Assembly: GCA_009914755.4 (NCBI GenBank)
Contig: CP068257.2
Span: 39,936,001-40,000,000, forward strand
DNA length: 64,000 nucleotides
Direction: 5' to 3'
Source of the DNA: the human T2T-CHM13v2.0 reference genome, Homo sapiens
Positions 1 through 64,000 of this stretch are shown here, one piece after another (the first letter of the stretch is position 1; every line of letters starts with the position of its first letter). The position numbers and the translations under genes are program-made. The notes under the pieces were generated by a model. That model had not been told where the DNA came from. It was given only the letters and a program-made list of their open reading frames with translations, and did not search any database.

Positions 1-14872: not shown

Positions 14873-17250
14873 CCTCACAGATTAAGAGCACCATTGGATT
14901 GGTCTGCTCAGGCCAAGATCACAGTCAGAGGAGAGAAAGAAGCATGACCCATGATAGCATCACCGTCAACCATGAGGCATCATCACTGCCCCCAAAATAA
15001 CACAGACAAGGGAGGGCCAGGGACTCAGCTTTGGGGTCACCACCATGGGGGCCAGAATGAGCCTTCATCACCCGGGTTTGCAAGGTGTGGGCCAGAGGAG
15101 CACTAGCAGGCAAAGGCTGCAGTAGGACCGCCCAGGGAGCAGTGGCTTGAGCCGCCCAGACACAGAGACACGTGGCAGGCAGCATGTTGAATTTTAACCA
15201 GAATTTAATGTAGGCAGTTTTAACTTTTGCCTTAAAAGTAAGAAAATAAACTAAAAAAAAAATGAAAACAAAACAAACTACCACTCTACAGAATAGGAGA
15301 AGCGCCACACGGGCCTTCGGGCTCCACAAATGTGGCCTGGCCCGGCTCCTCCAGCCTCCCGGAGGGGGACAGCTGGCAGGCAGATCCTGGCCTGGAAGGT
15401 TCTGGAGGCAGCTCTCCTAAAGGAGTCATCTGTTCTGCCATTGAGTGGCCGTGTAATGCTCCCCAGCCCTGCGGTCACCCGGGGAAATCCCCTAGCAGGG
15501 AGCTGCGGCTGCTGTTCCCCTTCGGCCTGGAAGTTTGTCCAGGTTGGGGCAGCAATGGGGTGAATGGCCTGGAACCTGAATGTCCGAGGGCCTCGCCCAG
15601 CTGTACTTCCTCCTCTCACGTGGCCTCTCTGAGGAGTGAATTATGAAGTCATCCTCACTGCGGCCCCTCCACCACTCCAGCTCCTAAAGGGCTGGCTTGG
15701 TCAAGCTGCCTCGGAGGGTCACCAGCCTTGGGATACGACACCTGCAGGCGGTGGGCGCTGCCCTGGAGCCACGCCATTCCATCTGCTCCGACTCTGTCTC
15801 ACACTGTCTCCTTCCTCCCCTTCCTGGCCAAACTTCTCAAAATAGCATCTGCTGCTTAAAGCTTCTCACCACCTCCTCATCTGTAGTGCCCTGTAGCCTG
15901 GAGTCCACCTAGAACTCTACAACCAGTGCTCTAAGAAGGCCCATGCCCTCCCGTTTTCACCCACTGGCCCTGGTGTTGTTCTCACCCTCAGATTTTGGCA
16001 ACACATGCCCCTTCTTCAGATGGGCACCTTCTTTTGCCTTCTCTCCCACCGGGACACTCATTCCCCCTCCATGCCCCCAAGTACACACACCTGAGAAGTT
16101 TCCAGTTCTTTGCTCCGCATCTCTTCCCCTTTGGCACTCTGCGTGCTGCTGTCTGCCCCTTCTGAGGTGTCCAGATGAGCGATGCTCCATCTACCCTCTC
16201 TCCTAAGCTCCATCCAACAGCCTTGGGACCAGGAAGTTGGTCCTGCTGGGTCATTTGCAGAGTTGCTGGGGCACCTCAGAGAGAAACAAGATGGCGCAGG
16301 GGGCCATCAGCAGTGCACAGCCAAGTCTTCAGGTGACAGTGCTGAACAGGGGTCTCAGGGGAGCTGGAAGAAAAGTCTGTCCTTTAGGCCACTTGGCACA
16401 GCTCCAACCAGAGGTGACCCGCCTCCCACCTCCTGTTCTTCATCCTCCCCTTTGCTTCTTGACCTGCCTGAAGAAGACCCCTGGGTCTGGACAGCTGGGC
16501 CTCTGGCTGCCCCAGCAGGAAGCTCGTGGTCCTGGAGTCCTGGGAGTCCAGGCTGGAAGATGTTTACCCTCCAGTTGTCAAGCACCCTGGGTGTGTCCAG
16601 ATGGTGGAGGAGGAACTGGCTCTTGAAAGAAGATGTCCTTCCCATCTCTTCCCTCCCCAGCAATTTCTACTGAGTTCTAGGTGGACACCAGATGGCAAGA
16701 GGCAGAGTGCAGGGGGACGGTGAGAAGCTGCAGGTAGCGGATGTGATTTCGAGAAGTTTGACGGAAATGTAGGAAGGAGACCCTACGAGGACTGGAGGGA
16801 CCCATGAGTATGAGAAGGGGGCACGGAGAGATTGAAGGGGACGGGTCCTGAAAGAGCCCGGAGGACAGAGAGTCCGGCAAGTCCCAGGCGCTGCCCTCAC
16901 AATCCGATTGAGAGCCATGGAGGGGCTGCGGCAGCGGCTCAGGGTTGTGTTTAAAATTAGCTGGCAGAGTTCACTGCTGGGCATTGGGATGTCCTGCAAA
17001 TGGCTCAACACGCAGGACGCAGAGGCTTTTTCACAGAATTGTTTGGAGCCATGTGCCTCTCTCTCTCCTGAAATGAAAGATTTGGGAAAGGTGACAATGC
17101 TGAATTTTCTTCTTCCTCTCTAGATATTCTTTCTGCTACATTTGATGGAGCTTCCAGGAAAAAGTAGATAGTAACTAAAACTCTCTTTGATTTCAGACTT
17201 GATACATATTTTCAGCTTGAGAATCCTTATTTCTCTGTTTAGTAAAAGGT

Positions 17251-17732
<482 letters not shown>

Positions 17733-17780
17733 TCATCTCTCTGAGTCTCAGTTTCTTCCTGAACACCGTTAATCATTTCA

Positions 17781-18080
17781 GGCCTGGCATGGTGGCTCAT
17801 GCCTGTATTCCCAGCACTTTGGGAGGCCGTGGCAGAAAGATCACTTGAGCCCAGAAGTTCAAGACCAGTCTGGGCAATATGGTGAAACCCCAACTCTACA
17901 AAAATATACAAAAAAGTTAGCTGGGCATGGTGGTGCATCAGTAGTCCCAGCTACTCAGGAGGCTGAGGTGGGAGAATCGCCTGAGCCAGGGGAGGTCGAG
18001 GCTGCAGTGAGCCTTGATCCCACCACTGCACTCCAGCCTGGGCGACAGAGTGAGACCCTCTCTCAAAATAATAATAACAA
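17781..18080 (+). mobile_element. Alu SINE, full length, sense
   Basis: ggcctggcatggtggctcatgcctgtattcccagcactttgggaggccgtggcag ... ctgggcgacagagtgagaccctctctcaaaataataataa. Confidence 0.9.
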
Positions 18081-18907
18081 TTAATTGTTCCAACAGTGCA
18101 GGAAATGCCTAGAATCGCACTCGCCCCACATGTTAACACCTTCCTGCATTCCCGCTGCATTTAGCAGACGGTTCAGTTTCTGTGGTGACCAGTGAGGCTT
18201 GTGAGTCACTTGTTCCGGAAAACTAGAGCAAAACGTTGCTCTCATATGCCTGGTTGTTTCCTTGTTGCTAAATCTTTTTTTTTTGTTTGTTTTTCGTTTT
18301 TTTTTACAGCTTTCTTCTCAACCGACATCTGGAAGCCATTCAGTGCTGCATACACTTCCTGCAGGCTGCCCCTCTGTTCTCTCGCCCTTCTCATCTCACG
18401 TGATTGATCACCTGACAAGCTACCTGGATTTCCTAGTGCCCCAGAGTTGCCCTCAATCAACACACAACACGTTCCCATGTGGAATCTTCACCAAGTGTTC
18501 ATTTCTTCCATTACAGGAAATAGTATTCTCTCCCTGTCCCCAAAACTTTGCAGTAAAGACCCCTGACAATCTAGTTCAAATGTCAGTCATGACACTGCTA
18601 GCTTTCTTTTTACAAGACTGTGTGAGTCCCCCTGCAAAAAAGTCAAACTGAATTTTATCACATGATATCTACTATAGTCCTTCAAGCAATTGTCACTGCA
18701 TCTTTTCAGTTATGGTTACCAAAGGTTGTGTTTAAAATTAGCTCGCAGAATTTACTGCTGGGTGTGGGGATGGCCTACAAATGACCCAAATGACCAAGAT
18801 TCAGTGTTGTTCAAATTGTGTATGTTCTGGAAAGGAGTCACTTTGTCTACTTGAACTTTAGAAGTTATTTACTAATGTTGCAGTGTGATACAATTGATCG
18901 TAATCTA

Positions 18908-19209
18908 GGCTGGGCACCGTGGCTCACGCCTGTAATCCCAGCACTTTGCGAGGCCGACATGGGAGGATTGCCTGAGCTCAAGAGTTTGAGATCACCCTGG
19001 GAAACGTGGGGAAACACCGTCTCTACTAAAATACAAGAAAAAAAAAAATAGCTGGGTGTGGTGGTGCTTGCCTGTAGACCCAGCTCCTCTGGAGGCTGAG
19101 GCATGAGAATCACTTGAGCCCGGGAGCCGAGATCGTGCCACTGCACTTCAGCTTAGGCTACAGGGTCTCAGACTCCAACTCAAAAAACAAACAAACAAAC
19201 AAAAAAAAC
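18908..19209 (+). mobile_element. Alu SINE, full length, sense
   Basis: ggctgggcaccgtggctcacgcctgtaatcccagcactttgcgaggccgacatgggagg ... (caaa)n aaaaaaaa. Confidence 0.9.
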
Positions 19210-19769
<560 letters not shown>

Positions 19770-20557
19770 TCAACTCTGGCCTCAAAGCTCTCCTTCCTTG
19801 ATGAGGTTTTCCCTGACCTCTCTGATGAGCTCACATCCCAGAGTTCATGCTTTTATAGCACCGCACATCCCTACAGTTGCTCTGGGGGATGAGCTGATGT
19901 CTGCCTGGTACCTCTAGGAGCCTGTCTCAGTGCCTGCTCTGTCCACCTGCTCCAGCCCAGGTGAGCCAGGCGTGGGCTGTGCCAAGTGAAGGCCTTGCCA
20001 TCCTCAGCACTTTGCAAGTTTATCACAGTGAGTTTACATAACTAGCCTGCAGAGGAGGCACCACCGCCAGCTCATTTTATGGGATGAGGAAATTGAGGCT
20101 TAAGGAGATTAAATATATTGTCCAAAGGCCAACAGATGATGAAGGATAGGTTTATCATCAAGCTAAATATTTTTCAATATTTCCTTAAATCAGATCTGGC
20201 TTCGACTGAGTTATCCAGACAATTGTCCCAGACTTGGCTTCCCTAGGGGCACCTCGAACCCTAATTTGTAATCCAGAGGGCAAAGGGGCCACAGAGTCTT
20301 TCAAGGTGGCTCCTGGAGATGAGGAGCCCAAGAGCTGACTTCCTGTTTCCTCCTCAGTCACCTGGGTGGGATTGGTTGGGGGAGTTGGAGAACAGCAATC
20401 AGGTCCCCCCCACCACCAGGAAGCCTTGCAGAGGGTAGGGCAATGGGGGACCCCGTCCCACTCAGAGGGAAAGCATGGTCTGCGTCCTGCCACAGGAAGG
20501 CAGCAGCTGAAGGCCAGGAAAGGGGAGGGAGTTTCCTTTGCTTCTCCAGCAAAACAG

Positions 20558-20770
20558 AATGGATGGATGGATGGATGGGTGGGTGGATGGATGAATGGAT
20601 GGATGGATGGATGGATGGATGGATGGATGGATGGATGGATGGGTGGGTAGATGGATGGATGGGTGGATGGGTGGATGGATGGATGGATGGATGGATGGAT
20701 GGATGGATGGATGGGTGGGTGGGTGGATGGAAGGATGGATGGATGGATGGGTGAATGGATGGATGGATTC
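20558..20770. repeat. (GGAT)n microsatellite, ~53 units with GGGT/GAAT variants
   Basis: gaatggatggatggatggatgggtgggtggatgg... The 207/103/94/77-aa ORFs ([10 protein letters not shown].. and MDGWMDGW..) are its six-frame translations. Confidence 0.95.
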
Positions 20771-22758
20771 CATCTATTCTTGTAAGGATTGTAAGCCTTG
20801 CCAGTCATGGCTTGGATGCCACTTTTAGAGACTAGTTTCCATCTTCACTGGGGCTGTCTCATGAGTTACTACAATCCTTGTCAGTCTTTCATGCTTGAGT
20901 GACAGTGAGTGTCAGCTCACCCCTGTCCTGAAAGCTAAGACTTTCACATAGAAAGAAGGGTCCCTAGCGACTGAGGGTTTAAAGTGCCAGGAGGAAGTGG
21001 AAGGGCCCTGCAGACAATCTGTGTCCAGGGTCCAAACTTTTCTCTGTCAGCCCTGCCCCATTTGCAAGCCCCAGAGCAGCAACCTGGAAGAGCAGAGCCA
21101 TAAAGAGCGGGGCTCCTAGAAGGGAGCGAGCCTGGCTTCAGGATCAACTTTTCTGCTGGGGCAGATGGCGGCATGCAACCGAGGTCCTAGGGCACGGATG
21201 TAAGCATGTATGAGAGGTCCTCCTGGGGACCTGGAGGGGCTTCGTGAGTGTCTGGGATCTGCCCTCCTCTGAGGTCTCTTCCTGGAGGGAGAATAACACA
21301 CCTGCACTTTGTCACCCAAGGCCAGTCCGCTTCCGTCACCCTTGCCCCCAAGTCCCGCTTCCTCATGACGGAGTACCAAAAGCATGGGCCACTCGTGCCT
21401 TCAGCAATTGTTTATGTGCCAGGCACTGTCTGGGCAGCAGGATGTCGCTGCGAGCCCTCTCCCAACACCTGCCGCGCATGTACTGTGCCCGCGACTTCGC
21501 CGCGGCTCAGTGGGTGGGTCCAGTCCTTCCAGCCCTCGCCATCCTCCCCACCACAGATTCTGCCTCCTGGCACCTTTGCCTTGCCCAGCAGGCTGTGAGG
21601 CTTCGCATAGACGCTGCCACCCACCCGCATCCTCCTAATGTGACTGTAGATTGCCTCAAGCAAAGCTTTAAGAGCACACATCCACATTCGTTCTTGGACC
21701 TAATCTTTGCTCAATTGGTCTGGATTTGGGATATGAACTCTTTGGTTTTGAACACCCTGGGACCACAAGCCAGTTGTAAATGCTCATGACAGCCAGAAAG
21801 GCCTGGAACAGGAGGAACATAAAAAACAAGAAGGAGAGCAGAGGGTGGGCTGTCCCAGAGGAAGAGAAGTGACAGGAGGCTGGCACCTCCTCCAGACGAG
21901 GGCTGGACAGGGTGCTGCACAGATTGTCCAGGTATGGAGCAGAACCAAAACCTAACAAAGGCCAGGAGGGACCAGAGCCGTTTGGGAAAAGTGGAAGCAG
22001 TTTGGCGTCGCTGGTATTTTCTGGGTGTCTCGAGATGAGATGCAAGCTGATATTATATTAGACGCATTTGAATTGTAGCTTAGAGTGTCAGACTATTTTA
22101 CAATGCTTTAAAATTCTAGCTTTGTTTCACAACGTTCCTATAAAGCAGACAGGGAGCACTGTTTTCATTTTATGGACTGAGCCAAGCACACGGCCGACTC
22201 GCTCCCGGTCAGGTAGAGTTAGAGAATGAGCAGAGATGCAAACTCTGCAGCTGCTGCTTCCCAGTGTTGGCAAAGTCCACAGGATGGGTCCTTCCAGGCT
22301 GGGGCCTTGGGCTTGTCACCGCCTCCTTTCCAGACCCCACCCTCGGGCCCCCTAGGATGCAAGGGGGAATGAGCAGAGGGGCCCAAGGAAATGGGGGACC
22401 CAGCTAAACAAGAGGAGCTGACAGAGCTGCTGGGAGTGGGAAAGGAAAAATCTCAGCCTTTGCCCAGGAAGCATCCGAGGCACCCAGACTGCAGGACATC
22501 TTCCAGTCACTCTCAATGGCCACCCACCCCTCAGGTGCACCCCCTGCCACTCATATGAAGCTGGAACACACAGATATCCATATCCAAAAAAATGAGCCTC
22601 CCCTCCCTTATACCAGATACAAAATTTAATTCAAGTGAATTATTGACTTAAACGTAATAATGAAAACTATAAACTCCTACATTTGGGCAGGCAAAGATTT
22701 TTTAGGCAGCACACAGAAAGCACCAGATTCTATCAAATAAAAATTATTAAGAAAATTA

Positions 22759-23048
22759 GGCTGGGTGTGGTGGCTCATGTCTGTAATCCCAGCACTTTGG
22801 GAAGCCAAGGCAGGAAGATTGCTTGAAGCCAGGAGTTTGAGACCCGCCTGGGCAAGATGGCAAGATCCTGTCTCTACAAAAAAATTTTTTCATTAGCCAG
22901 GCACTCCTGTAGTCTCCGTTACTTGGGAGACTGAGTCAGGAGGATCACTTGAGCTCAGGAGTTTGAGGCTGCATTGAGCTGTGATCACGCCACTGTACTC
23001 TAGCCTGGGCAACAGAGAGAGATCCTGCCTCTAAAAAAAAGAAGAAAG
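22759..23048 (+). mobile_element. Alu SINE, full length, sense (more diverged)
   Basis: ggctgggtgtggtggctcatgtctgtaatcccagcactttgggaagccaaggcaggaag ... tagcctgggcaacagagagagatcctgcctctaaaaaaaa. Confidence 0.88.
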
Positions 23049-23050
23049 CA

Positions 23051-23524
<474 letters not shown>

Positions 23525-23599
23525 CTATGGGCCACAGGCCGATATTCCACATAAGAAGATACACAAATGGTCAATATGTGAAAAAATGGCCTTGGAAGA

Positions 23600-23957
<358 letters not shown>

Positions 23958-24009
23958 TAAAATAACCACGCTGTTCACCTCACAGTCTTTAAAAATTGTG
24001 GTAATAAAC

Positions 24010-25090
24010 ACACAACATAAAATGTACGATCTTAATCATTTTTAGACCCACAGTTTAATAGTGTTAACTCTATTCACATCGTTGTGCTCTCTAGAACTTT
24101 TTCATTTTGCAGAACTGAAACCACATTATACATGGACTCCTCATTCCCCCTCTCCCCGGCGCTGACACCCACCATATTCTACTTTCTGTTTCTGTGGGTT
24201 TGGCTACTTTAGACTCCTCGTAGAAGTAGAATCATAATAGTATTTGTCCTCCTGTGACTGGGTTATTTCACTTAGCATCATGCACTCAAGGTTCGTCCGT
24301 GCTGTCACATGGGACAGGATTTCCTTCTTTTTTTAAGACCGATTAACATTCTCTTGCATGTGTATGTCACATTTTGTCTATTTATTTATCAGTCCATAGA
24401 CACCTGGGTTGCTTCCACATCTTACTATTGTGAGTAATGATGTGATGAACACAGATGTGCAAATATCTCTTCAAGACCCTGATTTCAATTCTTCTGGGTC
24501 CCAGAAGTAGGATTGCTGGATCATATGGTAACTCTATTTTTAAGTTTTGAAGGAACCTCCATACTCTTTTTCACAGTAGCTGGACCATTTTACATTCGCA
24601 AGAGTGCACAAGGGTTCTAATTTCTCCACATCCTCACCAACATTCATTATTTTCTATTATCGTTGTTTTGGTAGTAGCCATCCCAATGGGTGTGAGGTAA
24701 TATCTCATTGTGGTTTTGATTTGCATTTCACTTGAGAAGCGATGTTAAGTATATTTTCATATGCTTCTTGGCCATTTGTATATGTTCTTTGAAGAAATGT
24801 CTATTCAAGTGCTTTGCTCATTTTTAAATCAGGTTATTTGGGGCTTTTTGTTGTGGCTGAGTTGTAGCAATTCTTTATATATTCTGTATATTACCCACTT
24901 GTTGCATATGTGATTTGCAAATATTTTCTCCCATTGCATAGGTTACCTTTTCATTCTGTTGATTTTACCTCATAAGATTTTTTAAATGGCTGTATTGAGG
25001 TATTGTCAGCTTACAATAAACTGTGCACATTAGAAGCACACAGTTTTGTAAGTTTTGACACAGGCATGTTTTGATATAAAGGTTCTTTTG
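24010..25090 (-). mobile_element. Old LINE-1 (L1MA/L1PB-like) 3' end, antisense
   Basis: Antisense of the old-L1 3' terminal consensus: ttttagacccacagtttaatag..ctttttcattttgcagaactgaaac..ttatttcacttagcatcatgcactcaaggttcgtcc..ctgggttgcttccaca..tggaccattttacattcgcaagagtgcacaagggttctaatttctccacatcctcaccaacatt..gatttgcaaatattttctcccattgcataggtt. Confidence 0.75.
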
Positions 25091-26277
25091 ATGGCAGGAT
25101 GCAACCCAGTGCAACTCAGATAGATGAAAGCAGCAGTCTTTGCTACTTCCAAATGAGAGAAAGCTGTTAGGCAGGGCCACATAGAGAGTTGCCTGGGGAC
25201 AGGGTAACAGCAAGCTGGAGCTGTGGGGGCAGTTTCTGTATTACCAGCAAGGTGGGAGTAGATGGTGTTGAAAGAAAACCTTCAGACAAATTAAACTTAG
25301 CAGAGTTATATAAGCAAAGAACAATTCATGAATTGGGCAGCACTCAGATCCAGAAGGGGTTCAGGGAACTCTGCCCAGCAGTGTGAGCAGCAAGATTCTA
25401 CAGGCTGAGCTTTTATAGGCTGAACATGGAAGCAAAGTAGGGAAATCACCTGATTGGCTACAGCTAGGCATCTGCCTTATGTGGGCATGGTGTCAGGAGT
25501 TGGCTGCCTATGATTGGCTGAGCCTCAGCTGTGGTACTCCTAAGTTAGGTTTCAATTTGTTTACATAGTAAGTTAGGTTGCAATACATTATGCAAGAACT
25601 GTAAGTACAGAAACAGCTTCAGGTAGTGGTCTCCTACTTATTTAATTTCACACTAGGTTTTGGGTATTCCTTGTGGATTGGCTAATTTGAACAGTTCTGC
25701 AGACTCTAAGGCACAGGGGCTCTCCCTAGTTGTCTGGTACCTGGCTCTGGGGTGATTAGGACAGGTATATAGCAGCCCCTGAATGTGATTGTGTAATCAG
25801 CTGCTTACGAAGGGGAACTGACTGGCCTCTGGCCAGGGCCTCAAAACTGGGGCAAGACAGCACTTTTACAAATATAAACATATATGTTATATGAAATATA
25901 TATCAATGTATTCATGTGTAAAACTCTCACTATAGTCAAGATAACGAGCATATCCACACCCCCAGAAGTTCCTTGTGCCCCTTTGCCATGGCCCCCTGTC
26001 TGCTCACACCTTCTCATCCCTCATCCACTTCCTGTCACTGCAGGTGAGTTTGCATTCCCTATCATCTTGTACAAATGAAACCAGACAGTAGGTGCTCTCT
26101 TTCTGCCTGGCTCCTTTCACTCACCATAATGACTTTGAGACTTGTGCATGTCATCTCCTGCATCAGGCATTCTTTTTTTTTTTTTCATTTCTGAGTAGAT
26201 TTCACTGAATGGAGATACCACATTTTTTTATCCACTTGTTTAAGAACATTGTAGTTTGCCTACAAGAGTTTGCATGA

Positions 26278-26608
<331 letters not shown>

Positions 26609-26852
26609 TCATTTCTCTTGGATAGATACCCGGGAGTGGCATGGCTGGATCATATGGTTAGTGTATGTTTATTTTTATATGGTACAGACTCTAGATATGA
26701 AGTATGTTTTCATTTTAAAGTTATTATACAGCAACATCGAATTTGGAGGGTGAATATTAACAGCTATATAGATTCATGTAACTGCCACCCCATTCAGGAT
26801 ATAGAACATTCCTATCACTCCAAAACTCCCTCATTCTACCCCCTGATAGTCA

Positions 26853-27179
<327 letters not shown>

Positions 27180-27425
27180 TCACTAATCCTCTGATATTAA
27201 ACCTGGTTGTTGAGTGCACCAATAGTTTGTTCCTTTTTATTGCTGGGTAGTATTTCACGGTATGAATGGACCACAGATTGTTTATCTATCACCTGTTGGA
27301 GGACATTTGGGTTGGTTCCAGTTTTTAGCAATTGTGAATAGGGCTGCTATAATAAACTTTCATTTCAGGCTTTTGTGTGAACAGAAGTTTTTAGGTTTAT
27401 GAAGTAAATTTCAGGAGTGAGGTTG
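27180..27425 (-). mobile_element. Old LINE-1 3'-end fragment, antisense (partial second copy)
   Basis: gtatgaatggaccacagattgtttatctatcacctgttggaggacatttgggttggttccagtttttagcaattgtgaatagggctgctataataaac ... ggagtgaggttgctggatcatataggatgtgtgtttaac matches the antisense old-L1 3' end. Confidence 0.65.
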
Positions 27426-27429
27426 CTGG

Positions 27430-28117
27430 ATCATATAGGATGTGTGTTTAACTTTTTTTTAATAGACTTTATTTTTTGGAACAGATTTAGGTTGACAGCA
27501 AAATTGAGCAGAAAGTACACAGATTTCCTATATGGTCCCTCCCCCTCTCCTCCCCGACATGCACGGCCTCCCCACTATCGATGTTCTGTGGCAGAGCACA
27601 CATTGTTACCATCTATGGCCTACATTTATACGTCATAATCATCCAAAGTCCATAGTTTAGGGTTCACACTTGCTATTTGTATTTTATGAGTTTTGACAAA
27701 TGGATCATGACATGTCCACCCTGATACCTTTATACAGAATTGTTTCACTGCCCTAAAACTCCTCTGTGCTTCACTGATTCATCCCTCCCTCCCCACTAAC
27801 TCTTGGCAACCACTGAGATTTTTACTGTCTCTGTAGTTTTGCCTTTCCCAGAACATCATGTAGTTGGAATCATACAGTATACAGCCTTTCAGACTGCCTT
27901 CTTTCACTGAGTAATAGGCATTTAAGTTTCTTCCGTGTCTTTTTATGGCTTGATAGCTCATTTCTTTTTAGTGGTGAATAATATTTCATTGTATGGATGT
28001 ACCACAGTTTATTTATTCATTTACCACTGAAGGGCATCCTAATTGCTTTCAAGTTTTCGTAATTAGGAATGAAGCTGCTATAAATGTCTGCATGCAGGGT
28101 TTTGTGTGATCATAATT
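27430..28117 (-). mobile_element. Old LINE-1 (L1MA/L1MB-like) 3' end, antisense, starting from its poly-T
   Basis: tttttttttaatagactttattttttggaacagatttaggttgacagcaaaattgagcagaaagtacacagatttcctatatggtccctccccc ... tttcactgccctaaaactcctctgtg ... ggcaaccactgagatttttactgtctctgtagttttgcc ... ttcactgagtaataggcat. Confidence 0.8.
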
Positions 28118-28403
<286 letters not shown>

Positions 28404-28735
28404 GATCATAAATTTTTAGCTCATGCAGGTAAATACCATGATTGTTGGATTGTATGGTAAGAGTATGTTTAGTTTTACAAGAAATTGCCAATTTTTTTTT
28501 CCAAATTGGTTGTAGCATTTTGCATCCCACCAGCAATTGATGAGAGTCCTCACCAGTGTTTGCTGGTGTTGGCGTTTCAAATTTTGGGTACTTGAATACT
28601 TTTGTAATAATATCTCATTTTGTCATAATGTTTGACTTTTTAAGGAACTGTGAAACTGTCTTCCAGAGTGGCTGTACCATAAGCAATGCCTGAGAGCTGC
28701 AGTGGCTCCACATCCTTGCCAACATTTTGTGTGGC
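28404..28735 (-). mobile_element. Old LINE-1 continuation (antisense) beyond the Alu insertion, with an internally duplicated ~100-bp stretch
   Basis: gaaattgccaattttttttccaaattggttgtagcattttgcatcccaccagcaattgatgag and again ggaactgtgaaactgtcttccagagtggctgtaccat ... ctccacatccttgccaacattttgtg both correspond to antisense ..gaggaactgccaaactgttttccaaagcggctgcaccattttacattcccaccagcaatg..tctccacatcctcgccaacact. Confidence 0.6.
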
Positions 28736-28739
28736 TACT

Positions 28740-29310
28740 CTTTTTAAATTTTAGTAACAAAGTTTCTGTCCATTTGACCCAGCAATCCCATTACTGGGTA
28801 TATACTCAAAAGAATATAAATCATTCTACCATAAACATACATGCACATGTATATCCATTGCAACACTATTCACAATAGCAAAGACATGGAATCAACCTAA
28901 ATGTCCATCAATGATAGAGTGGATAAAGAAACTGTGGTACATATGCACCAGGCAATACTATGCAGCCATAAAAAAAGAGCAAGATTGTATCCTTTGCAGG
29001 AACATGGATGGAGGCCATTATCCTTAACCAATTAATGCAGGAACAGAAGGCCAAATGCTTCCCATTCTCACTTATAAGTGGGAGTTAAATGATGAAAACA
29101 TGGGGACACATACAGGGGAATAACAGACATTGGGACCTACCTGAGGGTGGAGGGTGGGAGAAGGTTAGATTAGAAAGAATAGCTATTGAGTACTAAGCTT
29201 TTGTACCTGGGTGACTAAATAATCTGTACAATAAACCCTGTGCCATGAGTTACCTATATAAAAAACCTGCACATGTACCTCTGAACCTAAAATTAAAGTT
29301 AAAAAAAAAA
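28740..29310 (+). mobile_element. LINE-1 (L1PA-old/L1PB-like) 3' end in sense orientation with a poly-A
   Basis: ccatttgacccagcaatcccattactgggtatatactcaaaagaatataaatcattctaccataaacatacatgcacatgtatatccattgcaacactattcacaatagcaaagacatggaatcaacctaaatgtccatc ... cttataagtgggagttaaatgatgaaaacatggggacac ... cctctgaacctaaaattaaagttaaaaaaaaaa. Confidence 0.85.
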
Positions 29311-29699
29311 AGAAACACAGGTTCTTATCAGCTTTTTAATGCTTACATAATAAATAGAGCACAGGCATGTTTCACTGAGTCCTCTGCTTGGGTCTCAGCC
29401 AAGCTCTAATCCAGGTGTCTGGCTGGCTAAGTTTGCATTGAGCTTTAACCAGAGAAAAGATCCACTTCCAAGCTCACTCATCTTATGGGCAAGATTCAGT
29501 TCTTTGCAGTTGTTGGACTGAAGGCTTCAATTTCCTGTTGTTCAGAGACCACCTCAGCTCCTAGAGGTGCCCTTAGTTCCTGCCACGTGGGTTATCCAAC
29601 ATGACCACGTGCCTTCTCAAAACCAGCAAAGCAGAGAGAGAGAGAGTCCAACAAAACTGATGTTAAATTTTACATTATTGTAATCATGGACATCTGGCC

Positions 29700-32600
29700 A
29701 CCTTTGCGGTAGTCAGTTGGTTAGATGCATGTCACAGATCCTTCCCACACTCATGGGGAAGGAATTGAACAAGGTCATGAACTCCAGGATGGGGGCGGCT
29801 TACTGAGGCCATTTGAAGAGTCTGTCCACCACAAATATAAAGCTGGGAAAGGCTATAATATACCAGCGAAACCAAAACAAATAAATAGAATTTTAACATG
29901 TAAAGGACAAAGAAATTATTCTGGGAATAGAGGAAATTGTCAAAAAATTATTATGAATTTGTACATTCTTAAAACCAAAACAGCATGATGTAAAAGAAAA
30001 GCAATCAAAAATAAGAAAGCACATATGAAAAATGTTAATCCAATAGTTGAACTATTTTAATAATCAATCATAAATAAAGACAGGAAAACTTCCAAGACAG
30101 TAGAGACTCATCATGTTTCTAATTTTTTTCATCAACATATTCAATAAAAAATAAATAGAGTGTATGCAGGACTTCAAAGTTATGATGGTAAATTCTACAA
30201 GAAATGAGGAGTGATTAATTATCTTTGAGGAATTGGGTGGGAGTGAGAGAAGGATAAGCTGTTTTATGATATCTTTTAATAGTAGATACAGTTCTTAAAT
30301 ATATGATTATATTGCTTTAACTTTAAAAAAAAATAGACAATGACAGTGCCAGGACTTTAACTTCAAGAATGAAAAACAAATCTAAGAGAACCATAGAATG
30401 GCATTACCTTGACAAATATAACCTGTTCTATATTTTGGCTCCCTGTCCTATGGATTCAGATCCCTGGCTTTTCAATGAATGCATCTGTAGTAGTAGACTC
30501 ACATTAATCAATGTAACAGAGACTGATGTATAAACCGTAACACTAACTTACAATTTATAGTGAAGTACACAATCACCAGAGACCATTTTTCTTCATAGAG
30601 AGCCTAGGAATCCAAACTATAATCAGAGAATTGCAATGGTAGATCTGGGCTCACAACAAGGGAGTCAGCTGGATAAATGGGATATATGGAATCTTTTGAT
30701 GGAAGAGTCTTGTTTAGGGTATGGGAATATTTATCGTCCTTGCCCCTAGACTAAGTTTCTATAGGCCCAGCCAATCTTTGTCTCTGTGACCCTCCTTTTA
30801 CTCTGCTTACTTGGCTGATAAAATTGGCCCTTCATTTACACACCTAATTGATTAAGACATGACATCATTCAGGTCGTTGTCAAGTTAAGCTTTCCTGGGC
30901 ACTACTCTGTGTCATTAAGAAAGGTTTGCACATCTTTGCCCTGATCAGCTACTTCTGTATTGTAAGGTTTAACTCTCAGGGAACAATCGTAGTTTGACTA
31001 TTTTCAAGTGGTTAAGAAATCATTCCACTATTTTCCCAAAGTACCAAAATAGATATTAATAGAATATTGGCTAAGATAACCCTGTTTCCAATATTAATTG
31101 ATTAGTCTATTTTAAAATAACTCTGTTTAGAACTACTTTAAGTTATCTTTAATTAAAAACAGAGGCTTTTACTCTCTACTTATTTGATAGTGATTAATGA
31201 GCACTTTAAAAGTGCTTCATCTTCCTAAGAATTAAGCTCAGAAAAAACTCTAAACTCCCCATAAAATAAAGAGAAGAAATAAATTATTTTCTCAGCTGCT
31301 ATCTCCTCAAATATTGCTTCTGTCCATTTTCTTTCTTCTCTCATCCTGAAACTCTGGTCCTTTCGCCATGTATTTCAAGTCTAATATTCTCTCTTGTCTT
31401 TCTCATCTTTAGTCTCTGCTTGCTTAAATCTGGCTATTTTCTTGTGGTCTATCTTCCAGTTTAATAATTCTCTCTTCAGCTGTTTCCATTCTGTTGTAAA
31501 ACATGCTCCTTGCATTTTTAATTTGTTATTGTATTTTTCAGTTCTAGAATTTCTTTTTTTCCCCCAAAGCTGCTCTAACTTCCACAGATGAATATGTTTG
31601 GTATTCTATTAATATTTTAAATCTTGTTTTTCATATCCTTGAACACCATAAACACAATTATTTTGGAGACTGTGTCTGATAATTATTTTATTTAGGGTGC
31701 TTGTGTGCCAGATCTTTCTGCTAGTTCTAAGTTAGGTTGTCACGTCTCCTGTGCTTCTGGCAATCTTTGATAAAATGCCAAACAAGTATTTAAGAGATTG
31801 CTTAGAAACAATTTGAGACTTGATAGGATGTTGCTTTCTCCAGAGATTATTTTCTTTTATTTCAGCCAGGTGCCTGGAGATACCATCAATCTGGGATTAC
31901 CTTAATACAATTTCAGTGGTGATATTTTTTAGGGCCACTCAGGTGTCTTGAAGCTGAGACAAGTATATGGGAGAACAGGTTTACCTTTAGTTCCTCCTTA
32001 CTCCTCACTCAAAAGAGTTGGGATCCCAACTCAGTTTCAGGGTTTTATGAAGGCCTTAATCTTGGCAGAACTTGGACTCCTGCACTTGACTTCCTGCCTC
32101 ATGAGGGAGCCAAAAGTGTTGCTCGGCTTCCCAGCCTCCTCTTCCTGAAAAAGCAGAAACCCCCAGACACAGCCAGCACCCGATGCCAGCTGCACTTCTC
32201 TAGATTTCTTTCTTTTCCTAGATCTTCATCCAGACAGTGTTACCACCTTGTTACAGCTCCAATTCCTTTAAACACTTTTAAAAGACATTTTATTCAGCTT
32301 TAGAGTTGTTTTCATTTGGATTATTGATCCAAATTATCTAGTCAGTCCAAATAACTAGAGGTGGAAATCACTTAAAACTCTGATGAATAAAGATGAGTGA
32401 TGTGTCCTTTTTCCATGAATACATTTCTCCAAGCCTCAGTTTTAAAATGTTCCATACTTTAAATATTTACACTTCAGTTTACAATCTATAACCACCCACT
32501 TTAATAAACTCAAAGTCCAAAGTGTTAATTAGGACTCACACCACAGCAGTTTTTTTTTCCTTGCCATTCATTCAACATTCTTGCCCATAACCTGAACATC
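29700..32600. mobile_element. AT-rich block, probably ancient degraded LINE-derived sequence (orientation and family not resolved)
   Basis: 36-40% GC with no Alu. Stretches such as 31400-31560 (tctgcttgcttaaatctggctattttcttgtggtctatcttccagtttaataattctctcttcagctgtttccattctgttg) resemble antisense L1 ORF1/5' sequence as seen at 41150-41340. This is an inference only. Confidence 0.3.
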
Positions 32601-35024
32601 CTCAAACAAGAAATGGGGTTCATTCCTAACAAGAAAAACACTTAGATGGATAAACAGTTGTGTCTATTCAGATGGGACACAGCTCAGAGTTTTAAGAGAG
32701 GGTTTGTAATATGAACACACTCATGCACAGCTCTGCTGTTAGATGTGGGTTGTGTAGGATCATGAGGAGGTCTTTGGCTTTTAGCATGGCACAGTTAGTC
32801 TTTACCAGATGTGGGGAGTGGGGAAGAGAGGGCTTGAAGTGGATGTATCTGATGGTAAGAGATGGTCACAGGCCATGCCTCTCCCTAATCTCCCTCCTCT
32901 CTGCTTACAGAAAACCCATGCCTGCTCCATGAACCCAGCTTTTCTTCACCAGCCATTGGCAGCATGAATCCATGGCATGCAAAGCTAAAGGGGGTCAAAG
33001 GTTGGAACTGAGATCTGGGGTGGGGTACAATAAAAGGGCTTGGCTGCCAGAGTAAATGCTCTTCTGAAGTGGCGAACAGCCATATTAGGAGGCGGTCTGT
33101 TTCTGTGATGTCAGGAGAATAGCTTTAGCAGCTGTGATTGTGCGGTCAGACAAAGCTAGGAGAGATTCCTGTATTCAACGGCATTTCATTTTACAATCTA
33201 TAAGGTGTGGGGCCCTAAAAGGGAAAATATAAAAATGTGGGATTGCCATTCAATTCAAGGGTCTTTAGGACTCATGCTAAAGCAAAGCCCAATCTAGTGA
33301 AAGAAGCACAGAGCAGGTGGAGAGCTCAGACTTCCACAAGAAGACAGAGGAATCAATCAAGTCTCTTTCCTGAGGACTTTGGCTGACGACTTGCCCTTTG
33401 CTTAACTTTTGGGGTCCATGACATGGTGCCTCCATGAAGAGGTTTAGAAGAAGGCCAGCACAGCCAGCAGCTGGAGGAGGGACAGGGGGGATTTTGGGGA
33501 GTCTTCGAGCCAGATACTGAGAGGGAGAAAGAGAATTTGGATTTTAAGTAGTTTTTCTGTGTGCTATGGAATAGCTTGTTCTGTTTTATGAGAATGTATA
33601 AAGACATACAGAGCTTCTTCCTTTCTTCCTGTTTACTTTTAGTCATCTGCCAGTGTTTTCTGAATACCAAACCTTGTGAAGATGAGCGTTGGGAAAGGAG
33701 TAGGAAGGTCCCAATTTGGAATTTTGACATCCTAAAAGCCTTGGGTGCCGCAGAATGAGTAAGCTGGAGGGTACTGTGTAAAGACCTCGGCTACTGCAGC
33801 AGAGAAACAGATCAAAAAAGTCAAGACCGGCGAGAGGAAAGTGATTGAAAGGCCATCACTGAAAGAGGTGACAAGCTTGGATTTGGCAGGGCAGGAGGGA
33901 TGCAGAGAGGGACGGATGTGAGAGTCCACAGGAAGAAGCCTTCTGATTGAAAGGGTGCTTGGCTGTGGATGTGAGGGACAGAAAGGGGTCGAGGCTGTCA
34001 CTGAGATCCTCAGCTTCAGCAAGGGGATGCATGGTGCCTTAATTTACTGTAAGAACATGGAAGAGGCACAGGTTTAGGGGGCGATATGGAGCCCCATTGT
34101 GGAAATGCAGGGTCTGAGGAGTGCCTGGCCTTCTGCTGGCGCTGCCCAGGAGAGCACTGGAGGAGCAGACGTGGCCTCCGGGAGATGCTGAGCCAGGGCT
34201 GAGGACATGAGATGCGCAGGGAGGGCAGACACTCCCACCAGGTCAGAGGAGAGACAGGGAGGCCAGCCCTGCCAAAGCCAGGCCTCAGTTTATTTGTAGA
34301 GTGAGAGCTTGAATTTCAGGATCACAAAAGGTTTTTTCCAAGAGCCAAAAGGACTTAGTTTCTAACTGTTCTCCTCCCTCCTTTTTGTGGCTGACAATGA
34401 ACAACCTAATCCCCTTCCTTTCTGAATAATTCTCCCTGCCCAGTGACTCACCCAGGTGCAGATGAGACACAGAGCTCATGGTTGCCTCCTGTGAAGTGCA
34501 GGAAGGATGGAGCAGACAGACCCAAAAGCACTGGCCTCCCAGATGAATCAGGAGGGATGTGCAGGCTGGGTGACGTCTGCCCCGGAACCAGGAAAGTGCG
34601 GCTGCTTCCTCCACACCCCGCCCGCCGCCCAGGACCCAGGGCCCTTCTGAAAAGTGAGCATTGTGTTGTTCTTTAGACTTATTTTATATGAAAGCACATC
34701 ACGCTCTAAGAAGAGTCACCCAGGCTTTCTGTTCTCAGGTGGAGCCTCCCTACACCCTACGCACACGGCGGCTGTTCCCCACGACACAGCGGGGGGCAAA
34801 TGACCACCAGGAGCCAGGGAGTCCCAGGGAAAGGACGCAGATGGCTCGTGTCCTGGAATTTCATGGGAGCCATTTGAAATCATCAGCAAATGACGCCCGA
34901 GTCTATAAGGGACCTCAGCGCAGGGGCTGGATGAGACAGGGTGGGCAGCCACAAAACAGGGTGGTGAAGGCCCGAGGCCAGGAGGGCTGGGTTAGCACTC
35001 GGCCACCAGAGGGAAGCAAGCAAG

Positions 35025-35100
35025 CTCCCTCCCTCTCTCTCTTTCTCTCTGTCTATGTGTCTTTCTCTCTCCCTCTCTGTCTCTCTCCATCTCTCTCTCC
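35025..35100. repeat. (TC)n-rich polypyrimidine tract
   Basis: ctccctccctctctctctttctctctgtctatgtgtctttctctctccctctctgtctctctccatctctctctcc. Confidence 0.85.
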
Positions 35101-37315
35101 ACCCACACCTCCTGAGGATTGTTGGGTTTTCCCATGGACTAGGGTTAGACAGCCAGCGAGTCTGAACGGAAGGCGCCAGGTGTGGCAGTGGGGAAGTGAG
35201 GTGGGGCCTGGAACACAAGGGCAAGGGCCTCTGGGAGGACCGCGCAGGCTCGGCACACTGAGCGGACTGACTGCAGACCCTCCTCCCACACCAGGGGGAC
35301 CACCTCTCTGTGCAAAGATGTCCTCACTTGATATTCTCAATTCTTTGAGGTCAAGGTTTTATTAACACTCCCTGAAAAGTGGGAGAGCTTAGTGATAAGA
35401 CTGTATCATTTTTGCAAGACACAAAGCAAGCACAGCTGGATGGCATGTGCCAGCTCCCTCACCATGCTGAGCACTTTTACTCACATCTCACCCCTGCAGA
35501 CAGATGCCAGTGTCCTCACTCACCCACTGGGGCAGACATTATTAGTTGCCAATGCAAGACCCATTTCCTCACGTCCTAACTAATAGAACCCCAACTGTGT
35601 CCAGGCAGGTGACGTGCCCAGCTAAAAATACTCACCTTTTCAGACTCCCTTGAAGTTAGTAGCGGCCACGTGATACTTCCAACAAATAAGACATACACAG
35701 AGATCTGCTGGGGCTTCTGTGAAAACTTTTACTTCCCTGAAACGGGTACCACCTTCCTTCTCCCATTCTTTCTTCCTCCTTGAAGCACAGAAGCAATGCC
35801 TGGAGCTGCAGCGGCCATTTTGTGATTGTGAAGCAATGACCTGAGGAATGAAGGCCAACATCAAGGATGGCAAAACAGAGAGAGGAAAAGAGCAATTGTC
35901 CCCTGATGGCATGGCTGGGCCACTGCCCCAACCCTGTGAGGCCATGTGACTCCTTATTACATGAGCACAGGCTAGTCGGGGTTTGTGCTATCTGCAGGTG
36001 AATGCTTGGAGATTGTACAAAAGTTTATACTGGAGGCTTTGGAATTCAATAGAAGTAGACCTGGGTTAAAGTCAGGAGGATATTTTGGCTGTCTTTGGTA
36101 TTGTTATTGCCGATAAGGACCCACAAGGCCACCACTAATGGGGCCTCCAGACCAGAGCCGTGCTGGGAGTTTTCCCTTGTCCCTAGAGCCTACGCTTGTG
36201 GCCACATTCCTGATCATGAATGTGACATGATCATGGAGTTCTGTGGGGTTTGCTGATGAGTTGGGCACCGTGGAGGCAGAATCTCGGCTTCTCTGGACCC
36301 CAGCTGTTGTTTATTTGTTTGATGTCCTTTTGTTTTTACTAAACATTAGGATGTCTTCCGGGTCTAAACTTCTCTACTCCCAGCTCAGGGTGGCACGATG
36401 GCCATTAGATGGAGTTGGAATGAGGAGGAAGATATATCCCACTGGAAAACTTTTTCTGACTCTGATAACATGACCTTGTATCATTGGGGTTGTGGGGAGG
36501 ACTTCCACATACATAGAACACTATTTTGATCAGAGAAGTGTTTTATTTTTCTTCCTGTTTTACAAGAATGCACACTCAGTATAACTGGTATTTGTATGAA
36601 CTCAGTCACCCTGAACCCAAATATTGACATTCCAGGTGAATTAGTCCTGCACTCGGGTCTGTTGGCTCACCTCAGGTGCCAGCATGTACTCGGGAAAGAG
36701 TGCCAGGCCCAGGTGAAGAGGGCCTGGGGCTCCTGAGGACGGCTGCCCAAAGCCCATGACCCTGCTCGGCGGGGCCCCAGATAAATTACTGGCGATTCTG
36801 TCCGTGGCCCTCCCTCTGCCAGCACTCAGCCTCAGGCCAGTCCTAGTGCTGCATTCCAGCTGATGGAACAGCAGGACACACGGCCACTGCTCTGCTGGAC
36901 AGCCTTGGCTGCTCTCGTGTTCCTGCTGTGGGGCAGGAGGCAGGGCAGAGAGACTGAGGTTTGCAACTCTAACGACAGAGAACCAGATTGACTGTGTTTC
37001 GCCCCCAGATCTAGCTCAGCCCTGCTGGGTTTTCCACTCCGAGGAGGTCAGCGCCAAAGTGTTAATTTTGTATCTCTGGCTAGAGGCACAGTGCCTGCAT
37101 GCAGTAGGCGCTCAGAGTTTGTTTCATTGAGAATTTTTGTACTATTTGAAATACCGACATACTTTTGTCTTTGAAGAAAAGGGTCCTTTATGTTATTTAA
37201 ATGCAAACAGATACCTGGTGAGGCTAAAATCTTTCAGGCACTTGGTTTAAAACGCTTCAGGCTTTTAAACCATTCACATCACATGGTGTTTGGTGTTCAC
37301 CGTGGGCACATTTTA

Positions 37316-38715
37316 GGCAGAGTTTGATACACACAACACACACATGCCACACACACCACACACATATACACACACATCACACATATACACACACACCACA
37401 TACCACACACACCACGCATATACACACACACCACACACCACACATATACACACACACCACATACTACACACACCACACATACACACACACCACATACCAC
37501 ACACACCACACATATACACACACACCACATACCACACACATACACACTCCACACACGTATACACAGACCCCACACATGCCACACACATGCCACACACCAC
37601 ACGCACACCCCACACACACACCACATACCACACACACCACACATATACACACACTACATACCACACACATACACCCTCCACACACATATACACACACCCT
37701 ACGCCACACACACCACACATGCCACTCACACCACATAACACACACACACCCCCACACACACACCACATACCACACACACCACACATATACACACACACCA
37801 TATACCACACACATACACCCCCCACACACATATACATACACCCCATGCCACACACACACCACACTTGCCACACACATGCCATACACCACACACACACATA
37901 TCACACACCACACACATATACACACACACCACACATATACACACACACCACATACCACAAACGTACACCCCCACATATACACACACCCCACACTACACAC
38001 ACACCCACACACCACACATACCACACACATGCTGCACACCACACACACGCAGCCCCCCCCACACACCACACAGGCACACACATCCCACACACACACACAC
38101 CACACACTCCAGACACCCCTCACACACATACACACACCGTACACATACCACACACAAACACCCATATCACACACACACACACACACTGCACACAAACCAC
38201 ACACCCTCACCATACACAAACACACATGTGCCACACACACCACACTCACACACAAACACCACACATACAAACCACACACATGCACGCCATACACACAACC
38301 CACAGGCACATACAGACACACCACACATGCACACACCACACAACACACACAAACACCATGTACACTACACGCACATATCCCAGACATACCACATATAAAC
38401 ACAGCACACACACCACACATGCACACCCCACATACACACATACCATACACACACCACATGCACACATGCTCCCCACACAGACACACATACAATACAACTC
38501 ACACACAACATACACAACACAACACACACACACCCTCACATACACCATACACACATACCACACACACCCCGTGCATACACACATTACACTTGTGCACTAC
38601 ACCCACACACATACACATCCATACACACAAACATATGACATGTACACATAACCACACGAACCTTACACCCACATCCCACACACATGCCACACACACCACA
38701 CACACGCGTGTGAAA
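37316..38715. repeat. ~1.4-kb CA-rich composite array (imperfect (CA)n interleaved with ACAT/CCAC motifs) with ~135-bp higher-order periodicity
   Basis: The plus strand is almost entirely C/A with scattered T and G. The unit accacataccacacacaccacacatatacacacac..cataccacacacatacacc.tccacacacatatacacacaccc.a.gccacacaca recurs at about 37480, 37610 and 37745. The 471/435/342/194/177-aa ORFs here are stop-free low-complexity artefacts. Confidence 0.9.
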
Positions 38716-38815
38716 CAGGCCACGCTTGACCAAGACTAAGACGTCATGCATAGTCAGATGCTCCATGATTTTATGCACCTCTAAGCAAAAATGGCAACTG
38801 CCAGCTAAGCTACTA

Positions 38816-39218
<403 letters not shown>

Positions 39219-39584
39219 TCATTTATGGGGGATGTCATTTTGGAGAGATGAGATTTATACACTGAAATAAATTTTAAAGCCCAGACAATCCATAACGATG
39301 AACTGCATGGTTTGGTGTGGGTGATACATGTCATAGGGATTCTGGAGGGAGAAATGTCAGCTGGTGCTAAGAAGGGTCGGGGAGGTTTTTAAACAAAGGT
39401 GATCTTAGCAGAGTCCTGAAGATGAAGTCCTGGATGAGAGGAAAGCAAGGAAATGGCATCGTGGAAAATATCCTGAAGGATGTTTCGTGGGGGTTGTCCT
39501 GGGCAGCACCATGCTACTGGGAGTGCCACTCACCTGGACAGGTCACCTGGCAGGTGGGCAGCTCTGCACACCACATACCACACA

Positions 39585-39628
39585 CACCACATCCCATCCC
39601 ATCCCATCCCACCCTCATCCCATCCCAC
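39585..39628. repeat. (CCCAT)n pentanucleotide repeat
   Basis: catcccatcccatcccatcccaccctcatcccatccc. Confidence 0.85.
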
Positions 39629-39632
39629 CACT

Positions 39633-41620
39633 TTTGCTGTATCCCAGAGGTTTTGACAGGTTGTGTCACTATTATTGTTCAGTTCAAAAAATGTTTTGAT
39701 TTCTATCTTCATATCATTGTTGACCCAATGTTCATTCAGGAGCAGGTTATTTAATTTGCATGTATTTGCATGGTTTTGAGGGTTCCTTTTGGAGTTGATT
39801 TCCAATTTTATTCCACTGTGGTCTGAGAAATTGCTTGATATAATTTCAATTTTCTTAAATTTACTGAGACTTGTTTTGTGGCCTACCATATGGTTTATCT
39901 GGAGAATGTCCCATATGCTGATGAATAGAATGTATATGCTGCAGTGATAGAATGTTCTCTAAATATCTGATAGATCCATTTGTTGTAGGGTATAGTTTGA
40001 GTCCATTGTTTCTTTGTTGACTTTCTGTCTTGATGACCTGTCTAGTACTGTCAGTGGAGTATTCAAGTTCCCCACTATTACTGTGTTGCTGTCTATCTCA
40101 TTTCTTAGGTCTAGTAGTAATTGTTTTATAAACTTGGAACCTCCAGCTTTAGGTGCCTATATATTTAGAATTGTGATATTTTCCTGTTGGACTAGTTCTT
40201 TTATCATTATGTAATGTCCCTCTTTGTCTTTTTTAACTGCTGTTGCCTTAAAGTGTGTTTTGTCTGATATAAGAATAGCTACTCCTGCTCATTTTGGGTG
40301 TCCATTTGCATGGAATATGTTTTTCCACCCCTTTACCTTAAGTTTATGTGAGTCCTTATGTGTTAGGTGAGTCTCCTGAAGACAGAAGAAACTTGGTTGG
40401 TGAATTCTTATCCATTCTGCCATTCTGTATCTGTTAAGTGGAGCATTTAGACTAGCATTTACATTCAGTGTTAGTTTTGAGATGTGAGGTACTGTTCAAT
40501 TCATCATGCTATTTGTTGCCTGAATGCCTTGGTTTTTTTCCATTGGGTTAGTGTTACATAGGTCCTGTGAGATTTTTTTTAAGGAGGTTCTATTTTGGTG
40601 TATTTTGAGGATTTGTTTCAAGATTTAGAGCCCCTTTTAGCAGTTTTTGTAGTGCTGGCTTAGTGGTGAATTCTCTCAGCATTTGCTGGAGAAGACTGTA
40701 TCTTTCCTTCATTTATGAAGCTTAGTTTTGCTGGATACAAAATTCTTGGCTGATAATTGTTTTGTTTAAGGAGGCTACAGATAGGACCCCAATCCCTTCT
40801 AGCTTGTAGGGTTTCTGCTGAGAAATCTGCTGTTAATCTGATAGGTTTTCCTTTATAAGTTATCTGATGCTTTTGCCTCACAGCTCGTAAGATTCTTCCC
40901 TTCATCTTGACTTTAAATAACCTGATGACTATAGGCCTAGGTGATGAACTTTTTACAATGTATTTTCCAGGTGTTATTTGAGCTTCTTGTATTTGAATGT
41001 CTAAATCCCTAGAAAGGTCAGGGAAGTTTTCCTCTATTATTCCCTCAAATAAGTTTTCCAAACTTTTAGATTTCTCTTCTTCCTTGGGAACATCAATTAT
41101 TCTTAGGGTTGGGCATTTAACATAGTCCCAAACTTCTTGGAGTCTTTGTTCAATTTTTTTATTCTTTTTTATTTGTCTTTGACAAATTGGGTTAATTCAA
41201 AAGCCTTGTCTTCAAGCTCTAAGGTTCTTTCTTCTGCTTGTTCAATTCTATTGCTGAGACTTCCCACTGTATTTTGCATTTCTCTAAGTGTGTCCTTGAT
41301 TTCCAGAAGTTGTGACTGTTTTTTATTTACACTATCTATTTGACTGAAGAATTTTCCTCTCATGTCCTGTATCATGTTTTCAATTTCTTTAAGTTAGACT
41401 TCACTTTTCCTTGGTGCCTCCTTGATTAGCTTATAATCGACCTTCTGAATTCTTTTTCCGGCAATTCAGAGATATCTTCTTGGTTTGAATCCATTGTTGG
41501 TGAGCTGGTATAACCTTCTGGAGGTGTTAAGTAAACTTGTTTTGTCATATTAAGGGAGGAGACCACCCCTCATATTGTCTTATGCCCAATTTCCGCCTCC
41601 AAAGAAAGAAGAAGTAAAAA
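39633..41620 (-). mobile_element. LINE-1 (L1PB/L1MA-age) internal fragment, antisense: ORF2 endonuclease domain to about aa 270, inter-ORF region, ORF1, start of 5' region. The 3' two-thirds of the element is missing
   Basis: Minus-strand ORF 40660-41061 encodes IIEENFPDLSRDLDIQIQEAQITPGKYIVKSSSPRPIVIRLFKVKMKGRILRAVRQKHQITYKGKPIRLTADFSAETLQARRDWGPICSLLKQNNYQPRILYPAKLSFINEGKIQS, about 65% identical to the L1HS ORF1p C-terminus by eye. ORF 41169-41375 encodes the ORF1 coiled-coil region. ORF 39530-39889 encodes [66 protein letters not shown], matching the end of the L1 ORF2 endonuclease domain. Confidence 0.85.
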
Positions 41621-41699
41621 CTAAAAGGCAGAAATGAAATTCACAAGCAGACAGCCCAGCGCCACACCCTGGGCTTGGTAGTTAAAGATCGACCCCTGA

Positions 41700-42000
41700 C
41701 CTAATGGGTTATGTTTTCTATAGATAACAGATATTGTATAGAAAAGCACTGTGAAAATCCCTGTCCTGTTCTGTTCCATTCTAATTATCGGTGCATGCAG
41801 CCCCCAGTCACGTACCCGCTGCTTGCTCAATTGATCACGGCCCTCTCACGCAGATCCCCTTAGAGTTGTGAGCCCTTAAAAGGGACAGGAATTGCTCACT
41901 CAGGGAGCTCGGTTGTTGGAGACATGAGTCTTGCCGAAGCTCCTGACCAAATAAGGCCCTTCCTTCTTTAGCTTGGTGTCTGAGGAGTTTTGTCTGCGGC
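41700..42000. mobile_element. Possible LTR-like or L1 5'-region repeat (unclassified)
   Basis: gatccccttagagttgtgagcccttaaaagggacaggaattgctcactcagggagctcggttgttggagacatgagtcttgccgaagctcctgaccaaataaggcccttcc has the look of a retroviral LTR R/U5 region (aataa-like signal, gagctcgg). Unverified. Confidence 0.25.
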
Positions 42001-43688
42001 TTGTCCTGCTACAATATTGCTAGAATTGTTTTTCTGGTTCCTTCTCATTTGGGTAGACTACATCAGAGGGAAGATCTGGGATTCAAGGCTGCTGTTCAGA
42101 TTCTTTTGTCCCATGGGGTGCTCCCTTGAGGTGGTGTTCTCCCCCTTCCCCTAGGAATGGGGAGAGTCAAACTATAGTGATTGTTGTTGCTCTTCTAGAT
42201 CTAGCCACACAGCGGAGCTACCAGGCTCCAGGCTGGTACTGGGGAGTGTCTGCAAAGAGCCCTGTGATGTGATCCATCCTCAGGTCTTGCAACTGTAGAT
42301 ACCAACACCTGCCCTGATGGAGTTAGCAGGGGGATGAAGTAGACTCTGTGAGGGTCCTTGGTTGTGTTTTGGTTTAGTGTGCTGGTGTGTTAGTTGCCCT
42401 CCAGCCAGAAGGTGGCACTCTCAAGAGTACGTCAGCTGCAGTCCTGTAGGGAGGAAACAAACTAGCCTGAGGTACACCTGGGTATCCCTAAGTATTCAGG
42501 TTTCTCAGGCAGTGGGCAGGGCCATAGAGTTCCCAAGAGATTATGACCTTTGTCTTCATCTACCAGGGTGGATAGAGAAAGACCACCAGGTAGAGGTAGG
42601 GATAGGCATGTCTGAGCTCAGCCTCTCCTTGGGCAAGACTTGCTGTGGCTGCTGTGGGGGATGGGGGTGTGGTTCCCAGGCCAATGGAGTTATATTCCCA
42701 GGGGGATTATGGCCTCCTCTGCCGAGTCATATAGGTCGCCAGGGAAGTGGGGGAAAGCCAGCAGTCGCAGGCCTCACCCTGCTCCCATGCAGCCCACAGT
42801 CCTAAAGGCTGGTCTCACTCCCTCCGTGCACTCCCAATAGCAATAAGTCTATTTCCATGCAGCCGGTGACCAGGGCTGAGAACTTGCCCCAGACCATGAG
42901 CCTCCCCGCTGAGAAAGCAAGTGGACTCACAGGTTTTCCATGTCCCATGGAGCTTGCAGCGTTGATCCCGTTCCTTCAAAGGGTCTGTGGATTCTCTCAG
43001 CTTTCCTGGTATGTTCTTGCGGTAGTTCTTAGAGCAAAAGTTTATGATGTGAGTGTCCACACACTGCTCTGTCTGTCCGAGTGAGAGCTGCAAGCTAGTC
43101 CTGCCTCCTATCTGCCATCTGAATCCCCTCTATTTTGCAGAGAGTCCCAAAACCTCAAAAGTAGAGAAGTCAACAGTGCAGCCATCAGTGTGGCTAAAGG
43201 CCCAAGAGCCCCTGGCAAACCACTGGTGTAGGTCCAAGAGTCTAACCAAAAGCTAAAGAACTTGGAGTCTGATGTTCGAGGGCAGGAAGCACCCAGCACG
43301 GGAGAAAGATGGAGGCCAGAAGACTCAGCAAGTCAAGTCCTTCCACATTCCTCTGCCTGTTTTTATCCTAGCTGCACTGGCAGCTGATGAGATAGTGCCC
43401 ACCCAGATTGAGGGTGGGTCTACCTCTCCCATCCCACTGACTCAAATGCTAATCTCCTTTGGCGACACTCTCACAGACACACCCAGAAACAATACTTTGC
43501 ATCCTTCAATCCAATCAAGTTGACACTCAATATTAACCATTACAGTAGCAGATATATAATTTTATATGCATGTGTATATAATTGGAAATCTTTAGAGGTT
43601 ACTAGGGCAACAAAAATTTTTCAGAAAATTTATAAAAAGACAGAATAAATCATGTGCTTGGCCTTTTCTATAAAAATACCAATTCAGG

Positions 43689-44025
<337 letters not shown>

Positions 44026-44504
44026 TTATTCTTTATAGAAGAATTACAGCTATAAATGTAGAAAGAACAAGAGTTAGAAAATCGCTTTTTTGCAATGCCC
44101 AGTGGAATAGTAGTTCTAAGCCATGATTCTCATCGGCTGCTAAACTGAGGGTCGAAAAACTGATGGGGACAGGCCAGCACATCTGAGTCGGGGACAACCT
44201 GAACACCCCCATGAGGGAGGTACCCAACACCTCCTGGGATGTCTTCTTGTCCAAAGGATTGAACCTGCGTTTCAGCCCTTCTGTGGATCTCCCATTTTGC
44301 AGAAAATACCGACCATAGCGGAAAATTTTACACAACACCTTACAGACACAAACAGGCTAGTCCAGAAGGCAGGAAGCTCCTTAGGACAAATAACAGGATT
44401 TCTTCAATAAATAAATGTCAGGAAAGGATGGGGAGAGAATTGCTATAAATTAAAAAGAACTGAGGAGATACACCATCCACTTGCTTCCTATGAGCCTCGA
44501 GCCT

Positions 44505-44977
<473 letters not shown>

Positions 44978-45405
44978 CCCCTGTCTTATTTTATATAAGC
45001 AAAACGGGTGGAACATAGATTAGGTATTAGAGAACTGCTGTTCACAGTTACCTGCTGTTAGAGTTTCACACGTGTATAAGTCTTGACAGTATGTACATTA
45101 GGTAAGTGTAATAGGTACATGTTTCTCTACACATAGATTTTTATAATGTGCTTATACCTCATCAGTTTGCCCATGTTATAAAATACCTTGCCCTTCTTCT
45201 CACATGCACACACAGTTCTACCTCTTTCTTTTTAATGCTCATGTATTATTTCACTATACAGATATGCCAAAATAATATCATTCCTCTATTAACGATCTTC
45301 ATCTTGTTTCCTTTTGCTGTTGTTCTTGCTATTACAAAGAACATCATCAAAAACACTCTTGTTCATATATTTGTGTGCAAGCATTTCTGTTGGGCTGATT
45401 CCTAG

Positions 45406-45728
<323 letters not shown>

Positions 45729-48019
45729 TGTACATACTTTTCAAAAGAAGAAGAAATAGGGTCTCTGAATGCTGACCTGCCCGAGGTTGCACGATGAGTA
45801 AATAGTATGCAAAGCCAGGCCTATGTGGCACCGAAAGCCGACCATATCTTCCATCTCCCTCATTGCATCCGCACTGGAGACTCTTCCAGACAATGCTATC
45901 CATTGACCTCAAAGGCCTTGGGAGGGGCTGCAGCATCCCACTTCACTGACAGCAAATATCCAAAAACTGCAATCGCTGAATCTGGGGATTATGAGCCTCT
46001 CCTGTGGTTGAGTGATATTTTTTTAAGTTGTCATCCAGTACATTGATGGAGCCCATAAACCCTCACTCAGCATCTGAACCAGGTCCCCGGCAGTCACAAG
46101 GTGGCAGCTGCATGAGAGACAGTGGATGGCAGCAGAATTCCTCTCCAGGGATTGCACTTGGTAACACACACCGGCCACACCCAGGGGCTTCACTGTGGAT
46201 TCCATCGAATCCAGGACTCTGGAGATGAGAGGACAACGATGTCACTTGAGTAGGTGGCCCCCAGAGAGGCTCGCCTGTCCTGTCCACTTCTAAGGGGCAG
46301 TGGGGCTGACCTGAAATAAGAAGCCTTCTTTTTGGTATCTCCCCTGACCTGTTTTGTCTATCTCAGGTGAAGGAGGTGTTGCCTAGCAACTGGAGAAGGG
46401 CAATGATGTCCTTGGAATATTCTGTTCCCGTCATTGCGATACTTAACCTGGTTGATCATTAGCACAAAGACTAAGGAGGTGGCAACCTCCTTCCAGAAAA
46501 ACGAGTTCTGTAAAGTCACCATGGGACCGAGAGGGGACTTCTAGTGTGGCTTTGGGAAGGGGTCTAGCTGGCACCAGATTTTTCGGTTCTCAGAAAGAAC
46601 CTTTCCGCTGAAGTCGGTAGCATTCCTTGGTCAAGTGGACAATAGGTGTTAAGAAACTCTTTGAAATATGAGCCATGCCATTTACTTTCTATCTAATCTG
46701 TAAAACTGCAATGCAAATGTGATATTTGTTGGCATGTCTCTCTGGACTTTTATAGCCTTTTTACTTTGTAAGTATATTAAGCAACAGCAAATAATATCTG
46801 TAGGTCCTATGATATAGCATTAATGGGCTTTCTATGTCCTTTTCCATAGAATGTGTTAATCATTTACATTTTAACTAAGGGTTACTGCTGACACCGCGGT
46901 AGAAAGACTTCTCAAAGGGCCATTTCTATTACTGGGTAAATAATCCTAGATAAGCCTTTGCTCACCCTGAGACTCAAGTAGCTTGGAAACTTGAAGGTAT
47001 GCCCTTGGGAAAGTTCGCTTGGCCGCCCTCCTCCCAGAGTAAACCAGCAAAAATAAGAGTGCTTGCTCACACAAAAGAGACTCAGGGTGCTTTCCAAGGG
47101 CTCCAAAGCTCATGGTTCTAGGTTTGAGATAGAGCAAGGGTTGTCTTTGCTCAGTGCTACAGGACAAGCCTCAAGGATTTCATCCACCCTGCAAGTCACA
47201 ATCTCTAAAAAGTGAAGGAAAAGAAGTTACACATATTACTGCTCCCTAGGGAACCACGGTAGAGATGTTGGTGTGATTTCTTTAAATCCTTTTTCTGTAG
47301 TGTGTGTGCTGCTGAGTGCTGGGGTAGGGGAAGGAAACTTCCTTATTCTTTTGATAAATTTGTGGCCGTGTTGTTGGTACAACTTGGCATCCTCCTTTTT
47401 CATATATGAGCCTTGTTTGTGATATAGACATCTTTGCAGAACAAATTGCAAGGGCGGCAATGATAGGGGAGTGAAAGTAATACTATCCTCACCCATTGCC
47501 AAGTTCATGGCTGACACCCCATCACAAAAGACGGATTAACAAGAGAAAAGCATAACAAAGGTATTTAACCGAAGTTTTACATAACACATGAGTCTTCGGA
47601 TATAGAGAGCCCAAAATACAGGGAAAACTGTATTTTTATGCTTAGATTTAATGAAGAAGGGATAGTCATGTAAAAGTGTAATTGGACCAAGAGAAGGTAT
47701 GATTTAATCATAATGAACGACAGGGAACTTAGCAAGGCCTGTTTCTTCAGACTCATCTCCAGGGTCTCTGGGTCTTCATTCCTTTCCTCTGGATGTGGGG
47801 CAGGACACCTGTCACATGAGAGTCTTCAGGAGAGAAGGAAGGGAGGTCACGGACAGAACTTCCTACTTCTGTGGTTTTCCAGCTTCCTCCAGCTTAAAAT
47901 ACTCAGCATCCCAAAGTGCTGTATTTAGGGGTATCCTGCTCCGGGCCCTGACACAATTGTCCTCCTACTGTGAATCCTGGAGATCATTTGCACAATGCTT
48001 CACTATATATTTGCTATAT

Positions 48020-48290
48020 CGAAAACCAAACACTGCATGTTCTCACTCTTAAGTGGGAGTTGAACAATGAGAACACGTGGACACAGGAAGGGGATCATCA
48101 CACACCGAGGCCTGTCGGGGGGTGGGGGTAAAGCAGAGGGAGAGCATTAGGACAAATACCTAATGCATGCGGGCTTAAAACCTAGATGACAGGATGTTAG
48201 GTGCAACAAAGCACCATGGAACACATATACCTATGTAACAAACTTGCGCATTCAGCACATGTATTCCAGAGCTTAAAGTAAAATAAAAAA
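48020..48290 (+). mobile_element. LINE-1 (older L1PA/L1PB) extreme 3' end, sense
   Basis: aaaaccaaacactgcatgttctcactcttaagtgggagttgaacaatgagaacacgtggacacaggaaggggatcatcacacaccgaggcctgtcggggggtgggggtaaagcagaggg ... aacaaacttgcgcattcagcacatgtattccagagcttaaagtaaaataaaaaa. Confidence 0.85.
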
Positions 48291-48295
48291 TATGT

Positions 48296-48600
<305 letters not shown>

Positions 48601-48737
48601 ACTACTAATAATTTGCTGTATCAAAGCAAGGAGGAACTCTAAAAATAATGAAAATAACAAACCGGAATTTAAATTCAGGCAACAGCATGTACTACCTCAC
48701 CAACACTGCAAAGCTCAACTGTTGAAAAAGGTTTTGT

Positions 48738-49095
48738 CATAAAAAATGATGAGTTCATGTTCCTTTGTAGGGACATGGATGAAATTGGAAATCATCATTC
48801 TCAGTAAACTATCGCAAGAACAAAAAACCAAACACCGCATATTCTCACTCATAGGTGGGAATTGAACAATGAGATCACATGGACACAGGAAGGGGAATAT
48901 CACACTCTGGGGACTGTTGTGGGGTGGGGGGAGGGGGGAGGGATAGCATTGGGAGATATACCTAATGCTAGATGACAAGTTAGTGGGTGCAGCACACCAG
49001 CATGGCACATGTATACATATGTAACTAACCTGCACAATATGCACATGTACCCTAAAACTTATAGTATAATAAAAAAAAGAGAAAAAAAAAAAAAG
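48738..49095 (+). mobile_element. Young LINE-1 (L1PA2-4/L1HS-like) 3'-truncated insertion (~360 bp) with a 15-bp TSD
   Basis: Near-identical to the L1HS/L1PA 3' end: aaaaaatgatgagttcatgttcctttgtagggacatggatgaaattggaaatcatcattctcagtaaactatcgcaagaacaaaaaaccaaacaccgcatattctcactcataggtgggaattgaacaatgagatcacatggacacaggaaggggaatatcacactctggggactgttgtggggtggggggaggggggagggatagcattgggagatatacctaatgctagatgacaagttagtgggtgcagcacaccagcatggcacatgtatacatatgtaactaacctgcacaatatgcacatgtaccctaaaacttatagtataataaaaaaaag. The TSD gaaaaaggttttgtc is at 48723-48737 and 49097-49111. Confidence 0.9.
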
Positions 49096-50682
49096 AAAAA
49101 GGTTTTGTCTCGAGGTTCCCCACGGCTCACGTCTGCTCCCCTGACGTTTCAGGCTGGTGTTTCTGATCCTTTTCCTGATATTCTAAGATGTCTGACAGGT
49201 GTGGACTTTGACTGCTTAGGTCCAATGACCCCAACACTGGGTATAGACGGGATTCCCTGAAGCGGCTTGTCTGTCCTCCTTTTCTCCGGCGGGCTCCAGC
49301 TCCCTTCTGGGTGAAATCCTGGCATCTCCATCGTGCTGTCTCTCTGGAGCTATCAACAAACAGCTCTTGATTAATAGCTGTGGCCACAATAACCTTATTT
49401 CCACAGAGACAAGGACAGAGCTGCCGGCTCCACACCAACACTGTCAGCCGGGTGTGTGCTTTGGTATCAGGTCTCACCCACCGAGTTGCTGGGGTTGAGT
49501 TGTGTCTCCAAAAAGATGTGTTCAAGTTCCAACCCCTGGCGCTGTGCATATGACTTTATTGGAAACAGGATCTTCGCATATATATTCAAGGTAAACTGCA
49601 GTGAGACTGGATTAAGGCAGGCCCTGGTTCAGGATGACTGCCGTCCTTATAGGAAGAAGGAAATCTGGACAGAAACACACAGGGAGAGGCCGTTTGAAGA
49701 TGGAGGCAGAAGCTAGGGTGGTGTGGCCACAAGCCAAGGGGCACCGAGAAGCTGGAAGCAGCAGGAAGGACCCTCCCTCCAGTTTCAGAGCGAGCATGAC
49801 CCTGCGGACACTTACATCTCAAGCTTGTGGCCCCCACACCAGGAATAAATGTCTGTTGTTTTCAGCTGCTCAGTGCATGGTGTTATATTTGTTACAACAG
49901 CCTCGGGAAATTCACACTGGGGTGCTAAAGAGGGAATCTGGGAGCAGCCACTCTGTGACTGCATGCCCTTAACCTAGGCAGTGGGAACCTGACTCCTATT
50001 CTCACACTTCTAATAAAGACATACCCAAGGCTGGGTAATTGATAAAGAAAAGAAGTTTAATGGACTCACAGTTCAACATGGCTGGTGAGGCCTCATAATC
50101 ATGGTAGAAGGTAAAGGAGGAGCAAAAAGGCACGTCTTACATGGTGGCAGGCAAGAGTGCGTGTTCAGGGGAACTGCCCTTTATAAAACCATCAGATCTC
50201 ATGAGACTTATTCACCATCACAAGAACAGCACGGGAAAAACCCACCTCCATGAGTCAATGACCTCCCATCAGGTCCCTCCTACAACACATGGGGATTACT
50301 ACAATTAGAGGTGAGATTTGGGATTTGGGTTGGAACCCAGACCCCTGCCTTTTGGGTCTCCTGGCTCTTGGAGGGACAGAGGAGAGTGAAATTCATTGGT
50401 CAAGAGTGAACTCCTCAGGGTGCTCCTTCTGGGAACTCCAGCAGGGTGGGCCTGGGAGGGGTCTCCCATCTTCCTTCCTCCCAACTCGGTCAACAGCAGT
50501 GCAGTTACTCACCCTCCTACCTTCAACAACTTCTCTCCACTCATCAGAGCAAGCCTGTGGAGCAAGCAGGGACTAGGGTCCCTGCATCTCTGGGCACTGA
50601 CCCCTGCAGACCCCAGACAAAGTCTCCATGGCTCAACACCAGCAGAACAAGTCCAAGAAAGAGCAGCTTCATCAGGGAGTGG

Positions 50683-50822
50683 GAACAGCCTGGGCAACTG
50701 GCCTGGGAGTGGGCAACATCAGGGAGTGGGCAACTAGCCTGGGAGTGGCTACTCCCCAATTAACCTGGGAGTGGGCAACATCAGGGAGTGGGAACAACAG
50801 GGAGTGGGCAACTGGCCTAGCC
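50683..50822. repeat. Minisatellite, ~16-19-bp unit (AGGGAGTGGGCAAC-core), ~8 copies
   Basis: agggagtgggaacagcc tgggcaactggcc tgggagtgggcaacatc agggagtgggcaactagcc tgggagtggctac... tgggagtgggcaacatc agggagtgggaacaac agggagtgggcaactggcc. Confidence 0.85.
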
Positions 50823-50843
50823 TGCAGGACACCCTGTGGATGT

Positions 50844-50968
50844 GCGTGTGTGTGGACACATGTGTGTGCCTGTGTACGTGTGTGTTAGCCTGGCCTGCTG
50901 GGTAACATGCGCGTGTGTGTGGACATTTGTGTGTGTGCATGTGTCTTAGCTTGGCCTGCTGGGCCAAG
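50844..50968. repeat. ~62-bp GT-rich tandem duplication (2 copies)
   Basis: gtgtgtgtggacacatgtgtgtgcctgtgtacgtgtgtgttagcctggcctgctgggtaacatgc followed by gcgtgtgtgtggacatttgtgtgtgtgcatgtgtcttagcttggcctgctgggccaag. Confidence 0.85.
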
Positions 50969-53812
50969 TCCTGTGTACTAAGGCACCTCCTTCCCAGGCC
51001 CCAGCTGCCCCGCCTTCATGTCCCACTAGGAACCCACAAGGACAGGATCCTAGACCGTGATGCACTCTGGGATAGGATTCAAACTCACACCTCGACTCAG
51101 GGTCAGGGTGGAGACCCACTGTTGCCATGCCTAGGCCGCAGGAACATGACACACAATGCTGGTTCTGCCCCAGGATGACAGCCTGGGACGTTCCTGGAGT
51201 TTGTGCTTTCTGGGTTGGAGGTGGGCGTGGTCGTTGTCTTGGTGTCCCATGCAGCCCTGGGGTATGACAGGAGGAAGGAGAAGATGAAGAGATGACCCTC
51301 ACCAGGGGTGCCCTCTGGGTACCAAGGTCATCTCCAACCCCAACATGTTTTCTTACCTTCGCCAGTCTAGACTTGCCCTCCATGGGTGTCAGTGGGCACC
51401 TACAGTGCAGAGACAGAGGTCAGAGGTTCCCCAGAGCCTAACAGATGGCCAAGGGCATCTCCTTGTCCTGCAGTTACTGTCTGTCAGAGGCTGAATAATG
51501 GCTGCCAAAAGATAGTCACATCTGGATACCTGGAACTGTGAATGTGATGTGACATGGCAAAAAAAAAAAAGACTTTGCAGATGTGATTGAGTTAAAGATT
51601 TTAAGGTGGGGAAATTATCCCGGATTAGCCAGGTGGGCCCTAAATGGCATTGCAAGAGACCATGTGAGAGGAAGGCAGAGGAAGACTTCACTGCAGAAGA
51701 GGAGACAGCGTGGCCATGGAGGCAGAGATGAGGGCAGTGCAGCCACAAGCCCTGGAGAACACTGGTAGCCACCACAAGCTGGGAGGTGTAGGGAAGGACC
51801 TTCCCCAGAGCATCCAGAGGGACCGGCCCTGCCCACACCCTGGTTTCAGCCCAGTGAAACTGACTGTGGACGTCTGGCCTCTAGAACTGTGAGGGAATCC
51901 GTTTCTACTGTTTTAAACCACCCGTTTTGTGGTCCTTTGTCACCGCTGCTGTAGGGAACTCCTACACCCTCTCCCATCTGGTGGCTGCGAGCCAGCAGAG
52001 CTTAGACCTGCACATGAGGCTCTCCGAGTGCACAGCCTGGGGGAGAGCCCCACCGACAGAACCGCCGCTGCCATGTCAACCTCTTGGCTTTCTGGCTCCA
52101 AATTCTGTCTCTCGGCTCTTACTTGTTGAACCAGAGCAAGAAACACAAAGAGAAAACTGACTTCTAAAACATCTGCATCCGTGTGAGGCAGGCAGACCCT
52201 TGTACTTGTAACTAACAGAAGAACAGATCCCCAGATGGGGAAAGGACTGATTTATCTGAGACGCTCGGGTGGTCGCCAATGCTAACACCGGTGCACTTCC
52301 TCCTGGCATTGTGCAATGTGTTTGTCTTGCGCTTGTGGTTTGTGATGCCTGTGTGCAGGGAGGAGCCCAGACAGGGCACATGGTCATGAGAGTGCCTCGA
52401 GAGGTGGCTTGGTCATTGTTTGGCATTTTGTCACCTGTAAACCCAGGCCAAGAGTCAACGTTGGCTGGGTGGCAATGGGGTTGTTATCAAGAATACTGAC
52501 ATGGTTTGGCTCTGTGTCCCCACCCAAATCTCACCTTGTAGCTCCCATAATTCCCACATGTTGTGGGAGGGGCCCGGTGAAAGATGATTGAATCATGGGG
52601 GCGGGTCTTTCCTGTGCGGTTCTTATGATAGTGAATGGGTCTCATGAGATCTGATGGGTTTAAAAATGGGAGTTTCTCTGCACAAGCACTCTCTTTGCCT
52701 GCTGCCATCTACATAAGATGTGACTTGCTCCTCCTTGCCTTCCACCATGATTGTGAGGACTCCCCAGACATGTGGACTGTAAGTCCAATAAACCTCTTTC
52801 TTTTATAAATTGCCCAGTCTGGGGTATGTCTTTATCAGCAGCGAGAAAACTGACAAATACAAATACCAAGAGTAGCAGCATATCTCCAGAGGGTAGCAGT
52901 GTCCAGAATGTGCAAATGGAGTTAGCCTCAGGCCATATCGCCACCTCCACAGCCCAGCATCAGGGAACCACATCTTGGCACCTGCCATTTCCGCAGTGAG
53001 AACATCCTTCATCCAGGTTGTTATGTCACCAGCGTCTCCTTCCTTCATAATTGCACCCAATACCACCTTCTTCAGGAAGCCCACTTAGAGCAAACCCCTG
53101 CATTTTGAGAAAGGCCAAGATCATGGCTAGTGATCAGATTGAGCCTATGGCATCAAGAGGATGGGGGGTTAGCACCAGGCTCTGCCCTCGTCAGTCCCTT
53201 TACCTTCTCTGTGCTACTAGATGTGAGCAGGAAGACCAACAGGATGCACGTCCTGGAGTCAGATGTAATTCACAGAAGGCCTTGAGCACAGGGCTGGCAA
53301 ACAAGCAGTGCACAGTGGGCATCAGTCATCACCGCTGTGTCCAGCTAACTCCACCCTGAATACTCAGGGCTGGCTGGGTAGCCTCTGGGATGACCCTCGG
53401 TGATCGCCTCTCGAAATTTGCTTCCTTGTGTGACTCCTTCTTCATGAGTGGGGCTGGACCTGGTGACTTGCTTCTGATGGACAGAATGCATCAAGAGTAA
53501 TGGAACATCTCTGCTCTAGGTGTCAAAAACCTCTGACTTCCTTCTTGCGGGACTCTCTCTGTATGGCCTTCTCAGCTTGCTCACTTTGGTAAAGCAACAA
53601 GCTGTGTTAGATCCACATGTCGAGGAACTACACAGACAGTCTCTGGCTAACAGCCAGCAAGGAACTGAGACCCTCAGGCTCATAGAACTGGATCCTGCCA
53701 GCAACCACTAAGGAGCCTGCAGAGGGCCCCTGCTTGCTTAAAACTTCAGAAGACTGAGGCCACCACCCACTCCCTGGCTTCAACCTGGAGAGAGGCCCTG
53801 AAGAAGATTCAG

Positions 53813-54135
53813 CCGAAGCCGGACACTGTGGCTCATGTCTGTCATCCAAGCACTTTGGGAGGCCAGGGCGGGGAGATTGCTTGGGTCTGGTGCAACATGG
53901 CGAATCGCCATCTCTACAAAAAAATACAAAAATTAGCCAGGCGTGGTGGTGCACACCTGTAGTCCCAGCTACTCGGGAGGCTGAGGTCCCAGCCGAATCC
54001 CAGCTACTCGGGAGGCGGATCCCTTGTTCAAAAAGCATGAAGACTTTACAGATGGCGACAGCCTCTCGTTGAGCCCAGGAAGAGTCATCTGAGCCGGGGA
54101 GGTGGAGGTTGCATTGGGCCAAGACTGAGCTGAGG
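53813..54135 (+). mobile_element. Alu SINE, sense, carrying a ~90-bp internal insertion (partial Alu self-duplication plus ~62 bp of non-Alu sequence) in its right arm
   Basis: gccggacactgtggctcatgtctgtcatccaagcactttgggaggccagggcggggagattgcttgggtctggtgcaacatggcgaatcgccatctctac... then agctactcgggaggctgagg | tcccagccgaatcccagctactcgggaggcggatcccttgttcaaaaagcatgaagactttacagatggcgacagcctctcgttgagcc | caggaagagtcatctgagccggggaggtggaggttgcattgggccaag. Confidence 0.85.
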
Positions 54136-55774
54136 ATGGAGACAGCAGGGCTGGGCTGCTTATCCCTGAAATACAACTGGGCCTGTTCAGAAATAGCTGC
54201 TTCACCAAGACCCTCCAAGTGTTCCCCATGGGGCCTTCCCACCATCCAGCAGCTGGAGGGGGAGGTCCTGGCCCGCAGGTGTCCCTGGGAGCCTGCTCCA
54301 GCACATGGCAGTGTCCGTCTGGCTGGTGAGTGCAGGGTGCCACAAGTGGTGAGTTATTACGCATCCTACCCTGGTTAAGCAAAACAGCCACAAAAAACAT
54401 CACCAGCTCTGCCAGCCTGCGATGACCCCCACCCCATGTTAGACATACCCAGTTTGAGAACATCCTGTGTGTGAAGACCCAGTCTGACTTCTGCTCTACA
54501 CCTGGTCCCTTTAAACCTATTGTCACATGGGAGAAGACACCCTCCAGGGTACATGTTCAAGCTGGTTAGGGGGCAGAGGGCTGGGCCTTGGGCCGTGCAT
54601 GGTGGGCATGTGACCCCTGTGGTTTCCCTGCACGGCTGAGTGAGCACTCAGGGGCTGTGGCGCTGGCTGCAGGGTCACGGGCTTGGCACCTTGTTCCACT
54701 GGTCTAACCCCAGACAAGCCCACAGGAGACAGCTTGGAGTGGCTGAATATTTGAGAAAAAGAAAATCTGGCTTCTATCCCAGCTCTGCCACTAATTATTC
54801 ACATCAGTATTTGGGAAAGTCCCAGGACCTCACCAGGCAGAACTCCTGCAGCAGTAAAATGAAGACAGTTAGCTAGCTGGCACCTCACAAATCTTTCCTG
54901 GAACAGAGCCCCACCTGAGGCAGAGGAAAGCCAAGTTGCATCCTGAGTTGTCTCCTCGGAATTGAAACTGTCTTCGAAGACGTCGTGTTATCTCTGAAGG
55001 CTGTGGAATACAGTCATCCTGTTCCATAAACTGTCCATGTTTGCTTTAAAATAAAAAGAAAAGCTTGGCCCCATGACCTTGACGCTGAGAAGACATCCAG
55101 TTTGGTGGCTTGTGGTGGGGTTTCCCCAGGCTGGCCCCACACTGCCCCAGGCTCTTTCAGCCCAGCCCTTCTGTCCCTCCCCTTGGGACAAGGGGTGAAG
55201 GGGAGGGTCAAGGGCTCAACAAATGTCCCATCCTCCACTCTAGTCTGTAACTTAGGGGTCAAGAGGATGACTCCCCGGTACAAGTCCCAGCTCTGTCGCC
55301 ACTGGCTGTGTGACCTCGGGCAAGTCACTTAACCTCTCTGTGCCTCTTTTTCCTCCCACAGAAAACAGAGACAATAATGACATCCACTCAGAGAGTTGTG
55401 AAGCTTAAATGAGCTGCTATGCAACACTCTTAGAACCAAGCTGGCAGGTGAGAACGTTCAGTAAGTGTGATGTGCGTTTTGGTTCCTTCTTCCTCCAAAA
55501 TCTCTTTCCCTCCTTCCTCCCCTGTGATCACCGCTGCCTTTAAACTCAAAGAGTCATTTCTCTTCCATTTTTATTTTACCTTTCCCCAATTTTCTTCTCT
55601 CCTTACTTTCTCTCCCTCTTTTTTGTTCTATTTGTGATGTGAAAATGATCCCCGGGGCTGGCGCTCTATATGGAAAGCCTCAAGGTCACACGCCCTTGAC
55701 TACTGGGCCCCAAGTCCAGGAACATGGCCTTCCCAGTCATCAGGAGCTCACCTCGAACACTGCGTGCAGCGTGG

Positions 55775-55852
55775 GGGCACGTCGGTGAGAGAGAGGGGGT
55801 GAGAGGGAGGGGTGGGCACGTCGGTGAGAGGGAGGGGGTGAGAGGGAGGGGT
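55775..55852. repeat. 39-bp tandem duplication (2 copies)
   Basis: gggcacgtcggtgagagagagggggtgagagggaggggtg | ggcacgtcggtgagagggagggggtgagagggaggggtg. Confidence 0.9.
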
Positions 55853-55940
55853 GACCTCCTCCGGGAAGCTTCCTTTCTAGGGAGATGCAGGGAATTGGGG
55901 GTGGGCAATACTCAGAGATCATCAAAATATACCACTAAGT

Positions 55941-56037
55941 AATGTATATGTTCGTATGTCGTGCGGCTCCTGTGTGCCATGGAGGCTTGGCACACATTGT
56001 CTCTAAGTGGGCTGCACTACATACGACAATATACATT
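55941..56037. other. Nested imperfect palindrome, potential hairpin/cruciform: 24-bp outer arms and a 9-bp inner palindrome
   Basis: Left arm aatgtatatgttcgtatgtcgtgc (55941-55964). Right arm gcactacatacgacaatatacatt (56014-56037) is the reverse complement with 3 mismatches. The inner tgtgtgcca-tggaggct-tggcacaca (55971-55996) is a perfect 9-bp palindrome. Confidence 0.8.
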
Positions 56038-56491
56038 AAAACAATATTTTAGCCCTGAAAATCCTTATTTCTGTGTGTAGAATATCACTCTCCTGGGGGG
56101 GCCTGGAGCGCCCCCTTCCTTCACCCATCTCCCAGCAGCCCCTTAGCTCCCCAGCCCCAATAGAGACTAAGTGGTGGTGGTAGGGGGGCGGGTGTTCACT
56201 CTGTGCTGTCAAGTGAGGGGTGCAGGACCCAAACCCGTACACTTTGCCTCATGCTTTAAAACAGCGCATACTGCCTGCAGCCAACACTGAAAAGACACCA
56301 GCCTGTTACAAGAGATTTTCTCTGGATGTTGGAATTACAGGGTCGATTAGGCTTTTCTCTGTCTTTTGAAGTTTCAGGACATTTCAGGAGGAATATGTAT
56401 ATATAGGTTTTGTATAAAGAACCAGAGCCAGTGAGTTCATACCCACAGCGCTGACACCGCCATGGCAGCTGGGACGCCGTAACGGGGGTGA

Positions 56492-57629
<1,138 letters not shown>

Positions 57630-58354
57630 TAATGTGCCCAGCAGCAAGGCTTGAGGGAGGCATGTCCCACCCAGGAGGATGAAAGCCCAGTCATCCTGCT
57701 GATGTGTCACAGGGAATCTGAGCATTTCCATCCCCAGCTCCCTGCTTTCCGGTCTGCAGTCCCCTCCCTGGGAGCTAGGGCAACCTTCCTTCTTTCTCGT
57801 CTCCTCCCACCCGACCAGGGTCCTGGCTTCTGAGTGAGGGAAGCTCTAGAATCCCTTTAGGCCAGTGCGGGACGAGCCATATGATTGATTCAAGGGGACC
57901 CAGTTCAACGCGAACATGCGGGTCCCTTGTTCAAAAAGCATCAAGACTTTGTCAACGGCAGCAGCCTCGCGTTGAGCCCAGTGCCCAGTGCCGGCTCCCA
58001 GCCCAGGAGGTTGACCTCAGGCCAGGAGCTGACCCTAAAGGAACAGGGAAGAGAGGGATTCAGCTGCCTTGGGGACTGGGGTGTCCCAAACGAGTGAAGA
58101 CCAGCTGTGCCTGCCAGTTCAGAGCAGGCACAGCATAATCGCCCCGGGAGTGGAGGCCGCAGCAGGATTTGGACCGGGTCTGGAGGTTGTTTTCCTCCAT
58201 CTGCAAATGAGGAATGTGAGGCCAAGGATAAAGTTAAGTTGGTGCAAAAGTCATTGTGGTTTTTGCATTAACGTAATAAAAGCTACAGCCATCAATTGTT
58301 GACAGCCAGGCCTCATGTTTTCTTTGTAACCCACAACCCTATTGAGGGCTGCTC

Positions 58355-58465
58355 CCGTTATCCCATTTTACAGATGAGGAAACTGAGTGGCTACGAGTTT
58401 CCACTCCCAGAAAGAGACGGAGCTGGGTTAGAACCTGGCTCCAGGCTGACTCTGAAGCTGGTGGT
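58355..58465 (+). mobile_element. MIR SINE fragment
   Basis: cccattttacagatgaggaaactgagtggctacgagtttccactcccagaaagagacggagctgggttagaacctggctccaggctgactctgaag. This is a close match to the MIR core ccccattttacagatgaggaaactgaggc ... gagctgggattcgaacccaggtc. Confidence 0.7.
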
Positions 58466-59444
58466 ACCGCCTTCCACTGCGGTGACCTTCCAGACTCCCA
58501 TTCACAATCTCTTCCCCTCGTCAGCCCAGCCCCTTTCCTAGGCTACAGGCAAGCTCGGGCTGCTCACGCAAGGCCTGCGGGCAAAGACTGGAGGTGCCAG
58601 GCTCCAAGTGGGCAGTGGGGCTGGGATGGAGCTGTGTGCAGGGCGCATGTCCAAAGCCCCTGTACAGTGGCTGGGGGCCAGCCTCAGGCCCAGCCGGCCG
58701 TGGGTGAGCAGAGCAGGCTGCCCTTGCACACAGAGCCCTGTAACCTGATGGAGCAGACTGCTCTTGCACAAAGGGCCCTGCAACCTGAGCCTGTTGACTT
58801 TGGGGAGGAGCCCAAGGGAGCCGAGGCCTCTGGGCGCACACACTGCCGGCAGGGGTTAAAAGCAAGCTGGCCCGGATTTGAAGCGTGTGGAAGCCTGACC
58901 TGAGATACGGGGAGAAGACACCAGCAGCCCCGGGCTTTGTTCTTGGGATGTTTTGGATTGGGATTTCTCAGTCTCCAGTTAAGGAAGTGTGGGGCTCTGT
59001 ACGCTTGAGGTTTCACAGCTATTCCCTGAGAGGGTGTCCGTTCTCCTCCTCGCCTTCCCCTGGAACATCTCTGGTTTTTGCAAATGGCCCCATGTGCTGA
59101 GGGGTGAGGCGGGCACTGGCTCTCTCCCTGTGTGCAGGCGTCTTCCCCACTGTCGCAGGCTGAATGGTGGCCCCAAAAAGACACATCCAAGTCCTAAGCC
59201 CCGGTATCTTGGAGGTGACCTTATTTGGGAGCAGGGCCTTTACAGATGGAATCAAGGTGAGGTGAGGTCAGACCTGAGTAGGGTGGGCGCTAAGTCCAAA
59301 GACTCCGGAGAAGCGACAGACACAGAGACAGGAGAAAGGCACGTGAAGGTGGAGGCAGAGACTGCAGTGAGGCAGCCCACGAGCCAGGGATTACAGGCGT
59401 GAGCCACCGCGCCCCGCTGAGAACTGCTTTTTAAACAGCCAACT

Positions 59445-59765
<321 letters not shown>

Positions 59766-60771
59766 GCCTACTGGCCCTTTCTGTTCCCAGGAGTCCTTCC
59801 CTTTTACCCTGCCAGTACTGTACTTGCTGCCAACATCCTGTGGAACGTGGTGACATTAGCAAAAGAAGAGAGATGGGGCACACCCTGCACTAGTCGGCTC
59901 ACCAGGCCTGCAGGAGACCCAGGTCCTTCCTCATCTGCACCCCTGTAGTTCCTCCCAACACACCGAGATGGGTTGTGGAGGGACCATGGGTCCAGCAAGG
60001 CTGAAGAGCGGCCTTGGCAAGTACCTTTGTTCTTCCAGGACACAGGAAAACAGGCTAGAATAGGACTGTGTAAGAGACCCTTTTTGCAAACAGCAACATT
60101 GACAAAGGTAGGGCAGTCCTGCCTGTCCTATTTTGCCTTTTCTCAAACATAAGGATTCCCTGTTGTCATGGATCAAATAGTGTTCCCCTAAATTTCGTGT
60201 CCACCCAGAACCTCATAATGTGACCGTTTTGGAAATGGGGTCTACGCAGATGCAGTTGTTTAAAGTCCTGGAGAGGAGATCATCCTGGAATACCCACATG
60301 GGCCTTGAATCCAAAGACTGGTGTTCTCATAAGAAGAGAGGACACAGCGAGACAGACAGCCATGTGAGGAGGCAGGCAGAGACGGGAAGGCTGCAACCAC
60401 ACACCAAGAATGCTGGGGACTGCCAGCTACCACCACCAGCGGGGAGAGAGGCTAGGGGTGGTCTCTCCCTCGGAGCTCTGAGAAGGCACCAACCCTGCCA
60501 ACACCCTGATTTTAGGATTTTGGCCTCTAGAATGATGAGATACTAGTTGTTAATTGTTGTTTGAAGCTATAACGTGTTTGATATTCTGCCATGGCAGTCC
60601 TAGGGGCCTAACACACTTTGGCATTCTGTCTGGCAGGAGATCCCAGTCACCCCCTACTTTTAAAGCCCTGTGATCATAGGGTGTCAGAGGAGCAGCGTGT
60701 CTTGGAGAACTGCTAGTCCAGAGTCCCTGTCCTGTGTTCCATGACACCCAATGTCCCTTAAGAGGGAAAGA

Positions 60772-61250
<479 letters not shown>

Positions 61251-62320
61251 TTAACGCCCACTAATGTACCAAAGACAAAGAGCCATGAGCGTATCTAGGG
61301 AGAACCGAGCGTGTCCGTCCGTGCTCGCACTGCTATAAAGAAATACCTGAGACTGGATAGTTTATAAAGAAAAGAGGTTTCATGGGCTCACGGTTCCACA
61401 GGCTGTACGGGAAGCATGGCAGCCTCTGCTCAGCTTCTGCGGAGGCCTCAGGAAACTGACAATCATGGCAGAAGGCAAAGGGGACCCTGTACGTCACATG
61501 ACAGGGAAGGAGAAAGAGAGAGCAGGGGCAGGTGCCACACCCTTTTAAACAACCAGATCTCAGGAGAACTCTGTCACGAGAGCAGCACTTGGGGATGTTG
61601 CTAACCCTTTCATGGGAAACCACCCTCTCGATCCAATCACCTCCCACCAGGCCCCACCTCCAACACTGGGATTACAATTCAACATGAGATTTGGGCAGGA
61701 CACAGATCCAAACCATATCACTGAGCTAGTCCAACATGCTCAATGACTGATGTTGAAACCAGCCAGGCAGAAGCAACTCACTCTAAGTCCCACCGTGGGT
61801 TCTAGAACTCTGGTCTCTCGATGCTGGTCCACACTGTAATATACTGGGAAAAAAAGGAACACTGGGATGAATATCTGGAAGATCTGAGTTAAAGTCATTT
61901 ATTCCTTTTTTCAGCACAAAGGTGACCTTCATGCAATGGTATAGGATTTAAATATGGGGAGAAGGATATGATGGTAAATTTCATGGCCGTTTCTATCCAG
62001 AACTATTTTTCTGGGCACCTGTTATTCCTTGGTGGAGTGGTTGTCTTTCTAGGTCAGGAAGAGAGAACGTGGCCCAGCCAGGCCCAGAGCATGGCTGTGC
62101 TGCCAGATCCTGGGCCACGAGCCTCTTGTGGCACCTTGTATGTGAGACGTGGCTGGTCTGATGGAAATGTGCCTTCGGTGTGAGGTGCACACTGGCTTCT
62201 AAAGGCTTAGTGCAGAACAAAGGCCGTCAAATGTCTCATTAATAGTTTCTATATTGTTACATGTTGAGATCATGATATTTTGGATATATACGGTTAAATA
62301 AAATACATCATTCAAGTTAA

Positions 62321-62662
<342 letters not shown>

Positions 62663-63913
62663 TAGGAAGTGCAGCACTGCCGCCGTAGCTGCTGTCTGTG
62701 GCCCCAACATGTTTTTGTCAGGCAGTGCTGTTGCCTGGGTTCAGGTTTCCTAACAGGCTTGACAAGGTAGGAAGGAGGGGACTCACCTTGGCACCCTTCA
62801 AGGACCCCACACAGAAGAAAGATTTCACCTTGCCCGGCCTGGAAGACTTAAGGTGCACGTTCCCAAAGAGGCTTCTTCATGGTGTTCACATTTGGGTACC
62901 AGGCCTAGAATGGGGCCACTCTAAGAGAGGCAGTTAATTAATGTGTCTCCAGTTAAGATGGCCTGGAAGGGAGGGGGCAGGCAAGAAACAAAATTCCCAT
63001 TCCTCTTCTCTCTCCACTCAGATACAGCATGTGAAACAGGTGTGGTCCATATCAGATGCAGTACACTGGGCAGGGTCTAACAGGATAAGAGTTTCACGCA
63101 GGACACGACAGCATTCATGGCCCACAAAAGCTTTGGGTTGACGACCGTTGGGGAACAAATCTCGTTAATCTTCCAGTCTCCTGCAACTGGTAGAAGCAGA
63201 TCTGTGTGCTGCACTTGGTGGGCGGAAGGCTGTCGAGCCATTGAAGGAGAAGGACTGTCTTCAGGCTGTTGAGGCCCCTGTCTGGCCTCGTGCAGCATGG
63301 AGGGTGTAGTAACGGGTCCCCAAATGCCTGCCGATAGGAGGCAGTTTGTCAGGTGTTTCATATGCTAGAACAAGCTCTGCTTATTGCCTGTGCAATCGCA
63401 CTTACTGCCCTAAAGACCTGGGAATAAGTTGAAGAGCCTCTTGCGATTGCAATCTAACCTTCTTTTATGGAGTAAGACATTTTCTTGAGCTGTTAAAGAT
63501 TTAGGTGTACAGCCCTGTCCAGCCAACGCCGGCTGCTAGGAAGCAGGGCAGTGAGAGCAGAAAGGGGAGACATAGCACTTTCAGCCAGCAGGGGACAGTG
63601 TGGTACACGTCTACGTGTCCAGTCCCCTAGGTCCTCGGTCCCCTAGCAGATAGAAGGTCCAGACCAACCGCCACAGTTGTGTATTGAGAAAGTCTGGGGG
63701 GTGCTTGGGGAGTTTGATTGTTACTTTCTTAGAGGCGATTGTCAATGGTAGAAGGAACACAAGGACTTCAGGTGATTTAAATCCTCTGCTTTCTAAAAAG
63801 GATTGATTCCCTGTTTCATGGTCCAAATTACAGGAATGCGCTGAGAACTCCTCATGGGAGGATGTTAACAGTCTTGTGCAATATAAAGGGTCATTAGAAA
63901 GTAAAAAAGGAGG

Positions 63914-64000
63914 CCGGGCGCGGTGGCTCACGCCTTTAATCCCAGCACTTTGGGAGGCCGAGGCGGCTGGATCAGGAGGTCAGGAGTTCGAGACCAGTCT
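63914..64000 (+). mobile_element. Alu SINE 5' portion, sense, truncated by the window end
   Basis: ggaggccgggcgcggtggctcacgcctttaatcccagcactttgggaggccgaggcggctggatcaggaggtcaggagttcgagaccagtct. Confidence 0.9.

What the first reader, a model, noticed from the sequence alone, without database searches (positions are those of the whole stretch)
54018..54079. An unexplained ~62-bp non-Alu segment is shared between an Alu-internal insertion and a site 3.9 kb downstream
gatcccttgttcaaaaagcatgaagactttacagatggcgacagcctctcgttgagcccagg (54018-54079) lies inside the right arm of the Alu at 53813-54135, next to a partial Alu self-duplication. It recurs as ggtcccttgttcaaaaagcatcaagactttgtcaacggcagcagcctcgcgttgagcccag at 57920-57980, in unique-looking context, at about 85% identity by eye. 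It does not match the 7SL S-domain, which I checked mentally because Alu derives from 7SL. Candidate explanations are a gene-conversion or template-switch event copying local sequence into the Alu, or an unrecognised low-copy repeat.
Basis: seen in the sequence. Interest (0 to 1): 0.5.

Follow-up and report, generated by a model that had tools for sequence, protein, structure and literature searches.

The report
Local sequence patch copied into Alu
A 64-base stretch lying 3.9 kb downstream was most likely copied into the middle of an old Alu repeat during error-prone DNA repair or replication, which is an ordinary mutational scar and not a new kind of element.

Summary
Window 54015-54078 and 57918-57981 share 64 ungapped bases on the same strand, with 54/64 identical. 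The local score is 44, against 11±1.2 for shuffles. There are only two copies in the 64 kb, and the flanks show no similarity.

Site A is an 89-nt insertion (53987-54075) in the right arm of an old, 3'-truncated Alu. Removing it restores one colinear Alu (consensus 2-235). The insertion is a patchwork:
- an 11-nt filler;
- an exact 19-nt copy of the Alu's own 53963-53981;
- the site-B-like stretch, joined through 2-nt (GC) and 3-nt (CAG) overlaps.

This matches the known signature of microhomology-mediated serial template switching (MMBIR/FoSTeS-type or polymerase-theta templated insertion), with site B as the likely donor. The event appears younger than the Alu.

No RNA family, RNA fold, tRNA, protein homologue or MIR match explains the block.

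Not resolved: genome-wide copy number and Dfam identity of the 64-mer, and the state of the site in other primates, because no primate genome could be searched. Site B also lies in weakly Alu-like sequence, so its context may not be fully unique.

Verdict: a new instance of a known kind, of low interest.

The parts
53818..53986 (+). Host Alu, 5' part (consensus positions about 2-187): left arm with a 17-19 nt internal deletion, the A-rich linker, and the start of the right arm ending in ...GGGAGGCTGAGG
   Evidence: nhmmer with an HMM built from 23 Alus of this window places HMM 2-218 at 53818-54020, E 5.5e-44. Pairwise alignment to Alu consensi. The Rfam SRP and mir-1268 hits are Alu-derived.
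53987..53997 (+). 11-nt filler TCCCAGCCGAA at the left edge of the insertion. It may consist of two abortive local copies: GTCCCAGC matches 53962-53969 and CAGCCGAA matches 53810-53817.
   Evidence: The 8-mer matches are not significant on their own (26% of shuffles reach them), so the origin of the filler is inferred, not shown.
53998..54016 (+). Exact 19-nt direct duplication of the Alu's own 53963-53981 (TCCCAGCTACTCGGGAGGC)
   Evidence: 19/19 identical. The last two bases (GC) overlap the start of the site-B match.
54015..54078 (+). Copy of site B inside the Alu (64 nt, 84% identical to 57918-57981). Bases 54017-54075 are unique to the B-like patch. GC (54015-54016) and CAG (54076-54078) are junction overlaps.
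54076..54124 (+). Host Alu resumes (consensus about 188-235: CAGGAAGAGTCATCTGAGCCGGGGAGGTGGAGGTTGCATTGGGCCAAGA) and is then truncated, with no 3' end or poly-A.
   Evidence: nhmmer places HMM 190-240 at 54079-54129. With 53987-54075 removed, the host aligns colinearly to consensus 2-235 with 16.7% mismatch.
57918..57981 (+). Site B, the probable donor of the 64-nt patch, 3,903 nt downstream on the same strand
   Evidence: No Alu HMM hit, no Rfam family, no unusual RNA fold, no tRNA.
57894..57986 (+). Imperfect inverted repeat at site B (arms 57894-57913 and 57967-57986, 15/20 complementary, with an exact 9-nt core TCAACGCGA/TCGCGTTGA). It straddles the 3' edge of the block, as does the 7-nt tandem CCCAGTG CCCAGTG (57977-57990). 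Both suggest the block is continuous with its flanks at B.
   Evidence: This is weak evidence; its significance was not established.

Best explanation
Site A is an old Alu that later suffered a break or a stalled replication fork in its right arm, between consensus positions 187 and 188. The gap was closed by error-prone synthesis that switched templates several times, priming on very short matches.

Inferred order of events, reading left to right:
1. One or two abortive local copies produced the 11-nt filler.
2. A 19-nt copy was made of the Alu sequence lying 35 nt upstream.
3. The synthesis jumped, through a GC overlap, to a site 3.9 kb downstream on the same strand (site B) and copied about 60 nt.
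4. It returned to the Alu through a CAG overlap.

The result is an 89-nt patchwork insertion.

Shown: the anatomy, the overlaps, and the colinearity of the Alu once the insertion is removed. Inferred: the direction (B to A), the order of the jumps, and the enzyme system. The system would be an MMBIR/FoSTeS-type replicative template switch or polymerase-theta end joining.

Nothing suggests that the patch has a function.
For: 1. The shared block is far above chance and occurs only twice in 64 kb.
2. Deleting 53987-54075 leaves one colinear Alu (consensus 2-235), so A is the recipient of an insertion.
3. Both ends of the A/B similarity fall exactly on the mosaic junctions of A, with overlaps of 2 nt (GC) and 3 nt (CAG). 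Under B-to-A copying this follows automatically. Under A-to-B copying, or two independent repeat fragments, it would be a coincidence.
4. The patch lies next to an exact 19-nt local duplication and a short filler, so more than one template was used. Germline templated insertions with several templates and junction microhomology of 2-12 bp (mean 3.7) are described for human genomes in PMC8421209.
5. The event looks younger than the Alu. The host Alu is 16.7% diverged (11.7-13.3% at non-CpG sites). Copies made when the Alu inserted should therefore differ by about 24-33%. The 19-nt duplicate has 0 differences (P about 0.005 at 24%). The block differs at 10/64 positions, which may represent only about 4 events.
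6. Donor and recipient are 3.9 kb apart in the same orientation, which favours a local DNA-level process.
7. At B an inverted repeat and a 7-nt tandem cross the edge of the block, so the block looks native there.
8. The 3' 25 nt of block B resemble Alu 186-209, the Alu position next to the break. This score is in the top 0.3% of non-Alu 64-mers. Such imperfect homology could have guided the choice of template.
Against: - No primate genome could be searched. It is therefore unknown whether the 64-mer has other genomic copies that could be the true donor, or whether the insertion is absent from an outgroup.
- Overlaps of 2-3 nt are short and arise by chance fairly often.
- The local matches proposed for the filler and for the divergent core are not significant (P 0.26 and 0.07).
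- Sixty nucleotides copied from 3.9 kb away is longer and more distant than typical polymerase-theta insertions.
- The Alu-like ends of the block could instead mean that the block arose inside an Alu and moved to B.
- The age argument rests on very few sites.
Confidence: 0.6

Rival explanations
1. Both blocks are fragments of a third sequence: a catalogued or uncatalogued interspersed or low-copy repeat. Site B is then only a paralogue of the real donor, or the two arose independently.
For: This could not be tested. The exact 19-mer scans of the metagenome, prokaryote-genome and viral collections returned only chance hits that do not extend. The viral collection contains no Alu or MADE1 either, so those negatives say nothing about human copy number. 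Site B lies in sequence that is weakly Alu-like under permissive alignment, ranking first of 455 windows.
Against: - There are only two copies in 64 kb.
- There is no Rfam family.
- An identity of 84-95% is far too high for two random copies of an ancient family. Families young enough for that identity have few enough copies that one lying within 4 kb by chance is unlikely.
- The copy at A still needs an insertion mechanism into the Alu.
Confidence: 0.2
2. The patch was acquired during retrotransposition. The L1 reverse transcriptase copying the Alu RNA jumped to another RNA, for example a local transcript containing site B, and then jumped back. This would have created a chimeric Alu at the moment of insertion.
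For: Template jumps by L1 reverse transcriptase that make chimeric retrocopies are established knowledge (not tested here). The patch has the same orientation as the Alu.
Against: - The 19-nt duplicate is identical to its source although the Alu is 16.7% diverged.
- The block's divergence is lower than expected for an event as old as the Alu.
- An RNA donor could come from anywhere, so a donor only 3.9 kb away is unexpected.
- The Alu lacks its 3' end and poly-A, so the locus has been rearranged at the DNA level in any case.
Confidence: 0.07
3. The direction was the reverse. The block arose within the Alu at site A, from rearranged Alu pieces plus unknown sequence, and 64 nt of it were later copied to site B.
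For: Both ends of the block resemble Alu segments. The 5' 20 nt resemble the Alu 3' terminus (P 0.002-0.008). The 3' 25 nt resemble Alu 186-209.
Against: - It needs an extra unknown source for the central non-Alu bases, plus a second copying event whose ends happen to coincide with A's internal junctions.
- At the three sites where A and B differ within the Alu-like 3' part, B carries the Alu-like base.
- The Alu-tail-like similarity, an inverted repeat and a tandem repeat at B all run across the edges of the block into B's own flanks.
Confidence: 0.07
4. The block is a functional element, such as a structured small RNA, a coding exon or a regulatory module, present in two copies because it is used twice.
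For: Site B has locally raised CpG content (observed/expected 0.6, against 0.15-0.3 nearby). Open reading frames run through it.
Against: - There is no Rfam hit near threshold.
- Folding energies equal those of shuffles on both strands (z -0.1 and -0.2).
- There is no tRNA.
- The three ORFs through site B have no homologue among 5.8 billion proteins at E<=10.
- Copy A has a stop codon in one of the frames that is open at B, and it sits in a decayed, truncated Alu.
Confidence: 0.03

Closest known systems
Germline templated insertions from microhomology-mediated template switching (MMBIR/FoSTeS; 'MMB-TI' of Osia et al. 2021, PMC8421209)
   Same: The inserted DNA has an identifiable template in cis, and several templates were used in one event. 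The junctions carry 2-3 nt of microhomology that can be extended if mismatches are allowed. The recipient is otherwise intact. The paper describes such events accumulating as harmless germline variants.
   Different: The main template is 3.9 kb away, whereas the yeast-derived signature uses templates within about 100 bp. The event is old and has since diverged by 16%, so the junctions cannot be read with certainty.
Polymerase-theta-mediated end joining with templated insertions (PMC7165422 and related papers, listed)
   Same: There is iterative, abortive copying of sequence next to the break (a 7-8 nt piece, then 19 nt from 35 nt upstream), with short microhomologies and an error-prone outcome.
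   Different: From general knowledge, polymerase-theta insertions are usually under about 30 nt and copied from very near the break. A 60-nt copy from 3.9 kb away is atypical.
Short template-switch mutations in primate genomes (Löytynoja & Goldman 2017, PMC5453318)
   Same: A replication-linked switch to a nearby template produces a complex local mutation. The clustered differences in the core of the block could be a later event of this type.
   Different: Those events are typically inverted copies over tens of bases. Here the copy is direct and comes from kilobases away. The one inverted 9-mer match found here (53905-53913) is not significant (P 0.07).
Alu-Alu non-allelic gene conversion and Alu/Alu-mediated rearrangement
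   Same: An Alu is the recipient. The donor region has weak Alu-like stretches in the same orientation, which could have provided imperfect homology.
   Different: Gene conversion replaces sequence in register without changing length. Here 89 nt are added out of register, and the Alu profile HMM does not recognise the donor as an Alu.

Membership tests
Templated insertion by microhomology-mediated template switching (MMBIR/FoSTeS or TMEJ class) | The inserted sequence matches a template elsewhere, usually in cis | tested here: met
   64 nt with 54/64 identical to 57918-57981 on the same strand, 3,903 nt away. Local score 44, against 11±1.2 for shuffles.
Templated insertion by microhomology-mediated template switching (MMBIR/FoSTeS or TMEJ class) | The recipient is colinear once the insertion is removed (a net insertion, not a replacement) | tested here: met
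   Removing 53987-54075 gives an uninterrupted alignment to Alu consensus 2-235. nhmmer splits the Alu at 54020/54079.
Templated insertion by microhomology-mediated template switching (MMBIR/FoSTeS or TMEJ class) | Microhomology at each template-switch junction | tested here: met
   GC (54015-54016) is shared by the 19-nt duplicate and the B match. CAG (54076-78) is shared by the B match and the resumed Alu. These overlaps are short, so each is weak on its own.
Templated insertion by microhomology-mediated template switching (MMBIR/FoSTeS or TMEJ class) | More than one template used in a single event (a feature of complex events) | tested here: met
   An exact 19-nt copy of 53963-53981 lies directly beside the B-derived patch. 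The proposed templates for the 11-nt filler are not significant.
Templated insertion by microhomology-mediated template switching (MMBIR/FoSTeS or TMEJ class) | An ancestral or orthologous allele lacks the insertion while the donor site is present | not testable with these tools
   No primate genomes were available. ORFs across site B have no entries in the protein collection, so orthologous loci could not be fetched.
Interspersed repeat family (Dfam/Repbase entry) | Many dispersed genomic copies that match a family consensus | not testable with these tools
   There are only 2 copies in this 64 kb. The collection scans gave chance hits only and cannot be calibrated for human DNA.
Alu-Alu gene conversion | In-register replacement between two recognisable Alus, without length change | tested here: not met
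   There is a net gain of 89 nt, placed out of register. The donor region gives no hit to the Alu HMM at E<=100.
7SL/SRP RNA-derived sequence (S domain) or another Rfam RNA family | A significant match to a covariance model or to the sequence | tested here: not met
   The SRP hit at A ends at 54025. Nothing at B scores better than E about 1 or 16 bits. The block's best score against 7SL is within the shuffle range. Fold z-scores are about 0.
Chimeric retrocopy made by an L1 reverse-transcriptase template jump | The patch is the same age as the retrotransposition event, and the element has a poly-A tail and target-site duplications | tested here: inconclusive
   The Alu has no 3' end or poly-A. 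The 19-nt duplicate has 0 differences, against about 5 expected if it were as old as the Alu. The number of sites is small.

The most novel reading that the evidence does not exclude
The 64-mer is not a one-off scar. It would instead be a module copied repeatedly: an unrecognised low-copy element that tends to land in Alu right arms, or a CpG-rich functional element at site B whose copy gave this Alu a new regulatory or RNA-level property.
Probability: 0.05. Interest if true: 0.4.

Novelty: new member of a known kind. Interest (0 to 1): 0.15.

Why it matters
The locus is a clean, readable fossil of a multi-step templated insertion inside a repeat whose original sequence is known from the Alu consensus. 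That makes the junctions unusually easy to interpret, so it could serve as a worked example of how complex indels arise in primate genomes. It could also illustrate how Alu elements acquire foreign sequence. It opens no new question. If the 64-mer proves to be a catalogued repeat, even that value is lost.

Tried and rejected
- **Exact 19-mer scans.** The metagenome, prokaryote-genome and viral collections gave 15 hits. None extends beyond the 19-mer, so all are chance.
- **Calibration of those scans.** The viral collection contains no Alu or MADE1 exact words. Negative scans therefore say nothing about human copy number.
- **Protein route to orthologues.** A query joining the three ORFs through site B found no homologue at E<=10. 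Orthologous primate loci could not be retrieved this way.
- **Exon search.** I listed all non-Alu ORFs of at least 60 aa to look for an exon that would give access to annotated primate loci. I abandoned this: nothing in the second half (41.4-64 kb), the only part checked by eye, looked coding, and the estimated chance of success was low.
- **Structured RNA.** Rfam at gathering and at permissive thresholds, RNA folding on both strands, and tRNA search all found nothing at either block.
- **Wider duplication.** The flanks are not similar.
- **Extra templates.** Matches for the filler and the divergent core are not significant.
- **Is site B an Alu relic?** nhmmer finds nothing. Permissive alignment ranks the region first of 455 windows, but only 4 score points above the next one. 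This is left unresolved.
- **Literature.** A full-text search for the sequence itself found no paper.

Full report
**1. The observation**

Both stretches are present as described. MAFFT, the repeat finder and a Smith-Waterman alignment agree on one ungapped 64-nt block. It spans 54015-54078 and 57918-57981, on the same strand, 3,903 nt apart, with 54/64 identical.

- The local score is 44. Two hundred shuffled versions of the 64-mer reach 11.0±1.2, with a maximum of 15.
- Sub-patterns of 19 and 20 nt occur only at these two places even with three mismatches allowed. blastn-short finds no third copy in the 64 kb.
- The 100-200 nt on either side of the block are not significantly similar (z 0.8-2.1). 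The shared segment is therefore short and sharply bounded.
- The ten differences are uneven. Seven lie in an 11-nt core, while the flanking 33 and 20 nt are 94-95% identical. Seven are transitions, and several involve CpG sites.

**2. Site A**

The window is from an Alu-rich primate genome: 27 Alu-like intervals, with subfamilies from AluJ-like to AluY-like.

A profile HMM built from 23 Alus of this window matches 53818-54020 (HMM 2-218, E 5.5e-44) and 54079-54129 (HMM 190-240). The Alu is therefore interrupted exactly where the block lies. If 53987-54075 (89 nt) is removed, the remainder aligns without a break to Alu consensus positions 2-235. It shows 16.7% mismatch (11.7-13.3% outside CpG), which makes it one of the oldest Alus in the window.

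The element also lacks 17-19 nt of its left arm and everything beyond consensus position about 236, including the poly-A tail.

The 89-nt insertion has three parts:

| Coordinates | Content |
|---|---|
| 53987-53997 | TCCCAGCCGAA, an 11-nt filler |
| 53998-54016 | an exact copy of the Alu's own 53963-53981 (19/19) |
| 54015-54078 | the site-B-like stretch |

The last two bases of the duplicate (GC) are also the first two bases of the B match. The last three bases of the B match (CAG) are also the first three bases of the resumed Alu (consensus ...GAGG|CAGGAG...).

The filler contains two 8-mers found nearby: GTCCCAGC at 53962-53969 and CAGCCGAA at 53810-53817. Matches of that length appear in 26% of shuffles, so I treat them only as a possibility.

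**3. Site B**

Several searches found nothing that explains the block:

- No Rfam family reaches a meaningful score in a 5-kb scan or a 221-nt scan.
- Folding energies on both strands equal those of shuffled sequence.
- There is no tRNA.
- The three ORFs that run through the site have no homologue at E<=10 in the 5.8-billion-protein collection.
- The MIR and L2 3'-end consensi (from memory) do not match. The same permissive alignment clearly detects real MIRs at about 55.0-55.4 kb, 58.1-58.5 kb, 1.5-2.0 kb and 19.8-20.3 kb.

CpG content is locally raised, with observed/expected about 0.6.

An imperfect inverted repeat (57894-57913 and 57967-57986, 15/20, with an exact 9-nt core) crosses the 3' edge of the block. 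So does a 7-nt tandem (CCCAGTG twice). This suggests the block is continuous with its surroundings at B.

**4. A complication: the block is not cleanly non-Alu**

- Its 3' 25 nt (GGCAGCAGCCTCGCGTTGAGCCCAG) align to Alu consensus 186-209 at 21/24. That score is reached by only 0.3% of non-Alu 64-mers in the window, and two of those five are the block itself. Positions 186-209 lie directly next to the insertion point.
- Its 5' 20 nt resemble the Alu 3' terminus (P 0.002 for B and 0.008 for A). At B that similarity continues upstream of the block.
- Under permissive scoring, 57808-57937 aligns colinearly to an Alu right arm, and 57820-58108 to a whole Alu.
- The 400-nt window around B ranks first of 455 non-Alu windows: 61.8, against a mean of 39.4 with sd 8, and a next-best score of 57.6.
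- Even so, the Alu HMM finds nothing there at E<=100, and the two alignments assign the block to different Alu positions.

I therefore record site B as possibly a very degenerate Alu-like relic, unresolved. If the similarity is real, it offers imperfect homology that could have drawn a broken Alu end to this template.

**5. Mechanism**

The anatomy has these features: a net insertion, more than one template, junction overlaps of 2-3 nt, and a donor in cis in the same orientation. This is the known signature of serial template switching primed on microhomology. Osia et al. (PMC8421209) describe germline templated insertions in human genomes with several templates. In their data, junction microhomology is 2-12 bp (mean 3.7) and grows longer when one mismatch is allowed. 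They propose that harmless events of this kind accumulate over evolution.

Polymerase-theta end joining gives similar but usually shorter and more local insertions (papers listed). I cannot distinguish between the two enzyme systems from sequence alone.

**6. Direction**

B to A is the most economical reading, for four reasons:

- A is demonstrably an insertion.
- The ends of the A/B similarity coincide with A's own mosaic junctions.
- B needs no further unknown source.
- B's local repeats and its Alu-tail-like similarity run across the edges of the block.

At the three positions where A and B differ within the Alu-like 3' part, B carries the Alu-like base.

**7. Age**

Two copies made when the Alu inserted should now differ by about 24-33%. 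The 19-nt duplicate has no difference (P about 0.005 at 24% divergence). The block differs at 10/64 positions. That may represent only four events if the core is counted as one.

On the scale of the other Alus in this window, this suggests an event roughly of AluS-to-AluY age, well after the host Alu arrived. The number of sites is small, so the estimate is rough.

**8. What remains open**

- I could not search a human or primate genome, or Dfam.
- Exact-word scans of the metagenome, prokaryote-genome and viral collections returned only chance matches.
- The viral collection holds no Alu or MADE1 words at all, so these negatives carry no weight for human copy number.
I give it about 0.2.
- A full-text search of the paper library for the sequence itself found nothing.

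**9. Verdict**

The template-switch reading is the best supported, at about 0.6. It is an instance of a known mutational process with no sign of function, so interest is low.

Noticed in passing
window 57619-57716 (-), with 57411-57614 and 57115-57403: There is a U13 snoRNA-like sequence (Rfam snoU13, 50 bits against a gathering score of 46), probably a retro-pseudogene. On its own strand it is followed by an A-rich tail that is now an (AAAG)n microsatellite of about 51 units. An AluSx-like element has inserted into that tail.
   Followed up: partly
window 57760-58160: The region around site B is the most Alu-like of 455 non-Alu 400-nt windows under permissive alignment (61.8, against a mean of 39.4 with sd 8). 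A profile HMM of the window's own Alus nevertheless finds nothing there. It may be a very degenerate 7SL/Alu-related relic, or just GC-rich CCAGG-type composition.
   Followed up: partly
window 54048-54058 versus 57951-57961: Seven of the ten A/B differences cluster in 11 nt. Some are CpG transitions. The A version contains AGATGGCGA, the reverse complement of TCGCCATCT in the host Alu's left arm (53905-53913). This hints at a secondary short inverted template switch, but the match is not significant (P 0.07).
   Followed up: yes
window 53818-54124: Apart from the insertion, the host Alu lacks 17-19 nt of its left arm and everything 3' of consensus position about 236, including the poly-A tail. 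The locus has therefore been rearranged more than once.
   Followed up: partly
window 37329-38567: There is a long degenerate AC-rich simple repeat of about 1.2 kb with extreme strand skew (GC skew about -0.6, AT skew +0.4 to +0.5).
   Followed up: no
window 3038-3676; 20559-20768; 55775-55853: Three tandem repeats: a minisatellite with nested 23/45/68-nt periods (about 28 units of 23 nt), an (ATGG)n run of 52 units, and a 39-nt unit repeated twice at 97% identity.
   Followed up: no
They are probably ancient MIR elements. A weak mir-548/MADE1-like hit lies at 58232-58278.
   Followed up: no
window 40663-41196 (-): The translation of this ORF looks like LINE-1 ORF1 protein. This was recognised by eye and not tested.
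   Followed up: no
window 50002-50298 versus 52548-52846, and 61335-61400: There are inverted copies, 74-145 nt long and 80-82% identical, of a repeat containing ...GGGTAATTGATAAAGAAAAGA.GTTTAATGG.CTCACAGTTC.... A third, direct copy lies near 61.3 kb. It looks like a common interspersed repeat but was not identified.
   Followed up: no
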